IMG/VR virus record: IMGVR_UViG_3300047994_000162
Span: 4,536-68,535 of that record
DNA length: 64,000 bases
DNA from: a virus
Reading direction: 5' to 3' (one strand)
This document shows positions 1-64,000 of the stretch, piece by piece. The first letter of the stretch is position 1, and each line of letters starts with the position of its first letter. The position numbers and the translations under genes were made by a program. Below the pieces are notes generated by a model. That model had not been told where the DNA came from. It did not search any database and saw only the letters and a list, made by a program, of their open reading frames with translations.

Positions 1-7
1 CCGGCAG

Positions 8-442
8 ATGTTCGAGGTCCACGAAGAATATCCGCTGATGATCGTCGAGGAACGATCGCAAGCCAGCCACAACCACTATTTCGCAGCCGTCAAAGAGGCG
101 TTCGACAATCTGGCCGAGGAATACAAGAACGGCTACCCGACGCCGGAACACCTCCGCGCCGATGCGCTGGTGCAGGCTGGATTCTGCACCGAGACGACGT
201 ATGCGGTCGCGGATGCCACAGAGGCCCGCAAGCTGGCGACGTCGTTGCGCCGCATGAGTCCGCTTTCGATTATCCGCGTCCGTGGCGATGTCGTGAAGCA
301 TTTCGAGCCCGAATCCCAATCGCGGCCGGCGATGAAGAAAGAGCGGTTCGAAGCGTCCAAAGCGGCCGTGCTGGAGATCGTCTCAGCCATGGCACGCACC
401 ACCCCGGCCGAACTCAAAAAGAACGCGGGGAAATCAGCATGA
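8..442 (+). CDS. Phage protein, possibly NinB/recombination-associated (may be 5'-truncated)
   Basis: RSQASHNHYFA resembles the NinB-like RS..QN..Y motif; ATGA coupling to next gene. Confidence 0.4.
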   Translation: MFEVHEEYPLMIVEERSQASHNHYFAAVKEAFDNLAEEYKNGYPTPEHLRADALVQAGFCTETTYAVADATEARKLATSLRRMSPLSIIRVRGDVVKHFEPESQSRPAMKKERFEASKAAVLEIVSAMARTTPAELKKNAGKSA

Positions 443-792
443 GCGCCGACCTGTTCAATTGGAAACCACCCGCTGGCTATCCGGCCCGCCCGGGCTTCAA
501 GGAGGCCACCACTAGCCGGGACGCGGCCGAGAAAGTCGTCCCGATCGCCAAGGGGCTCCGCGACAACGTGCTGGTGGTGCTGCGCGCCGTCTGGCCGGAA
601 GGGCTGACTGCCGACGAGGTCGCCGCCAAGGTCCACAAAAAGGAATTTTCGATACGGCCGCGCCTCAGCGAATTGCGGGCGATGCGCGCGATCGAGCCGC
701 GCACCGTCAAGGGCGTGGTCGAGCGCCGGCCGAATGAAAGCGCCTCCGACGCCATCGTGTGGGTGGCAAAACGATCCTACGGAGAGTGGTGA
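439..792 (+). CDS. Winged-helix DNA-binding protein
   Basis: GLTADEVAAKV...SIRPRLSEL HTH pattern. Confidence 0.6.
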   Translation: MSADLFNWKPPAGYPARPGFKEATTSRDAAEKVVPIAKGLRDNVLVVLRAVWPEGLTADEVAAKVHKKEFSIRPRLSELRAMRAIEPRTVKGVVERRPNESASDAIVWVAKRSYGEW

Positions 793-1127
793 TGGCGCTG
801 CGTCTGTTCACGGTCGAAGAAAAGATATCGGCGCTGCACGTTGAACTGGTCGAGGCCCGGCGTGTCGATCGGCCGCCCGGCTCGGCTGCCCAGCGCCACT
901 ACGATATTCTCAAGGCGATCGCCGCGGATCTTCGTGCGCGTGAGGGTGCCAGCCGTATCGCCGCCATTGACGACCTCGAGGCCGCGATCGCGCGCGTCCA
1001 GAAAACCCGCACGGCCGGGGTCGGATACGACGAAGGGCAACTGATCGCCCTCGCCGGCACGCTGATGAACAAGTGGCCCGGCATCCGCCAGGCGCTGGAG
1101 CAATTCGCACAGGAGAGCGCGACATGA
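792..1127 (+). CDS. Hypothetical phage protein
   Basis: GGAGAG RBS, TGATG overlap with previous stop. Confidence 0.6.
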   Translation: MALRLFTVEEKISALHVELVEARRVDRPPGSAAQRHYDILKAIAADLRAREGASRIAAIDDLEAAIARVQKTRTAGVGYDEGQLIALAGTLMNKWPGIRQALEQFAQESAT

Positions 1128-1804
1128 AGTCGACTACCCAAGCATTCCCGCTGCTGTGGCCCGATGGCTGGCCCAAGACGCCGGCGGCCGAACGTGGCGA
1201 AGGCAAGCAATTCGTAACGGTCGGCCGGAAAGCCGGCCAGACGTGGAAATCGTCGTCGCCCGTCACGTTCGATCGCGCGCGCCAGCTGCTTTGCGAGGAA
1301 CTGGACCGCCTGGGCGCCACCAATGTCACGATATCGACGAACGTCCCGCTGCGCGCCGACGGGATGCCGTCCGGCAACGCCGCCGACCGTATCTATCAGG
1401 AGCCCGGCATCGCCCTCTACTTCATGCTCAAGGGCCGCGCGATGGTGATGGCGCAAGATGCCTACAAGCCGATCGCGGCGAACATGCGGTCGCTGGGGCT
1501 GGCCGTCGAGGCGATGCGGTCACTGGAGCGCCACGGCGGCGGCACCATGATGAACAAGGCATTCGACGGCTTTCTGGCCCTGCCGGCGCCGGCCGGATCA
1601 AAGCCGAAGCGGCCGTGGTGGACGGTGCTGCGATATTCCGAAAATCCCGAGGACCGCGATCTTTTGTCGGTTGCCGAGGTCAACGCCCGGTTCAACACGC
1701 TGGCGAAGAAACTCCATCCTGATGCCGGCGGCGATGCCGACGAAATGGCCGAGTTGAACGCCGCGCGGCAGGAAGCGATTACGGAGCTTGGAGGCGAATC
1801 GTGA
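1124..1804 (+). CDS. J-domain (DnaJ-like) phage protein
   Basis: C-terminal LAKKLHPDAGGDADEMAELNAAR with HPD motif. Confidence 0.85.
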   Translation: MKSTTQAFPLLWPDGWPKTPAAERGEGKQFVTVGRKAGQTWKSSSPVTFDRARQLLCEELDRLGATNVTISTNVPLRADGMPSGNAADRIYQEPGIALYFMLKGRAMVMAQDAYKPIAANMRSLGLAVEAMRSLERHGGGTMMNKAFDGFLALPAPAGSKPKRPWWTVLRYSENPEDRDLLSVAEVNARFNTLAKKLHPDAGGDADEMAELNAARQEAITELGGES

Positions 1805-2382
1805 CATTCGACGAGATCATGGCCGTCTATACCGGCAGCAATGCCGATGCGACGCACGCGCTTTACGCCACGCTGTCGACATTCCAGCCCCGGGGCTACA
1901 TCGCCATCAATCTGATCCGGACGTGCAAGGCGTCCGAACGCGCCAAGAAATATCGTGGCAAGCCCGGACGCGGCGGCCCCAGCTACCGCCAGATGGCCTA
2001 TGACAAAAAGGACTGGTCGATCGACGAGCTTTGCCGCGCGCTGGTCGCCAATCCGGACGTCATTAATTCATGGGGCTGGGGCCGCGACGCCAAGGCGATC
2101 GGATTCGAGAACGTCCTTTATGTCGATATCCCGGGCGCCGGTCAGGTCAGCTTTCACACCGAACATCGCCGCGACGGGCCCGATTTTTCGGGCCGCTGGG
2201 ATGGCGCCCGCAATCAAGCACCGCGACGTATTTGCCGATGGACCGAGGCCATCCTGGCCGGCCGGGAAGTCGAAACACAGGGAGAGCAAGATGCCGTACA
2301 CACCGGGACCGAAAGAAATGCAGTTGAAGGCCCTCAAGGCGACGGGGCGCCAGAGCCCCAGCAAGCCGGCCTCGACATCTGA
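1801..2382 (+). CDS. Hypothetical phage protein
   Basis: GTGA overlap; LYVDIPGAGQVSFH motif typical of small phage proteins. Confidence 0.6.
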   Translation: MTFDEIMAVYTGSNADATHALYATLSTFQPRGYIAINLIRTCKASERAKKYRGKPGRGGPSYRQMAYDKKDWSIDELCRALVANPDVINSWGWGRDAKAIGFENVLYVDIPGAGQVSFHTEHRRDGPDFSGRWDGARNQAPRRICRWTEAILAGREVETQGEQDAVHTGTERNAVEGPQGDGAPEPQQAGLDI

Positions 2383-2452
2383 TCTCCGCGAGAAAGTCGC
2401 CAAGATCAAAGGCAAGCCGCCGAAGGCCAAGAAAGCCGGCAAGCGCCGATGA
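2291..2452 (+). CDS. Small basic protein
   Basis: ACAGGGAG RBS upstream; Lys-rich MPYTPGPKEMQLK... Confidence 0.5.
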   Translation: MPYTPGPKEMQLKALKATGRQSPSKPASTSDLREKVAKIKGKPPKAKKAGKRR

Positions 2453-2607
2453 CCGGCCCATCATCACCGCGCTGCGATGAATGCGGCGGCGAAGCCGAGG
2501 CCCTCGACACTGACGGCACGTTTCTGTGCGAGGGCTGCGCGCTGGAGGCAAATCTGGACCTTGAAGATTTGCTCGACATGGCTATGCGATTTCAGGACCG
2601 CCGCTGA
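2449..2607 (+). CDS. Small zinc-finger protein (52 aa; below ORF-track cutoff)
   Basis: Translated by hand: MTGPSSPRCDECGG...FLCEGCALE; start/stop overlaps at both ends. Confidence 0.6.
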   Translation: MTGPSSPRCDECGGEAEALDTDGTFLCEGCALEANLDLEDLLDMAMRFQDRR

Positions 2608-3131
2608 TGCCGAAACTTTACCGCCCGCATATCCCGCTGGCCGTCCGCGCGAAGGTGGCCGAGCGCCAATTGCGCGGCCTGATCCATTTACCGCCCAGCG
2701 CCATCATCGCTCCGGACACCAGCTTGAAGATCCGACTCGAGTCGTTGCTGATCGGCATTGCTCGCATGCTCGACTGCGACGTTTCCGAATTGCGGCTCGA
2801 TCACGATCCCGCGCTGGGCGCCAGGCCGCGCACCGGCGAGGGCAAGCAAACCATCTACGACCCGCCGGCTAACGACCCCGCGCATCTGTTCTACAGGCCG
2901 CACGGCGCCGAATATGTCGGCAGTCACCTCATCAAGACCAACGTGCGCGGCGACAACGGCCAGCACCCCGACCGGGTGCTTATCAAAAAACAGCGTCGGC
3001 TCGAGCGTGGGCCCAAGCCGCGTCGCGGGCCACCGATCAGGTCGGCTGGCTTTGCTTCCAAAGGCGGCGCCAAACTTAGAGGCGGAAAAGTGAAGTGGGC
3101 AAAGCGCCCGTTCCCGAAGCGTCCCCGATGA
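2607..3131 (+). CDS. HNH-like phage protein with basic tail
   Basis: LDHDPAL...NDPAHL...HLIKT resembles degenerate HNH. Confidence 0.5.
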   Translation: MPKLYRPHIPLAVRAKVAERQLRGLIHLPPSAIIAPDTSLKIRLESLLIGIARMLDCDVSELRLDHDPALGARPRTGEGKQTIYDPPANDPAHLFYRPHGAEYVGSHLIKTNVRGDNGQHPDRVLIKKQRRLERGPKPRRGPPIRSAGFASKGGAKLRGGKVKWAKRPFPKRPR

Positions 3132-3400
3132 AACTGCGCCAGCGCTTCGTGATGCACGCCCGCATCCAAGGCGGGGCGCTCTACGGCTACAACATCATCG
3201 ACGAGGCCGACCGGGTCGTCGGGCACAAATCGATCCACATCAATAAGAAAACCGCGCCCTGGAAGGAAACCGCCACCTACACGCTGGGCGATCTGGAGTT
3301 CACGAACGCCGCCGATTTCCGCAAAGCCTACGAGGCAAAGATCATCACCGACAAGCGCGACGCCGAATGGGACGCCGCCGCACCAAAGGAGAAACCATGA
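3128..3400 (+). CDS. Hypothetical phage protein
   Basis: ATGA-coupled ORF in operon. Confidence 0.55.
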   Translation: MKLRQRFVMHARIQGGALYGYNIIDEADRVVGHKSIHINKKTAPWKETATYTLGDLEFTNAADFRKAYEAKIITDKRDAEWDAAAPKEKP

Positions 3401-4080
3401 CGCCGATCGACTATATCGACGCAGCCCGCGTGCCGAAAACGCTCAAGCCGCAGGAATTTGGCCTATGGAAAATCGAGCGCATCCGGGCCGGCGGCCAGAA
3501 ACTCAGTCCGACCGAAATGGCGATGCACCAGATCATGGTCGGATATCCCGATTATACGCTGTTGCGCCGCGTCACGATGGCTAGCATCCACATGGGCGGC
3601 GAGATCGTCATGGAGGACGGCATCGTCGAACTGTCGAAACATCTGCCGATCTGGATTGCCGCGCGCGGGCTGGTGCTGATCACCGGGCTGGGGCTGGGAT
3701 GCGTGGTGCGCGGCCTGTTGGTGAACCCTCGAGTCGACCACGTCACGGTCATCGAGATCGATCAGGGCATCATCGACGCCGTCGGGCCCGAGTTCGATGG
3801 CAACCCGCGCGTGACGATCTATCAGGACGACGCGCTGAAATGGGACGCTGGCGATCGCCGGTTCGATTTCGCTTGGCACGATCTATGGTGCGAGGGCGAA
3901 GGCCTCCACCTTATGCACGCCGAGCTTTTCATTCGCCATCGCAAGAACGTCGGCCAACAGGGCGCCTGGGCGTTCCCGCGCGACTTCGCAAAACTATACG
4001 GCCGCAAGCAATTCCCGCTGCTGGGTGCCCCAAAACAACCGAGGAATCTGGTCCGTGAAAAAGCGACATCCGAACTTTAA
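3397..4080 (+). CDS. Class I SAM-dependent transferase, spermidine-synthase-like
   Basis: VLITGLGLG glycine loop, VTVIEID acidic motif II, FDFAWHDLW motif IV. Confidence 0.75.
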   Translation: MTPIDYIDAARVPKTLKPQEFGLWKIERIRAGGQKLSPTEMAMHQIMVGYPDYTLLRRVTMASIHMGGEIVMEDGIVELSKHLPIWIAARGLVLITGLGLGCVVRGLLVNPRVDHVTVIEIDQGIIDAVGPEFDGNPRVTIYQDDALKWDAGDRRFDFAWHDLWCEGEGLHLMHAELFIRHRKNVGQQGAWAFPRDFAKLYGRKQFPLLGAPKQPRNLVREKATSEL

Positions 4081-4213
4081 GGGCGGCCGGATCATCGAGC
4101 CGCGCGGATACGCGCTGGTCTATGTCGGCAAGGGACATCATCTGGCAGACATTGCTGGAACCATTCGCCCGATACGCGATCCAGATGTCGGCCGCGTGGC
4201 CGCAGCGCGATAA
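4055..4213 (+). pseudogene. N-terminal stub of an HNH endonuclease
   Basis: HPNFKGGR...GYALVYVGKGHHLAD matches the HNH N-terminus; the expected GY..EHR/HNH core does not follow. Confidence 0.55.
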
Positions 4214-4325
4214 TTCGGTTTTCTACGGCTGTAAGCGACCGGGCGCGCATCAGATCACCTATGGCGATTTTCGCCGGGCGGCGTCGGTATTTCTAGCGCC
4301 GTCCACCAACCACGAAGGAGGCCCA

Positions 4326-4514
4326 ATGCCCTACCGCGTTCCACCCGGCTGGATTCTGATGCCGGAAAAGCCGACGCCCGAAATGTTGGCCGAGGGATGC
4401 AAACGCGCCCTCAGCACGTCGGTGCTGATGGACGACACCCGGTTCGCTTGCGAAATGGCCGTCTGGGAAGGTTTCGTCGCCAAACGCCCGGAACCGCCGA
4501 ATGAAACCAGCTAA
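4326..4514 (+). CDS. Small phage protein
   Basis: GAAGGAG RBS; PPGWILMPEKPTPEM motif common in phage small proteins. Confidence 0.55.
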   Translation: MPYRVPPGWILMPEKPTPEMLAEGCKRALSTSVLMDDTRFACEMAVWEGFVAKRPEPPNETS

Positions 4515-4622
4515 AGGCCAGCGTCCCGCCAGCCGGGCCGCCCAGGGCGCGTTATTCCGGCCCGAGCGCGGGAAAGGCCCATCGGAAACGACACAGGCCC
4601 TGGCGGGCGTCCCGCTGGGGCC

Positions 4623-4638
4623 TGTTTCACGTGAAACG
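4623..4638. promoter_or_regulatory. parS: parS-type centromere site
   Basis: TGTTTCACGTGAAACG, 15/16 match to bacterial consensus TGTTTCACGTGAAACA. Confidence 0.75.
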
Positions 4639-4706
4639 CCGGGCGGTACATCCGCGCCTCGGGTAGTGGGTCAGTTTGAAAAATGACCCTGAAAGATTTC
4701 GCTTGG

Positions 4707-5510
4707 TTAACGCGGTGCGGCTTTGAGTTCCGGGATGAATTTCTTGAGCGCACCGTACAACACGCCCGAAGATGTACCCTCATCTTTAGCTGGCGTGAAT
4801 CCTTGCGAGAGGTACCATTTCCAAAGCTTGGTATTGGGGCCGCCCTCACTATCCAGCATCAATCCCCACGAGGCGATATCCAGATTGCCATAGACCCGCC
4901 GGGCGGCATCAACGATCAGTGATTCCCCTATCCCCCTCGGAGCGCTGTCGCATCGGCCCATGAAGACGATGAGGCAGATGGCGGGGCTATAACGGGTCTC
5001 TGATTGGGGTGGCGTACCGTAGTGCTTCACGAGCATGGCGTAATCGACATCCTCGCCGAACGTCTCTTCAACGGCCTCCAGGTACGGCTTATGACCGTCG
5101 CTGGTTAGCTGGACACGATTGGCCAGTCTGCCCTTCAGATCGGCGACAAACTCAACAGCGGCGTTCGTGCTGCGGTCAGCGAGAAGCCAGCTAACAAGAA
5201 GCTTGGTATCCGCGCAGATCGCGGTCCACGTCCAGACGTCGCCAGCCCTTTCGGGGGCGGCCTTAGCTTTCTCGACGTTGCCAGCCTTGGCGTAAACGAA
5301 GCTCCAGATTTCATCCATCTGGACGCGCTTGCACGGCAGATTTCGAAGCGCCTTGTCCTGATAGGCGGCGCAGGCGTGACCGGCCTCAACTAGCAATTTA
5401 GCGACGGTATTTTTGCTGCATCCGGTCAGGCGGGTGACGGCCCGAAGCGACTGCCCCTCACAAAGAAGGTGCAGGATTTGGGCGCGCGTTTTTCGATCCA
5501 GCCTGTTCAT
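4707..5510 (-). pseudogene. IS1-family DDE transposase, C-terminally truncated and fused to a GNAT-like fragment
   Basis: HTH (SLRAVTRLTGCSKNTV), QMDEIWSF and LTSDG motifs; after YSPAIC the sequence switches to RGIGESLI...LWKWYLSQGF. Confidence 0.75.
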
Positions 5511-5530
5511 GGCTGGAACTATACTAACCC

Positions 5531-5553
5531 TTATGCTTGAGTTTCAAGCATAA
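5531..5553. promoter_or_regulatory. Inverted repeat over the putative transposase promoter
   Basis: TTATGCTTGA-gtt-TCAAGCATAA; minus strand reads TTGAAA-N18-TATAGT just upstream of ATG 5510. Confidence 0.55.
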
Positions 5554-5748
5554 AAGGTCAGTTACGGGGCGTCGACGAGAACCAATCGGCCGTCGACCTC
5601 GACAATCTTCTGCGGTCGGCCACGACCAAACTCCCGACGTTCTTCCGTCGGTTCATGCTCAGAGGCGCTTCCGGAACGCGTTTCACGGTGAGAGGCGGGA
5701 TGCTGCCGTTCCTTCGAGTCGGCACGGACAGAACCGCTTCGATTGGCA

Positions 5749-6780
5749 TTAGTGATCATCGGCAAACCCTATGTAATGGTGGGTCAAGTCAGGTTCATTC
5801 AGTTGTCTGTAGCCCTTGTCCTTCGTGATTACGCCAATGTGTGTACGTCCGCCGACTGTTGCCACGCCACGCGCAAACCTCGATTTACCAGCCTGCAAAA
5901 GTATCAGGTACGAGACGAAGTTAACAGCTTCTTGCAGCGGTAAAACCGAATACGGAACTCCTAGCCTGAAAGTTTGCCACGGCAGCGTTACCGAAATATC
6001 ACCCGGTAGCGTCGTATCAACGCCCTCCGGCATCTTTTGGTTCAGTGCTTTCAGGATATCGTCCACGATCTTGAGCGCCGCTTGGTTCATTTGAACCTGG
6101 TACGCCTTAATTGCCTCTGTTGCGGCTTTTTCAATCTGCTTGCGGAGCTCTGTGTCGTATCCACGAATCACGCGCTCGACGGCATCCGATTGCGCGTTCC
6201 AGATGAGACTTGATTTTCCAGAGGCAAACTCCTCTTTTGCGGTGCCCTGCTTCACGCGCACGCGATACGCGACCGGAAATTTATCATTTTGACCAAAGCC
6301 CCCGATCAAGAACTCTGGTCCTTCGCGCGCGGACTCTGGCATGTCTGAGTCTCTGTAGTGCTCATCATATTCGGCGCGCATGAACTCCAAAAAGCCTTCC
6401 GCGACTTCCTTGACCGTTCTTGGCTGTTTTTTGCTCTTGCCCGGTACCTTTGGCTTGCCGTGATATTCAGCCGCAAGACTTGAAATGATCCTTTTATTCA
6501 GGCTTGCGGCCCCGGCCGTCACTGCCGCGACATTGCAGTATTTGCTGCACAACGGAAACATCTTCGTCACGCCGCCCCATGCGTCGGTGACAATATGCTG
6601 AAGCTCTCCGAAGTCGAATTTGGTGGTCGCCTTCCCGTCGGCATCAAACGCGATGTTGCCGTCGGCATCTTTCTCCATGCCCGCCACAAATGGATCTAAG
6701 TAATAGTCACCACTGCTCGCGGTGCTATCACAACCAAGTATGAGCGCTTCACTCGTCACCAATCCGACGTTAATCGTCAT
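5749..6780 (-). CDS. Proteasome-subunit-like Ntn hydrolase (IS passenger)
   Basis: M-T-INVGLVTSEALILGCDS (Thr1 nucleophile pattern), TK motif, C-terminal QEAVNFV...TVGGRTHIGVITK. Confidence 0.7.
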   Translation of the reverse strand: MTINVGLVTSEALILGCDSTASSGDYYLDPFVAGMEKDADGNIAFDADGKATTKFDFGELQHIVTDAWGGVTKMFPLCSKYCNVAAVTAGAASLNKRIISSLAAEYHGKPKVPGKSKKQPRTVKEVAEGFLEFMRAEYDEHYRDSDMPESAREGPEFLIGGFGQNDKFPVAYRVRVKQGTAKEEFASGKSSLIWNAQSDAVERVIRGYDTELRKQIEKAATEAIKAYQVQMNQAALKIVDDILKALNQKMPEGVDTTLPGDISVTLPWQTFRLGVPYSVLPLQEAVNFVSYLILLQAGKSRFARGVATVGGRTHIGVITKDKGYRQLNEPDLTHHYIGFADDH

Positions 6781-7012
6781 CGTCTGATTTGTTCGCCCAC
6801 CGCACTTCCGCTGCTCGGCGCGCGATATCGCGGCGCTGGTCAGCGGTAAGTTTTGCCGCGCGGGCGACACCCCCCTTGAGACCGCCCTTTCTGGCAAATT
6901 CCTTTGCCGGGCTACTGAGGGGAACCGTATCAGGTGCCGCGCCGGTTGCAATATCAACGATTGCCTTCGCAAGTTGATTGGGGTCGCGGGGGCGCTTTGG
7001 GACCTTGGGCAT
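6770..7012 (-). CDS. Small basic protein typical of this IS type
   Basis: KRPRDPNQLAK...GGLKGGVARAAKLT..QRRDIARRAA..RW. Confidence 0.7.
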   Translation of the reverse strand: MPKVPKRPRDPNQLAKAIVDIATGAAPDTVPLSSPAKEFARKGGLKGGVARAAKLTADQRRDIARRAAEVRWANKSDDDD

Positions 7013-7117
7013 AGTGGCAATATAAGCCTGATTTGCCCGTCGGGCAGATGATTTTCTGTGCCTTATTCAAACTGACCCACTACCGCGCCTCGACGCCTGC
7101 GACATTTTATTGCGCGA

Positions 7118-7492
7118 TCAGCTTATGATGGTCAAGTTCTCGGCGGCCGCTCGTGGCGACTCCCGCTTGATCCCGGTGCGGTGGATGCGGGCACGAATCG
7201 CCAGCGCCCGAATTACTAGAATCAAATCAATGGCGACAATCGTCATCATTTCGCATGGCCACGGCTGCCAGTTTTTGGTGTCCGCATAGCTGACCGACCA
7301 GAGGAACGCCCACGCCAGAAGGGCGTAAGCGATTCGCCGCATGAAGCGGATGGACGCCGGATCCTCGCCGTCCTCGGCCTCCCATTGCGTCGATTGCATC
7401 ACATAGACCGATACGAAAAAGCCAAACATCGCCAAGACGGTATGAAGCAATCTTAGGTCCGTTCCTTCCAGCGCGCGGTCGACGTACTGCAT
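7118..7492 (-). CDS. Membrane protein, lysis module
   Basis: About 3 hydrophobic segments; last gene of late operon. Confidence 0.6.
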   Translation of the reverse strand: MQYVDRALEGTDLRLLHTVLAMFGFFVSVYVMQSTQWEAEDGEDPASIRFMRRIAYALLAWAFLWSVSYADTKNWQPWPCEMMTIVAIDLILVIRALAIRARIHRTGIKRESPRAAAENLTIIS

Positions 7493-7494
7493 GG

Positions 7495-7797
7495 TCAGGG
7501 TGCCTTATTGCTGTTGAAGGGCCGCCACGATTTGGCGGCCTCGACGATCCCTTGGCAGATCGCCATGCCGGCCAGCCCAACTATGAAAGCCCCGGCACCG
7601 CCACTTGTTCCGATGTAGTGGCCGATCGGCTCGCTTAAATAGTTAGCCGTCAAGGAACCTACCACCATGGAACCGATGATGGAAACAGGGTCGGAGCGCT
7701 TAAACACAAAAGCGTTGACCACGCCGCCGGCCAAGCCGGCCACCAAATCGGGCATCTTGACTCCGATCTGAACCAGAAACCCCGGATCGTCAGGCAT
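7495..7797 (-). CDS. Putative holin
   Basis: Small, 2-3 TM segments, LVAGLAGGVV and AFIVGLAGM. Confidence 0.6.
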   Translation of the reverse strand: MPDDPGFLVQIGVKMPDLVAGLAGGVVNAFVFKRSDPVSIIGSMVVGSLTANYLSEPIGHYIGTSGGAGAFIVGLAGMAICQGIVEAAKSWRPFNSNKAP

Positions 7798-7833
7798 TTG
7801 CGCGTCCCCAGCCCGGGCACGATTCGAAACAGT

Positions 7834-7867
7834 GCGGCCCGGTGCAATCTATATCGCACCGGGCCGC
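7834..7867. terminator. GC-rich stem-loop downstream of porin gene
   Basis: GCGGCCCGGTGC-N10-GCACCGGGCCGC; no clear U-tract. Confidence 0.45.
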
Positions 7868-7895
7868 GCTGCACACCCCGCCTTGCGGCGGCCTG

Positions 7896-8567
7896 TTAGT
7901 AATTGAACTTGTAGTTGATGCCGGTCAGAATCAGGTTCTCCGAATTAAGCTGGAGATTGCCGTTCCGCGAGGGGCCGTAATTCACATACATGTACTTCAC
8001 ATCGAGGAACATCTTCGACGAGATATCGAAGGTCGCGCCCGCGCCGGTCGCCCAGCCGCTTGCGAACTGACGCTCGACCGCGCCCACCAGTACATAAGGC
8101 GAGATCAGGCTCTTTTGCAGAGTCGACGGAATGGTGATCGGCGCGCTGTCGTTGCCCAGAATGCCAGACAGGTTTCCGCCCACCTTGGCGATCTGGTACG
8201 AGAATAGACCGTTCTCGTTGCCGCTGACGCCATTGACGGTCGCCTTGGTCGAAATCTGACCGCCGACCGCGACTTCACCGCCGAAGAACCAGTTGCCCTT
8301 GGCGTATTGATAGCCGGCCACCGCCATCGGAATGCCGCCGCCCGCAAACACCGATCCGTTCACGCCGTTCCCGACGATATCGGCGTTGGACCCGACGCCG
8401 CCGATTGCCGCGCCGAGATAGAAACCAGTGCAGGAGGTCGGCGTGCAGGGATTGGACGGCACCGAATAGACTGGAGCTTTGACGGCCATGTCGGCCGCGC
8501 CCGCAGGACTGGCGATCAAAAAAGCCGCGGCCAATGACGCGACGGCGAAGATTGCAGATTTCCTCAT
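7896..8567 (-). CDS. Outer-membrane beta-barrel, Omp25/RopB-like
   Basis: Signal peptide + ADMAVKAP, TGFYLG, C-terminal GINYKF. Confidence 0.8.
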   Translation of the reverse strand: MRKSAIFAVASLAAAFLIASPAGAADMAVKAPVYSVPSNPCTPTSCTGFYLGAAIGGVGSNADIVGNGVNGSVFAGGGIPMAVAGYQYAKGNWFFGGEVAVGGQISTKATVNGVSGNENGLFSYQIAKVGGNLSGILGNDSAPITIPSTLQKSLISPYVLVGAVERQFASGWATGAGATFDISSKMFLDVKYMYVNYGPSRNGNLQLNSENLILTGINYKFNY

Positions 8568-8678
8568 GATGATTCCCCTGGGGTTGATGAGAGCCGGCAA
8601 GGTACGCCGTCCCGGGGTCGCCGGCAGGCTGAATGCTGTGCAGCCGGCCAGATTATCCCCGGCTGTGTGCTTTTTGCA

Positions 8679-9033
8679 TCAGACGGCCAGCGGACGGTCC
8701 AGCGGCACCGGCACGATCGCGCTGAGGACCAGCAGGAGGTCACGCGGGTCCACACAATGGACCGGCGCCGTCAGCGGCGAATGGCTGGGGAACCAGTCGG
8801 CTTTTCGCAGCGCGGCCGTCTGGGCATCCGTCGCCGGCAGATCGAGGAATAATTCGTCGGCCGGCTTGGCGCCATCGTAGCATGCCGCCGTCCATATGCT
8901 GGCCGATCCAGAGCTTGCCGTCCAGCGACACCGCCTCGACATGGCTGGGAATGATCGGCATCGAGGTGCCCTCGCGCAACTCGATTGCACCGGACTCGAG
9001 GCCGCCGCCCTGCACAAAGCGCAACCGAATCAT
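8679..9033 (-). pseudogene. Frameshifted, probably internally deleted gene (possibly permuted-papain-like)
   Basis: MIRLRFV...SHVEAV...IGQHMDGG in one frame; ELFLDLPATDAQ...PRDLLLVLS in another. Confidence 0.45.
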
Positions 9034-9341
9034 TTCTTGGCGTCCATGAACGCGATCGCTTTTTCGGCCAGCGGCAGGAGCGCGACCAGATCGGGCCACG
9101 TGGCCGTCACCTTGGGCAACACGTCCTTGATGATCGGCATCGCCTCGTCGACCAGCGGCTTGACCTGATCGTAGATCGGGACCGCCTTCTCGACGATCGG
9201 CGCCAGCTTTTGCAATTCCGGCTCCAGCGCCTTCGCTGCCGCGATCAACCGGCCGGCACCCGGCAATTTCGCGTCGAGTTCGTCAATGAGCTCGGCGGGC
9301 ACTTGCGCCAGGCCGAGCCCGATTCGGACCAGAATGTTCAT
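9030..9341 (-). CDS. Hypothetical helical protein, lysis region
   Basis: Coupled ORF; amphipathic periodicity. Confidence 0.6.
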   Translation of the reverse strand: MNILVRIGLGLAQVPAELIDELDAKLPGAGRLIAAAKALEPELQKLAPIVEKAVPIYDQVKPLVDEAMPIIKDVLPKVTATWPDLVALLPLAEKAIAFMDAKK

Positions 9342-9796
9342 CAGGCTGCTTTCGGGATTTGAGCGGGACTCGCGACCACCGCACCGGACGTCGCCGGGTT
9401 GGCGGCCATTTCAGGATTGACGACACCAGCCGAGCCGATCTCTTTGCTGGCGGCGGCGTTCAAAATAACCACCTTGGCATCGACGTTGCCGGCTTTCGCG
9501 GCTGCGAAAATCTTGTCCATCATGGCACCGAAGCCGGACGAGTTGACGCCCACCTTTGCTAGCCACACGGCCAAGATCGGGAAAACAATGTACCAGATGC
9601 TCGCGAACGCGCCGATGAAATCCTGCGTCGCCTGATACATGACGTGGACTTTGGAAATGATGAGCGCGGCCTGATCGGGCGACAACGTGCCGAGCACAAC
9701 CGCCACGCTCAACGCGCCGGTGGCGTTCGACCCCAGATATCGAAGACCGGCAGCGACCTTGTTGGAGGTGTCCGTAGGCGCGGGCGCGGGTGCCAT
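9341..9796 (-). CDS. Membrane protein (holin-like)
   Basis: AACAGGGAG RBS; two hydrophobic segments; just downstream of endolysin. Confidence 0.55.
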   Translation of the reverse strand: MAPAPAPTDTSNKVAAGLRYLGSNATGALSVAVVLGTLSPDQAALIISKVHVMYQATQDFIGAFASIWYIVFPILAVWLAKVGVNSSGFGAMMDKIFAAAKAGNVDAKVVILNAAASKEIGSAGVVNPEMAANPATSGAVVASPAQIPKAA

Positions 9797-9836
9797 GATG
9801 CTCTCCCTGTTGCGATCGCCGGCACCATACGACGAT

Positions 9837-10037
9837 TCACTCCGGGAAAATAGACTCGATAAGCCCGGCGAACTTAGCCCCATCATCTTGCAGCTTTCGA
9901 AGACCGGTTTCCTCCTGCCTGATCGCCAGTTCGGGACGCTCGGCGCCCTCGTTGATGCGGAATGCGTTGAACATTCCCTTGATGGCGTCCGCCTGGGCTT
10001 CCTTGAGTGCCGAAAGCGCTTCTTGTTTGTTTATCAT
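9837..10037 (-). CDS. Small hypothetical protein
   Basis: TGATG overlap with endolysin stop. Confidence 0.5.
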   Translation of the reverse strand: MINKQEALSALKEAQADAIKGMFNAFRINEGAERPELAIRQEETGLRKLQDDGAKFAGLIESIFPE

Positions 10038-10867
10038 CAGACCGGCTCCTTAGACTTCGCCAGCGCCTCGCGAAGCGCTGCGATGGTTTTCTCGCCGGCC
10101 ACGCCATCGACCTCGAGGCCGTAATCGTCTTGGAACGCCTCGACCGCCAGCTTGGTTTGCCGGCCATAGCTGCCGTCGACATCAAGCGGCGGATCGCGGC
10201 CGAGATCGTTAAGCGTCTGCTGAATCCACTTGGCGTCGGCATCGGGCTGTGCCGCAAAGCCGGACGCGATAGGCGGTGCCGGCACATAGGGCACGGCCGC
10301 CAGCGCCAGGGTAGGGTCCAGTTCGACCATGCGGCGCGCCACCGGGATGATGCCCAGCTGCGGGTCCATGTGGTCAGGGTTGAATTTGCCGTCATCGTCG
10401 TACTTGCCGACGGTCTGGATGTTTGTCCCGCCCCAGAGATAGGGCGAGTGCATGTGATGGAAATCGCGATAGCCGAAACCGTTGAAAAGCTCGCCGTAAT
10501 AGCAGATCAGCGGCCACGTCCAATTGTCGGCTCCGACCTTGTCCAGCCCATTGAGCCGGTACGCCGCGATTGCGGCCGACTTCCAGTCTTTGAAGGGACC
10601 GTTGTGCGGAATCCATTTCGAGGTGCTGTGCAGCGGCCAGCCCTGCGCGGGATTGAGGTTGAAATTCGACGAAGCCTCTCGTTCGAACGATGGCCCGATG
10701 AACGCGACTGGGACGCCATCGGCGGCCGTGACCTCAAGATATAGAGACTTGTGGGTCAGCAACTTGGTGGCGACCTGATCGACGAGGCTTTTGTGATCCT
10801 CGCGCACCACCATCACGGCCAGCAATCCAGTATATTCTCGGGTCAGGGCCGTGATCGGGTGTTCCAT
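10037..10867 (-). CDS. Endolysin (lysozyme-like + peptidoglycan-binding domain)
   Basis: EREAS, FNGFGY, SPYLWGGT, GKY..DG; C-terminal LDVDGSYGRQTKLAVEAFQ...VDGVAG. Confidence 0.88.
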   Translation of the reverse strand: MEHPITALTREYTGLLAVMVVREDHKSLVDQVATKLLTHKSLYLEVTAADGVPVAFIGPSFEREASSNFNLNPAQGWPLHSTSKWIPHNGPFKDWKSAAIAAYRLNGLDKVGADNWTWPLICYYGELFNGFGYRDFHHMHSPYLWGGTNIQTVGKYDDDGKFNPDHMDPQLGIIPVARRMVELDPTLALAAVPYVPAPPIASGFAAQPDADAKWIQQTLNDLGRDPPLDVDGSYGRQTKLAVEAFQDDYGLEVDGVAGEKTIAALREALAKSKEPV

Positions 10868-10877
10868 GGTGCCTCCG

Positions 10878-12635
10878 TCAGTACCGGAATTTGACCGTCA
10901 TCATGTCGTCGCCAGAGTCGAGCCAATTTTGGCCATAAGACCAATACTGGTTATCGATCATCGACGCCACCATTGTTCCTCCGAAGGGTGGCGGCGTGCA
11001 TCGCGCCGTCCGAGTCGCGGCGAAAACCATCTGGGCACTCGATGGCGCGAAAATTTCCTGATTCATGTTTCCGATGAACCCGGTTGAGTCGGCCGAATAC
11101 GGGACATTCCCGGACGGCCCGGAATCGCCGCACGTCTGTGTCGACGCCGTGGCGCCCCACCCCACGCTGATCTGATAGGATGTGTTTTGCGTCGGCTGCG
11201 GCGTCGCGATGTTGAACATGTCACGGTGGTTGACCGCCATATCGACGACGACGCGGTCGCCAGAGACGTAGCCCGCAAGAATGGTGGCCGACAGCCCGGA
11301 ATTGCTGCCGACAAAATTCCACGACCCGCTCATAAACCAACAATTCGGGCCAGCCTGCGAGAAGGATCCGCACAGTTGCGCGCCCGCCGGGCTGGTCGGG
11401 AGGGAGCCCGGGATCAGGGCGCCGGAGCCGTTCTGCGAATTGCCGATCATCTGGTAAATCACCGGCTGGAACCCGGGCGGGAAGGTCACCTTCATCAGGC
11501 CGTCGATGCGATTGTCGCTGTTCCAAATTCCGCACTGCCGATTGAATCCGGACGAAAAATCGCACTCAATCGAGCCGGCCGTCGCCGAGATCATGAAGTC
11601 GCCGACCATCTTGCAGCCGTTCGCAGCGCACGAGATGTCGTCGGCGTGCGTGGGATCGCGTCGGATCATCACAGCCGCGCCGTTGACCCGCACGCCCTGA
11701 AACAGCCCGTCGGCCACCGGCGGCGCGCCATTGACCCACGCGGCCGAGCCCAGCACCGGAACGGCACCGTTGCAGCCGACATAGACGCGATGGATCGTGC
11801 CAGGGAGCCAGCTCGAGTCGAGGTTCAACGTCAGCCCGATCGGGTCGCTCGGCCCGGACGTGAATTGCTGAGGCTGGAACGATGCCCCGCCTTGGCACAG
11901 GGTGGGCACCATCGTGCCTCGATAGGGCGCGTAGTCGATGAAACTGGCGAGCGAGTCCTGATAAAGCTCCGCGACGCCGTGGACGTTCGTCAGCCGGCCG
12001 CCGCCCGGAATGCCGGGAGCCGTCAGCGTCGATACCACCGGAGGCGGTGGTGGCGGCGGCGATGATGCGGGCAAATACTCCACCATGATCACCCCGTAGG
12101 CGGCTATCGTACTCGAAACCGGACCGATCATGACGGCCTGATTCCACGACGGCCCCGAAGGGTTCGCCGGGTTGTAGTAGGTCGTCACCGGGCTGGAATA
12201 CTTCGCGGCTTGTCCGTTAGAGCCCGCCGGGAATTGCTGGCCGACCAACGGGACTTCTCCGGCTTGCATCGAGATCAGTGCGGTGTCGCACAGCACGTTG
12301 GCGCTGCCGGCCGGCATCGTCAGCCCGGACACACCCTTGCAGGTTTCCTCGATCGGCGGCGCCTTGCACGTCGATGCGGACAATTGCGAGCAAACCATGA
12401 CGTGGGAGAATACGGTCTGGACCGCGTGCGGTGCCCCGTAGGTGACGCGCAGCGCTTGGATTGCGACCGGTAGCGCCGGCATCGCTTGGCGCATTTCCTC
12501 GCCTGGGCCGCAGCAATCCGAGTCCTTGGTCCATGCCGCGTTTGAGTAAAGCGTTTGCCATGTCTGGGCCGAGGCCGGCCCAGCGATCAGGCATCCGGCC
12601 AGCAGCATCGCCGCGGCGATCCGAAGATGTCTCAT
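10878..12635 (-). CDS. Signal-peptide-bearing, Cys-rich fibre/receptor-binding-like protein
   Basis: MRHLRIAAAMLLAGCLIAGPASA|Q; poly-Pro linker; PGGRLT and GIWN..NR motifs seen in fibre proteins. Confidence 0.55.
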   Translation of the reverse strand: MRHLRIAAAMLLAGCLIAGPASAQTWQTLYSNAAWTKDSDCCGPGEEMRQAMPALPVAIQALRVTYGAPHAVQTVFSHVMVCSQLSASTCKAPPIEETCKGVSGLTMPAGSANVLCDTALISMQAGEVPLVGQQFPAGSNGQAAKYSSPVTTYYNPANPSGPSWNQAVMIGPVSSTIAAYGVIMVEYLPASSPPPPPPPVVSTLTAPGIPGGGRLTNVHGVAELYQDSLASFIDYAPYRGTMVPTLCQGGASFQPQQFTSGPSDPIGLTLNLDSSWLPGTIHRVYVGCNGAVPVLGSAAWVNGAPPVADGLFQGVRVNGAAVMIRRDPTHADDISCAANGCKMVGDFMISATAGSIECDFSSGFNRQCGIWNSDNRIDGLMKVTFPPGFQPVIYQMIGNSQNGSGALIPGSLPTSPAGAQLCGSFSQAGPNCWFMSGSWNFVGSNSGLSATILAGYVSGDRVVVDMAVNHRDMFNIATPQPTQNTSYQISVGWGATASTQTCGDSGPSGNVPYSADSTGFIGNMNQEIFAPSSAQMVFAATRTARCTPPPFGGTMVASMIDNQYWSYGQNWLDSGDDMMTVKFRY

Positions 12636-12651
12636 GTGATTTTCCCTGTTG

Positions 12652-12686
12652 AAAAAGAAAGGCCGGCACCAATGCCGGTGCCGGCC
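12652..12686 (-). terminator. Rho-independent terminator
   Basis: 10-bp stem GGCCGGCACC/GGTGCCGGCC followed by TTTCTTTTT on minus strand. Confidence 0.75.
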
Positions 12687-12715
12687 AGGAACTTCGCTCG
12701 ATACGCTGCGGTTGT

Positions 12716-13726
12716 CTACAATCCGTAGCGTTCCTCGATGAGGATGGACCCGCTGGCTCCGGCGTTTCCATTGACCGGATTGCCGCTGCTTTTGGCGCCA
12801 CCGGGGCCAACCTGATAGCCGTAGCTGGCTGCAAGCGGCGCCGGGACAAAGAACTCGACGTATTCACCAGCGCCGCCGCCGCCCGACGCCACGTTCGGTC
12901 CGCCGGTAACGCCGCCGGCGCCAGCGCCAGTGTTCGGGGCCGCTGGGCCGCCATCTGTCGATTGCGAACCAAAGCCGGCGCCACCATAGGGCCCATTACC
13001 GCCCGAACCGCCCACCGCATTGCCGGGGCCGCTGGCCGCACCTTCGGTGCCCGCCGCGCCTTTCACGCGAAGGATTTCTGTGCCGGTCCCGGTTGTGCCG
13101 CCGGTGCCACCAAGGCCCGGATTGCCGATGCCGCCAGCGACACCAATCGAGGGCGATCCGCCGTTGGCGGTCGTCGATCCGAAGAACGACTGGCCGCCAG
13201 CAATGCCCGGGTTGGTCCCGCCAGTTCCGCCGCTTCCAGCCCCACCGCCCATCATTCTGATTCGCAACGAGGTGGCGCACTGCGGCGGCGTGTAGGTTCC
13301 GCTCGTCCCGTTTAGAAGCGAGGTAAACGTTGACGCTTGGCTGCCGTTGCCGGACGCGATAACGAACTCGGTGCCGTCGTAGATCAGGACCGACTCTTGC
13401 GCGGTTCGTAATTCGCATCCCGTCAGCGCCCCGATGCCGCCTGGGGCCGGCTTTTTGATGGCGATCGGACCCAACGTGCCACCGCTGTCAAGCGTGATCT
13501 TCAGTGTGGACGCGCCGTTGTTGATGCCATTCGGCAAGAGGCGGATCGGCACGCCGAGCAAATCATTGAGCGCGACGACGTTGTGGACCGGCACCAGCAG
13601 CGAGGTCGATGTGCCGCCGGCCGTCCCGACCCACGTCGACGATGCATTGAGTTGCGCCAACGCGGGCGCGATGAAAATGGTCGACAGAAGCGCGATGGCG
13701 GCGCCGACAGATCGGAAAAATTTCAT
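12716..13726 (-). CDS. Glycine-rich tail fibre protein with N-terminal signal-peptide-like sequence
   Basis: N.GASTL...LIYDGTEF fibre motif; SGTYTPP...MMGGGAGSGG glycine-rich domain. Confidence 0.7.
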   Translation of the reverse strand: MKFFRSVGAAIALLSTIFIAPALAQLNASSTWVGTAGGTSTSLLVPVHNVVALNDLLGVPIRLLPNGINNGASTLKITLDSGGTLGPIAIKKPAPGGIGALTGCELRTAQESVLIYDGTEFVIASGNGSQASTFTSLLNGTSGTYTPPQCATSLRIRMMGGGAGSGGTGGTNPGIAGGQSFFGSTTANGGSPSIGVAGGIGNPGLGGTGGTTGTGTEILRVKGAAGTEGAASGPGNAVGGSGGNGPYGGAGFGSQSTDGGPAAPNTGAGAGGVTGGPNVASGGGGAGEYVEFFVPAPLAASYGYQVGPGGAKSSGNPVNGNAGASGSILIEERYGL

Positions 13727-13737
13727 GTGTTCCCTCA

Positions 13738-14376
13738 TCAAGATTTTGATACGCCCCAGAGATTAGAGCCGTAATACGTGAATGTCACCGTCATGCGGTT
13801 GACGTTGCAGATCGTCTCGTTGAGGCCCGCGATGGTCTGCCCGCCAGGCGCCAGTACCGTCAGCGGGAATTGCTGAAAATTACCGACGAGATCTTGATAT
13901 TCGTAAGTCTGGCCTGCGCTGGCGTTCGATGGCAGCACGGTCGACGAAGCGCCGACGCCCGAGGTTCGATTGAGACCAATGCTGCCGTTCGCATCCGCGG
14001 TCGTGGTGTTGAACGCGCCGCTCGCGGTGACGGTGCGGTTCGGCGAAACGGTGATCTGTTGCACCATCGAGGCCATCTGGCCCGCGGTCAGCAAGTTGGC
14101 GACCAAGTCGCCAGCCAGCCAGGACAGCGCGTTGGTGTTTTCCTGCGCGCGGATGATGGTGGTAAAATTGTCGCCGCTGATCGCCGTGCAATAGACGATC
14201 TCGGTCAGCAGGCCCGTGGCCGCATCATTCAGCGTGGCGGAAAATTGCTGGTTGCCGGCGGGGTTCGGAAATTCGGCGCCGGTCCCGGACGAGACCGACA
14301 GCGACGTCGCCGTGTTGTTGATCGGCGCCGACAGCGTCGTTGAGGCATTGTTCGCAAAGATGAAAAGATTTGCCAT
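13738..14376 (-). CDS. Tail fibre proximal/adaptor protein
   Basis: FANNASTTL...EIVYCT...RAQENT...LTAG motif; follows baseplate genes. Confidence 0.7.
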   Translation of the reverse strand: MANLFIFANNASTTLSAPINNTATSLSVSSGTGAEFPNPAGNQQFSATLNDAATGLLTEIVYCTAISGDNFTTIIRAQENTNALSWLAGDLVANLLTAGQMASMVQQITVSPNRTVTASGAFNTTTADANGSIGLNRTSGVGASSTVLPSNASAGQTYEYQDLVGNFQQFPLTVLAPGGQTIAGLNETICNVNRMTVTFTYYGSNLWGVSKS

Positions 14377-15156
14377 TTAGCTCCCCGGAACCGTGATCAT
14401 GAACTGGAATTGGAACGGAAGCTGCAGAACCCCGGCCTCGATGGCTTCCTTTAACACGGATTCGTTCGGGACGGGATCGGGGCCATTCTCGAATTGGGTC
14501 AGCAGGCCATTGTACGGGATTCCCGGCTGATTGAACCCGATCCGGTTATACATGGCACCGCCGGTGATCTTTCGCGTGCCCAACGCCAGCCGGATGCTCA
14601 CTTGCCCGTTTTCGCCGAACGTGATGCTGATCTGATAGGTGTTGTCGATGTTTGGCGCGCTGCCGTTGTCGCCGATTAGAAAGCGCATGATGCGGCGCTT
14701 CAACCAGCGCACGTTGAATCGATTGCCGTCGCCCTTGTAGAAATTCCACGTCGCGATGCGCTTGAAGATGTCGTCGGTCGTCGCGGCCACATCGCTGGGC
14801 CCGATGATCTGGATTTTATCGAACGGCCAAGTGTTGTACGCGAAGGTGTTGTAGGGGCCGTTGGCGCGGAATTTTCCGCTCGACAGCGTCGGCCGGATGA
14901 AGCCGTAAATGCCGGCCATGACCCAATCCAGCAACATGCCGGTGATGGCAGGATTCGTATAGGCGGCAAGCGGGACAGTCGCGAACCACGTCACATAGCC
15001 TTGCACGAACCCATTATAGGCGTCGACGAACGCCTGCAGATCGTCGTCGTCGGCATATTGCTCATAGAGATACGCCGGGATGGTTTCCGTCAGCGTCGTC
15101 GGGCCCGACGGCGGAAATGTTCCGGATTGCGGCGTGGGTGGGAATTGCGGTGCCAT
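14377..15156 (-). CDS. Baseplate wedge protein
   Basis: LLDWV..GIYG..RP, DDIFKR; follows baseplate J. Confidence 0.7.
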   Translation of the reverse strand: MAPQFPPTPQSGTFPPSGPTTLTETIPAYLYEQYADDDDLQAFVDAYNGFVQGYVTWFATVPLAAYTNPAITGMLLDWVMAGIYGFIRPTLSSGKFRANGPYNTFAYNTWPFDKIQIIGPSDVAATTDDIFKRIATWNFYKGDGNRFNVRWLKRRIMRFLIGDNGSAPNIDNTYQISITFGENGQVSIRLALGTRKITGGAMYNRIGFNQPGIPYNGLLTQFENGPDPVPNESVLKEAIEAGVLQLPFQFQFMITVPGS

Positions 15157-15157
15157 A

Positions 15158-16618
15158 TCAGGCCTGCTCGACGGTCATGCCGCCAGTCGTCGCCTCGAAA
15201 TAGCTCTCCGGATCTCCGAACACCAGCTTGGTTCCGGACTGCGGCGGGGTCACGACGCCGTTGATGATCACCGTAAAATCGATGACGGAAATCTGGGCTG
15301 GCTGGAGAATGCCCGCCAGCGACGCGGTGAAGGTTTCCTCAGCAACCAGCAAGTTAAGCGGCTGGCCCGCCTGAATCGTGTTGATGTACGCCGCCAGCGC
15401 CGGGGCGGCGGCTTGCGCGACCGATGCCTGGGCGACAAAATTCGGCTCCGAAGTATTCCAGACCACGACCAGCGTCACGATCTGTTGCGGCGGAATGACG
15501 AACGGGACCGTGTAGATGTCCGGGAAATCGATGATGTTCGGGGTCTCGTTCCTGAAATTCGGCGTCACGACACCGCCGCCGGTATAGGGCGGGAAACCGA
15601 CCGTGTTGATGCCGGTCGAAAGCGTCTTTTCGTCGATCACGGTCGCGGTCAGATTGATGCCATCGATTGGCAGCATACCCTCGGCGCCATTGATCTGGAA
15701 AACTTGCCCGGTCTGGTAGCCATGATTTTTGTCCAGCGTCACCACGCCAGGATTCGCTTGGGTGATGTTGGTGACGTTGAGGCTGGAGCCGACCAGCGTC
15801 GAGATATCGAAAAGCGCGTCGTAGATGGCGCCGGCGACCTGATAGGGATCGCCGCCGCCGACGATCACCGACCAGCCGCCGCCGGCCTGCTGGAGGACCG
15901 AGATCAAGCGTTGCTGGACGCCCGGCACCAACCCGAGCAGGGTTTTTAGCATGGTCGGCATGCCTTGCGAGATCGCTTGGCCGCCTTGAACCACGCGGGC
16001 TCGGTATTGCTCGGGCGTCTCGGCCGCCGCGCTGGTGATACCGGCCAGCGCGTTCGAGCATGTGATCGCATAAGGCGCTGGCACCGAGGTGATGACCGCG
16101 TCTACCGACCCGGGCGCGACCGGCCAGACGCCGGGCGTCGGCGAAATGCAGAAAAGCGACACATTGCCATCGGTGTCCGAAACGCCGCCATCCTGCACGA
16201 TGTACTGATAGACGCCGTCGCCGACCGTGAAGCCGATCGGAATGACATAGCCAGCTTGCACAGCATCGGTGACGGTGTTCGTCACGTTGAACTGGACCGT
16301 CACGCTGGTATTGGTCGGCGGCGCCGGGGCGGCGCCTGGCCCGAGGTAAATCTGGCCCAACTGATTCAGCACGAACTCGTTGGAACCGTAAGGCGAAATC
16401 GAATTGATGGCCTCGATGCGCGCGGTGTCGCAAACCGTCATACCGCCCACGTCGGTCGACGACGTGTCCTCGATCAGCGAAAGCGGCAAGTTGGCGGTAT
16501 AGCCCGGCACCTGTGCGGTGACGGCCGCGATCAGATTGGCGAGTAACGTTGCCGGCGGCGTCGGCTGGGCGCCGGCCGCGGTGACGATCACCGGGATGTC
16601 GAAGTCGGTATTGCTCAT
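15158..16618 (-). CDS. Baseplate J-like protein
   Basis: ETPEQYRARV, IVGGGDPYQVAGAI; size and position. Confidence 0.8.
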   Translation of the reverse strand: MSNTDFDIPVIVTAAGAQPTPPATLLANLIAAVTAQVPGYTANLPLSLIEDTSSTDVGGMTVCDTARIEAINSISPYGSNEFVLNQLGQIYLGPGAAPAPPTNTSVTVQFNVTNTVTDAVQAGYVIPIGFTVGDGVYQYIVQDGGVSDTDGNVSLFCISPTPGVWPVAPGSVDAVITSVPAPYAITCSNALAGITSAAAETPEQYRARVVQGGQAISQGMPTMLKTLLGLVPGVQQRLISVLQQAGGGWSVIVGGGDPYQVAGAIYDALFDISTLVGSSLNVTNITQANPGVVTLDKNHGYQTGQVFQINGAEGMLPIDGINLTATVIDEKTLSTGINTVGFPPYTGGGVVTPNFRNETPNIIDFPDIYTVPFVIPPQQIVTLVVVWNTSEPNFVAQASVAQAAAPALAAYINTIQAGQPLNLLVAEETFTASLAGILQPAQISVIDFTVIINGVVTPPQSGTKLVFGDPESYFEATTGGMTVEQA

Positions 16619-16643
16619 TTCGCCCTCGCGGCCATGATATCGG

Positions 16644-17000
16644 TCATTCCGGCACCTGCACAGTCACCGAGGCGGGCGTGCCCTCCAGCAGCAACGCGTT
16701 GATGTTGTAGGTCGGCTGGTCGGCGGCCGGATCCTTCGAAAGCGTCAGGCTGGCAAAGAACTGTGCGAATTGGCTTTGCGTGCGCTGCACATAATAATCG
16801 GGCGCGATCTGTTGCATGATCGATTGCTCGGCCGGGAGCCCGAAGTCGGCATAAAACGGCGATTCCCCGAGATTGCCTTGCAGCACTTGCGCCAGTGCCG
16901 TGACGTAGACCCACGAATTGCTGCCGGTGATCGGGTCGGTTTCGACCACCACCCATTTCTTGGTCCCGTCCGGGTTCGTGATTCGGCCGTAGGTTCGCAT
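16644..17000 (-). CDS. Baseplate wedge / sheath initiator
   Basis: LGESPFYADFGLP motif; position. Confidence 0.65.
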   Translation of the reverse strand: MRTYGRITNPDGTKKWVVVETDPITGSNSWVYVTALAQVLQGNLGESPFYADFGLPAEQSIMQQIAPDYYVQRTQSQFAQFFASLTLSKDPAADQPTYNINALLLEGTPASVTVQVPE

Positions 17001-17003
17001 CGG

Positions 17004-17729
17004 CTATGTCCCTGGCGTCGGTGCGGAGGTCGGCTGGCCGCTGGCCGCCGAGGTGTGCTTGTGGGTGGTGAGCCCGATCTGATCGGCCCCGCCAACGCCT
17101 GCGATCACATTCCCGGTCGTCTTGACGTCGCCCGCATAGGTGTCGGTGCCGTCCGGTGCCGTGATGTTGCCGCTGAGGCCGAGGCCGCCATTGATTACCA
17201 CGTTTCCGTTGATGACGAGCGGGACGCCGGCCGGGAGATCGAGTTGGGCCTTTGTGGCGAGCAATTGCAGCTTGATGCGCGATTGCGAGTCCCGGAGGAT
17301 CGCGCCGTCGGGCCCATAGATCACCACCGCGTTCGGATCGTCGGCGGCCGACCATTCAGCGCTGCCCAGCGCAATGAACGCCAGATTTGACAGGTTAGGC
17401 CGCGGGCTGAGATCGGCTTTGCCGCCGCCGAGGCCCGACATGCCGCCCAGATAGGCGTCGGCCGAGATCACCATGCCCTTGCAGCCCTTCTGGATCGGGT
17501 AGCGGACATATTCGAACGCCATCACCGGCACAGTGATCTGGGGCAGCGTGAACGGGATATTCGTCAGTTCGAAATTGACCGTCACGATGCCGCTGCTGAC
17601 GACCTTGGCGACCGAGCATGGCAGGCTGTTCCCCAGCAGATCGAGCGCGCTGCGGATTTTGCGATTCGCGAATTGCTCCAGCGTTCGCGCGATCGGGGTT
17701 TTTTGAGCATTGCTGCCGCTGCTGGTCAC
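17004..17729 (-). CDS. Baseplate spike protein
   Basis: OB-fold-like N-terminus; C-terminal LTTHKH metal-binding tip motif. Confidence 0.75.
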   Translation of the reverse strand: MTSSGSNAQKTPIARTLEQFANRKIRSALDLLGNSLPCSVAKVVSSGIVTVNFELTNIPFTLPQITVPVMAFEYVRYPIQKGCKGMVISADAYLGGMSGLGGGKADLSPRPNLSNLAFIALGSAEWSAADDPNAVVIYGPDGAILRDSQSRIKLQLLATKAQLDLPAGVPLVINGNVVINGGLGLSGNITAPDGTDTYAGDVKTTGNVIAGVGGADQIGLTTHKHTSAASGQPTSAPTPGT

Positions 17730-18763
17730 GCGCCCACCACCTTGTTCGGAGCACCCTCGAAAACCGTCACCCATGCCTCGGCCGATGGTGCCCGGAAGTC
17801 GCCGACGTGCCGCATGCTGATCACGCGAAAGCCGCCCTGAAAAGTGGCTTTTTGGTTAATCAGCGACGAGTTTGCCTGCGCGGTGTTCGTGATGACGGTT
17901 TTCGGAAGCGTCAGCTTGCGGCCGACCGACAGATCGCCGCGCATGACGGTCTTGAACGAAATGTTGGGCGACTCAATCCACGTCAGCTGCCCGATCAGGT
18001 CTTGGAACGCGATATCGACCGTCGGCGAGGAATTGCTGTTCTGGGTGCCGTCGAAAACCTCGATCGTGGTGCCGACCGGAACAATGCTGATGCCCGAATA
18101 TCCTGGCGTCTTGATGGCCGCCAGGCTGATCGATCGCGCCACCTGAGAAATCTGCTCGAGCGTCGAATATCGGCCTGCCGGTGTATCGCCGGCGGGCCGC
18201 ACGATGTCGTTGCTGATCGCGACGTTGACGGTGAAGCCCGGAAACCCGGCTTGCAAGGCGGCCTTGAGCGCATCGCCCAGCGGCTGGCCGCCCTGCCAAT
18301 TCAACGTGAGGTTTCGAGGCTTTGCCAGCGACCCGACGCCCGGAGGATTCGATCCCATCGCGGGGCCGGGCGAGATCACAAAATCGAGCGTCTGGATCGG
18401 TCCCTGCCAATTGCCGAAGCACTGGAAAATGTTGCCGCTGACCAGCAGGCCGGCTTGCGCCGGGTTTGCCAACGGCAGACCCTTTTGCATGCCGCCATAG
18501 ATCGCAATGTTCTTTCCGGTCAGATCGTTGGCCTGCGCGACCTCCGCGACGCTGACGCCCCACACGCGGGCGCCCGAATAGCCCTGGCTGGTCGCGGCAT
18601 CGATCACCGGAATGTCGAGTTCGACGTTCCATGCAGCCGGCAGCGTCTTGCCGTTGACGAAGCTGGTATAGGTCGCGCCGCCCAGAATTGCGGACGAAAA
18701 GCCCGGCGGCGTGATTACGTTGCCGCTCGCCGGATCGGTGACGACGATGCGGTAGTAGCGCAT
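17726..18763 (-). CDS. Baseplate hub protein
   Basis: C-terminal RHVGDFR..W.T; position before spike. Confidence 0.65.
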   Translation of the reverse strand: MRYYRIVVTDPASGNVITPPGFSSAILGGATYTSFVNGKTLPAAWNVELDIPVIDAATSQGYSGARVWGVSVAEVAQANDLTGKNIAIYGGMQKGLPLANPAQAGLLVSGNIFQCFGNWQGPIQTLDFVISPGPAMGSNPPGVGSLAKPRNLTLNWQGGQPLGDALKAALQAGFPGFTVNVAISNDIVRPAGDTPAGRYSTLEQISQVARSISLAAIKTPGYSGISIVPVGTTIEVFDGTQNSNSSPTVDIAFQDLIGQLTWIESPNISFKTVMRGDLSVGRKLTLPKTVITNTAQANSSLINQKATFQGGFRVISMRHVGDFRAPSAEAWVTVFEGAPNKVVGA

Positions 18764-19270
18764 TCACCACACCTCAAACTGCTGGGATGCTTGCCGGAAC
18801 ACCAGCCGGCTCGTGAACGCGACATCGGAAATGTTCGGGACGCCGCCGATTAAATTGATGTCCTGGCTGGCGCTTCCGAACACCGATGCGGCGCCGGGGT
18901 CGGTCGCGATCGCATAGCTGAACGACGACGGCCCGGTGATGTAAGCCTCGATCAGCCCGTTGTAGGTGTCCGGCGCGCATCCCGAGACATTCAACGAAAC
19001 CGTGCTGGCGATTCGCAGGCCATGCGGCACCAGCGTCGTCGCGGTGACGCGGCCATTCGCCCAAACCAGATCGACGATCGAAAAACCGGTCGGCGATCCC
19101 ACGACAGCGCCATACCAGATCGGCGTCCCATCGACGGCCGACAAATTCAAATAATAGCGGCGGCCGAACAGGAGCCACGGCACCGTCGCGTTGTAGGTCT
19201 GGCCGTCGAGCACCGGCTGGAATTGATACGGCGCGGCCGTCGATGGCGCGAAATTGTAATAGGTGGTCAT
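18764..19270 (-). CDS. Baseplate/tail protein with inserted small beta-domain
   Basis: YQFQPVLDGQTY...W...RYYLNL; insert TATTLVPHGL...YNG. Confidence 0.6.
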   Translation of the reverse strand: MTTYYNFAPSTAAPYQFQPVLDGQTYNATVPWLLFGRRYYLNLSAVDGTPIWYGAVVGSPTGFSIVDLVWANGRVTATTLVPHGLRIASTVSLNVSGCAPDTYNGLIEAYITGPSSFSYAIATDPGAASVFGSASQDINLIGGVPNISDVAFTSRLVFRQASQQFEVW

Positions 19271-20007
19271 TGCCCCAATCCTAGCGACGGCGCTGCGGTC
19301 TGAATGCCGGCCGGGCCCGAGGCGGCCGGAATGGTGCCAACCGCGCCAAGGCTGGGCGGCAATCCGGTCGTCGGCGCCAGGCCAGACCATGTCGGCGCGC
19401 CCGCGATTGGCGTGCCGGCGGTGATCTGGCTCATGAGGTTATTCTGGGATTGGACGGCATCCTGCAGAGTCAGCAGCGGTTGCTCGAAATCCCACTGGTA
19501 GGTGTTCTGGGCCTGATTGCTGTTGCCGCTGGACGTGTCGGTGATGTCGAGCAACAGGCAATTCGTATAAAAGAACGATGGCGTCGCCACCGTGAACGTC
19601 CCTCCGGATGCGGTGTGAGCCTCGACCGCCGCCTCCAGCGCCGTCATCGTCGCCAGCTTGACCGCGAAGCCGCCCTCGTCTTTTGCCGGGCAGATCATCT
19701 TCATGGAAATGCCGCGCGGCTGCTTGATGCGCGCGTTGGCGGCCACTGCCTGATTCGCGAAGGGGATTTTCGCATACTGGTTGCTGGCGAGCTTCGATCC
19801 GGCCAGCGGGACAAAGTGGGCGAAAAAATCGTCGAAATCGACCGGGTCGCCGCCACTGAGGATTCCCTGTACGAACGACAGCGCCTGCGTAATCAGGATG
19901 ATCGGCAGCATCCCGCCCGGGATGCTGCCCGCGATGCCGCCCGTGAAAATGATCGGGCTGAGTTCGAAGCTCATCTGGTAGGCCAGGCGGCCGGGTGATT
20001 GTCCCAT
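19267..20007 (-). CDS. Tail tube initiator / baseplate protein
   Basis: FTVATPSFFYTNCLL...WDFEQP; follows tape measure. Confidence 0.6.
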   Translation of the reverse strand: MGQSPGRLAYQMSFELSPIIFTGGIAGSIPGGMLPIILITQALSFVQGILSGGDPVDFDDFFAHFVPLAGSKLASNQYAKIPFANQAVAANARIKQPRGISMKMICPAKDEGGFAVKLATMTALEAAVEAHTASGGTFTVATPSFFYTNCLLLDITDTSSGNSNQAQNTYQWDFEQPLLTLQDAVQSQNNLMSQITAGTPIAGAPTWSGLAPTTGLPPSLGAVGTIPAASGPAGIQTAAPSLGLGQ

Positions 20008-20011
20008 GGGC

Positions 20012-21700
20012 TCAATTCTTCAGCGCATTGGTGGAAATGATGGCATTGCCGCCGGTGTTGTTCTCGATCTGCACCTTCATGCCCTGAGTGCCGTTGATAT
20101 ACTTTTGGCCCTCGGGTTTCAGCGTCGCCGGATTGTCGCCCGATCGCGCAAACACATTACCCGCTCCGGTCCCCTGATTGTAGGCCGCCAGCACCTCGGT
20201 GACGTTGCCGTGGTATTTCTTGGCATAGGCGGCGAGGATCTTCCGCGCCGCGGCCTCGTTGCCGGCCTTATTCCAAAGCGACGCCGGGTCGATTCCGAAC
20301 TCCTGCGCGGTGCTGGGCTTGATCTGATATCGACCGACGGCGCCCCAGGGATTCGCTTTTCCGTCGGTGCCGCCCTCCCGCTTTTCCACCATCGCTAGAA
20401 GCTGATCTTGCGAAAGTGAGTTGGCGTTGCCGAACAGTATGTGGCCAAGCTGGCCCAGCGCCGTCGTGGTGCCGTTGGCGCGATCGCGACGCATTTCGCC
20501 GGCTGTCTGGCGACCCTCGCCGTGGATTTTCGACCACCTTGCGCGATCGCGAACGCCTTTGCCGCCGAGATCCTCGCCCTTGCCAAAATAGGTCGCCACC
20601 CCGCCGATCGCCGCAGCGATTCGGCCGATGCCATTGACGAAATCCCTGATGTTCTTTTGAAACTCCTCGGTGCCGATGTAGGTGGCGAATTTTTCCAGCG
20701 CGACGTCGATCTTGCCGACCCACTGCTCAAGCGGGCCGCCTTTCTCGAACATCGTCGTGGCAATCTTTTCGACCGACTCCGATAGCTTGGACAGCCCAGG
20801 CGCCAGATTGACCAGCCCCTTGACGAAAATCGTGTTGATGTCCTTGCCGGCGTTGTCCAACTGCGTCACGAAATTCTGCCATTTTTCGGCGGTGTCGGCT
20901 GGAAGATCAAATTGCGCCCGTCGCTGGCCGAACTGGCCGATCATCTTCTCAAGCTCGCCTGGCACCCGCAAGCGATTGAGCGTCTCTGGACCCGCGAACT
21001 GATCCAGCCGACGGGCTTGTAGGACTTGCGCGTACAGCGCCGGGTTGGTGGTGTCGGCGATCGTTTTCAATTTTCGCAACAACGCCACGGCCGTGTCGGA
21101 GGTATCGCCGCCGATCTCTTTGTCGGTCAGTCCGGCGCCCAGCAGGCCGGTGCGTTTCGTGATGTCGAACTTGGCGCCCGATACGGCCGACAGGAACGAG
21201 TCGGGGTCGACGAATCGACTGAAATTAGTCTTGAACGCCTCTTGCCCGCCGATGCCTGCGCCGATGCCGAGCGCTGATCGACGGCTGTTTGCAGCGCCCA
21301 GCGCCAGGCGATCGATACCGAACAGCCCGCCGGCACCGATCAGGCCGCCGATCACGCCGGTGACGCTGGCCCATTTCAGCAATTGTGTGGTCGCGCCGGT
21401 GATGTTGCTGGTGAACTCGCGGGTGTCGCGGGCCATCGTTTTCCAGATATCCGACATGCTCCGGGTGCGCCGATAAGCGGTTTCCTCGGCGCGCTCGCGC
21501 AGCTTGGCCTGCACGTTGGCGGCGACCATCTGGTCGACCATCTTTTTGTAGCTGGCTCGACTGCCATCAATATCGTTGTTCACCAGCGCCCAGGCGGCCC
21601 GAGACGACTTGATGGCGGCGTTGTATTTCTGCATCAGATCGTAGACGGCCTTGAGCCTGCCGTCGCGGATGTCGATGTCGATGATGCTTTTGACCGCCAC
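20012..21700 (-). CDS. Tape measure protein with C-terminal lytic transglycosylase domain
   Basis: Helical Ala/Gly-rich body; REGG...AVGRYQIKPSTA...LAAYNQG SLT motifs. Confidence 0.8.
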   Translation of the reverse strand: MAVKSIIDIDIRDGRLKAVYDLMQKYNAAIKSSRAAWALVNNDIDGSRASYKKMVDQMVAANVQAKLRERAEETAYRRTRSMSDIWKTMARDTREFTSNITGATTQLLKWASVTGVIGGLIGAGGLFGIDRLALGAANSRRSALGIGAGIGGQEAFKTNFSRFVDPDSFLSAVSGAKFDITKRTGLLGAGLTDKEIGGDTSDTAVALLRKLKTIADTTNPALYAQVLQARRLDQFAGPETLNRLRVPGELEKMIGQFGQRRAQFDLPADTAEKWQNFVTQLDNAGKDINTIFVKGLVNLAPGLSKLSESVEKIATTMFEKGGPLEQWVGKIDVALEKFATYIGTEEFQKNIRDFVNGIGRIAAAIGGVATYFGKGEDLGGKGVRDRARWSKIHGEGRQTAGEMRRDRANGTTTALGQLGHILFGNANSLSQDQLLAMVEKREGGTDGKANPWGAVGRYQIKPSTAQEFGIDPASLWNKAGNEAAARKILAAYAKKYHGNVTEVLAAYNQGTGAGNVFARSGDNPATLKPEGQKYINGTQGMKVQIENNTGGNAIISTNALKN

Positions 21701-21704
21701 CGCG

Positions 21705-21956
21705 CTATGCCCTCCGACCGAACAGCGTCCAGATCAGCAGCCTTTGCCGGAACTCGTGCGCCGATGCGTACTCGAAATCTAGCACGGCCTTGATGACTTC
21801 CGGGAATCCTATCCCGGCGGCCCAATCTAGACAGGCACCGACCGCGGTTTGCTGTCCACGGTCGCATTCGCATGTTCGGGCTTTTCGCTCGCAGGCGCAG
21901 GGGACTTCGCGCCAGAATTGACGGTCCCGGTCGACGTCCTCAAGAAATTCGACCAT
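21705..21956 (-). CDS. Possible second tail-chaperone ORF in the -1 frame
   Basis: Overlaps chaperone 3' end and fills the gap to tape measure. Confidence 0.35.
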   Translation of the reverse strand: MVEFLEDVDRDRQFWREVPCACERKARTCECDRGQQTAVGACLDWAAGIGFPEVIKAVLDFEYASAHEFRQRLLIWTLFGRRA

Positions 21957-22543
21957 TCCGTACAGGTCAAGGACGTGAGTTGCGCTCCCCAGATGTCGCC
22001 AGCCGCGGTCAGCACTCCCTCCCGCTGGGCCCGGTTTAGGGTCGCATAGGCGACAATAAAAAAAGCGATCGCGTTCTCCACCTCGCGGCGATCTTCCTCC
22101 GAAATCACCCCTTGATCGGATGCGACTTGAAGCGGCAACTGGACGTCCCAGCGCCCCTCCTTGCCGAGTGCGATCACGTTCGTCAGCCGGCGCATTTCCT
22201 CGACCAGCCCGCGCTCGATACCGATCTGGTCGCGCTTTGGATCATCGTGCCAGACGCCCTTTTCGGTCGCGATGTGGCGAAGCACCCGCATGGCGTGGCC
22301 GGGTCCGGCCGCGAAGCCAAGCCCCTGCGAAAAGATCGCGTTGTAGGTCTGCCCCAGCACCATGAAATAGCGGTCGACGACCGCCTCGCCGAGTGGCGTG
22401 GAATGGATATACGCGACGATCGGCGTGTCCATGATCGGCTTGCCGGCGTCGTCCAGCACTGGCTTTCCGGCGTGATCGACGCGCGCGACTTCTTCGTCGG
22501 CGTAGATAGGCACAATGAGATTGAGGCGCTTGTCAATTTTCAT
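21827..22543 (-). CDS. Tail assembly chaperone
   Basis: Between tube and tape measure; AACAGGGAA RBS. Confidence 0.6.
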   Translation of the reverse strand: MKIDKRLNLIVPIYADEEVARVDHAGKPVLDDAGKPIMDTPIVAYIHSTPLGEAVVDRYFMVLGQTYNAIFSQGLGFAAGPGHAMRVLRHIATEKGVWHDDPKRDQIGIERGLVEEMRRLTNVIALGKEGRWDVQLPLQVASDQGVISEEDRREVENAIAFFIVAYATLNRAQREGVLTAAGDIWGAQLTSLTCTEWSNFLRTSTGTVNSGAKSPAPASEKPEHANATVDSKPRSVPV

Positions 22544-22719
22544 GGTTTGGTTCCCTGTTCAGAAGCGACCTGCGCGTTTCGCGCCAGCACGCCAGCGCTG
22601 ATCCTAGCACGGACTTCTGGTCGCGAGACCGATTCGCGGCTTTCAAGATCGCCTTCCGAAATTGATTCATTTTGTCAGCGCTCCCTGTTCGCCGACAAAC
22701 GTCTATATCACTGATTTTT

Positions 22720-23163
22720 CTAGGAAAAAAGTGAGTTGTTAATTACCCAATACCCGCGGCACGTCACCGCGAAGATCGGCGTCGAGCCGTTGAACAGCAA
22801 TTCGCCCACTGTCTGAATCGACATGTTGTAGAGCGAATAGGGCGTCAAGCCGCTGGTGACGTCTGGATAGACGGTGCCCGGACCCAGCAGCACCGAGTCC
22901 TCCATCTTGGCCTTATAGGCCTCCGCGAGCGCTTGCGTCTTAAGCAACGCAATCACGACGCTGACCGGCATATAGGGCTCCGGCGATTGGACGACGCCCG
23001 TCATGGTGCCATGCTGGACCGATGCCTCGCCCTCCTTGCGGAGGTTGATGCCGTCCTTGTCGAGGAACGGGGCCGTGACATTCAGTCCCGGGAAATTCGT
23101 CCACGTGACGTTTCCCTTGATCCTGTTCAGCACACCCTGGTCGATTAGTGGGTTTCCGGCCAT
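22720..23163 (-). CDS. Tail tube protein
   Basis: 147 aa, directly after sheath. Confidence 0.7.
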   Translation of the reverse strand: MAGNPLIDQGVLNRIKGNVTWTNFPGLNVTAPFLDKDGINLRKEGEASVQHGTMTGVVQSPEPYMPVSVVIALLKTQALAEAYKAKMEDSVLLGPGTVYPDVTSGLTPYSLYNMSIQTVGELLFNGSTPIFAVTCRGYWVINNSLFS

Positions 23164-23173
23164 CGATCAGTCC

Positions 23174-24808
23174 TCACCCGGCAAAGTTGCTCACGGTCAC
23201 GTTGACCGTGATGTTTTCGAACCCGCGCAGCGGCGTGTAGTCGACCGAAATGCCGTTGTAAGTCCCGCTTTGATAGTCGTTCGGGTTCTCCGTGGCATAG
23301 CTTCCGAACGGGTCGGCATTGATGAGCGTGTTGGCCGCGTAGGTGCCGGCGTCGATCGCCGCCTGCAAATCCGCCGCCGACAGCGTCGTTTGCTTGATCG
23401 GGTTGAGCACCAACCCCACGCCGATGCCGGTCGACATCGTGCTGACCGCCGATTGCTGGAGCGTGTTGACGCCTGGCTGATCGTAGTCGAGCGGGTTTTG
23501 AGGATTGTTCGCACCATCGATCAGCGCCGCGATCATGTTCCGCTGCAAATTGATCTGGGTGTAGTCGACCGAATACCAATACTTGAACGGATTCCCGTCC
23601 AGCATCTTGCCGCCCAAAACGAGGGTGCCAGAGATCCCGCCGGCCGCGCCGGTGCCGATCAAGTTCACGTTCGCGGCCAGCAGCGTGTTGATGAGCGCGG
23701 CATTGCCCTGCGTCGGGAACGGCGTGACGCCAAACACGAAAGCATTGTTGAGAGGCGTGACCTTGTTGTTCGAGTTCGGCGCGTAATTCAGCGTGACGCG
23801 GAACTCCGATGCCAAGCTGAACTCGGTCGACGGAATGCCGCCCGAGGAATACTGGCTCTGCTGGAGCGTGCCCAGCTGAGTGTCGACGCCCGGGCTCGAT
23901 GCCAGATTATAGACCAGCGTGTCGCCGGCGGTGCCTGGCTGGGCCTGATACGTGCCGTTGTAGCCGCTCGGCAGATTGCCTTGCAGGCTGAAGTACTGGC
24001 CGGGCTGGACGCCATGGTTGGTGGTCGTCAGCGCGCTCACGACGCCGGCATTCCATGAAATCGACGTCAATTCGTTCGCTGGCCACGCGCCATAGGCCGG
24101 GGCCTCGATCATCAGCACCACGCACTTCATCACGCTGCTGTAAAGCTGATAGGTCGCCAGCGTCGTCGTGACGAAGAAATAGGTCTTGGCGTTGGTGGCG
24201 TTGAAGTTGCCCAGCATCGTCAGGAACGACGCGACGCCATCCCAGAAGCGCGGGACGAGATAGCTGTAGAAAACATTCGGATTCGCGGTGATCCATGCCG
24301 CCAGGAACGCGACGCCATCGACCGCGTTGCCGGGGCCCATTTCGAGGACGCTGACTGCCTGGGCGGTGCCTTGCGCGAAGAACGTCGTGGCCTGCGCGAC
24401 GAGCTCGGTGACGTCCTCGGGCGTATAGACGCCGGGGACCGTGTTCGTGCCGGGGCTTTGCGCCAGCGGATAATTGAAAGTCGTCGGGCTGGTGATGCTG
24501 GCAACAACGCTGCCGTTGTAGCCGGCCGGGCTTGCGCCCGCGATCGTCATGGGAACGGTATCGCCAACCGTGAAGTCGTGCGGGGCCGCAGCCGTGACGG
24601 ACGCAATGCCACCAGCCCATGAAATCGACGAGATCGCCTCGGCGCCGGTCAAAAGCGGCGTCAGATCGGACATCTGGGTCAGCAGCGAGATCGTGCCAGG
24701 CGACGTGATGGTGGCGCCCTGCGAAAGCAGCGCGCCTTGTTTCTGCAATGTCGACGGAATCGGTGCCGACTGAATGCTGACGGTGACGTTGACAATCGGG
24801 TTCGACAT
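23174..24808 (-). CDS. Tail sheath protein with two inserted beta-domains
   Basis: NPIVNVTVS N-terminus; G.F.YWYSVD, NPLDYDQPG, C-terminal ITVNVTV. Confidence 0.8.
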   Translation of the reverse strand: MSNPIVNVTVSIQSAPIPSTLQKQGALLSQGATITSPGTISLLTQMSDLTPLLTGAEAISSISWAGGIASVTAAAPHDFTVGDTVPMTIAGASPAGYNGSVVASITSPTTFNYPLAQSPGTNTVPGVYTPEDVTELVAQATTFFAQGTAQAVSVLEMGPGNAVDGVAFLAAWITANPNVFYSYLVPRFWDGVASFLTMLGNFNATNAKTYFFVTTTLATYQLYSSVMKCVVLMIEAPAYGAWPANELTSISWNAGVVSALTTTNHGVQPGQYFSLQGNLPSGYNGTYQAQPGTAGDTLVYNLASSPGVDTQLGTLQQSQYSSGGIPSTEFSLASEFRVTLNYAPNSNNKVTPLNNAFVFGVTPFPTQGNAALINTLLAANVNLIGTGAAGGISGTLVLGGKMLDGNPFKYWYSVDYTQINLQRNMIAALIDGANNPQNPLDYDQPGVNTLQQSAVSTMSTGIGVGLVLNPIKQTTLSAADLQAAIDAGTYAANTLINADPFGSYATENPNDYQSGTYNGISVDYTPLRGFENITVNVTVSNFAG

Positions 24809-24834
24809 GGCGCGTCCCTTTTAAGCCGCGGGCT

Positions 24835-25521
24835 TTACGCCGGCAATTCTTCCCACTGGAACGTGCCGAGGAATCCGGCGGCGGGACCGGCAGCGTTGGC
24901 GCCGATCGCGACGTAGCCGCCGGGCGGAATGACGAGGTCGTCGTCGACATCGGCATCGAAATTGACGTTGTTGGTCGATGCGACGCCAGCGGCGAGCCAA
25001 CGATCCCAAACCGGGGTGCCGACCAGCGTGCAGGCCGCATCGAGCTTTGCCTGCGATGCCGGCGCAACGACCGATCCGCTGGCGGCAGCCGCGCCGACGT
25101 AGCCGCTGACAATGCCGGTGACCGGGGTGGTGTGCGCCGTGATACCACCAGCCGCCCAGCCGGTGATCAGGCCGATTGCGAGTTCGGCGGCCGGCGCGAC
25201 GATGATGACGCCCGAGACTTTCTTGAGCACCAGATTGACGGTCGATGCCGCCGGATTGCTGAGGCAAAGGCCGGTGTAGGTGGTGGCCAGCGCGGCCGAC
25301 AGCGCGGCGCCCGCCGCGTTCGATCCACGGAAATTCGAGCCGGCCTGGGCGGCGGTAACCACGGCGCCTTGCGCGTTCAAGATCGCGGGCGTGCCGTATA
25401 CGGACCAGTATCGCTTGCCGTGGCGTTGGGAGGTTGAAAGGTCAGCCTGCGAACCGAGCGCGCCGCCACCGAGGGCTTTGCTGAATTTCTGTGCGAAAAA
25501 ACCAAGCGGCGGCTGGCCCAT
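24835..25521 (-). CDS. Putative virion structural/decoration protein
   Basis: Ala/Gly-rich beta protein ending LVIPPGG...FQWEE; GAGGAGG RBS. Confidence 0.5.
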   Translation of the reverse strand: MGQPPLGFFAQKFSKALGGGALGSQADLSTSQRHGKRYWSVYGTPAILNAQGAVVTAAQAGSNFRGSNAAGAALSAALATTYTGLCLSNPAASTVNLVLKKVSGVIIVAPAAELAIGLITGWAAGGITAHTTPVTGIVSGYVGAAAASGSVVAPASQAKLDAACTLVGTPVWDRWLAAGVASTNNVNFDADVDDDLVIPPGGYVAIGANAAGPAAGFLGTFQWEELPA

Positions 25522-25690
25522 GGGAAAACCTCCTCAGGTTTGACCTTGCGGTCGACCGGCGGGGTGCCGGTCATCTGTCCCGATTCAGTCTCTACATCAA
25601 AATTCCGGGTCTTGCACTAGCGATCAACAGCCACGGCAGATGTCCGGCGGCGCCGGCGGATAGGGCAGTAGATCTTCGATCTGGCTCTGA

Positions 25691-25948
25691 TTAGCGGGGA
25701 AAGTGCATCAGGCCACCCCCGGCGCCTAACAGGCAGGAGATTAGCGCGAAGATGATATACACAGCCATGATGGCGACGACCGCCCACAGCACAATGTTGA
25801 TGATCTGGCCGACGATCGGGATGCCGATCAGCCCCGTCAGGAACGGGACCAGAAGCCGGATGATGGCGACGATTGCGCACACGATGATAAGCCACACGCA
25901 AAGCTGCTCGATCCATCCCAGCGAAAAGCACATGGCGAAATCCTTCAT
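25691..25948 (-). CDS. Small two-TM membrane protein
   Basis: Highly hydrophobic. Confidence 0.6.
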   Translation of the reverse strand: MKDFAMCFSLGWIEQLCVWLIIVCAIVAIIRLLVPFLTGLIGIPIVGQIINIVLWAVVAIMAVYIIFALISCLLGAGGGLMHFPR

Positions 25949-25990
25949 TGATTGAACCGAGGCAATTCCGTGGCGACCGGATTGTTCCGG

Positions 25991-26347
25991 TCAGTCCTGT
26001 GTCTCGATTTGGAAGCCGTCGTCGGTGTCGGCCAGGCCGGCCGGGATCAGCGGCATCGCGATGATATCGCTGCGGCCGTGCCAGCTATCGGGGCAGAACT
26101 GAATCAGTCCATCGGTGATGATGTAGTGGCACTTCCGAGTCTGGCGCTCGCCGAGGCCAAGCCCGCTCGAGTCGACGCCGCCGGTCCAATGCACGTAGCC
26201 CTGATCGAAGCTCGGCTGGAATGTCGGCCGCGCAACATCGGCGTTGAACGTCCAGCTATCCGGCAGCGGGTGCATCATTTCGCATGCCGGGCACCAATGA
26301 AAGTAGCGGCCAGCGCCACGCCGCAAGATCGGGCTGACCTGATTCAT
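25991..26347 (-). CDS. Cys/His metal-binding protein (DUF6527-like)
   Basis: HWCPAC...H, RPTFQPS, CHYIITDG.IQFC.DS.H. Confidence 0.65.
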   Translation of the reverse strand: MNQVSPILRRGAGRYFHWCPACEMMHPLPDSWTFNADVARPTFQPSFDQGYVHWTGGVDSSGLGLGERQTRKCHYIITDGLIQFCPDSWHGRSDIIAMPLIPAGLADTDDGFQIETQD

Positions 26348-27396
26348 TCAGTGATGACCTCCGGCTCTGGCGGATTGATCGGCTTGCCAGCCAAATACAT
26401 CTGCGGGACAGCCGTCTTGATGACCTGAGTCGCGACCTTTCGCATTGTACCTTGAAGGTATGAAATCTCGAAATCGATCGTCTTCTTGATAGCCAGCGTC
26501 CGCATTTCGGATTGCGTCCGTTTCTCGTCGCGCGGCACCGGCATATTCATCAGGCCGATCACCCCGGTGTCGCTGCTGTAGCGATAAACGGCGTCGATGA
26601 AATCCATCACCATCTGATTCCGCGCACCGAACAGCGTGATCCGCACCGTGTCGGTGACAAGCTGGGTGTGGCTGGACGAATCCGAAGCGATCGTCGGAGC
26701 CGACGCCAGCGCGCGCGTCGCATCCGGGTTGACGTGCACAGCCCCGAACGGCGGTCGTTCATTGTCTGGCACCGCGAACGACGGGAATAGCTGCGGTAGC
26801 GGACCCCAAAACGCCCAGGGCGGCCGGTAGCCGGCGATCTGGAGCCACGCCGGCAAACTGTTCGACACCACCAGATCGGACGAAAATTGGGTGATGTCGT
26901 CGACAACTTGCGTCGCCATGTCCGGATACAGCGCGAAGCCGGCATAATGCCAGAGGCCGGCCTGGCGGTAGCGCATCGACGAGCTCGAAAAGCCGAATTT
27001 GAAACCGTCGAACTCCGCAATCCACATGGTGTCGGGCGCGACTTCGTTTAGTTCCTGCACTTCCTTGTTGGTGGTGAACACGACCCGATTCGCGGCGTAA
27101 TTCTCGGTTTCCTCTTGCCGGAAATCCGTCGTGTAATGCAGCGAGCATTTCGCGATGAACGCGCAATCCTCCATTTCCTCGTCGGAGAGCTGGGGCGCGG
27201 TGATCAGACCGTTCGGCTGGAAAGGCTTTTGCTTCAAAAGTGGAGCCGCTACCCAGAACACGAATCTGTCGAGCGGCAGCACCACGCGGCCGTAGAGCTT
27301 GAACTTGATTTGCTGATTCAGTGAGACTTGCGCGAGGCCGGCCTGTAGATCGCCCGCCATCGGCGTCGCGCTGTCGAAAAGCTCCGAGGCTTCCAT
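26344..27396 (-). CDS. Neck/head-closure or tail-completion protein
   Basis: Position before sheath; YRQAGLWHY.G motif. Confidence 0.55.
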   Translation of the reverse strand: MEASELFDSATPMAGDLQAGLAQVSLNQQIKFKLYGRVVLPLDRFVFWVAAPLLKQKPFQPNGLITAPQLSDEEMEDCAFIAKCSLHYTTDFRQEETENYAANRVVFTTNKEVQELNEVAPDTMWIAEFDGFKFGFSSSSMRYRQAGLWHYAGFALYPDMATQVVDDITQFSSDLVVSNSLPAWLQIAGYRPPWAFWGPLPQLFPSFAVPDNERPPFGAVHVNPDATRALASAPTIASDSSSHTQLVTDTVRITLFGARNQMVMDFIDAVYRYSSDTGVIGLMNMPVPRDEKRTQSEMRTLAIKKTIDFEISYLQGTMRKVATQVIKTAVPQMYLAGKPINPPEPEVITE

Positions 27397-27397
27397 G

Positions 27398-27691
27398 TCA
27401 CATCACCAGTTCTGAGGCCTTCACGAAGAAACAGGTATCGCGCGACGTCGCGATGACGTTCCCGGTGCCTTGCCATTTATAGGTCCATTGCCCCGGCTCG
27501 CTGGGCAAGAACTCCGAATTGTAGGCGCCGACGCCGGTGCGCGAGATCAGGTTCGACGGGATTTCGGTGACATTGCCGTCCGGGTCCATGACGAACAGCG
27601 CCACAGTAATGGGGTCGGCCGGCTCGTTGAGCGCGGTGTTGTAGAACACCACGTTCAACTGGATCAGCGTCTCGACTTGATAGGTGTTCAT
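27398..27691 (-). CDS. Small Ig-like/BppU-like virion protein
   Basis: ADP.TV.L.V.DPDG...G.Y...PGQWTYKWQGTG. Confidence 0.55.
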   Translation of the reverse strand: MNTYQVETLIQLNVVFYNTALNEPADPITVALFVMDPDGNVTEIPSNLISRTGVGAYNSEFLPSEPGQWTYKWQGTGNVIATSRDTCFFVKASELVM

Positions 27692-30600
27692 GGCGGCAAA
27701 CCGATGTCGAACGCGGTTGCGAGATACACGGCGTAATCGCTGGCGATCGCGCCTGACGGTACAAGGAAAATGAACGGACCCCAAGCGCCGCCGATGTCGC
27801 CCAGCATCACGCCGCCCGATCGCTCGGGCCGAGGATGCGGCGGCCAGAACAGCGACGGCTCCCATCCCATCGGGAACGGGATGATCGGCATCGCCTCGGT
27901 GCCATCCTCCCCACGCGCCAGCGCGCCAGATCGCTCCGAGCGCAGATGCGGTGGCTGCCATGGCTGGACATTCCATCCGAACGGGAATCGCACCTGAAAC
28001 GACGAGACGAGCTCGTAGCCGCGATCCAGCGGCGTCCGGACACGCCGGGCCTTGTTCATCGGCAGGGTGGCGTCCCAGCCCCACGTATGGCCGGGGAACG
28101 GGACGAACAGATCGTTGCGCTCGAATGCCAGTTTGTTGCGCTGGCGGGGCCCAACGGGGCGCTCTGGCGGCTCAAAGCCCCATACGACGCGCCGCGCGAT
28201 CGGAATAAATGTCTCGCCAAGCTGGATCGACTTGACCCGGCGGCGCGGGAAAAGCGTCTCGGGATGATCGTAGCCAAACGGGACATAGCGGGGCAGCGGC
28301 AGAAATGAGGGTTCTTGCTCGAGCGCAGGCCCGAAGCGGCGGTAGCGCATCAATTCCGTGGTGTCGATCGACCACGCCGCGGCATCGATCGGCGCCGGCA
28401 GGATCTCGACCAGCGATGTCGCTTGCAAGAATGACGGCCGCTGGCGACGCACGATATTGCCAGGCGTCGAGTCCCAACCCCAGAACGGCCGCGGGACCGG
28501 GGCCTCGATACCGGAATCGCCGGCGTCGACTAGCCGCGGCCGGCGCCGCAACAGCGTCTGCGGGACCATGTCAAACCGATTCAGGATGGCGAAGAACGGC
28601 GCTTCCGAGCCGTCCAGCCCGCGCATCAACGCGCCTGCGATCTGGCGCCGCGGCCATTGGAGCGGCGGTGGCGGCATGATTTCCCACCCGATGAACGACG
28701 GCGGACGGATGATCGGCAACTGATGCCCTTCGTCGCCTCGCGCGATCGCGCCAGATCGCTTTTCGGGCACCGGATGCGGCGGTTGGGGCATCTGAATCGG
28801 CCAGCCGAACGGAATAAACCGCCGCAGGAAATCGGCCGTGCCATCGTCGCCACGCATGATCGCGCCGGCCCGGCGCTCCGGGGTCGGATGGTTTGGCTGT
28901 GGCGGCTGGATCGGGAATGCGAACGGAAAGAACCGAATCATGCCGGCATAGTTGCCGTCGTCGCCCCGCATGGTGCCGGCGGCGCGCTGATTCGGCAGCC
29001 GAATGAGTCGCGCTGGAGGCTGAGGCGATTGGATTTCCCAACCAGCCGGATAGAACGGCACCAACGCCGGCTGATCGTTCGAATCGGCGTCGTCGCCGCC
29101 GATCAGCGCGGAATATCGCTGCGCGACGCGCGGATTCGTGGGCGGATGGACGCTCTGGATTTCCCAGCCGGCGTTTTGCCAGTTGATGAAAGCCGCTTCG
29201 TTGCCCTCGTCACCGCGCATCGTCGCCGCTGCTTTGACGTTCTGCTTTGCGATATTTCCGGTGTTGGGATTCGGCGGCTGGAACGGCTGGATTTCCCAGC
29301 CTTGTGCGAATGCCGCGCCAGGCGGGATGAAATTGAACGGCGCCTGCGTACCTGAATCACCGGCCATGATGGCGCCAGCACGCAAATTCGGACGCTGACT
29401 CGTCGCCCGGATGTCGCGGTCGTTCCGATTGAGTTCGAACAGCGCCGTCGAAATAAGCTGTTGATAAGTGACGACGATCAGACCGTTCGCGCCTGTGCCG
29501 CCGCCGTTGGCCGTGGTCGCGCCGCTCCCGCAGCCGCCGCCGCCGCCGCCGAACAGGCCGCCGTTCCCTCCCTTGCCGCCCTGGCCGGTCGCGTTGTTGC
29601 CGCCGCCGCCGCCGCCACCGCCGCCTGACCCGAACAGTCCAAGATACTCGACGCCGTTGCCACCGTTGCCGGCACTACCGCCGCCGGATACGGACGAGCC
29701 GCCACCGGCGCCGCCGCCGCCGCCGTTGGTGCCGTTGGTGCCCGCGCCACCGATCGAGCTTGACCCGAACGCGCCGCCCGCGCCGGACCCAGTCCCGCCG
29801 AAATTGTTTCCGCCCGCGCCACCGACACCGCTATTTGGACCATCGGCACCGACCGTGCCGCCACCCGAGCCGCCGCCGCCGCCGCCGGACCAATTACCGC
29901 CGGAGCCACGCCCCCCGCCGCCGGCCGCGCCGACACCGTTCGGTCCACCGGCGCCACCGCCGCCGCCGCCCGCCGCAGACGTCGGGCCTACGTTGCCGCC
30001 ATTGCCAGCGCCGCCCGCGAAACCGGTCCCGTTGACGACCGTGCCGCCAGCGCCGGCCGACCCGGAGCCGCCACCGATTCCGGGGCCGCCGCCATTGGCC
30101 TGCACGGAGTTGTTACCGGTGCCGCTGGTGCCGTTGAAGAACGATGCCGTGCCTCCGGTCCCGCTCCCGCCGCTGCCGGTTCCAGCCGCGCCTCCGGTGC
30201 CGACCTGAAACGGCAAATTCTGCCCCGACGACGCCGTGATGTTCGTCGCTTTTGCATAGGCACCGCCACCGCCGCTGAAACCCGACGTCCCCGAGGCACC
30301 AGCCACAGCGCCAGCACCACCGCCGCCTGCGCCGATCGCCTCCGCGCTGTTGCTGGCCACGTTGAAATCGGTCGGCACCGGAAAGATCGCGCCGGACTGG
30401 AGAAAATAGATCGTCGGATTCGACGTAGGCAGGAACGAGATTACGATCAGGCCCTGCTTGCCGACAGCGCCCGTCGTCAGGCCGGCGCCGCCGCCCGCGC
30501 CATAGTTACCGCCCTGGCCTCCCGTCGTGATGCCGCCGCCGCCACCGCCGCCAGACCCGGCCGCGCCACCGTTGTTCGCGTTCGTGGTCGCCTCGGTCCC

Positions 30601-31194
30601 GGCACCGCCGGTCCCGCCGGTCCCCGTTCCGATTCCGGCGCCGCCCGCGCCGCCGATCCCAGCATCGCCAGACCCGCCCGCGCCGCCCAGAGAGACGCCA
30701 CCATTGGACCCGGCGTTGCCGTTGCCATTCGGCCCAGCCGCGCCGCCACCGCCCCCAGGGTTGCCGTTGCCGACGCTGCCGCCATTGCCGCCCGAGAATC
30801 CGAACGACCCCGATCCAGTCCAGAATCCGTTGCCGGCCGCGCCGGTGCCAGTTCCGCCCGGACCGCCGGTGCCTCCGGTCGTGGTCGCTGGCGCGCCGCC
30901 GCCGCGGGCGCCGCAAGCCTGGCCGGTCGTGGGGAAGGCAACGGAATTGAACCACGAGTCGCCGCCAGCGGCACCGATCGCGCCGGCCGCACCGACGCTG
31001 AAATTGTACGCCGTGTTTGGCGCCAGCGTCAGAAAGCTACGGCTGAATCCACCACCAGCGCCGGCACCGCCGAGTGCATCGCCACCAGAGCCGGCACCCC
31101 AGCAATCGACCTGCACGGCGCCGGTCGTCGTCGGAATGTTGTTCGGGCTGGTCCAGATGCCAGCGCCGGTGGTGGTGAGAAAGATCTGCGGCAC
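27688..31194 (-). CDS. Giant Gly-rich protein with C-terminal Trp/Pro/Arg repeats (fibre-like)
   Basis: Two glycine-rich domains, then about 8 GWEIQ.PQPP..R.GAIMRGD.G repeats. Confidence 0.7.
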   Translation of the reverse strand: MPQIFLTTTGAGIWTSPNNIPTTTGAVQVDCWGAGSGGDALGGAGAGGGFSRSFLTLAPNTAYNFSVGAAGAIGAAGGDSWFNSVAFPTTGQACGARGGGAPATTTGGTGGPGGTGTGAAGNGFWTGSGSFGFSGGNGGSVGNGNPGGGGGAAGPNGNGNAGSNGGVSLGGAGGSGDAGIGGAGGAGIGTGTGGTGGAGTEATTNANNGGAAGSGGGGGGGITTGGQGGNYGAGGGAGLTTGAVGKQGLIVISFLPTSNPTIYFLQSGAIFPVPTDFNVASNSAEAIGAGGGGAGAVAGASGTSGFSGGGGAYAKATNITASSGQNLPFQVGTGGAAGTGSGGSGTGGTASFFNGTSGTGNNSVQANGGGPGIGGGSGSAGAGGTVVNGTGFAGGAGNGGNVGPTSAAGGGGGGAGGPNGVGAAGGGGRGSGGNWSGGGGGGSGGGTVGADGPNSGVGGAGGNNFGGTGSGAGGAFGSSSIGGAGTNGTNGGGGGAGGGSSVSGGGSAGNGGNGVEYLGLFGSGGGGGGGGGNNATGQGGKGGNGGLFGGGGGGCGSGATTANGGGTGANGLIVVTYQQLISTALFELNRNDRDIRATSQRPNLRAGAIMAGDSGTQAPFNFIPPGAAFAQGWEIQPFQPPNPNTGNIAKQNVKAAATMRGDEGNEAAFINWQNAGWEIQSVHPPTNPRVAQRYSALIGGDDADSNDQPALVPFYPAGWEIQSPQPPARLIRLPNQRAAGTMRGDDGNYAGMIRFFPFAFPIQPPQPNHPTPERRAGAIMRGDDGTADFLRRFIPFGWPIQMPQPPHPVPEKRSGAIARGDEGHQLPIIRPPSFIGWEIMPPPPLQWPRRQIAGALMRGLDGSEAPFFAILNRFDMVPQTLLRRRPRLVDAGDSGIEAPVPRPFWGWDSTPGNIVRRQRPSFLQATSLVEILPAPIDAAAWSIDTTELMRYRRFGPALEQEPSFLPLPRYVPFGYDHPETLFPRRRVKSIQLGETFIPIARRVVWGFEPPERPVGPRQRNKLAFERNDLFVPFPGHTWGWDATLPMNKARRVRTPLDRGYELVSSFQVRFPFGWNVQPWQPPHLRSERSGALARGEDGTEAMPIIPFPMGWEPSLFWPPHPRPERSGGVMLGDIGGAWGPFIFLVPSGAIASDYAVYLATAFDIGLPP

Positions 31195-31227
31195 TACCCC
31201 GGCGCTCCGTCATCCTGATGGCGGCGG

Positions 31228-31443
31228 CTACGAGGATTCCTCGTGCTCGCCGCACCAGTCTAACACGGGATGAGTGTTCGGATAGAATTGCCTGACGACG
31301 TCTTTGCCCCTGTCGCGGATCACGACAAGTTGGGGCGGAAAGCGCCTGCAAAACAGGTCGTTAGGATTCCGCTTATCGAAATGACGGCAAGACCCGCAGG
31401 CCGCCGTTCCTATTCGGCCGGCGCCGGCTGGCTCGTTTTCCAT
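31228..31443 (-). CDS. Small 4-Cys HiPIP-like protein
   Basis: CGSCRHF...CRRFPP...DWCGEH. Confidence 0.6.
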   Translation of the reverse strand: MENEPAGAGRIGTAACGSCRHFDKRNPNDLFCRRFPPQLVVIRDRGKDVVRQFYPNTHPVLDWCGEHEESS

Positions 31444-33773
31444 TGCTCAAGTTCCTCTGCGATGGTGTCGGTGACATCGGACCAGATATGCGGCTGATTG
31501 AAGTTGCGTTGCCGGAACACCCGGGTGGACGGATACCAAGGGCTTGCCTCGTTCCATGAAGCGCCAGGCCGCCAACACATGAAATGCCAGGAACAGGCAT
31601 CGCGCTGGCACATCAGCCACACCGGCTTGCCCATGGCGCCAGCCAGATGCGCGATCGCGGTGTCGACGGTGATCACGAGGTCAAGGCATTCGATCAGCGC
31701 TGCCGTCTCTCCCCATGAGGGGCGCGCCGGCAGCACGTCCTTGAACACGCTGGCGGGTAAATACTTGTCGATTTGCGACCGTTCCGGCCCTACTTGCAGC
31801 CCGACCGCCAGCATATCGAGGTCAAGGCAACGGCTGATGATCGGCGTCAGTTCGTTGAAATGCATCGATTTTCGCATGCCGTACTCTTTCATCCAGATGC
31901 CCTCCCGGATGCCGGACGACCAGCAGATGCCGACCGTGCGGGTGTTCTTCGGCAGCTTGGCGCGCATGTTCGACACCAAGATCGGGTCCGCTTTTAGATA
32001 CGGCCCGGCCCACGGCACCGAATCAATGTCGGTCCCAAGCACCGCCGGCAGGCTTCCGATCGGAATGTGGTAGTCGAACGGCATGATGCCGAGCGCGCCC
32101 GGATAATCCTTCGCCTTGGGGACGACCTCAATCCACGGCATGCTGGAGCGCATCAGGTCGACGAGTTCGTCGGCGCATTCGTAGCGCACCTGATATCCGC
32201 GCTCGGTCAGCATCGTCAGATATCGGACCATGCACAGGTTATCTCCAGCGCCGGCCTCATAATGGACGTGGATGATCACCTTGCTGCCGTCGTCTTTGAT
32301 CGGCGGTTCGCCTTTCCAGCGCGGCAGCGTGAACCGAATCATCGGCAAGAACATCGCCGGATTGCTGCGCTGGTGTTCACGATGCTCGTGTTCGATCCAG
32401 CCCTCGGCGTAGCGGCCGATCGAATGCAGGGCCAGCGACTTGTTCCAATGCGCGGTGGCGGGATCGCGGCACCCCAGCGCGATCGCGCGGTCGAACAGCA
32501 CGATGGCTTCCTCGTGTTCATGCTCGCGGTAGGCCACCATCGCCAGGCAATGAATGGCGTCGGCCTCCCGATCGGTCCCCATGACCTTGCCGCATACCTC
32601 GCGGACCTTGTCATAGTCGGCCGTATCCAGCGCGATCGTCGCGCGATCGAGCAGGGCCTCCGGGTCCATCGGATCGAGCGAAAGCTGTTCCTCGTAGGCG
32701 GCGGACGCCTTTTCGGCATTGTTCATTTCGTGGTGGATGCCGCCCAGCAACTTCCACGCCGTCGCATAGGTGGGCGAAATCTGGGTCGCCCGCTTGGCCT
32801 CAAGGAGGGCGCTGTCCAGATTTCCCATCGGCATGAAGCACTTTGTGCATAGCTCCAGCCGATAGTCGGTCGCCAGCGGATCGGCCATCAGGGCCTCGCG
32901 ATACCAGTCCGCCGCGGCGCCGAGGCGTTGCCTAGCCAAGGCCATCTTTGCATAAAATGCACACGCCTCCCCATGCGCGACTCGAGCGGCCCCGCTGATC
33001 GGTGGCGTCGTGATGCCCAAGATCAACCGGTAAAGTTGTTCTGCCGATACCGCATCGTCGGCCTCTACGTGCGTGCGGGCACGCTCTACCAGCGTCGTCA
33101 GATCAGCATCGACCCGTTTTCGGGCCGGCGCGACATTCAGCCACCCGGTCTGATACGAGCAAAAAGCCATATCGGCACCGCACAACATCATGTGCCGCGC
33201 CACGATCAGGCCCTTCCCGCCGACCTCGGCGCGCTGGTCGCCATCGAGTGTCGCGGGCGAATCATCGATCACCACCAGCGTCTCGGGCCGGATCATCGGC
33301 ATGGACGCCATGAGCTCGGCGTGATGGTGGATCGCGCTGGGCAGCGGATCCCATGACGTGAAATCGAACGAGTCCAGATACAGCAAATGGACCGTAAGAC
33401 CGACGATGTGATGCCCGACCTCTCCCTTGGCGAGCAGCTTGAGATACACGATGCTATCGCAGCATGCGACCGTTGTGGCGCTGCCGACGTTCTTTCCGGC
33501 CTCGGCGACGGCCGCAGGGTCGATATCGACCGAATAAACGTGGCTGCCGGGATGCGATGCGGCGTAGCGATCGAACAGGACGGTGCTGCATCCGTCGCCC
33601 TGCCATGATTCCTCGATCGCGGGGTCGCGGCGCGAGCATCCAGTCTCGACGATTGTCACCGGGCCGTCGAAGCGGTCCAGATGCTCGAACATCTTGACGA
33701 AAGTATCGGCGCGGCCGATCAGATGCGGGCGTGCCTCGGCGTCAAACCACGCCCAGAAGGTGTCGCTTTTCAT
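31410..33773 (-). CDS. Methyltransferase-TPR-GT9-like glycosyltransferase fusion
   Basis: IVETG/SVDID/LLYLDS MTase motifs; multiple TPRs; EAGAGD, VGICW, LDLVITVDTAIAHLAGAMGKPVW, PWYPS.RVFRQ. Confidence 0.85.
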   Translation of the reverse strand: MKSDTFWAWFDAEARPHLIGRADTFVKMFEHLDRFDGPVTIVETGCSRRDPAIEESWQGDGCSTVLFDRYAASHPGSHVYSVDIDPAAVAEAGKNVGSATTVACCDSIVYLKLLAKGEVGHHIVGLTVHLLYLDSFDFTSWDPLPSAIHHHAELMASMPMIRPETLVVIDDSPATLDGDQRAEVGGKGLIVARHMMLCGADMAFCSYQTGWLNVAPARKRVDADLTTLVERARTHVEADDAVSAEQLYRLILGITTPPISGAARVAHGEACAFYAKMALARQRLGAAADWYREALMADPLATDYRLELCTKCFMPMGNLDSALLEAKRATQISPTYATAWKLLGGIHHEMNNAEKASAAYEEQLSLDPMDPEALLDRATIALDTADYDKVREVCGKVMGTDREADAIHCLAMVAYREHEHEEAIVLFDRAIALGCRDPATAHWNKSLALHSIGRYAEGWIEHEHREHQRSNPAMFLPMIRFTLPRWKGEPPIKDDGSKVIIHVHYEAGAGDNLCMVRYLTMLTERGYQVRYECADELVDLMRSSMPWIEVVPKAKDYPGALGIMPFDYHIPIGSLPAVLGTDIDSVPWAGPYLKADPILVSNMRAKLPKNTRTVGICWSSGIREGIWMKEYGMRKSMHFNELTPIISRCLDLDMLAVGLQVGPERSQIDKYLPASVFKDVLPARPSWGETAALIECLDLVITVDTAIAHLAGAMGKPVWLMCQRDACSWHFMCWRPGASWNEASPWYPSTRVFRQRNFNQPHIWSDVTDTIAEELEQWKTSQPAPAE

Positions 33774-33785
33774 AGATTTGCTCCC

Positions 33786-33801
33786 TGTTTCACGTGAAAC
33801 G
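33786..33801. promoter_or_regulatory. parS: Second parS-type site
   Basis: TGTTTCACGTGAAACG, identical to 4623-4638; intergenic; overlaps the RBS of the glycosyltransferase. Confidence 0.75.
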
Positions 33802-33802
33802 A

Positions 33803-34312
33803 TCAGATATTCGAGCCGCCGAGGGGGTCGGCGACGGTGTCGGTCTTGGCGACGGCCTCCAGCCGATGGCCGCAGTTCGGGCACGCCACCCATTGCGGCT
33901 CGACGTCGCGCTGGCAATTGGCGCATTTCGGCGCCGGGGCCTTTTCCTTTTCCTTCGGATGCAACCGGGTGCGTTCCTCGCCGACATAGCCGTCGTCGTA
34001 GAACCGGACCTGCCGGGTGCCGGCGCAGCGGTGACACGCGGAATCGCCGCCCTGGCTACCGACGCCAGCGCAATCCGGGCACGGCCCCATGCGCCAATGC
34101 TGCCACGGCGCACCATCCTTCAAGGCCGTGAGCGTGTGATCGAATCCGAGCGCCGGGCTGTGCTTGTTGCATCCGAAATCGGCTTTCGTCGGGATGCCGA
34201 TCTCGTGACAAGAGCCCTCGCCATCGGGCGCCCGGTAAAGATCGATCTCGGTCCCGTCGCTGTAGCGGGTAACGCTGGCGATCAGCCAATGGCTGCAATC
34301 CGAGCAATTCAT
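33803..34312 (-). CDS. Multi-Cys protein (HiPIP-like + DnaJ-type zinc finger + zinc ribbon)
   Basis: CSDC..W...C...DFGC; CPDCAGVG/CHRCAGT; CANC...CPNCG. Confidence 0.6.
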   Translation of the reverse strand: MNCSDCSHWLIASVTRYSDGTEIDLYRAPDGEGSCHEIGIPTKADFGCNKHSPALGFDHTLTALKDGAPWQHWRMGPCPDCAGVGSQGGDSACHRCAGTRQVRFYDDGYVGEERTRLHPKEKEKAPAPKCANCQRDVEPQWVACPNCGHRLEAVAKTDTVADPLGGSNI

Positions 34313-34581
34313 GCCGAGGCCCTCATCTGGTCGGCGCGATCGCGCAACCACGCCACGATGCGATCGACGATCCCGGGCTGAGGCGCCGGATGCGGAATGT
34401 ACCGGGTGGTGTAGTCGTCGCTGGCGATCGAAAGCTCCATGAGCTCGATCGGCCGGAAATGTGTCATGTCCGGATTGTCGCTCGAATGGAGGAATTGCCA
34501 GTTCATGTCGGCGCGGACAACCGCCTGCGCGACGATGCCCGTTCTGGGGTCGCGCATCATCAACAATAGTGCTGTTTTCAT
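34309..34581 (-). CDS. Hypothetical protein
   Basis: AACAGGGAG RBS; coupled to next gene. Confidence 0.5.
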   Translation of the reverse strand: MKTALLLMMRDPRTGIVAQAVVRADMNWQFLHSSDNPDMTHFRPIELMELSIASDDYTTRYIPHPAPQPGIVDRIVAWLRDRADQMRASA

Positions 34582-34633
34582 CGGTGGGCTCCCTGTTCGC
34601 GGGAGCGACGATAGGGGAAATAAATGCCCAACG

Positions 34634-34918
34634 CTAGTAACAGCGCCAGGCGCCGATCTGGAGCCGTTGCTGGAGGCGGGCGATTTCCTCCTGCCGCTCG
34701 GCCTCTTGTTCGAACGGCCGGCACGGCTTGCCGGCGCATTCGAGGCAAATCAGCTTCATGCAGCCGCGGCAGATATCGACGAACTCCATCATGCGCTTGA
34801 CGCTTGGAAATTCAGACATGGATTGGCAATGGGAACATACGCTAGAATGTACTTCGGTGACGATCCCGTCGCATTTGTACATTCCAACACTACCGGGGGA
34901 AAAACGTTGCAGCTTCAT
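34634..34918 (-). CDS. Zinc-finger protein
   Basis: CSHC, CRGC, CLEC, C.PFE. Confidence 0.55.
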   Translation of the reverse strand: MKLQRFSPGSVGMYKCDGIVTEVHSSVCSHCQSMSEFPSVKRMMEFVDICRGCMKLICLECAGKPCRPFEQEAERQEEIARLQQRLQIGAWRCY

Positions 34919-35288
34919 CCACCCTACCTCGCCGGGCTTTTCGATGGTGAAGGATACGTATCACTGGCTTACGTTGCAAGACGGCGCCAGAAAACCGACC
35001 CAACCATAGCAATTCGCAGCATGCGGTGTCACGCGCTTCGCCATACGGCGGATTACAGAACACTGAATGGGCTTCCCACGGTAGCGAGCAGCCGTCTTGC
35101 GGCAGGTGATAGAACAGCGCCGCGTCGGTCGGGTTGTCGGGTTCAGTGCAGGGGTCGAGCCCAATACCGCCGAGCAAATTGCGAATTGGTTCCAGCACAT
35201 AAGCAGGCGTCAGCATCGCTTGCCGCGCATGGTGATCGGGGCGTCGGCGCTTGGCGTTGTCGAAACGATGTGAAGCAACTACGGGCAT
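34890..35288 (-). pseudogene. Truncated phage N6-adenine methyltransferase
   Basis: TP...LDPC...W...VFCNPPYG, then loses similarity. Confidence 0.65.
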
Positions 35289-35580
35289 CTAGATATAGCG
35301 CCTTTCAGCGTTTGTGTGTTGGAACCGGATAAGCATGATTGATTTGTCGATAAAGTTTCTCGGGACTGTCGGCGGTCTCGGCCAACGAACCAAGCAAGGC
35401 GACTGGGATATGCGCCTCGAGGTATTCGAAAGACTGAGAGTCATCAACCAACGTGGTGGCCAGAGAAAGCCAGTCTTATTGCCAGAGCGTGCTCCGGTCG
35501 GCCTCAAGCCAAAAACAGCTTACTCGCCGAAAGAACTAAAGGACCGAATGGCCGCCGTGAGAGCGGCCAAACTGCCTTAG
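34907..35580 (+). pseudogene. Split LAGLIDADG homing endonuclease remnant
   Basis: YLAGLFDGEGYV near 34924; C-terminal-like ...LEVFERLRVINQRG in 35314-35580; middle occupied by the antisense MTase fragment. Confidence 0.55.
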
Positions 35581-36176
35581 CGTTCGATGAACGAAATGTT
35601 GCCGATGCCGGTGGCGGTGAAGTTCGACGACAAGGCGCGGAGGCCGATGCCGGTGACGGCGGTCGCCGGGATGATGATGTTGTCGCCGTCGTCGAGGGCG
35701 CGCCAGCGGTAAGAACCGCGTTGGTTGATCGCCCAGGATTTCAGCGAAAGGCCAAAGCCGGCGGTCGTGTAGGTCAGTTCGGCGAGCGCGTTGTTGGCGA
35801 ACTGTGCCAGCGGGCTCGAGTCCGCGATGTCGAGAAGGTTGGGGACAACCGCGGTGGCGGTCAGGATGGCGGTGGCGCCGAAGCGGCTCAAATCCCACTG
35901 GACCTGACAATCGGTGGACGACAGCGCACCGGTCTGACCGAACTCGGCTTCATAGACCTGCATGCGGCGGGTGCCGGTGGACCAGAGCGCGCCCGCGGTC
36001 TTGAACGCGGTCGACAAGGTGCCCTGCAAGAGCGGCGCTTCGTAGTTGGCGAAACAGGTCATCGGATCGATGAAGGCCGAAGCGGCGAGTAGCGCGGCGA
36101 TCTTGCCGAACTTTGCAGAGTGAATCATCGCGGGAGCCCCCATCTGGTCGGACAGCGTTTCTGTCTGCCCGATCAT
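35577..36176 (-). CDS. Putative virion structural protein
   Basis: Beta-rich, INQRGSYRW motif; neck region. Confidence 0.5.
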   Translation of the reverse strand: MIGQTETLSDQMGAPAMIHSAKFGKIAALLAASAFIDPMTCFANYEAPLLQGTLSTAFKTAGALWSTGTRRMQVYEAEFGQTGALSSTDCQVQWDLSRFGATAILTATAVVPNLLDIADSSPLAQFANNALAELTYTTAGFGLSLKSWAINQRGSYRWRALDDGDNIIIPATAVTGIGLRALSSNFTATGIGNISFIER

Positions 36177-36204
36177 TTACCGCGAATCGTCTCGCGGCAC
36201 AAGT

Positions 36205-36585
36205 TTAGCTGGAGCGCTTGCCCTTGCCGCCCTTGGTCGGCGCTGGCACCGGCGCGTCGCCGGGGCCGATATACTCCCAGCCGGCCTTCGACAAATGCGC
36301 TGGCTCCCACGCCAAGCGATTGCCGTGCCCCGGCTTTGTCGGGCCCCACGCGCTTTCGGCCGCATGCCAGATCATCGCCATCTGAGGGTGCCCGCCAGGC
36401 GGCTGCATGATGTGGCTGGTGCCGTCCTTGGTGCCAGAAGGTGGGTTGCAATTCTTGGTCCCGTTGGCGCCGGCCGGAAGATCTGGCGCGGCCGTATGAG
36501 CAATGTAGCCCATTCCCGGCACGAACTGATGATGGATGCGCTTCTGATGCGCGGTCGCACGATTGACGAGCGGAGATCCTGCCAT
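36205..36585 (-). CDS. Hypothetical protein
   Basis: ORF in operon. Confidence 0.5.
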   Translation of the reverse strand: MAGSPLVNRATAHQKRIHHQFVPGMGYIAHTAAPDLPAGANGTKNCNPPSGTKDGTSHIMQPPGGHPQMAMIWHAAESAWGPTKPGHGNRLAWEPAHLSKAGWEYIGPGDAPVPAPTKGGKGKRSS

Positions 36586-36588
36586 GGC

Positions 36589-36777
36589 CTACTTCCCGTA
36601 ATACTCGCCGCACCATTCGGCCGCATCGACCGGCGGCCAATGTCCGGTATCGCTCGGCGGCCCGCGCTTGCAAAGCCCCTCTTTCGCGGAGCCCATGCGC
36701 GCCGTCTCGGTCTGTTTCTGGGCATCGGTCAGCGTCGCGAAGAATTGGCACCCGGCGCAGGATCTCGAAATTCTCAT
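36589..36777 (-). CDS. Small 4-Cys HiPIP-like protein
   Basis: CAGCQFF...CKRGPP...WPPV...EWCGEY; resembles 31228-31443. Confidence 0.6.
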   Translation of the reverse strand: MRISRSCAGCQFFATLTDAQKQTETARMGSAKEGLCKRGPPSDTGHWPPVDAAEWCGEYYGK

Positions 36778-37274
36778 CTAACCCACGCCTTGAAGCTGGC
36801 CTGATAGAGGCCGGTGTCGATGAATGACGGCCGCGGCGATCGCGTCTTGTTGAAGCCGCTCTTGAACCGGCTGCTTTTGCCCGCCTGGGCGGCGGCCGTC
36901 GGTATACCGGGGACGCCCAGCGAATCAAGCTCGCGACCGGACAGCATTTGCTTGAAGCCATCCTCGATCTGGGACGCGACGGTGCCCATGACGTCCAGAT
37001 TGGCCGGGCCGCCCATCAGGAAGGTTTCGAGCGAGCCGCTGACCGAGTTCGCGAAATCGTCCGCGATCTTGGCCTGATGGAGTTCGTAATAAATCTCCAT
37101 GACGTGGTAGCGGTTTTCCAGCCAGCCCGCGACGTCGCCGGTGGTGGTGTTGCCATATTTGGCAGCCTGCGATTTGTGCGGCCATGGCCGGCGCCCCGCC
37201 TTGCGGACCTTCTTCGGCGCACTCGGCGGTTCGACATACGGGATATCGATGACGCCAAGGTGCAGCGTCGGCAT
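36774..37274 (-). CDS. Neck / tail-completion protein
   Basis: LHLGV N-terminus; RPSFIDTGLYQAS. Confidence 0.7.
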   Translation of the reverse strand: MPTLHLGVIDIPYVEPPSAPKKVRKAGRRPWPHKSQAAKYGNTTTGDVAGWLENRYHVMEIYYELHQAKIADDFANSVSGSLETFLMGGPANLDVMGTVASQIEDGFKQMLSGRELDSLGVPGIPTAAAQAGKSSRFKSGFNKTRSPRPSFIDTGLYQASFKAWVR

Positions 37275-37282
37275 ATCGGCCC

Positions 37283-37699
37283 CTATTGATAGTCGAAATT
37301 GACGTTGTAGTTGGCCGCCGTCGGCGACGTATTGTCATTGTCGGCGATTCCGGTCACGACGCAAAAGCCCAGCCCGAGCTTGAACTTTACGCCCAGCGGG
37401 ATCGCGGGGTTCGATAGGCCGCCATTCGCGGCCGTCGCGGCGGCCGGGATCACGATCACCTTGATGGGCGTATCCGTCCCACAGGTCGGCGCGGTCGCCT
37501 TGTCGTAGAACTTCAGATAGGCGGGCGCCGCATTGATGCCGGACACCTGTATCGAAAACACCCCATGAGCGCCGGCCGCCACCAGCGTCGAATTGTTCGT
37601 GTTGGCGGCGATCAGATGATACGGCGTCGTCACCGCCTGGGCGCGCGCGGCCGCGGGAGCGAAGATCAAGGCCAGCAGGATGAGCGCGATCGCCTTCAT
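37283..37699 (-). CDS. Signal-peptide-bearing beta protein in head-tail region
   Basis: MKAIALILLALIFAPAAARA|Q; YLKFYDKATAPT.GTD motif of phage structural proteins. Confidence 0.6.
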   Translation of the reverse strand: MKAIALILLALIFAPAAARAQAVTTPYHLIAANTNNSTLVAAGAHGVFSIQVSGINAAPAYLKFYDKATAPTCGTDTPIKVIVIPAAATAANGGLSNPAIPLGVKFKLGLGFCVVTGIADNDNTSPTAANYNVNFDYQ

Positions 37700-38052
37700 T
37701 TCTCGACTCCATCATTGGACTTTTTGCCGCGCCCCGTCGTGGTGGGCACCTCGACCGACGGCCGCTGCGGATCATCAGACTTCGGCGGCGCCGGCACCTC
37801 CAGAATGCCCGATGTCTCGACGTTCTTCAATTCGGCCGTGTGGATCGACATCAGGCCGAACGGCATCGGATCCTCGGCCGAGCCGTCGATCGCGCCGAAC
37901 GCCCGCATGTGCTCCAGCAGGCCCTCGATACCGTCGGCGTCGCCCATCACGCGCAGCTGCTCGCCGGGCCGCACAAATACCGGCGTCTGGACCAGCGTGG
38001 CGCGGATCTCCCGGGATTGCTGGGTGCCGTTGTAAATCCAGAAATCGGTCAT
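37696..38052 (-). CDS. Hypothetical protein
   Basis: Coupled ORF; N-terminus resembles 38568-39164. Confidence 0.5.
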   Translation of the reverse strand: MTDFWIYNGTQQSREIRATLVQTPVFVRPGEQLRVMGDADGIEGLLEHMRAFGAIDGSAEDPMPFGLMSIHTAELKNVETSGILEVPAPPKSDDPQRPSVEVPTTTGRGKKSNDGVEK

Positions 38053-38549
38053 CAGGAAATTCCCCATGTTGACGGCCCGTAGCTCTGAGCCCACCCCAGA
38101 TATTGGCGGCCGTACGGCGTCTTGAGATTTTGGATGTTCGCCAGCGTGAAGTTCTTCGCGGCATCCTGCACCACAAGGCTGACCGACGTCGACTCGTCGG
38201 CGCTGGCCTGCACGATGCCCGATACAAACCCGGTGATATTCAACTGTTTCCGCAGCTTGGCGAAATACTTGCTGCCGTTCTGATCGGGCGCGTAGTTGAT
38301 GAGATTGTCGGCCGCCAGATTATAGACCGCCTCCGAATAGATCGAAAATCCGCCGCTGTTAAGCTCGACCTGTGCGGCATCGAACTGCGGAATGCAAACC
38401 ACCCTCAGCGCCGGATTGACCAGCGCCAGGGCGTTCGCGAACGCATACCCGATGAAAGGCGACGTCACCGGCAAAGCCGATGCCGGCACCTTCATCACGT
38501 TCTTGATGAAATTCTGGAAGCCGGCGAGGGTCGGCTGCGGGGCCGTCAT
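38052..38549 (-). CDS. Head-tail adaptor (DUF4054-like)
   Basis: SADESTSVS...LKTPYGRQYL. Confidence 0.75.
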   Translation of the reverse strand: MTAPQPTLAGFQNFIKNVMKVPASALPVTSPFIGYAFANALALVNPALRVVCIPQFDAAQVELNSGGFSIYSEAVYNLAADNLINYAPDQNGSKYFAKLRKQLNITGFVSGIVQASADESTSVSLVVQDAAKNFTLANIQNLKTPYGRQYLGWAQSYGPSTWGIS

Positions 38550-38567
38550 TCGCGTGCCTCCCGGCGG

Positions 38568-39164
38568 TTAGCGCTTCCGTGCGGACTTGTTGCGGGCGGC
38601 CGGCTTGCCGGAACGAGGGCCGGTCTTGCCCTCGGGGACGATCTCGAAACCCTCGGCGATCGTCTTTTCGCCCGCCTCGGATTGTTCAAGCTGCTCGAAC
38701 GCTACCGTGGTGCTGTCCGACGGTTCGGCAGGGATGCCTTGTTCCATAAACTGTTGCTGGACGGTCTGCTGGACCAGATCATTCGACGCCACCGCGGACT
38801 TGGCGCGCCGATCGCGGCCTTCCTCGATCTGGACGCCGTTGTTGTGATTCTGGATCGCGCGCATCACGTCCGCCGGCACCGGGCTATCGACGTTGAACAC
38901 GTAGTTGATTTTCTTGCGCGGAAGCCGACCGACCTCCTTGGCCGCGATGATGCCGTAGGGCTCAAGCTGGTCGACGATATCCTGCACCTGTGTGAGGTGG
39001 AAATCGCGCGAGCCGATCATGGCCTGGCGGCCCGGCTGAATGTCTTGCTGTTTGGCGGGCTGGAAGCGACGCATCACTTCGTCCTCGCCCTTTTTGTTGT
39101 AGTCGAGCCGATAGCAGATGATCTGCACCTGTTTCGTCGGGTTGGCGATGTAGAGCGCGGTCAT
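38568..39164 (-). CDS. Head-associated hypothetical protein
   Basis: Directly downstream of capsid; LYIANPTKQ. Confidence 0.55.
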   Translation of the reverse strand: MTALYIANPTKQVQIICYRLDYNKKGEDEVMRRFQPAKQQDIQPGRQAMIGSRDFHLTQVQDIVDQLEPYGIIAAKEVGRLPRKKINYVFNVDSPVPADVMRAIQNHNNGVQIEEGRDRRAKSAVASNDLVQQTVQQQFMEQGIPAEPSDSTTVAFEQLEQSEAGEKTIAEGFEIVPEGKTGPRSGKPAARNKSARKR

Positions 39165-39213
39165 GGTTCTGGTTCTCCCCGTTGCGGTGCCGGCAATCTA
39201 CGCCGAACACCAC

Positions 39214-39245
39214 AAAAGAAAAAGGGCCGGGATTTCTCCCAGCCC
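39214..39245 (-). terminator. Rho-independent terminator after capsid gene
   Basis: GGGCTGGGA-GAAA-TCCCGGCCC followed by TTTTTCTTTT. Confidence 0.8.
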
Positions 39246-39272
39246 CTCCAGATGGACGCAAGCGCCCGGGAT

Positions 39273-40292
39273 TTACTGATACGGCATCGAGATCAAGCGG
39301 AGCGCCTGATAGCGCGGCGCCCAGCCGGACGAAATGCGCCATTCCTGCAGGAAGTCGGTAGCGCCGCCGGCGAGCGGGCTGATGATCTCGCGCGGGGCCG
39401 CCATGTCGCAATACTGCGTCAGACAGACTTTCGCGCCCGGCATGATCTTGGCGAACTCGTTGGTGTTGACGGGCTGCTGGCCGGCCGGCTTGTCGACTTC
39501 GGGCATCGCGATGATGACCGCGTCGGTGCCATTCGCGCCGGCACCGATCAGGGTGTCGTCGTAGGCCCAGACCAGCGTGTCGCCGTTCGCCATCAAGATC
39601 TCCTTGACGGTGCCGGAGGTCGATGCGGTGCCGGCGCCGATGCGCTGATACTGCACAAGCTGGACGACGTTGTACTCGAACAAGCCGAGCGTGCGCTGGG
39701 GCCCCAAGATTGTGAACTTCTTGCCGAGGCCCAACTGATAGGTGCCGGTTTTGATGTTCAAGACTTGCTGCGCCAGGAAGAACGCCATCTGGCCGTTGTC
39801 GTAGGTGGTCGCGGTCGTGTTGCCGTAGGTGTCGGCCGGCAGATTGAGCGCGATCGCGTTGGGCGCATTCAGGATGCCCTCGCCGTTCTGCGGGTTCATA
39901 CCGAAGATCGCGGCATCGCGGGCAAGCTGGAAGTTCGCCTGACGGCCGCCGAGCCGATAGGCCTCCGGGACCGCAAAGCCCCAGCGCGCGCCAGCCGCGA
40001 CATCGTGATGATTGTACTGGTTCCGGACCTGCAACAGGTAGGTCGGAGCCGAGATCATCGTCGCCTGAATGTCGACGCTGGGCAGTTCCTGCGATCCCGC
40101 CTGGCTTGCCGCCATCTTGGTCCGCAGATTGAGTTGCTTCATGTACACCAGCAAGTCGTCCTCGCTGAGGCGCACCCGAAGCTGGCCGTCCGCGAACAGG
40201 TCGACGAAGCCGGATGCCTGGCTGTACTGGACGAGGAACTCCGGTTCGATGAAAGACGGGTTCAACGTCACGTAGGCGTGGGCCTGAATCAT
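39273..40292 (-). CDS. Major capsid protein
   Basis: 339 aa; IFG...EGILNAP, SGWAPRYQA; position; downstream terminator. Confidence 0.8.
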   Translation of the reverse strand: MIQAHAYVTLNPSFIEPEFLVQYSQASGFVDLFADGQLRVRLSEDDLLVYMKQLNLRTKMAASQAGSQELPSVDIQATMISAPTYLLQVRNQYNHHDVAAGARWGFAVPEAYRLGGRQANFQLARDAAIFGMNPQNGEGILNAPNAIALNLPADTYGNTTATTYDNGQMAFFLAQQVLNIKTGTYQLGLGKKFTILGPQRTLGLFEYNVVQLVQYQRIGAGTASTSGTVKEILMANGDTLVWAYDDTLIGAGANGTDAVIIAMPEVDKPAGQQPVNTNEFAKIMPGAKVCLTQYCDMAAPREIISPLAGGATDFLQEWRISSGWAPRYQALRLISMPYQ

Positions 40293-40334
40293 GGGTCTTG
40301 GCTCCTATCGGCCGTTCGTGGGTTGCTCGGCGCC

Positions 40335-41237
40335 TTAGCCGTTCGGGTTGAGGGCGATGACGGCGCAAGCGCCGTTGTAATTCCAAGTGGCTTGCTCGCC
40401 GATCGGATTGTAGCTGACGGTTTCGCAGTTGGCGCTCTGCACGTCCAGCACTTCGACGGCCAACGCGGCCGATGCAGCGCCGCCGACAGTCAGCGATCCG
40501 CCAGTGATGGCGGAAGCGCCGAGGCCGGCCGGAGCAAGGAACTGGACGTTCGTCCCATTGACCAGCGTGGACGTGAACGTGCCATTGAGGCTCGCGAAGG
40601 CGCCGGTGCCGGTCAGCGAGGCCAGCGTGATCGAGTCGCCAGCGTCGAAGGTCTGGGGCGCCGCCATCGTCAACGAGACAAGGCCGGTGGTGTTGTTGTA
40701 GGTGCCGCTGGAGATCGTCTGGGCGCCCAGGAACGGGACCAGCATTTGGTTCGTGAAATCCCACGAGACCTGCGGGAGAACCGACGAGCCGCGCAAGCTG
40801 ACCAGCGACGGGTCGCACGCCACCGCGATGCGGGCCAGCGAGCCCAACGGATACCAGTTTACGTGCATGCCGCTGGCGGCAAGCGGAACCGGCGATTGCG
40901 GGGTGGTGACCATCGCGTAGGCTTCATCGAACACCGAGAAACCGACCAGTTTCAGCGAGCCGGTCAACCCGGTGGCACGGCCGACCAAAGGCCCCAGCGT
41001 GTAGCTCGGCGCGCCGCCCGGGTTAATCATCGAGCCACCCGGCACGTTCGCATAGACGCCCACGCCTCCCCACATCGGGAGCGTTTCGTTGTTGGACAGG
41101 ATGCCGGCGCGCAAGCGATAGCGCGTCGAAGGATCTGCGTACGCGGTGCCCTGACGGAGGCCGGTCGACGTGGCGTTGAACAGCCCGGCGTTGCCGCTCA
41201 TCTGGCCGTAAGGATTGTAGGGGATCGTGGCGACCAT
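40335..41237 (-). CDS. Head decoration/cement protein with inserted beta-domain
   Basis: PMWGGV, GSLARIAV, VSWDF; between protease and capsid. Confidence 0.65.
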   Translation of the reverse strand: MVATIPYNPYGQMSGNAGLFNATSTGLRQGTAYADPSTRYRLRAGILSNNETLPMWGGVGVYANVPGGSMINPGGAPSYTLGPLVGRATGLTGSLKLVGFSVFDEAYAMVTTPQSPVPLAASGMHVNWYPLGSLARIAVACDPSLVSLRGSSVLPQVSWDFTNQMLVPFLGAQTISSGTYNNTTGLVSLTMAAPQTFDAGDSITLASLTGTGAFASLNGTFTSTLVNGTNVQFLAPAGLGASAITGGSLTVGGAASAALAVEVLDVQSANCETVSYNPIGEQATWNYNGACAVIALNPNG

Positions 41238-41293
41238 TTGAGCCGTCTCCTAAAGGGGTTGAGGCGATTTCCCTGTTTCGCTTCGGTGGCGGC

Positions 41294-43228
41294 TTACTTG
41301 CCGAGGTTCTGGTGCAAGAACGTGCCGGTCCCGCGAAGCTGGGTCGCCCCAGCCATCGGGTCCATCCACGTGCGCGGCTGGCCGAAGAACTCGCGGATGG
41401 TATGACCATCGCGCTTGCGCTCGACTTCCCGCAGGCGGCCATCCGGGACATTGACCGGGTTGCGCGCCGTTTCCTTGGCCTCGCGATACACCTGATCGCG
41501 GACGATGCCGAAGCTGGCGTCATCAGCGAACGCGGTCGCGACATCGGCCGGCTTCCACGTCGGGCTGTGCTCCTTGAGCATGCGGACGCATCGGCGCTCA
41601 TACAGGCCGGGCGTCTCGCCCTGCAACGGCCGCGGCGCGTTCATGCCGAAATCGGCGAACACTTCGTCGGCGCGAGCCTGGCAATCGGTCAGAGCGTGAT
41701 AATCCGCATCGTTCATGTCCTTGGGGATCATGCCACGGACCTCGTCCAACTTCTTGCGGATATCGATCGAGTCGGCCTTGGCCTTTTCCTCGGCGTCCTT
41801 TTTATCTTTTTCTTCTTTTTCTTTTTTCTCGGTTTCCTCGGCGTCTTTCTTGGCCTTGTCGGCCGCCAGCTGCTCGGGGTCGCCCTTCTCGCGCTTTTCC
41901 TTTTCCTCGGCATCGCGGCGCGACTTGGAATCCATTTCCATGGAGTCCATCCGCTTCGCCAGCGAACCGACCGAGTCAGCGATCGCCTTCACGCTGTCGA
42001 CAACGGTGGAAAGCAATTTGCCGGCGTCGGCGTCCTTGCGCTCCTTGTCTTCGTTGTCCTTTTTCTCTTTTTCCTCAGCGTCCTTTTTGGCCTTTTCCTC
42101 GGCGTCGGCTTTCGCCTTTTCCTCGGCGTCCTTGCGGGCCGCTTCTTCCGCGTCCTGTTTGGCCTTTAGTTCCGCCTCGGTCATCGCTGAGTCCTCTCGT
42201 GATTCGGATCGAATGCCTGACGGCCCTTCGCCTTTGTCCCATACGCCCAATTCACACAGGGCGATATGATCTACTAGACTTGGGTCGCCCTCGAACAGAA
42301 CCTTTTGCTTCGAACCGTCTCGTAGATGCAGCGTCATCTTTCGATTGACGCTCCAGTCCGCGAAATTCACTCCGGGCGAAGTCGAAAGGTCCCCCTCTGC
42401 CATCATGCGGGCGACGTCATCGACGTAAATCTTGACGACAGCCCACACCTCGTCCCCAGCGATATACGGCAAAAACGTGGTCCCCACAACACGATCAGTA
42501 AACTCGTCGCTGGTCAGCAGCGCGGTCTTGGGGTGTTTGAAGATCACAGGCAGCCCGTTGCATCGCTGCAAGAACTCGTCGTTTAGGTAGATTTGCGCGG
42601 GCCTGTGGACAAATTCCTCGCCCTTGGTCCGGAACGCCACATCGGTGCCAGTGATGCGAATCGCGAACAGCCACATGTTCTCGTATCGCTGCGGCGAGAT
42701 CAGCCGGCCGTCGGCGATCGCTCGGGCGACGCCCAATTCGTTCAAAGTGATTCGGTCGAGCGCGATCTGGCATCCGGGATGGATCGGCTGCGGCGGTGCA
42801 TTCAGCGGCGCCCAGGCATAGCCATCATGCTCGTCGTTGATGACCGGCGTGAACTCATCGTCGACCCGCAACAGATACGTCGTGAAATCGACCGTCGGCA
42901 GCAACGCCACCGGCTGGGGCGGGACATCGACGATGGGAACAACCGGCGCGCCCTCCGAAACAGGGAGAATCGGGGACGCGCCGATGCCCGCCACGCCCTT
43001 GGGCGCGGAGCCTTTTGTTCTGGTGTGGAAAACTAGCAGGCCATCCGGGAGAAACCCGATCTCCTCGCGGCACTCCCGCTTGGCGCAATCCTCGGCTGAT
43101 TCGCCTTCCTCGCGACCGCCGCCCGGGAAATCCCAGCAGTCGCCGCAATCGGGTGCGTCGATGCGTCGCTTGAGAAACAGCGCATTGCCGGTCGACGCTA
43201 CGATCAGAATGCCCGCGGCCTTGTTCAT
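41294..43228 (-). CDS. NUDIX hydrolase-DUF2213-like prohead protease-scaffold fusion
   Basis: Nudix box [24 protein letters not shown]; PVIFKHP, LSTSPG, DHIALC; acidic/basic KKDAEE scaffold tail. Confidence 0.8.
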
Positions 43229-43428
43229 TTCGGACTTTTGGACCCCGCCCCGCCCGCGTCGCACGCGGCCCTCATCTGATCGACACTGTCGCACATCGCC
43301 TGCACGGCGTCACCCCGGGCCTTGCTGTAGGCGATCGCCTCGGCTTGCTTGGGCGGTTTGCCGGCGTTGATCTCGGTCGCGATATTCGCGCTGACCGCCT
43401 GGCGCGAGGATCCAGATTGCAACGGCAT
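43225..43428 (-). CDS. Small head-associated protein
   Basis: MPL.SGSS..AVSANI...GKPPKQA.AIAYSKA. Confidence 0.65.
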
Positions 43429-43434
43429 TCCGCA

Positions 43435-44094
43435 TCACTCCTTGAGCATCGCCCCGAGGCCAGCTTTATCGAAGGCCGCGAAAACGTCGTCAAGCCACGC
43501 CCCGACATAGCCGCGCTGGACGCGGGATTGCTTCGGGTCGGTCGCGAACTTGGCGAATGGCGTACCCAGCCGATCGAGCGCCTCATATGACGATTGGTCC
43601 ATGTTCGGTATCTCGATCGAGTTGCCGCCGGTGGCGACGAACGAGGCGTCCGGGCTGGTCTTGTTCTGGACGTGGATCACCTTGGCGCCGGCAAAGCCGG
43701 ATATCACGTTGTCGACCTCGCGGCTGGACGCGACGTTCGGGCCGACGACATGCACCACCACCAGCCGCAAGACGCCGTTGCGGACGTCCTCCATCAGCTT
43801 GATGCGATCGAACGCCTTCATGATCGGGGTCAGCAGGCCAGCCCGGCAATCGACGACCGTCACGGCATCGCTGCCGGCGGCATCGACCAGCTTCATTTGC
43901 CCCGGGACAGTGTCGACATTCAGGGACTCGGTGTCCGGAAAGAACCGGCGCAGCGCAGCGTCGCCGTTTTCGGTGTCGAACGATCGGATGGCGGCCCCGC
44001 GTTTGGCCGCATAGTCGAGGATGGCGCGCGAGACGGTGGTTTTGCCGACGCCGCCCTTATCGGCGCCGACGATTACGATCAGTGGTGAGGTCAT
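43435..44094 (-). CDS. ParA/MinD-like ATPase
   Basis: Deviant Walker A ADKGGVGKTT; Walker B TVVDCRAG. Confidence 0.85.
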   Translation of the reverse strand: MTSPLIVIVGADKGGVGKTTVSRAILDYAAKRGAAIRSFDTENGDAALRRFFPDTESLNVDTVPGQMKLVDAAGSDAVTVVDCRAGLLTPIMKAFDRIKLMEDVRNGVLRLVVVHVVGPNVASSREVDNVISGFAGAKVIHVQNKTSPDASFVATGGNSIEIPNMDQSSYEALDRLGTPFAKFATDPKQSRVQRGYVGAWLDDVFAAFDKAGLGAMLKE

Positions 44095-44126
44095 GGCTGT
44101 GGCTCCCTGTTGAATCAGCGGAACCT

Positions 44127-45284
44127 CTATACCACGGATTTCCCCAGCCGGCGGCGATCGAGATCATTCGCCTGGCGCTGGAGGCGATCCAGCCGGCGCC
44201 GCATGGCCTCGTAGCCCACGGCCGCCTCCGGGACAGGCCCAGCATCGTCCGTGCGCGCGCCTTGGATCTCGAACAGCGCGCAATGGCCGTTGAAATTGAT
44301 CGATCCCTCGACCGCCGTGCATTGATTGGCGCGTGGATCGAGCCCGGGCTGGAACATGCTGCATCGCACGCATCGCGTGACCTTGCCGGGCCACCACGTC
44401 AGATATTTGGCGTCCCGCTGGGTGGCGCGATCGTCAGCCGCATCCGTGCGCGCCGTGATATCGCCGCCCGCGATCTTGGCCCGCACCGCGGCCAGCATGT
44501 CGCGACCCTTGACGGTCAGCATCGCCTCCGGGAGGTCGCGAATGTTGTAAATCCAGATCATGTAGCATCGGCAGAACGGCTCCTGGCCGGGCGCGCTGAT
44601 CTCGTCGTAATAGCCGACGGCCGCCCGCTTCACGAGGCCGGCGCGGTGTGCCCAGCTATCTCGGATCAGATAGATTTTGTCGTCCCGCTCCTTGTGATCC
44701 TCGCGGTAATCGTAGCCGGCCTGCCGATAGTTCGAGCGCCAGCGTCCAGCGATCGCGCCGCCGTCGGCCGCTACAATCTCGGAAATCGTCGACACCAGCT
44801 TGTGGCCCTGATCGATCAGCACGCGCCGTTCCTCGAACGGGAGCGATGCCAGCGATTTGCGGACGTTCTTTTTGACCTCGGACTTCTTTTCGGCCGACAC
44901 ACCGCCCGGATGAATCGATGTCGACCAGCCCTCAAACCGCGCCAGCGTCTTGTCGATCGCCTCGGCGCGTTTCAGCTTGATGAGGTTCGCGGACGCGATG
45001 ATGCGGCGGTCCAGTTCGGAGCGCAGCGCCGGCTTGATGTTCTCCAGCGTATAGCGCGCCACGCCGGGATTGTATTTCAGCACCCCGCCCTGATCGACCA
45101 TCTTTTTGTAAATCGCCGCCAGCCCCTCGTTGAGTTGCTGTTCCAGCGATGCCGGCGATACCAGCGACGTCTCGGCGGCCAGCCGCAACTCGCGCTTCCA
45201 CCGTTCGATGCGCTCCATCGAATCGAAGCCATGGTCGACGATGTCGGCGATCGCCTCGGCCAGCACGTCGCTAAAGGATTTCAT
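44127..45284 (-). CDS. MuF-like minor head protein with C-terminal HiPIP-like domain
   Basis: REDH..RD.K.Y, PGQEPFCRC; extension RCVRCSMF...CTAVEGSINFNGHCALF. Confidence 0.8.
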   Translation of the reverse strand: MKSFSDVLAEAIADIVDHGFDSMERIERWKRELRLAAETSLVSPASLEQQLNEGLAAIYKKMVDQGGVLKYNPGVARYTLENIKPALRSELDRRIIASANLIKLKRAEAIDKTLARFEGWSTSIHPGGVSAEKKSEVKKNVRKSLASLPFEERRVLIDQGHKLVSTISEIVAADGGAIAGRWRSNYRQAGYDYREDHKERDDKIYLIRDSWAHRAGLVKRAAVGYYDEISAPGQEPFCRCYMIWIYNIRDLPEAMLTVKGRDMLAAVRAKIAGGDITARTDAADDRATQRDAKYLTWWPGKVTRCVRCSMFQPGLDPRANQCTAVEGSINFNGHCALFEIQGARTDDAGPVPEAAVGYEAMRRRLDRLQRQANDLDRRRLGKSVV

Positions 45285-45448
45285 TTTTGGCCCGGGGAGC
45301 TGATGTTGAACGCCTCGTAGGCGCGCTGCTGGCGGATATGAACAGGATGGCCCGGCACCTTGAGCTCGCGGCCGAACAGCATCATCACCACGTCCCAATA
45401 GCTGAGTTCGGCGACCGTCGACAGGTCGGGTTTCAACGACAGCTTCAT
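45281..45448 (-). CDS. Small hypothetical protein (55 aa)
   Basis: Translated by hand (MKLSLKPDLS...); ATGA overlap with MuF. Confidence 0.5.
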   Translation of the reverse strand: MKLSLKPDLSTVAELSYWDVVMMLFGRELKVPGHPVHIRQQRAYEAFNISSPGQK

Positions 45449-45458
45449 GGCGTCCCCG

Positions 45459-47021
45459 TTAATTCGTGTGCGCGTGGCCGTTCAATTTCCCGTTCGCCTT
45501 GGCGCCCAAGATCGGGCTTTTCTCCATCATGTGCACCAGATCGAGCAACTCGGTGTCGTCCATCTTTCGCATCCGGCGCCGCCGCGCGGTGGCGGTGTCC
45601 GCCTTGGCGAGGTTCGGCTTGGGCTCGGCCGGCTCGCCTGGCGTCATCATCGGCTGGGGCGGCTCGTAGGTCGCGATCGCCTCGATGTCGAGGTTGAGCG
45701 GGCTTTGGAACATCATCTTGTTCTCGTTGATGTTGTCCTGTGCCCACGACATCAGCGTCGCCTTGTTTTCCGGGTCCATCATGGGCCCGAAGATCTCGAC
45801 GGCCTCCAGAATGGCCTCCAGCTTGACCTTGTCGGTTTCGACCTTGTCGCTATCGGGCTCGGTCAGCAGCGACGGCCATTGCGGGTTGAACGAGTTTTGC
45901 CATTTGTAGAACGCCTGATCGTAGGTCATGGCGGCGTATTCCGGGACGTCGGCCTTGAGGCTTTCGAAGAACTCCGGGTTCCACGCGCGGCGCATCACGA
46001 TGTTGTCCATGAAGCGGTAGGCCGGGCTAAGCTGGCGCCGGGTGCGATCGACCCAGCGCGCGACTTTCTTGGCGTCCTCGGTGCCCTCGCCGAAGCCTTC
46101 GACGAACGTCTCGTCTTTCAGAACCACCGCCGGCATGTCGCCCGCGATCGCGATGTTGTCGAGGATATCGTTGCGCGCCATGCCGAACGCCTTGTCGATG
46201 TTCTGCATGTTGAGGGTTTCGATCTTTTCGTCCGGCCCGATCGAGATCACGTTCCCGTTGGTGGCCTCCTTGACGAACAGCCGCTTGAGGCCGGCGCTGG
46301 CCTGCATGATCGCGTCGATGATGGCGCCCGCGGTCTTGAGCGTCGCGATGAACACGCCGGCTTTCTTGACCACCAGATCGTCGGTGACCATCGTCTGAAT
46401 GTAGGATTTCAGCGGAAAGAGGGCGCGCTGGAAAACAGACCGGCCGACGAACCCGAATGCCGATGCCGTGTAAGCGATATAGACCGGACGCTCGTGCATC
46501 AGCGTCACGGTGCGGCTGCGGTGGAACGCCTTGCCGCTGACCGCGATCGTGGTGACCTTTTGGAAGTCGATGGACAGCGGGTCTTGATTCAGCACGATGC
46601 TGCCGGCGGTGTTCAGCGGATCATAGACCGAGAACGAAATCTTAAGGTCCGCCAGCTTTTTCCAATCGATCGAATCGTTCGGCTCAAGTCCATCGACCAT
46701 CAGCGCCAGCGTCGCGACCCCGTAGGCCCGCGACACGGAGGCGAAATTCAGGATGATGTCGTCGGCGCCGATGCGCTCCCATTCATCGCGGAATTGCTTG
46801 CTGATGCGTTCCTCGCCAGGCCCCGGGACGGCGATCTCGCGCTCCTGCGATTGCGCCATTTCGATCGGGGACTGGACCATCTTGTTGCCCAGCGGATGGT
46901 AGAGCCAAATCGTCTTACACAATTCGTAGGACGGCTGATCGCCGGGCATGATTTCGGGAGCCTCAAGAAGCTCCGTCAGCGTATTGCCGAGCGAACTGCC
47001 GTTGACGACGATCGAGCCCAT
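45459..47021 (-). CDS. Portal protein (DUF1073-like)
   Basis: 520 aa after terminase; SRAYG, GRSVFQ, WPSLL. Confidence 0.8.
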   Translation of the reverse strand: MGSIVVNGSSLGNTLTELLEAPEIMPGDQPSYELCKTIWLYHPLGNKMVQSPIEMAQSQEREIAVPGPGEERISKQFRDEWERIGADDIILNFASVSRAYGVATLALMVDGLEPNDSIDWKKLADLKISFSVYDPLNTAGSIVLNQDPLSIDFQKVTTIAVSGKAFHRSRTVTLMHERPVYIAYTASAFGFVGRSVFQRALFPLKSYIQTMVTDDLVVKKAGVFIATLKTAGAIIDAIMQASAGLKRLFVKEATNGNVISIGPDEKIETLNMQNIDKAFGMARNDILDNIAIAGDMPAVVLKDETFVEGFGEGTEDAKKVARWVDRTRRQLSPAYRFMDNIVMRRAWNPEFFESLKADVPEYAAMTYDQAFYKWQNSFNPQWPSLLTEPDSDKVETDKVKLEAILEAVEIFGPMMDPENKATLMSWAQDNINENKMMFQSPLNLDIEAIATYEPPQPMMTPGEPAEPKPNLAKADTATARRRRMRKMDDTELLDLVHMMEKSPILGAKANGKLNGHAHTN

Positions 47022-47027
47022 GACCTG

Positions 47028-47375
47028 TTATCCTTTCGGCTGATCGCCGGGCGGCGTCCAATTCGACTGCGGCTGGATCAGCGGGGCTTTCTTCATGCCC
47101 TCGTCGAACGCCGCTTTGATACTGTTCCGCAGGCTGGCGATCGTCGCCAGATCGCCCTGGAACACCTGACCCATGAAGTTGCCCGCCTCGAACGCGATGC
47201 TGCACAGCACAACATGCGGCGGGATGCCGGGGCAAGACATCAGCAGGCCGCGCACCAGCACGTGCACGGATGGCTGAATCAGCGGCTTGATGCGCGCGAG
47301 GGCCTGATCGGCTGCGGTGACTTGGTCGGCCGTCGGCATATTGGCGGGCGCTTGCCCGTTCTTCTGGTCGGTCAT
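47028..47375 (-). CDS. Hypothetical protein
   Basis: AACAGGGAA RBS; between terminase and portal. Confidence 0.55.
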   Translation of the reverse strand: MTDQKNGQAPANMPTADQVTAADQALARIKPLIQPSVHVLVRGLLMSCPGIPPHVVLCSIAFEAGNFMGQVFQGDLATIASLRNSIKAAFDEGMKKAPLIQPQSNWTPPGDQPKG

Positions 47376-47494
47376 GGTGGATTTTCCCTGTTGATGATGG
47401 CGCCGCACGCGACGGGGCAGGAACGCTGGCATCAGAGATCCTCCCGATTTGCCGGATGCGACGGCCGCACCATACGGGAAAGCCGGGCCGGACG

Positions 47495-48844
47495 CTAGAA
47501 ACCCTCGGAGTTGCCCAGCGCGATCGCGGCGCCATAGGTGGCGCAATCGAGCAAATCGTCCTGACGCTTGCGGGCGTCTTTATCGCCGATCTTGAAGCCG
47601 ACGACCTGTGATCGGAAGTGATTCAGGGTTTTCCCCTTGTAGTTTTTGGTCTTGGTGAACGCCTGGCGGCTGATCTTGACCAGCCCACGGTAGAAATAGC
47701 CCGACACCGAGATCGCGCGTTCGTCCTTGCCCATGGCGGTCAGCTTCGAATCGATCGGGAACACCCGAAGCCCGCGGTTCTTGGCCTGCTGGAGCAAGAT
47801 GGTGCCCGACGACTTGTCCTCGATGAAGGCGCCCAGAAAGCCTTTCGACGCCTTGCACTGGATTGCGGCGTCGGTCCCGATATCGAACACCCCGGGCAAC
47901 CACGTTTCCAGCATGGCGCCCTCGATCTGGACGACGTCCCAATCCAGAATGACCAGCCGATGCGCCGGCCCCAGCAGGCCGTTCGCCCCGACCGGGCGGA
48001 TATTGTTCCGAATCAGCGCCCACCAGACAACGCCGGTGCCGTCATTCAGCGTCCCGGTCTTGGACGCCGAATCGATGGTCGCGAAGATTGCCTCGCACCG
48101 GAGCGGCCATTCGACCGGGTTGCCATCCTGAAGCATCTTGTCGAGGGCGAAGAATTGGGCGCCGGACCAGTCGACGAAGTCGGCCAGATACTCCTGCTGA
48201 TAGACCAGCGGTTCGTTGTCGCGCTCGAATGCCGCGACCTCGTCAGCCGGCAGGAACGGGTTCGATCGGCTGGGCGCGTGGAATTGGACAAAGCCATGCT
48301 TCACGTCGTGGCAAATCTCATAAAGGAAGTTCTCGGGGTCGATGCCGGCGGTGTTCGACATCATCAGCGCGCGGCCACGGTAGTCGACCAGCGTGGGGCG
48401 CGCCGATCGCTTCCACCAGTTGATCGTGTTCGGCTTCGTGAACGCCACCTCGTCGCCGATGATCCGGTGATACTTTCGGGACCGGCCAGCGTTTTCATCC
48501 TCCAGCGACCAGAACTCGACGGCGCCGCCGGTGATGGTGCGGATCATGCCCCGCGTCTTGTCCGATGATTTCACGATCGGGTGCAACGCCTCCCGGATGA
48601 CCTGATACGATTCGGACAGTCGCTTGTTCTCGGGCGCGAACCAGCCGACCAGCCGACCATGGCTGGCATCGTCAATCGCGACGCCCTCGCCCAGGACGTT
48701 CTTGCCGAACCGGCGCCCGCACCGCGCGGCCACGAATCGGGTTTGCGACATCAGCCATCGCAGCTTCGCTTGCGCCTTGTGATACTCGGGCAGCGCGACG
48801 GTCGCTCTGGCGTAATTCGGCTGGAGGGGCGAGATCGCGTTCAT
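47495..48844 (-). CDS. terL: Terminase large subunit
   Basis: CGRRFGK Walker A, IIGDEVAF Walker B, IEDKSSG and DDLLD nuclease motifs. Confidence 0.92.
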   Translation of the reverse strand: MNAISPLQPNYARATVALPEYHKAQAKLRWLMSQTRFVAARCGRRFGKNVLGEGVAIDDASHGRLVGWFAPENKRLSESYQVIREALHPIVKSSDKTRGMIRTITGGAVEFWSLEDENAGRSRKYHRIIGDEVAFTKPNTINWWKRSARPTLVDYRGRALMMSNTAGIDPENFLYEICHDVKHGFVQFHAPSRSNPFLPADEVAAFERDNEPLVYQQEYLADFVDWSGAQFFALDKMLQDGNPVEWPLRCEAIFATIDSASKTGTLNDGTGVVWWALIRNNIRPVGANGLLGPAHRLVILDWDVVQIEGAMLETWLPGVFDIGTDAAIQCKASKGFLGAFIEDKSSGTILLQQAKNRGLRVFPIDSKLTAMGKDERAISVSGYFYRGLVKISRQAFTKTKNYKGKTLNHFRSQVVGFKIGDKDARKRQDDLLDCATYGAAIALGNSEGF

Positions 48845-49440
48845 CCGGCAGCCTTAGACGGCATCGGCACGATTTCGCCGGCAATCACCTTGCGGTCCTC
48901 GACGCCATCCTCGGCCGACACGATATCGCCGGGCTGGAATTGTGCCGGCGCATTGATCGGCGCCGAGAACTCATCCGGCATGCCGCCCGTCACCACGACC
49001 TCGTTGACGATCTGCTGGCCGACCATGACGGCCGACAGCTTGGGCGACTCATAGCTGGCGGCACCCAGCGCGGTGTCTTTCGCCAGCACGGCGTATTCCT
49101 TGAACAGCGCGGCATCATAATTCGGGTTTCCATTGACCAGCTTGCCGCTCGTCGGGTCGCGGGTCCAATTCGGATAAGGCTGGTAGAACGCCGCCAGCCC
49201 GGCGAAAAGCCGCGCGAAATCGAACGCGATGTCCTTCATCAGCTTTTGCGGCGTCCGATCTACGATCTCCTGCGCGGCCTGTGGCGTCACCATCCCGGTG
49301 GCGACCAGACGGTCGGCAGCGGCTTTGCTCTCGGCCGAGATTGCCGCCGCCAGTTCGGCGCGCGCTTTCGCCTCGCGCTCCAATGTCGCCTTGTTCTTGG
49401 AGCCCTTGCGTTTTCCGCCGGTTTTTTTGCCGATCGCCAT
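48841..49440 (-). CDS. terS: Terminase small subunit
   Basis: GKKTGG.RKGSKNK, AASYESPKL; directly upstream of terL. Confidence 0.7.
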   Translation of the reverse strand: MAIGKKTGGKRKGSKNKATLEREAKARAELAAAISAESKAAADRLVATGMVTPQAAQEIVDRTPQKLMKDIAFDFARLFAGLAAFYQPYPNWTRDPTSGKLVNGNPNYDAALFKEYAVLAKDTALGAASYESPKLSAVMVGQQIVNEVVVTGGMPDEFSAPINAPAQFQPGDIVSAEDGVEDRKVIAGEIVPMPSKAAG

Positions 49441-49445
49441 GGGTT

Positions 49446-49670
49446 CTATCTTAGACGGAACCATGGCGGGGCGGGAAGCGATGCCTTGCGCCGTGCTTGT
49501 TCCGCCTGCCTACGGGGCTTGATGCGGGTCTCATAGGATACCTTGCTGGCGACACGACAGTTTTCGAGGTATTCAAGGCGCTTGCAGGGGTCGCAATAAA
49601 GTCGCGGCTTCGTGCGTTTGACGTAGCTGAACGGTCCCTGACATCTGGCGCAAATAGATCGCGTCGTCAT
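49446..49670 (-). CDS. Small zinc-finger protein
   Basis: CARC...YCDPC. Confidence 0.5.
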   Translation of the reverse strand: MTTRSICARCQGPFSYVKRTKPRLYCDPCKRLEYLENCRVASKVSYETRIKPRRQAEQARRKASLPAPPWFRLR

Positions 49671-49716
49671 CGAAGCGCGCTCCCGTTTGAATTACCTAAT
49701 TCGCCAATGGCTTGCG

Positions 49717-50097
49717 CTATAAACAAAGCGCCATTTCGCCATGTTTGAATTTGCCCTGATTACGCGTCCTCAGGAACACGGACCTTGATGTCCAGCCAGG
49801 CGAACACGTCGACCTTGCGCTCGCCATCGACGACGGGCTCAAACCCCGCCAGCGGCCAGCCCATGACCCGGTGCGTACGCATTTCGGACACGGCATTTCG
49901 TTGAGGACGATGCCCGGGACTGTCCCGGTCAATTGGCCGGCGATCTTGAGGGTGCCGCTTTCGAGGAAATCGTTGACGGTATAGACCGCGTCGAATTGCG
50001 GCACCGGCCCGGGGAATGGCGTCCGGCGATCAAGGCCCAGCACCTCGAACTCGACGACGCAGATTACCTTTTGGCCCCTTCGATCTATCCCGCTCAT
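49717..50097 (-). pseudogene. Small phage gene with probable frameshift near 49870
   Basis: A shifted frame gives a more natural end, GWPLAGFEPVVDGERKVDVF...PEDA*. Confidence 0.4.
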
Positions 50098-50501
50098 TTC
50101 GTTCTCCTTTTAACTGTTTCTTATCGATTGTTCCGCAACGTGGTCTCGAACAACGGAGATCGCCCCATGTCTTTCCAGCACCGCCTCATTCTCGTGATCG
50201 CTTGCACGGCCGCATGCAGCTGGTCGATCGGCTGGGCCGCCTACACGGTCCTGTTTTAGATGGGAATTATATACTTGAATCCCTCAAGCCAAAACCGGCT
50301 TGCCGCCCTTGAGGATAATGCCCGGATAGGAATACGCCGCGCAGCCCTCTAGTGTCTTGGCTGCGTTCTTCACGCCGAATGTATGTGTGCGGCCACCTTG
50401 GCCTTCACCTGCCCCGCTGCCCTCGTACTTCCAATTGTCGGCAGTTAGGAAAACAACATCCACACGCCAGACGACAACCAATCGATAGCAGCGCAACGTC
50501 G

Positions 50502-50987
50502 TCACACTTTCGGTTCTTTTGGAAGTCGCGCCGTGTTCTGGACGGCATCCTGCAGCGATCGATAGGCGTCCGCCTGGCGCTTCGAAATGAACGGCCGCCC
50601 GACCGATGCCGGCGGGGCCGTATCCTGCTTAGGCGGCGGGGCCGGGCGATCAACGCGGGCGTTCCACTGATGGCGCTCGATCGCGCCGCAGACCCGAGCC
50701 AGCACCGGCTTGCTCCACCACTTCAGCGATCCTTCGGCAAGCTGGCGGTTGATGTTCGAGATCAGGCTGTCGGGCGCGGCAGACCCGACCATGCGGCCGA
50801 CCGATGATGCAGACAACGCCGGAAAATGCTCATACAACGCGAACGCAGCATAATAGCGCGCGCGAGTGATTTTCCGGCGTTGATCCGCGTCCGTGGGGCG
50901 GTGGCCACGCGCAACATCGACCGGGTCGGCGCCGGTTTCGTCACAGGCCGCGATGATCGCGACGGCAATTTCGTCTGCGGATAGCAT
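50502..50987 (-). CDS. DnaA-C-like HTH protein
   Basis: ITRARYYA...LSASSVGRMVG. Confidence 0.5.
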   Translation of the reverse strand: MLSADEIAVAIIAACDETGADPVDVARGHRPTDADQRRKITRARYYAAFALYEHFPALSASSVGRMVGSAAPDSLISNINRQLAEGSLKWWSKPVLARVCGAIERHQWNARVDRPAPPPKQDTAPPASVGRPFISKRQADAYRSLQDAVQNTARLPKEPKV

Positions 50988-51193
50988 GATTCAGTGGTGC
51001 ATCAGCACGGCGGCGGCCAATTGAATGGCGCACGCAAGCACCAAGACAAGGCCGATTCCGATCGGCAAAAGTTTAACTTGCATGCGCGACTCTCCCTGTT
51101 GTGCGTGCTCAATCTTTTTATAGAAAAAAGTCCCCGCAGGCCACTGGACATTCGCCGATCGACCCCGGATAAAATCGTCCCCGGCAGGGAGAT

Positions 51194-51604
51194 TTGTTAA
51201 TGATTTTGAAGATCGGCGATGGTGCGATTCGCAAGCTGTCATCCGCACAGCGTTCCTTCCTGATTGATCACGTCGACGGCGAGGTCGAACTGACGCCAGC
51301 GCGCCGGCATCTGATTCAAGTCCGAAACTCGCTCATGAAGATGAAACTCCTGAGGGGCGCGATCGCGCACACCATCAGGCCTCGCGGCACGGTGCTCACC
51401 GAACATGGCCGGTATGCGGTGGGCGTGATCCTGGGCGATTATGCCGACGGGCTGGTCCGCGCCGGATTGCTGGAACAGGAAAACCCACTATGGGTTCTGA
51501 AACAACTCAAGGCCCTGGGCGGTTTCCCGGCTGGCCGCCCAGCATCCCAGCCGGCCGAAGAAATGCCGGAACCGGCCAGTCTTCGCAGTGGACTTCCCGG
51601 CTGA
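51194..51604 (+). CDS. Hypothetical (winged-helix-like) protein
   Basis: LSSAQR..L...VLTEHGR. Confidence 0.45.
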   Translation: MLMILKIGDGAIRKLSSAQRSFLIDHVDGEVELTPARRHLIQVRNSLMKMKLLRGAIAHTIRPRGTVLTEHGRYAVGVILGDYADGLVRAGLLEQENPLWVLKQLKALGGFPAGRPASQPAEEMPEPASLRSGLPG

Positions 51605-51630
51605 GGCTGCCCGTACTGCTGGGGCGATCT

Positions 51631-51646
51631 GGGGAAATAAATCCCC
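51631..51646. promoter_or_regulatory. Repeated operator-like motif GGGGAARTAAATCCCC
   Basis: Related copies at 52546-52561 (reverse), 62251-62265 and 34614-34629. Confidence 0.55.
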
Positions 51647-51662
51647 TTTTCGGGAGGGCACC

Positions 51663-51917
51663 ATGGAAAAGCTTTACGCCAAAATCCGCTTGATCGATTA
51701 CGGCCCCTGCGCGTTGAAAGAGCTCAGCGAAATTTACTGCCGCGTGCGCGACGAGACCGGTGAGGGTGCCAGTACCTTCCATTCAGTCAACATCAAGAAT
51801 CCTGATGGATATATCGTCGGCCACATTGCTTACAATGGACGGATATTCGCTGGCCCGCTGGGTTTTTGGACAGCCGCCACCAAATTGCTTTACGAGAATC
51901 GCACCGCCGCTGCCTGA
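51663..51917 (+). CDS. Small early-type protein
   Basis: GGAGGG RBS; GEGASTF...GHIAYNGRI. Confidence 0.6.
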   Translation: MEKLYAKIRLIDYGPCALKELSEIYCRVRDETGEGASTFHSVNIKNPDGYIVGHIAYNGRIFAGPLGFWTAATKLLYENRTAAA

Positions 51918-51922
51918 TCGCG

Positions 51923-51965
51923 AGTGTTTCGCAGCGCCCCGCGCGTCGGGGCGTCACGAAGCACT
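51923..51965 (+). other. Long intergenic stem-loop
   Basis: AGTGTTTCG/CGAAGCACT outer stem, CGCCCC/GGGGCG inner stem. Confidence 0.55.
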
Positions 51966-51994
51966 TTTGCTTCGAACAGGGAAAGGCAACACCG

Positions 51995-52369
51995 ATGGCA
52001 CTCACCGAATCCGATCTGCGGCAATTCACCGGCACCTCGCAATGGTTCCGGCATGGACTGGTCCGTAGCGTCACCTACACCGAGGGCGTCCAATACATGG
52101 CCGAACAAGGCAACGCCTACTGGCTGCTGGACAAGATCGCGACGCTCCAATTCGAACCGAAGATTCGCGCCGAGGATTTTCAGGTTTGGCGACTGATCGT
52201 CGAGGACGGCCACGCCACGTTGACGTGCGACGATGGCGACAAGCTGGGCGTCGGCAAATCCAAGGCGATCGTGCTGCATTCCGAGGAAATATCATTCACG
52301 GATTTCCCGCTCGAAAAGATCGAATTGTGGGTCGAGGGCGGCGTGATCTTGCTGCCTTCCGAGCATTGA
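51995..52369 (+). CDS. DUF6876-like protein
   Basis: LRQFTGT..W.RH...YTEGV...AYWLLD...FQVW...FTDFP...LLPSE. Confidence 0.7.
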   Translation: MALTESDLRQFTGTSQWFRHGLVRSVTYTEGVQYMAEQGNAYWLLDKIATLQFEPKIRAEDFQVWRLIVEDGHATLTCDDGDKLGVGKSKAIVLHSEEISFTDFPLEKIELWVEGGVILLPSEH

Positions 52370-52370
52370 T

Positions 52371-52544
52371 ATGAGCCCGAGGGAGCGCGCGGTGCTGATG
52401 GCGATCGCCAAGGCGCTGCGCGGCAACCCCGACGACATGGACGCGCTGGCCGCCAGCTATCCGGTCCCGCCCGGATACGGCCCGCGCAAGATGCCGATCC
52501 GGGAGCGAGCCGCGATCCTGCTGAAAATTCTGGCCGATCATTAA
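52371..52544 (+). CDS. Small hypothetical protein (57 aa)
   Basis: Translated by hand, MSPRERAVLM...LADH. Confidence 0.45.
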   Translation: MSPRERAVLMAIAKALRGNPDDMDALAASYPVPPGYGPRKMPIRERAAILLKILADH

Positions 52545-52570
52545 AGGGGATTTACTTCCCCTTTTTTCTT

Positions 52571-52610
52571 GTCTTCGGAGTTGCTCTTTGCACCGCTGCG
52601 AATAACACAC
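52571..52610 (+). promoter_or_regulatory. Putative promoter (repeated at 53870-53909)
   Basis: GTCTTCGRAG-TTGCTS-N16-TAACACAC occurs twice. Confidence 0.55.
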
Positions 52611-52615
52611 GAGCC

Positions 52616-52918
52616 ATGAAGACACCGAAAAAACAGCACCCCGCTGAGATCGCCGCCGAAGCCCAGATGATTGTGGCGATCCGCGGAGCCGATCATTTCC
52701 TCGCCTCGCTATTCCGCGGCGCCGGCCAATACGACAAGGCCCCAGCCCCGACGGTGCTGGCCGCCCTGCGCGCCGGCCGAGCCATGGAGGCGGGAGCCCG
52801 CGGCACCCAGAAATCCATCATCTACGCGGTCGGCCCGGATGGCCGCGCGACGATGATCACCTACGCCCTGATCGAAAAACTTGCAGCGCTGGCAACCCAG
52901 CAGAAAGGCACAAAATGA
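52616..52918 (+). CDS. Hypothetical protein
   Basis: ORF immediately after promoter motif. Confidence 0.55.
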   Translation: MKTPKKQHPAEIAAEAQMIVAIRGADHFLASLFRGAGQYDKAPAPTVLAALRAGRAMEAGARGTQKSIIYAVGPDGRATMITYALIEKLAALATQQKGTK

Positions 52919-53589
52919 ACCTCTCGCCCGCCCAGAAGCTTATGATCGAGTACGGTTTTCCGGCCGCCCTTTTCGTCGACCAAGCCACGCGCGCAGCCGC
53001 GTGGAAGGGCCGGACATTTACGGTCCCGGGCCCCATCTACAAGGCCCCGGCCAAAGCCGAGGACGCGACGACAAAACAACTGCGCGCCGAATTGGAGGCC
53101 GCAGCCGCGAAGAAGAAAGCCGCCAGCCTTGAGCGGTTGCGAGAGTGGAAAATCTTCAATAACCGCTCTCTCCCGAAGCCAGAATTGAAGCCCCGGGCGA
53201 TCATGCCCATCACCGAGCAGGAGACCACGACCATGGCAAAGAAAGCAGCAACCACCAAGAAGCCGGCGGCCAAGAAGGCCGCCGTCAAGCCGGCCCGCAA
53301 GGCAGCAGCCGCCAAGTCCGCCCGCACGCCGGTCGGCGAGCGATCGCGCTACGATTGGAAAGGTGCCGCCGAGAAAGCCGCCGCCGGCTCCATCCCGCCG
53401 AAGCCGGATTTCAGCGCGCCGACCCACGCCCGTTTTCTGCCGATCATGGACCAGATCACGGCGGCATGCTCGGCCAAGGACTTGAAGGCCCTCAAGGCGA
53501 TCGAGATCAACGCGATTTCCTCGACCCCGAAAGCCATGGCGCGCTACCGGGATCTCTGCGCCGCCGCGCTGACCGCCAAGGCCGCCTGA
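52915..53589 (+). CDS. Protein with histone-H1-like Ala/Lys-rich segment
   Basis: MAKKAATTKKPAAKKAAVKPARK; possible internal start. Confidence 0.55.
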   Translation: MNLSPAQKLMIEYGFPAALFVDQATRAAAWKGRTFTVPGPIYKAPAKAEDATTKQLRAELEAAAAKKKAASLERLREWKIFNNRSLPKPELKPRAIMPITEQETTTMAKKAATTKKPAAKKAAVKPARKAAAAKSARTPVGERSRYDWKGAAEKAAAGSIPPKPDFSAPTHARFLPIMDQITAACSAKDLKALKAIEINAISSTPKAMARYRDLCAAALTAKAA

Positions 53590-53870
53590 TGGACCTCTAT
53601 CTCCATCACGGACGGGCGACGCCCGACCAAAAGCTGGACGATTGGGGCCCTTCGGGGCCCCGATTGCTTGGCGTCAAGGGCATCCACCAAACCTATGGCA
53701 ACCCCGCCAACGTGTTCTTCGAATCGGCCGCCGCATGCAAAGAGGCCCAGCGGCTTACTGGCTGGGCGACGTGGGACGACAATGCCCTGACGATGGCATG
53801 GCGGGATGATTGCGTGCACGTCACCGGGCCCGAGGGCGAGGCTTTCTATGGCGATTGGGGCCTGATGTAG
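53589..53870 (+). CDS. Hypothetical protein
   Basis: LHHGR..PDQ.LDDWG..GP...FYGDW. Confidence 0.6.
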   Translation: MDLYLHHGRATPDQKLDDWGPSGPRLLGVKGIHQTYGNPANVFFESAAACKEAQRLTGWATWDDNALTMAWRDDCVHVTGPEGEAFYGDWGLM

Positions 53871-53942
53871 TCTTCGAAGTTGCTGCCGGCTGTGTGTTCG
53901 CTAACACACCGACAGCGCAACACCGCGCCATGTAGCCACCAG

Positions 53943-54179
53943 ATGCCGAAGCCAGCCCAAATCAACCGCCGCAAAGCTAACACTTTTACGGTCGAATTTG
54001 TCACCCTCAATTCGGCGTTCGATGAAGAGCCGCATTTCGAGATCGCGCGCATTCTTCGCGATATCGCCGACAAGATCACAGTCGGAATTTTCTCGTCACC
54101 TATCAGCGCCTCAAACGGCAACAGGGTCGGGAAATTCGAGTGCCGCGACAACAATGGTCTGGCGTTCGAGCGATTCTAA
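53943..54179 (+). CDS. Small hypothetical protein
   Basis: NSAF...EIARILR..A...NGNRVG. Confidence 0.55.
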   Translation: MPKPAQINRRKANTFTVEFVTLNSAFDEEPHFEIARILRDIADKITVGIFSSPISASNGNRVGKFECRDNNGLAFERF

Positions 54180-54871
54180 GCCGGCCCGGTAACATTCCAG
54201 AACAGCACGCGGCCCGCCCCATGGCAGGCCTTTGCTATTTCCCACGCCTTTGCATCGTAGTGGCGATCGCTGGGGAACGGTACCTCGCCCTTGAACGGTT
54301 TGGCGAACGGCAGCGCGGCGATGTGGATTTGCGCGCCCGCGACGTCGGCCGGCGCCAGCTCCCGGCCGACTTGCACCACATGCCGGCGGGCTTTCGGCCA
54401 GGCGGTCGCCAGCGCGCGCGCCAGCACGCCGGACCCGGATGCACACCAGACCTCGTCCGGCTCGATCTTGAGGCTGCTGGCGGCCTTGGCGATGGCCGCT
54501 ATGGCTTCGGGCATGTCGGCGCCGAATGGCATCAGCCGGGCGCCGCTGGCCTCGCAATATGCCTTGGCGCGGGCTTGAACGACAGTCAGGTATCCGGGGC
54601 TGACCATACAGACCCGGGCGCCCAATTCCTTCGCCAGCAGGGCGCGTGGGTGCGGCTCGGCCCGCTGGGCCACAAAGATCGTCGCCCGCTTGCCAAGGCC
54701 CTTGGCGACGGCTGCCAGGGCCGTCTGGGCACCACCTTCGGCCGGGCTGGCATAGACGACCTCATCCGCGCCATCGAACAGGGTTCCGAGGAACCGGGCT
54801 TTCGTGCCGCCCGGGAACAGATCGTCCCGCACCACCGTGATGCCGTCATGCTCGGATGTTTTCGGTTTCAC
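54176..54871 (-). CDS. PLP-dependent enzyme, fold type II (cysteine synthase / ACC deaminase-like)
   Basis: VVRDDL..GGTKAR (Schiff-base Lys), CASGSG phosphate loop, YDAKAW, LFWNV; GTGA coupling to MTase. Confidence 0.75.
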   Translation of the reverse strand: MKPKTSEHDGITVVRDDLFPGGTKARFLGTLFDGADEVVYASPAEGGAQTALAAVAKGLGKRATIFVAQRAEPHPRALLAKELGARVCMVSPGYLTVVQARAKAYCEASGARLMPFGADMPEAIAAIAKAASSLKIEPDEVWCASGSGVLARALATAWPKARRHVVQVGRELAPADVAGAQIHIAALPFAKPFKGEVPFPSDRHYDAKAWEIAKACHGAGRVLFWNVTGPA

Positions 54872-55965
54872 AGGATCTTCCCGTAGGCCTCCAGATCGGG
54901 CGAGCCAGGCGCCGGGGCTGGCTTTGATCCGGCCGGCGTCGCCGATTCGTCGATGATGGCGGCGAACTCGACGGGCCCGATTTCCCGGGTTGCTTTGACC
55001 GGGTCGCCCTTGACGAAGATCAGCACGTTTTGGTGGCTTTTGCCCAGCTTGCGGGACGCCTCGAACTGCTTTCCGGCGCGCATCGCCAGCGAACCGGCGG
55101 CCGTGACCAAGATCGCTTCGTTGTAGAGCCGCATCCCGCATGCCTCGAACGCCATCGCGCAGCGCCCCGGCAAATTGACGTACAGGCCCTTTTCGTCCCG
55201 GACGTCGCCGATCACCCAGCCGGCGAAACGATTGTTCTTTAGCCGCGCGCAGGCAGCCCGGATGATCGCCTCCTGGGCGGTGAAGAAATCCTCGGCGCCG
55301 AGCGTCGACAGATCGCGCTTGTCCTCGGAATAGACCTCCAGATTCCAATACGGCGGGCACGAAAACACGAAATCGAATTGCGCGCCCTTCGGCACCAGCG
55401 ACTCGATGTTGCGGCTATCACCCTCGATCCATTTCGGGAGCGGGGCTTTGCAGATTTTCAACTGAGACCGATTCGCCACCAGTTGCTCGGCGCGAAGGTC
55501 GATGCCGGTGTAATGCCGCCCCAGATGCGACGCCACGATGCCGCGCACCGAGCCGCCAGCGAACGGGTCCAAGATGCTGCCGCCCGGCGGACAGAACCAG
55601 CGATAGCAAAGCTCGGTCAGCACCGGATCGAATATCGATGTGCCGGTCTGGCCGGCCGACATGCCACCATCGATCTCGCCGGCAGCGATCTTTTCCTGCA
55701 CCCATTGCTGAGTGCCGACGGCGAGGCCACGGCCGCGCGTGTATGCCGTCTTGCCGGTGTTGCCGCCGCCCTTCTTGGGCGTCGCGTCTGCGGCTTTCTT
55801 TTTCTTGCGGTATGGGTCGGTGGTGGTGCGAAGCGCCAGCCCGCCGCGCAGATCCTCGGTGTGGCCGGCAGTCTTGGTCAGTGTCTTTTTGCCGTTGCCC
55901 ACCACGTGCTCCCCGCGCATCAAATCCTGCCCGAATGTCCGGGCGTTCGGTTTCTTTTTCCTCAT
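54868..55965 (-). CDS. Amino-type DNA methyltransferase-like protein
   Basis: ILDPFAGG motif I, GIDL, FSCPPY motif IV. Confidence 0.85.
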   Translation of the reverse strand: MRKKKPNARTFGQDLMRGEHVVGNGKKTLTKTAGHTEDLRGGLALRTTTDPYRKKKKAADATPKKGGGNTGKTAYTRGRGLAVGTQQWVQEKIAAGEIDGGMSAGQTGTSIFDPVLTELCYRWFCPPGGSILDPFAGGSVRGIVASHLGRHYTGIDLRAEQLVANRSQLKICKAPLPKWIEGDSRNIESLVPKGAQFDFVFSCPPYWNLEVYSEDKRDLSTLGAEDFFTAQEAIIRAACARLKNNRFAGWVIGDVRDEKGLYVNLPGRCAMAFEACGMRLYNEAILVTAAGSLAMRAGKQFEASRKLGKSHQNVLIFVKGDPVKATREIGPVEFAAIIDESATPAGSKPAPAPGSPDLEAYGKIL

Positions 55966-56630
55966 GCCGTGGCCGCCTTCTTGGCCGCGCGCTTGACCGG
56001 GTCGGGCTCCAGCATCGTCTCCGACATCTTGAGCAGATTTTCACCGCGGCCGAGTTCGGATTGAATGCCCAGCGCCAGCCAGGCGCGCTTGCGATCTTGC
56101 CACCAGCCCTCGCGCGCATTCAGCACCGTGAACGGCGCGATGCCGAAGCGTTCCGCCAGATTGCCGAGCGTCTGTTCTCGGGCGGCGCCGGCCGCGCCGG
56201 CCGATGCGACGAACATCACCAGATCGGATGAATTGAAGCCCGCCAGTTCGAGCGGATATTCCAGTTGTTTCAATTCGGTCAGGCCCGTCAGTCTCAGGCT
56301 TTCGTCCCAACCGCCGAGTTCGAACGATCGATTGTCGGAAAACACCAGCGCCAGCTTTTGCGCGTCCGTCAGGCCACGGATCACCACGACCGGGACTTCC
56401 TCGAGTCCGACGCGCTCCGCGGACAGCGTGGCGCCGTGGCCGGCCAGGATCATATCGGCGTCGTCGATCAGCACCGGCCGCGTGAATCCGAACTCGCGAA
56501 TCATGGCCGCGACGGCAACGATCTGGGCCTCGGGGTGTGTCTTGGGATTTTTGGGATGTGGCCGCAGATCGCGGATTTTTCGCCGCTCGGTCTTGTCCGC
56601 AGCGAACGCCAGTTTCGCGCCTTTAGCCAT
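55962..56630 (-). CDS. ParB/Srx-like N-terminal domain protein
   Basis: NPKTH...IREFGF..PVLID...ILAGHG...DNR. Confidence 0.8.
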   Translation of the reverse strand: MAKGAKLAFAADKTERRKIRDLRPHPKNPKTHPEAQIVAVAAMIREFGFTRPVLIDDADMILAGHGATLSAERVGLEEVPVVVIRGLTDAQKLALVFSDNRSFELGGWDESLRLTGLTELKQLEYPLELAGFNSSDLVMFVASAGAAGAAREQTLGNLAERFGIAPFTVLNAREGWWQDRKRAWLALGIQSELGRGENLLKMSETMLEPDPVKRAAKKAATA

Positions 56631-57123
56631 TCAATCCTCCCCGTTTGCACGGCATATCGACGAATCGTCGACCACCTCCGTCTATGCGCCTTATGTAGCG
56701 AGATGCGCTGGCCGCGCTGATCCCCAATTGCGCGCCGATGTCTACGAGGAGTTTGGTGCCAGCCATCTCCCGGGTAGCGCGAACAACCTCATCGCTTATG
56801 ACGCAAGAAAGGCGCCCCTTCATGCCGGCATCGATAGCATTGTCCTTTTTCGTGCCCTCGAACAGATGCCACGGATTGCAGCACGGCGGATTATCGCATT
56901 CGTGACACGAACACATGCCGGCCAGCAAACGTCGACCGAGTCGTTGCTCTAAGGCAAAAATATGAGATCGAACAACGCGGCGTCCCGAGCCAGCGTTGAA
57001 TATCCCGTACTCTCCAGTCTTGCCGGCGGTCCAAGGCCAGCACTCATCGGGAGCGCCGATTTGAACCTTTTCCCAAAACCGCTCAACCGCGTCTCGTTTT
57101 CTCAATGTGGTTGCTCCCCGCAA
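56623..57123 (-). CDS. HNH endonuclease
   Basis: RFWEKV...CWPW...CHECDNPPCCNPWHL..GT..DN. Confidence 0.85.
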   Translation of the reverse strand: MRGATTLRKRDAVERFWEKVQIGAPDECWPWTAGKTGEYGIFNAGSGRRVVRSHIFALEQRLGRRLLAGMCSCHECDNPPCCNPWHLFEGTKKDNAIDAGMKGRLSCVISDEVVRATREMAGTKLLVDIGAQLGISAASASRYIRRIDGGGRRFVDMPCKRGGLNG

Positions 57124-57335
57124 GGAAGGGTTATCATGTTCGGATCGTCAGGTCTGCCGGCAACGGTCACCACGCCGACAAATCCGCATTTCTTGCATTC
57201 GATGCTGTAAGCCCCGCACCGCGGCGCCGGGTACGGCAGATTGTAGGTGCACGTTTTAACGATGGCGCCGCCGCCTATCCCGCAAAACAAATGCGCGTGC
57301 GTGACCTCGCGCTCGATCTCAAGTGCCCTCGTCAT
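57102..57335 (-). pseudogene. Chimera: C5-cytosine MTase N-terminal stub fused to a Cys-rich fragment
   Basis: HAHLFCGIGGG motif I, then unrelated LPYPAPRCG...CKKCG...AGRPDDP. Confidence 0.55.
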
Positions 57336-57714
57336 TCGATCTTTTCCCTGTTGATGGTGGTGCAAAATGGTGCGGCCGCACGAGTTCTTTCATTCCGTCG
57401 ACCACCTGAATCGTCCAGCCGATCGATTTCAGGAACGACAACGATGCCGGCGGATATCCGTCAGGACCGAGCGTCAGCGGTTGAACGCCGGCCGCCTGAT
57501 ATTCGCGTGCCCGCATCTTGCCAGCAGTTTCGAGGCTGAATTTGCGGGACCGCTCCGCGCGCGCCGCTTCGGCCGCGGCTTCCTGGGCGGCCACCAGTTC
57601 GTTGCGTTTGATCGCATCCGCCAGACGAGCCTTGCGTTCTTCCTCGGCCTGGCGATCGAAAAGATCGAAACCCTCGAAATCCCCGTCGCGTGGCTCGTGG
57701 AAAGAGCGCGGCAT
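57319..57714 (-). CDS. Hypothetical protein
   Basis: Coupled ORF. Confidence 0.5.
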   Translation of the reverse strand: MPRSFHEPRDGDFEGFDLFDRQAEEERKARLADAIKRNELVAAQEAAAEAARAERSRKFSLETAGKMRAREYQAAGVQPLTLGPDGYPPASLSFLKSIGWTIQVVDGMKELVRPHHFAPPSTGKRSNDEGT

Positions 57715-58337
57715 CAGCGGTCCCTTACAGCATAGGCCCGGGCAAGCTGATATTGATCCATCGTGCCCTGTGGGTCGGTTTTTGCCAGCCATACGTCGAA
57801 CGCTGCGCGGACCTCATCGGGACCGTCGCCCATAGAGTCCAGATCGTCCTTGAGGGCGTTCATGACCTCTTTCGTGAAAGACCACGGCGCCAAGATCGCC
57901 GCCACATATCCGAAGCACAGTCGGCTTGGCTGACCGGCTTTCATACCGTGGTGGCAGGCAAAGCGGTCCCGATCGATTCCCAGCGTGCAATCGAGGGCTG
58001 ATTTTTCGGTACCGGCCATTTCGTTCGGCATGGCGCCTGGCCGAAAAGCACAGGTCAGGCAGCATTCCGGTATCGGCATAGGTGCATCTTTGCGCCCGGC
58101 CGCCGCCAGCAATGCAAGCGCATCGCCCAGCATTTTGCCGTGCCGCGACGGCTTTTCCCGAGAGAATTTATCGATGTAGCTGTGGCCGGTCGCGGTGATT
58201 TCCAACATCCCGGTGTCGACGCGCTTGGCGTATCCTAGATTGACGAGCACCCGTTCCGGGATGCAATCGCGATCCTCGATCGGACCCGAGGCAAGCCACT
58301 CCATTGTCAGATTTTCCTCATGGGTCAACGTCGTCAT
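57714..58337 (-). CDS. Cys-rich hypothetical protein
   Basis: CLTCAFR...FACH...LC.G. Confidence 0.55.
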   Translation of the reverse strand: MTTLTHEENLTMEWLASGPIEDRDCIPERVLVNLGYAKRVDTGMLEITATGHSYIDKFSREKPSRHGKMLGDALALLAAAGRKDAPMPIPECCLTCAFRPGAMPNEMAGTEKSALDCTLGIDRDRFACHHGMKAGQPSRLCFGYVAAILAPWSFTKEVMNALKDDLDSMGDGPDEVRAAFDVWLAKTDPQGTMDQYQLARAYAVRDR

Positions 58338-58939
58338 CGGACCTCCTCCACCGGCGCCGACAGCATCGCGACTGCCGATCGGTGCATCGTCGCGTAGCCG
58401 GCCAGCGATAGCCGGACTTCTTGGACAACCTCCGAATCGTTCGGCGGCCAGCTTTTCACCATCTTGCCGTCGCGCATGAAACCGTCGGATTGAATGCGCC
58501 GGCAGGCGCCCTCGATCGCCCAGGCGGGAAATGGCGCCAGCACGCGCATCACGGAATCGATCCGCGCCACCGCTTCGTCGTCGCTTTGGCGCATGGAATT
58601 GAACCCACCGAACATATCGGCCAGCGCCAGCGCGACCCGATCGCCATCCTGTTGCCCGGCATAGGGCTGGACGGCCGGCGCAAGCTGGGCGGCGCGCGCT
58701 TCGATCACAGCCCGCTCATCGTCGGTCAGCGGCCGGCGCAAGGCTCGGCGCCCGTTGTCCGGTATCCACGAACTCCAGACTCGGTCAGGAATTTCCCTGT
58801 CCGCCCGTGGGTCGAACGCTACCGGCAGATTCGTCAGATGATAGCTCGTCGTCAGCGCCGGGGCCGCGATGGCGTAGCCGTGCTGCAACTCCCGAGAACC
58901 CGACTTTTGTGTGAGGGCTGGCGCCTTGAGCTTTTGCAT
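58334..58939 (-). CDS. Replication-associated protein (loader-like)
   Basis: Follows initiator; LAPFPAWAI..AC...WPP. Confidence 0.5.
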   Translation of the reverse strand: MQKLKAPALTQKSGSRELQHGYAIAAPALTTSYHLTNLPVAFDPRADREIPDRVWSSWIPDNGRRALRRPLTDDERAVIEARAAQLAPAVQPYAGQQDGDRVALALADMFGGFNSMRQSDDEAVARIDSVMRVLAPFPAWAIEGACRRIQSDGFMRDGKMVKSWPPNDSEVVQEVRLSLAGYATMHRSAVAMLSAPVEEVR

Positions 58940-59630
58940 TCGGAGATCCTTCCTTTTCCGCCTTGTCTGAAAGCCAGTTGTGAAACGCTTGGTCCCAATT
59001 CGATTTGCGGGCGACCGCACGGTGGGCGTTCGCACCCGCCCAATTCCGCATGCGCTCGGCAAAGAAATCCACCCGGCGGCGATCGAACCCGAACTCGGCG
59101 CCCTTGGCGTAGTGGGTTTCTTTCGGCACCCAATCGCTAGGCAGCCGCTCGCCCTTGTCGGATTTGGCTCTTACTTTCTTCTTCACCTGAGACTCATCGA
59201 TATTGTTTTTTAAGTGAGTAAGAGGCGAATCTGATGCCGGCTGGCGCTGGGCTGGCGCGGCCTTGGCGGTCGCCAAATCCACATCCTTATTTTTCAATGC
59301 CTTAGCGTGACCACCCGCCGCGCCGTTGATTCTGTTTTGAGTCACCGCTTTCATCTGCTTTTCGACATCGGCAAGCACGCGTTTCTGGGTGATCTTGCCG
59401 TCTTTTTCGATCAGCAGCGCCATGATATCGGGCGCGATCTGGCGCCATTTTGCGACCGACATTTTGCAGATGCGGGCCAGCTTGGTCTCGTCGTTCGGCA
59501 GCCACGCACCGTGGCGCCGCATCGTCATCATCAGGAGCAAATAGGCGCCGTGCTGGATCGTCGAGAGGTGCTGGGTATCGGCCAGATAGTCAGCAATCCC
59601 GATCGGGAACTCGTCCAGCGGTTTGCTCAT
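58785..59630 (-). CDS. Replication initiator, YdaU/DUF1376 family
   Basis: DYLADTQHLS..QHGAYLLL; C-terminal WDQAFHNW. Confidence 0.85.
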   Translation of the reverse strand: MSKPLDEFPIGIADYLADTQHLSTIQHGAYLLLMMTMRRHGAWLPNDETKLARICKMSVAKWRQIAPDIMALLIEKDGKITQKRVLADVEKQMKAVTQNRINGAAGGHAKALKNKDVDLATAKAAPAQRQPASDSPLTHLKNNIDESQVKKKVRAKSDKGERLPSDWVPKETHYAKGAEFGFDRRRVDFFAERMRNWAGANAHRAVARKSNWDQAFHNWLSDKAEKEGSPNAKAQGASPHTKVGFSGVAARLRHRGPGADDELSSDESAGSVRPTGGQGNS

Positions 59631-59824
59631 GGCTTTCGATTTCGCAGGAAGGCGGCGATCGCGGCGGCGGTGTCCGGGTCGACTTTCTTGACGGAATGCG
59701 ATGTCGGCCCGGCGGCGGCCTCCCGCGGCACAGATGGCTCACGGAGATCGAGGCGGGACAGCGCATGGTCGCGGCGTGCCCGCATCCTTTTCTGGTTCTC
59801 ATGGGCCTTGAGATCGCGCGGCAT
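59627..59824 (-). CDS. Small basic protein
   Basis: Coupled ORF. Confidence 0.45.
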   Translation of the reverse strand: MPRDLKAHENQKRMRARRDHALSRLDLREPSVPREAAAGPTSHSVKKVDPDTAAAIAAFLRNRKP

Positions 59825-60513
59825 CAGATCAAGTCCCCGCCGATGAACTCGCGCCCGCTGGCACGGCATGCCTCAAGGACGCCGTAGCCACCCGCGCAGG
59901 GGTCGACGATCAGGTCGCCGCGGTTGGTGGCCGCCCGGATAAGGCGCTCGGTCAGGACGTATGGCTTCGCGTGCGCGTGGATCCTGCGGTCACTGGACTC
60001 GAGCCAGCAATCGTTGATGCGATGGTCGGTCCAGACGCCGGCCGCTCGAGTCGGGGCTTTCTGGACGATTAATAAAAACTCGGAAACACAACGTGCCCGG
60101 CGCCCCATGCCCGGGCGTAGTTTGTTCCACGCGATCATGTCGACGATCTGGAGCGATTTGGCGCGCCGCAGCCATCGATGATAGTGCCCGGACGCCAGCG
60201 AGAACTTGTCCATCCACAGCATAAGATGGCCGGACGGATGCAGCACCCGGGCCGCTTCCTCGATCACGAACGCGATCGTGTCGTCGTCCATTGATTTCAG
60301 CTTGGCGCGACCAGCCTGGCGGGCGAACTCGTTGCCGAACGCCATCTTGTCCAGCACGGCGCGATATTGCGGGTCGAAAAAGAACATGACCGCGATGCGA
60401 TCGGGGAGGCGGGAAAGCAGTTCGACGGCATCAATGCGCTGGCGCGAGTTGCGCTCGACATTCTTCAAAGAAAGTAGGCGTCGATCGACGCCTTTGCCGC
60501 GCTGCGCGCTCAT
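59824..60513 (-). CDS. DNA N6/N4 methyltransferase (beta-class order)
   Basis: FFDPQY motif IV; HAHAKP; IVDPCAGG motif I. Confidence 0.8.
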   Translation of the reverse strand: MSAQRGKGVDRRLLSLKNVERNSRQRIDAVELLSRLPDRIAVMFFFDPQYRAVLDKMAFGNEFARQAGRAKLKSMDDDTIAFVIEEAARVLHPSGHLMLWMDKFSLASGHYHRWLRRAKSLQIVDMIAWNKLRPGMGRRARCVSEFLLIVQKAPTRAAGVWTDHRINDCWLESSDRRIHAHAKPYVLTERLIRAATNRGDLIVDPCAGGYGVLEACRASGREFIGGDLI

Positions 60514-60594
60514 GATTTAGATTCCCTGCTGGTCGACACATAGCCCGAGTCGACTCGCGATGTCCACTCGATGGCGGGGACGTTAATCCCCGCG

Positions 60595-61209
60595 TCAGAA
60601 TTGCGGGGACAATTTATCGCGGGGCAAAAATTCGCGGATTTCGACCCGCAAGGCCGGCTGATCGGAATAGCGTTTGATGACCCGGCTGTCACAGCATTGC
60701 GAGTCTTCTTTCCACACGATGCCGTCGAGCGCGTCCCTGATCTTGAGATAATTGTCGTCGTCCGGACGCGAAGTCGGCAAGATCGCGCCGGCCAGCGCGG
60801 CCTCCTTGTCCCGCTTCGTCCAGCTTTCCGGGATCGGCTTGAACGCGTGCATCAGCAGCGCGACCGGGTTCTCTGTGGGCGGCCGGCCCTTCATGAACAG
60901 CGCGCCGGCTTCGGCCAGCACCTTTTCGTAAGCCTCGGTGCCGGGGTCCGGATACTGCTGAATGAACAGCCGTTTGACCTGTGATTTCTCGATGAAGCTG
61001 GAGCGGCCGGTGTGGGTCCAGACGTCTTTCGGGATGATGAGCCGGGAGCGATGCCGGGCCTTGTGCCCCGGCTTTCCGCGAAGCTCGAAACATAGAAAAA
61101 TCGGACCGACAACCAAAGGTGCCGGCCCGAGATTTGGGAGCGATTGTTGCTCGCCTACCACCGGCCTACTTGTCAGCGCCAGCCGCTTCGGCGACCTGTC
61201 TGGCGGCAT
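60595..61209 (-). CDS. rusA: RusA-family Holliday junction resolvase
   Basis: RPDDDNYLK..DALDGIVWKEDSQ. Confidence 0.85.
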   Translation of the reverse strand: MPPDRSPKRLALTSRPVVGEQQSLPNLGPAPLVVGPIFLCFELRGKPGHKARHRSRLIIPKDVWTHTGRSSFIEKSQVKRLFIQQYPDPGTEAYEKVLAEAGALFMKGRPPTENPVALLMHAFKPIPESWTKRDKEAALAGAILPTSRPDDDNYLKIRDALDGIVWKEDSQCCDSRVIKRYSDQPALRVEIREFLPRDKLSPQF

Positions 61210-61651
61210 CGCCGACCAGCCTCAATCCGCCACCGCCGCTTTGGCCGCCGGCCTCCGCGTCGGCTTTCGCGCCCCGCTTTTTCCGACCCTTGACGGCATC
61301 GGTCGCGCTGGTGTCGATCTTGTTGTCGTCGAACATTTCTTCTTGGGCCATCGCACGCTTGAGAATGCCCAGCTTCTTCATGCCGTCGATGATGTGGAAC
61401 ACCGTGACGTGCAAATCGCTGTCGTCCTCGATCGCGTCCAGCGCCAGCACAATGCGGGCGGCGCGTCGGTCCATGTGTTCCTCGTCGACCAGCCTGGCGA
61501 TCACCTTGCTAAAGGTGCCGTTGGCGGACGCGGCCCGCTTTTTGGCGGTGCGCTTGGCTTCTTGCGCTTCCTCCCACGCCGTCTTTTTCGGGAACATCAG
61601 CGTCGTCGCTTCGACAACACTGCCCTCGCCATTCGCCGGTGATCTCGCCAT
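61166..61651 (-). CDS. Putative DNA-binding protein (weakly GapR-like)
   Basis: Helical; position in replication operon. Confidence 0.4.
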   Translation of the reverse strand: MARSPANGEGSVVEATTLMFPKKTAWEEAQEAKRTAKKRAASANGTFSKVIARLVDEEHMDRRAARIVLALDAIEDDSDLHVTVFHIIDGMKKLGILKRAMAQEEMFDDNKIDTSATDAVKGRKKRGAKADAEAGGQSGGGGLRLVGDAARQVAEAAGADK

Positions 61652-61675
61652 CGTATTCTCCCCTGGGGTTGGTGG

Positions 61676-61876
61676 TCAGTTCAGTTTTGTGCCCGGCGGC
61701 GGCGCCGTCAGGAAATGGGCAGCCTCGTCGTCTTTCAGGATGTCATGCAGGAGCGATGCGGCGACCGCGCGCGGGTCGGCGTGGCAGATATCCGAAAGGC
61801 TTTGTAGCCGGGCAATCGTCTCCTGGGAGACGTCCAGCACAAGGCGGATTTTCGGGAGATCGTCGGCGTCTGACAT
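61676..61876 (-). CDS. Small ribbon-helix-helix-like protein
   Basis: IRLVLDVSQETIARL...SLLHDI..DD. Confidence 0.45.
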   Translation of the reverse strand: MSDADDLPKIRLVLDVSQETIARLQSLSDICHADPRAVAASLLHDILKDDEAAHFLTAPPPGTKLN

Positions 61877-61906
61877 GATTCGAAGGTTCTAGCGGATTTG
61901 CGACAT

Positions 61907-62185
61907 CTATTGGGCATTCGCTAATCCTTTGTCCACTTTTTTCCCCAACTTTTGGATCGGTTGGGTTTGCGGCCATGGCGTCCCGGTCGGCCATTCGGCC
62001 CGGAAACGATCGACCATTTCGTAGTAGTGGCTGATCCGGGTCGTCTGTTTGCCGGCGCCGTATTGCTCGAAAAAGTTCGATTTACCATGGATTTTCTTGG
62101 AGATCGTGGCGAGCGACCAGCCGGTGGCGTCGGCGAACACAGTCGCCAGCGCCATCAGGTTCTCCCGCATGATTTTCTCGGACAT
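61907..62185 (-). CDS. Cro-like HTH regulator
   Basis: SLATISKKIHG...W.P.W.P; first gene of leftward operon. Confidence 0.6.
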   Translation of the reverse strand: MSEKIMRENLMALATVFADATGWSLATISKKIHGKSNFFEQYGAGKQTTRISHYYEMVDRFRAEWPTGTPWPQTQPIQKLGKKVDKGLANAQ

Positions 62186-62223
62186 GGTCCGAATCGGTAT
62201 CACCGGCGGATTCCCGGCACAAG

Positions 62224-62271
62224 CGATTTTGCAAAATCGGGAGTTGACCCGGGGAAGTAAATCCCTAGATT
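62224..62271. promoter_or_regulatory. Divergent control region
   Basis: Palindrome CGATTTTGCAAAATCG (62224-62239); TTGACC-N16-TAGATT with operator-like motif as spacer. Confidence 0.55.
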
Positions 62272-62317
62272 GCATGTGCGTCGTGATCCCCATCCATGGG
62301 GACGGTCGGGTCGAATT

Positions 62318-62800
62318 ATGGATAAAGCGTCAAAAATTTGCTCTATCGAAGGCTGCCTCAGGCCCGCCCGATCCCGTGGTTGGTGCAATTCTCACTACGG
62401 TCGATGGCTTCGACACGGCGATCTCAAAACATCAATCCAGCCGCGCGCTCCTTTCAAGAGAGCGCCGCATGGTGATCCTATCGCATGGCTTCGCAAGCGC
62501 GTTTCTCACGCCGGAAAACGCTGCCTGATCTGGCCGTTCTCGCGGGTGGATTCCGGCTACGGCAGAGTCCGCTGGAATGGAAATCAAAGAGGCGCGCATC
62601 GAGTGATGTGCGAATTAGTTTATGGCCCGGCCCCGGCAAAGAAGCCTGAGGCACGGCATCTATGCGGTCGTGGGCATATAGCTTGCGTCCATCCAAAGCA
62701 CGTTATCTGGGGCACTAAAAAGGAAAACACCGCAGACAGAATTGCTCATCGCCACAATCTTAAACAGAAGCAACAAAGGAGACGACATGGCCACAAATAG
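62318..62800 (+). CDS. HNH endonuclease
   Basis: CSIEGC...WCNSHY; CLIWP...AHR...HLCG...CVHPKH..WGT..EN. Confidence 0.85.
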   Translation: MDKASKICSIEGCLRPARSRGWCNSHYGRWLRHGDLKTSIQPRAPFKRAPHGDPIAWLRKRVSHAGKRCLIWPFSRVDSGYGRVRWNGNQRGAHRVMCELVYGPAPAKKPEARHLCGRGHIACVHPKHVIWGTKKENTADRIAHRHNLKQKQQRRRHGHK

Positions 62801-63665
62801 CCCGCGTGCGATCGGGAGCAACACTCCGGACGCGATCGATTATGCCAAGGAGGAAACTGATCGCCTCAAGATCGATTACGCCGATCTGACCACCGCCGCC
62901 GAAGCGGCCGAGGCCGAGGAAGCCTCGATCGAAGGTATCGCTGGCCCCGACGATAAGGAGAAGGTCGTCGATCTCATCAAGCGCATTCGCGACATAAAGG
63001 TCCGAGCGCTGGGGCTGCACGAACTGGAAAAGCAGCCGCATCTACGCCGCGGCCAGGGCACCGACAATTTCTTCTTTGGGATCGTCGACCGCTTGCTCAA
63101 ACGGGCCAAGAACAACCTCGATGGCGCCGGCGATCGGCTGGGCAAAATGCTTACCGACTATGACGTCCGCGTGCTGGCCGAAGAAAACGAGCGGCGCCGC
63201 AAGGCGAAAGAGGAGGCCGACCGGATCGCCGCCAAGGCCGAAGCCGAGCGCATCGAGAAGGAACGCGTTGCGGAAGAAGCCCGGTTGGCCGCCGAACGCG
63301 CGCGCAAGCCCGAAACCACAGCCGCCAAGGAAACGGTCGCGGAGCAAAAAGAAGTCGAGGCCGGCAGCGCGCGGGTCGAAGAAGCGGTCGCCCAGAATGC
63401 TGCCGAGATCGCGCATGTCGAAACGCTGGCGCGCCCGGCCGACATCATGCGGAGCCGAACCAGCACCGGCACGCTGGCGACGATGCAGCAAGAAACCTAC
63501 GCCGAAATTGAGACGGTCGGCGAGCTCGATTCGGCAAAACTCTGGGGCTACGTCCCCTTTGCAGAAAAGGAAAAAGCGCTGCGCGCGTGGGCTAAATCGA
63601 CCGATTATCGGGAGCCGATGGCCGGCGCCAAGATCGGCCGGCGCCCGAAATCGACGGTGCGCTGA
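62787..63665 (+). CDS. Coiled-coil phage protein
   Basis: AAGGAG RBS; IGSN.P N-terminus, long Glu/Ala/Arg coil. Confidence 0.6.
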   Translation: MATNSPRAIGSNTPDAIDYAKEETDRLKIDYADLTTAAEAAEAEEASIEGIAGPDDKEKVVDLIKRIRDIKVRALGLHELEKQPHLRRGQGTDNFFFGIVDRLLKRAKNNLDGAGDRLGKMLTDYDVRVLAEENERRRKAKEEADRIAAKAEAERIEKERVAEEARLAAERARKPETTAAKETVAEQKEVEAGSARVEEAVAQNAAEIAHVETLARPADIMRSRTSTGTLATMQQETYAEIETVGELDSAKLWGYVPFAEKEKALRAWAKSTDYREPMAGAKIGRRPKSTVR

Positions 63666-63701
63666 TCACTAAAAATCCACCCAACCCCCCAAGCGAGGAT
63701 C

Positions 63702-64000
63702 ATGAACATGACACCAGAAAAAATCTTTTTGACCGTCAACAGTAAGCGGATGTCGTTGGCGAAATTGATTAAGGATCCCAAAGCTGCCACCGTCGTGAGG
63801 GTCGACAATTGCGCGGGCCTGACAGCGCTCCCCGAGTTGCCGGCTGCCACCGTCGTGAGGGTCGACAATTGCGCGGGCCTGACAGCGCTCCCCGAGTTGC
63901 CGGCTGCCACCGACGTGTGGGTCGACAATTGCGCGGGCCTGACAGCGCTCCCCGAGTTGCCGGCTGCCACCGTCGTGTGGGTCGACAATTGCGCGGGCCT
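63702..64000 (+). CDS. Leucine-rich-repeat protein (3'-truncated by window)
   Basis: GAGGA RBS; MNMTPEKIFL...DPK then (AATVVRVDNCAGLTALPELP)n. Confidence 0.85.
   Translation, partial: MNMTPEKIFLTVNSKRMSLAKLIKDPKAATVVRVDNCAGLTALPELPAATVVRVDNCAGLTALPELPAATDVWVDNCAGLTALPELPAATVVWVDNCAG
63783..64000 (+). repeat. 60-bp tandem repeat, at least 3.6 copies
   Basis: Units start at 63783, 63843, 63903 and 63963 and differ at only two positions. Confidence 0.97.

Follow-up and report, generated by a model that had tools for sequence, protein, structure and literature searches.

Results

Overlapping genes for ParB-like, methylase-like and PLP proteins at the end of an early operon

We analyzed a window of 64,000 nucleotides (positions 4,536 to 68,535 of the IMG/VR virus record IMGVR_UViG_3300047994_000162) from a complete phage genome of 68,535 bp. 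Three overlapping minus-strand genes lie at the end of its early operon, next to an endonuclease gene:

56623..57123, minus strand: HNH endonuclease gene (phrog_1872, 7.9e-26)
55962..56630, minus strand: ParB-like N-terminal domain protein, 222 aa (ORF list, Pfam, PHROG)
54868..55965, minus strand: permuted class-I methyltransferase-fold (MT) protein with an SCPPY motif, 365 aa (PF01555, phrog_12517)
54176..54871, minus strand: short fold-type-II PLP protein, 231 aa, GTG start (PALP, phrog_7093)

Both overlaps are read directly in the DNA: an ATGA joins the ParB stop to the MT start in ...GGCATGAGG..., and a GTGA joins the MT stop to the PLP start in ...CCTGTGAAA... The GTG at 54871 is the true start of the PLP gene, and its homologues start at the same place. 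The first-pass annotation had described three translationally coupled minus-strand genes of these kinds; the ORF coordinates and both overlaps agree with it, and family searches return ParB-like (PHROG), amino-methyltransferase (PF01555) and PLP (PALP, phrog_7093) matches. The HNH gene overlaps the ParB start by 8 nt, which places it in the same run of translationally coupled genes. Its product is probably an HNH associated with packaging, and no HNH homologue adjoins the module in 143 related loci.

The 222-aa protein scores 19.3 bits against ParB_N (PF02195; E 1.2e-3; Pfam cut-off 26.3) and matches PHROG ParB-like families at 2.9e-50 (phrog_15396) to 3.9e-13. Its C-terminal third (approximately residues 150-222, motif PFTVLNAREGWWQDRKRAWLALGI) is part of the methylase-like module: the ORF aligns to profile positions 29-230 of phrog_498 and to positions 25-63 of phrog_12517, and the ParB and MT regions form a single chain in phages ZS04 and phiFL3A. 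The two ORFs seen here are therefore a split form of the one-chain protein of other phages. The ParB nucleotide-binding box, GxxRxxA, carries an arginine that is missing from the window protein (AGHGATLSA; ZS04 has AGHGRTMAA). ParB-like proteins are reported to activate phage thymine dioxygenases on dsDNA, and such box residues are reported to be dispensable for the activated enzymes (PNAS 2026, PMC13229309). As proposed for the present module, a ParB-like gene adjoins a post-replicative base-modifying enzyme in those phages, where it is needed on dsDNA, but the partner described is an Fe/2OG dioxygenase, whereas in the ParB-MT family the ParB domain and the enzyme are mostly one fused protein. 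The ParB-like protein is a probable DNA-loading or activator part of the module.

The MT protein is a permuted relative of DNA amino-methyltransferases

The MT protein matches N6_N4_Mtase (PF01555) in two stretches (44.3 bits; gathering cut-off 26.7) and phrog_12517 at 3.3e-100. Motif I, DPFAGGSVRG, lies at residues 133-142 and motif IV, SCPPY, at 202-206; residues 120-161 align to PF01555 model positions 174-215 and residues 182-224 to the N-terminal SPPY region of 2zie. Because motif I precedes motif IV, while the Pfam model (beta class) runs from IV to I, the protein is permuted. The family alignment contains invariant columns, and both classical motifs can be recognised. The canonical forms are FxGxG for motif I and (D/N/S)PP(Y/F) for motif IV; the SCPPY of the window protein has a Cys where D/N/S is usual. 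The CPPY to which the first-pass annotation drew attention is present, but it is shared by the whole ParB-MT family (80 SCPPY and 2 TCPPY) and not confined to PLP-linked genes, which rules it out as a marker of PLP linkage. Hosts of phages carrying the ParB-[ST]CPPY family include Alphaproteobacteria, cyanobacteria, Bacteroidota, Firmicutes, Actinobacteria and haloarchaea. Motif I and S/C-PPY fully fit an ordinary amino-methyltransferase.

Residues 1-100 are a disordered Lys/Gly-rich linker, and the structure model has pLDDT > 90 in the core and < 50 over residues 1-85. A fold search with the model returns the class-I methyltransferase fold, with the m2G tRNA methyltransferases Trm11, TrmN and Trm14 as lowest-rmsd neighbours, and the closest solved sequences are N4-cytosine and N6-adenine DNA methylases. 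A Pfam scan of the protein gave PF01555 and three weak methyltransferase families, with no spermine/spermidine synthase or RNA aminocarboxypropyl (acp) transferase family among the matches. We predict a SAM-dependent 3-amino-3-carboxypropyl (or methyl) transferase acting on DNA. Complex prediction of the MT core (residues 100-345) with the PLP protein, run without controls, gave an ipSAE of 0.00 in both runs and weighs neither way.

The PLP protein belongs to the family of M6 gp52

Above the cut-off of 35, the PLP protein scores 39.7 bits against PALP; it also matches phrog_7093 at 5.6e-55, residues 8-228 covering profile positions 15-278 of 279. Gp52 of Pseudomonas phage M6 falls in the same PHROG (E 2.2e-159). 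Although pairwise identity to gp52 is just 23% (E 2e-4), hhalign aligns the PLP family with it at 98.5% probability (E 1.5e-15, 216 columns), placing K24 on gp52 K36, and both proteins end in PFPxxxxYDxKAW...FWN, which reads PFPSxxxYDAKAW...FWNV in the window protein. Profile searches also align K24 with the PLP lysine of TrpB; we predict that this residue forms the Schiff base and that G146-S-G148 is the phosphate loop. Across 67 representatives of the family (38-64% identity to the window protein), G22, K24 and G148 are invariant, while RDD15-17, Q49, R70, W142, G146, Y205, K208, W210 and W225-N226 are at least 90% conserved, a pattern of purifying selection on the PLP site. No relative was found in a plasmid collection.

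The fold type II assigned by the first-pass annotation is confirmed by the AlphaFold model (pLDDT 97.7) and its PDB neighbours. The best of these are D-cysteine desulfhydrase and the ACC-deaminase homologue 1j0a, the latter having the best TM-score (0.72-0.82 for this group on the query, approximately 0.5-0.6 on the target side), and the nearest solved folds also include serine racemase and threonine deaminase. A phmmer search against PDB sequences returned only chance matches to ribosomal L21. An equivalog-level match to ACC deaminase or D-cysteine desulfhydrase was not found: the only NCBIfam match, PRK08246, scores 28.9 bits against a cut-off of 331, and the protein has 231 aa where those two-domain enzymes have approximately 320-340. 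Mycobacteriophage Vincenzo gp2, which has a YEGK motif, looks nearer to these canonical enzymes. Fold-type-II enzymes catalyse many reactions, a caveat for any assignment of decarboxylation.

Lee et al. (NAR 2021, PMC8989533) showed by experiment that gp52 and its ViI counterpart gp226, which they modelled on 1j0a, are PLP decarboxylases whose substrates are amino-acid:nucleobase conjugates within polymeric DNA. The earlier statement that relatives of the window protein process amino-acid adducts in M6 and ViI is therefore well founded, given the shared phrog_7093 and the hhalign result. Like gp52 and gp226, the protein has a short fold-type-II architecture with its catalytic lysine towards the N terminus and is phage-encoded among DNA-metabolism genes, although it is 47 residues shorter than gp52. 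We predict that it is a decarboxylase of a DNA-tethered amino acid.

Partners of the thymidine pathway are missing

Scans of the complete 68,535-bp genome detected neither the amino acid:DNA transferase (PF18724) nor the 5-hmdU DNA kinase (PF18748), both of which were detected in M6 as a control. The absence of aGPT-Pplase- and kinase-type partners that had been remarked in the window thus holds for the whole genome, and neither family was found in the complete module-bearing phages Mae-JY30, ZS04 and Vincenzo. Thymidylate synthase and AdoMet_dc were likewise not found in the 68,535-bp genome. The obligatory partners of the M6/ViI pathway (5-hmdU DNA kinase, amino acid:DNA transferase and a dUMP hydroxymethylase-type thymidylate synthase) are therefore missing, which rules out thymidine hypermodification by that route. 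The partner here is instead a methylase-fold enzyme that binds SAM; the amino acid would thus come from another source and be attached to another base. No other route for installing an amino acid was found in the phage, and SAM is the sole amino acid that the neighbouring enzyme is built to bind.

A PAPS-reductase gene lies five genes upstream in Erythrobacter phages and prompted the idea of a Dnd/Ssp-like sulfur modification (ParB-like protein, PAPS reductase and cysteine-desulfurating PLP enzyme); we rejected it, having found no PAPS reductase among the window ORFs scanned.

Linkage and fusion of methylase-like and PLP genes

The neighbourhood proves to be conserved in other genomes, as the cassette proposed by the first-pass annotation presupposes. 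Counting loci with enough upstream DNA, and taking as linked an MT-like gene that ends at most 400 nt upstream on the same strand, an MT-like gene precedes the PLP gene at 69 of 72 viral loci and at 46 of 49 loci in bacterial genomes, counts that overstate independence, the loci being close relatives (62-74% identity). Of the six exceptions, at least two are explained by inserted genes, of the IS66 family in L106 and Mom-like in L046. At one locus (L076), a T5orf172 gene immediately precedes the PLP gene and the MT gene is on the opposite strand. Scans with divergent PLP representatives returned no loci (P0272), two (P0211) and nine (P0286), so that the linkage of distant members rests on fusions and a handful of loci. 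PF01555 is present in 18 of 37 long PLP representatives, and the fused or adjacent genes show at least five layouts involving two different MT families:

MT-PLP fusion
ParB-MT with PLP inserted between motifs I-II and III-IV
PLP-ParB-MT(SPPY) fusion
MT(SPPY)-PLP fusion
MT(SPPY) and PLP adjacent, in a T4-like context

Variants of the module are carried by the cultured phages Vincenzo (Mycobacterium smegmatis), R6L and ZS04 (Erythrobacter), P2559S (Croceibacter) and ZRG1 (Stutzerimonas), all of which grow on harmless hosts; Microcystis phage Mae-JY30 and Pseudanabaena phage Pam4 also have the module.

A sister clade pairs the methylase-like gene with a SAM decarboxylase

A ParB-[ST]CPPY gene lies upstream of a pyruvoyl SAM decarboxylase in 73 of 80 loci seeded with gp67 of Croceibacter phage P2559S, a protein that matches AdoMet_dc at 2e-19 and shows the ES/H self-processing motif. 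The genes are arranged likewise in Stutzerimonas phage ZRG1. The two groups of MT-like proteins differ in their cofactor loop: G138 is present in all 64 PLP-linked sequences, whereas Asp stands there in all 57 distinct decarboxylase-linked ones, and R141 is replaced by Phe in 98% of the latter, which also show Y152F, W179Y and G182D. We assume that the switched loop residues contact the cofactor carboxylate. The Asp of the glycine-rich loop of spermidine synthase selects against a carboxylate. The loop of PLP-linked proteins is that of unlinked family members, as expected if intact SAM is bound and decarboxylation comes after transfer. In a quick IQ-TREE tree, the decarboxylase-linked proteins group together as one clade (SH-aLRT 95); the change from Gly to Asp and from Arg to Phe thus counts as one evolutionary event and not as replicated evidence. 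In this clade the order would be reversed: the pyruvoyl enzyme would supply decarboxylated SAM, and the methylase-like enzyme would act as an aminopropyl transferase. The tie to a true SAM decarboxylase lends unexpected support to the idea, raised by the first-pass annotation, that aminocarboxypropyl transfer is followed by PLP processing in the PLP-linked module.

Discussion

Comparison with known systems

Among the closest counterparts of the module are the ParB-fused orphan methyltransferases of phrog_498 (Enterococcus phage phiFL3A gp36, Listeria phage B054 gp77), which share its ParB and permuted MT regions, DPFAGGSVRG and [ST]CPPYxxLExYS, and lie at the same position before the terminase genes. 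Those phages have no adjoining decarboxylase, whereas in the present phage the protein is divided over two ORFs, with the PLP gene next in line. Decarboxylase-free relatives with the same SAM loop (phiFL3A gp36, B054 gp77 and Fusobacterium Funu2) may simply methylate. No biochemically characterised member of the ParB-MT (phrog_498) family was found in the literature searched.

SAM-derived groups other than methyl are moved by several enzymes: TYW2, Tsr3 and TapT transfer the aminocarboxypropyl arm of SAM to RNA, spermidine synthase transfers the aminopropyl group of decarboxylated SAM, and TYW2 and spermidine synthase have the class-I methyltransferase fold. Their substrates are RNA or polyamines and not DNA, and their likeness to the MT protein is mechanistic only. 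On phage DNA, the methyltransferase homologue CmoX of Synechococcus phage S-B43 is reported to transfer a group other than methyl, taken from a SAM analogue that the product of a neighbouring gene makes, and to co-occur often with ParBc-domain proteins (Nat Commun 2025, PMC12783734). CmoA/CmoX shares with the present module a phage methyltransferase homologue, an adjoining (here putative) SAM-tailoring enzyme and the ParBc association; CmoX is a C5-cytosine methylase homologue using carboxy-SAM, whereas the MT protein belongs to the amino-methylase type and the tailoring would be a decarboxylation before (AdoMet_dc clade) or after (PLP clade) transfer. In the main texts of openly accessible papers, our search turned up no description of a ParB-methylase-PLP module or of acp or aminopropyl bases in phage DNA, and 'aminopropyl' has 0 occurrences in the 2025-2026 papers and reviews on phage DNA modification that were searched.

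A candidate hypermodification module and its alternatives

We propose that the three genes may form a post-replicative DNA hypermodification module in which the MT-like enzyme moves the 3-amino-3-carboxypropyl group from SAM onto a base, loss of the carboxylate through the PLP enzyme turns this into an aminopropyl base and the ParB-like domain helps on duplex DNA, a proposal to which we give an even chance of being right. It builds on what is directly established: the anatomy of the genes, their homology, linkage and fusions, the conserved catalytic residues and the missing thymidine-pathway partners. What we infer beyond this is which group is transferred and to which atom, that decarboxylation takes place and what ParB does. 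The ParB-like domain would recruit or activate the enzyme on duplex phage DNA. The MT-fold protein would bind SAM and pass its acp arm, instead of or besides methyl, to an exocyclic amino group on a flipped-out base, with methylthioadenosine as by-product; the S/C-PPY motif makes N4 of cytosine our first guess, with N6 of adenine and N2 of guanine as alternatives. The PLP enzyme, as a gp52 homologue, would then bind the tethered amino acid through its alpha-amine as a Schiff base and remove the carboxylate, giving an N-(3-aminopropyl) base with a positive charge at neutral pH.

The locus might instead encode an ordinary m4C or m6A DNA methyltransferase, a phage orphan with a ParB domain, and the PLP enzyme might be an accessory not acting on DNA, clearing S-adenosylhomocysteine to relieve product inhibition, degrading SAM against restriction or serving as an auxiliary metabolic gene. 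We know of no fold-type-II enzyme that degrades S-adenosylhomocysteine, which counts against this explanation. The PF01555 score above cut-off, the classical motifs I and IV and the N4-cytosine and N6-adenine DNA methylases as closest solved sequences all agree with it, as do the existence of decarboxylase-free family members annotated as methylases and the treatment of the fused R6L protein as a CcrM-like methylase in the paper on that phage (PMC5463345). We nevertheless consider it unlikely, as it leaves unexplained the repeated fusion of PLP to two MT families, including insertion within the fold, the kinship of the PLP protein with DNA-acting decarboxylases, and the SAM decarboxylase and remodelled cofactor loop of the sister clade.

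The same product could be reached in the other order, the PLP enzyme decarboxylating free or enzyme-bound SAM and the MT-like protein acting as an aminopropyl transferase. Both decarboxylases fill one slot, just downstream of and overlapping the MT-like gene, as in a classic non-homologous replacement of one function, and fusion could channel the cofactor. The PLP-linked proteins, however, retain the G138/R141 loop of the unlinked and presumably SAM-binding members and not Asp/Phe, and those relatives of the PLP protein that have been characterised use substrates tethered to DNA (PMC8989533), which makes this order distinctly improbable. Alternatively, an amino-acid adduct might be installed and the PLP step be other than decarboxylation (deamination to a keto acid, adduct-removing elimination or racemisation), yielding another undescribed base. 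This would suit the nearest folds (D-cysteine desulfhydrase, ACC deaminase homologue, serine racemase, threonine deaminase) and Y205-D206-x-K208, which we take to resemble the Y-E/T-G-K motif of the ACC deaminase/D-cysteine desulfhydrase-type group, with YEGK in Vincenzo gp2. It strikes us as very improbable, the only characterised members of phrog_7093 being decarboxylases and the SAM decarboxylase of the sister clade pointing to CO2 loss.

To our knowledge, the amino-acid and amine hypermodifications described in phage DNA are all built on 5-hydroxymethyl-pyrimidines via a kinase and an amino acid:DNA transferase. If our preferred reading, acp transfer followed by PLP decarboxylation, is true, the phage would make an amine-bearing base by a different logic, with SAM itself as the amino-acid donor and, as donor enzyme, one currently annotated as a DNA methylase by every pipeline; acp or aminopropyl transfer to DNA would be a new reaction for methyltransferase-fold enzymes. 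It would explain the ParB domains on so many phage 'methylases', many phage and prophage methylase annotations would hide a bulkier charged mark, and such a mark should affect restriction, CRISPR and nanopore/PacBio base-calling. More tentatively, the whole ParB-linked [ST]CPPY family might be DNA aminocarboxypropyl/aminopropyl transferases using two interchangeable routes, with decarboxylase-free members leaving a zwitterionic acp base; we hold this to be possible but doubtful, and if true it would reveal a previously unseen class of SAM-derived amine-bearing DNA bases.

A methylase-fold gene and a PLP gene are coupled in a complete virus genome

The source virus record (68,535 bp) has direct terminal repeats and a CheckV completeness of 100 and is rated complete; the window (4536-68535 of the record) is nearly the whole virus. 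A minus-strand run of replication and recombination genes, including those for a RusA-like resolvase and a primosomal/DUF1376 protein, precedes four translationally coupled genes:

59824-60513, minus strand: second, ordinary N6_N4 DNA methylase (PF01555, 1.1e-13; phrog_67), in the upstream run, with plain methylation thereby already covered in this phage
56623-57123, minus strand: HNH endonuclease, first of the four coupled genes
55962-56630, minus strand: ParB-like protein, 222 aa, coupled
54868-55965, minus strand: methyltransferase-fold protein (MT), 365 aa, coupled
54176-54871, minus strand: short PLP-fold protein, 231 aa, GTG start, last of the coupled genes

The ATGA and GTGA overlaps reported in the first-pass annotation are both present in the window sequence. 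Small plus-strand genes form a convergent block beyond the module and are followed by terminase, portal, head and sheath genes, which places the module at the usual phage methylase site. Elsewhere in the window, a gene between the head-morphogenesis and capsid genes (41294-43294, minus strand) encodes 666 aa, with a NUDIX domain at the N-terminus fused to phrog_6216 (2e-133), a large family of phage proteins with no known function. The structural region also encodes an 875-aa protein (31410-34037, minus strand) that has TPR repeats and matches a heptosyltransferase family (Glyco_transf_9) weakly.

The ParB-like protein matches Pfam weakly (19.3 bits, under the cut-off) and PHROG ParB-like families strongly (2.9e-50). 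The last third of its ORF is part of the methylase module, and the ParB and MT ORFs correspond to one chain in Erythrobacter phage ZS04 and Enterococcus phage phiFL3A. The split at 55962-55965, where the ATGA overlap lies, is a single open frame in several relatives, such as ZS04 and locus L020 (518 aa). MT passes PF01555 (44.3 bits), and its motif I (DPFAGGSVRG, 133-142) precedes motif IV (SCPPY, 202-206), an order permuted with respect to the beta-class model. In its predicted structure the class-I core is modelled with confidence and the N-terminus, rich in Lys and Gly, is disordered. By rmsd the model lies closest to m2G tRNA methylases, which have the same motif order; the nearest solved sequences are N4-cytosine and N6-adenine DNA methylases.

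The PLP protein is a homologue of phage decarboxylases

The PLP protein passes PALP (39.7 bits), and its model (pLDDT 97.7) is that of a trimmed fold-type-II enzyme whose nearest folds are D-cysteine desulfhydrase and the ACC-deaminase homologue 1j0a. Across 67 representatives with 38-64% identity to the window protein, G22, K24 and G148 are invariant and some 20 further positions reach 90% conservation or more; in alignment, K24 falls on the PLP lysine of tryptophan synthase beta. Judged by its sequence, the protein is a working enzyme under selection and no relic.

The first-pass annotation had pointed to related PLP enzymes that process amino-acid adducts in phages M6 and ViI, and this is correct. 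The window protein matches phrog_7093 at 5.6e-55, the family to which Pseudomonas phage M6 gp52 belongs (2.2e-159), and a profile-profile alignment of the PLP family with gp52 (98.5% probability, E 1.5e-15, 216 columns) places K24 on gp52 K36. By BLASTP the two proteins share 23% identity (E 2e-4) and a C-terminal signature, PFPxxxxYDxKAW...FWN. The shared PHROG, the profile alignment and the signature make the M6/ViI premise one of homology, beyond analogy. A tblastn search with gp52 matched 68 phage records, one of them a Pseudanabaena phage record. Lee et al. (NAR 2021, PMC8989533) describe purified gp52 and ViI gp226 as yellow proteins that carry PLP and that decarboxylate amino-acid:nucleobase conjugates within polymeric DNA; they propose K36 as the gp52 lysine that forms the aldimine, and 1j0a was the template for their ViI gp226 model.

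The thymidine-pathway partners are absent

A family search of the complete 68,535-bp genome found neither the amino acid:DNA transferase nor the DNA kinase family, and no thymidylate synthase or AdoMet decarboxylase was found there either. In M6 and ViI, the kinase and the transferase place the amino acid on 5-hydroxymethyl-dU. Searches for the two families (PF18724 for the transferase, PF18748 for the kinase), with M6 as positive control, likewise returned nothing in the complete module-bearing genomes of Microcystis phage Mae-JY30, ZS04 and Vincenzo. The first-pass statement that no such partners are recognisable in the window is thereby borne out across the complete genome. With the usual partners absent, the substrate of the PLP enzyme needs another supplier, and the methylase-fold protein is the sole candidate among its genomic companions. 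SAM, the ligand of the methylase-fold protein, is itself an alpha-amino acid.

MT and PLP genes are linked and fused in other genomes

The PLP family is large, with 1605 or more proteins of comparable length and 1210 cluster representatives at E ≤1e-3, 184 of which reach ≤1e-30. We scored an MT-like gene as adjacent when its end lay no more than 400 nt ahead of the PLP gene and both were on one strand, counting viral loci with ≥800 nt of upstream DNA (72 of 80 on viral contigs). Bacterial genomes yielded 63 loci, mostly alphaproteobacterial prophages, 51 of them with a near-full PLP gene. The linkage on which the first-pass proposal depended is conserved: MT-like genes are adjacent in 69 of the 72 viral loci and in 46 of the 49 bacterial loci that have both a near-full PLP gene and enough upstream DNA, counts that are not independent, as the loci are closely related to one another (62-74% identity). 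In 56 of the 58 viral loci with enough DNA, a ParB match is found upstream. Among the six exceptions to MT-PLP adjacency, the PLP gene is broken (L119), preceded by IS66-family genes (L106) or by unrelated genes (L090), adjoined by an MT gene on the opposite strand (L074), or preceded by a T5orf172 gene with the MT gene on the opposite strand (L076). In the sixth, viral contig L046, a Mom-like gene (4555-5004; phrog_1384, 1.5e-36; Pfam Mom only 4e-4) sits between MT and PLP, which hints at further tailoring of the same adduct, for example by acylation.

Independent support for the MT-PLP link is provided by predicted fusion proteins. One search returned 19 longer proteins, and PF01555 is present in 18 of 37 long representatives scanned. 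Layouts include MT-PLP, PLP-ParB-MT, and a PLP domain inserted into ParB-MT between the motif I-II and III-IV halves (ZS04, Pseudanabaena phage Pam4 gp70, P0129, the 839-aa P0135 and P0138). A second MT family (GWGDR...TSPPYxxVExY) also occurs as MT-PLP, as well as directly upstream of a PLP gene in a T4-like context. In Mycobacteriophage Vincenzo, the ParB-MT protein gp1 is overlapped by the PALP protein gp2, which matches the PLP family profile at 95.8%; Mycobacterium phage AlanGrant is likewise of the PLP type.

Other PLP domains are fused to DUF3102 (3e-8, 2.6e-7) and to regions that match the YunG family weakly (P0192, P0207, P0142, P0252, P0264, P0266), partners of unknown function. A divergent PLP-family gene on a 154-kb viral contig (L159, 4001-4714; 35% identity to P0286) adjoins ankyrin/F-box and DNA polymerase beta-like genes and has no methylase-like neighbour; it may mark another role for the enzyme, in a giant virus.

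A sister system pairs the same MT family with AdoMet_dc

In Croceibacter phage P2559S, gp66, of the same ParB-MT family, is overlapped by gp67 (L084:3701-4021), a 106-aa pyruvoyl S-adenosylmethionine decarboxylase (AdoMet_dc, 2.1e-19) with a visible ES/H self-processing site. Stutzerimonas phage ZRG1 has the same arrangement (L245:2809-3198), and of 80 viral loci seeded with gp67 (L161-L240), 73 have a ParB-[ST]CPPY gene upstream in the same orientation, mostly overlapping the start of the AdoMet_dc gene. The same MT-like family is thus associated with two decarboxylases that are unrelated to each other. PLP-type and pyruvoyl-type decarboxylases both act through a Schiff base with the alpha-amine.

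Motif I of the AdoMet_dc-linked proteins reads D-x-F-[AS]-G-D-[STA]-V-F-G in 69 of 74 ORFs, the other five being two regex mis-hits, two truncated ORFs and one second ORF at a locus, while PLP-linked and unlinked members alike have DPFAGGSVRG. Among 64 PLP-linked and 57 AdoMet_dc-linked distinct sequences, conservation reaches 90% or more within each class at 58 columns, 8 of which differ between the classes; written from the window protein to the AdoMet_dc-linked proteins, these include G138D, R141F, Y152F, W179Y and G182D. That the glycine-rich cofactor loop loses an Arg and gains an Asp would be expected for a ligand without a carboxylate. In spermidine synthase, an Asp in this loop serves the same purpose. 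The AdoMet_dc-linked proteins form one clade in a quick tree (SH-aLRT 95), which indicates a single, well-conserved loop switch and no repeated convergence.

A proposed route to an aminopropyl base

We propose as the simplest account, with about an even chance of being right, that MT transfers the 3-amino-3-carboxypropyl (acp) arm of SAM to a base and that the PLP enzyme decarboxylates the product to an aminopropyl base. The ParB-like protein would assist the enzyme on duplex DNA, as in the available account of thymine dioxygenases, where ParB-dependent action on duplex DNA is shown (PMC13229309). The MT-fold enzyme would then move the acp arm to the exocyclic amine of a flipped base, and the gp52-like enzyme would decarboxylate the tethered amino acid. 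From the S/C-PPY motif and the nearest solved sequences, we lean toward N4 of cytosine as the target atom. In the AdoMet_dc clade, decarboxylated SAM would be made first and its aminopropyl group transferred directly. CmoA/CmoX sets a phage precedent: an MTase homologue there moves a non-methyl group that a neighbouring SAM-tailoring enzyme provides (PMC12783734).

Several observations count against acp transfer followed by decarboxylation: the MT motifs are compatible with a plain methylase; some relatives, such as that of phiFL3A, have no decarboxylase; the PLP protein has low identity to gp52; and fold-type-II enzymes are versatile. A plain methylase with the PLP enzyme as an accessory is unlikely in our estimate. 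It is more doubtful still that the PLP enzyme decarboxylates SAM itself, as its AdoMet_dc counterpart would: PLP-linked MT-like proteins keep the SAM-type loop of their unlinked relatives, which favours transfer before decarboxylation. We give slightly less credence again to another reaction of the PLP enzyme on the adduct.

A literature search, with subscription-only papers and supplements outside its scope, found no description of the ParB-MT-PLP module or of acp or aminopropyl bases in phage DNA, and the word 'aminopropyl' is absent from the recent papers on phage DNA modification that were word-searched. In the available text of the genome paper on Erythrobacter phage vB_EliS-R6L, also of the PLP type, the fused protein is treated as a CcrM-like methylase and ParB has 0 occurrences. 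The component families are known; their combination, the logic of SAM as amino-acid donor and the predicted product are new.
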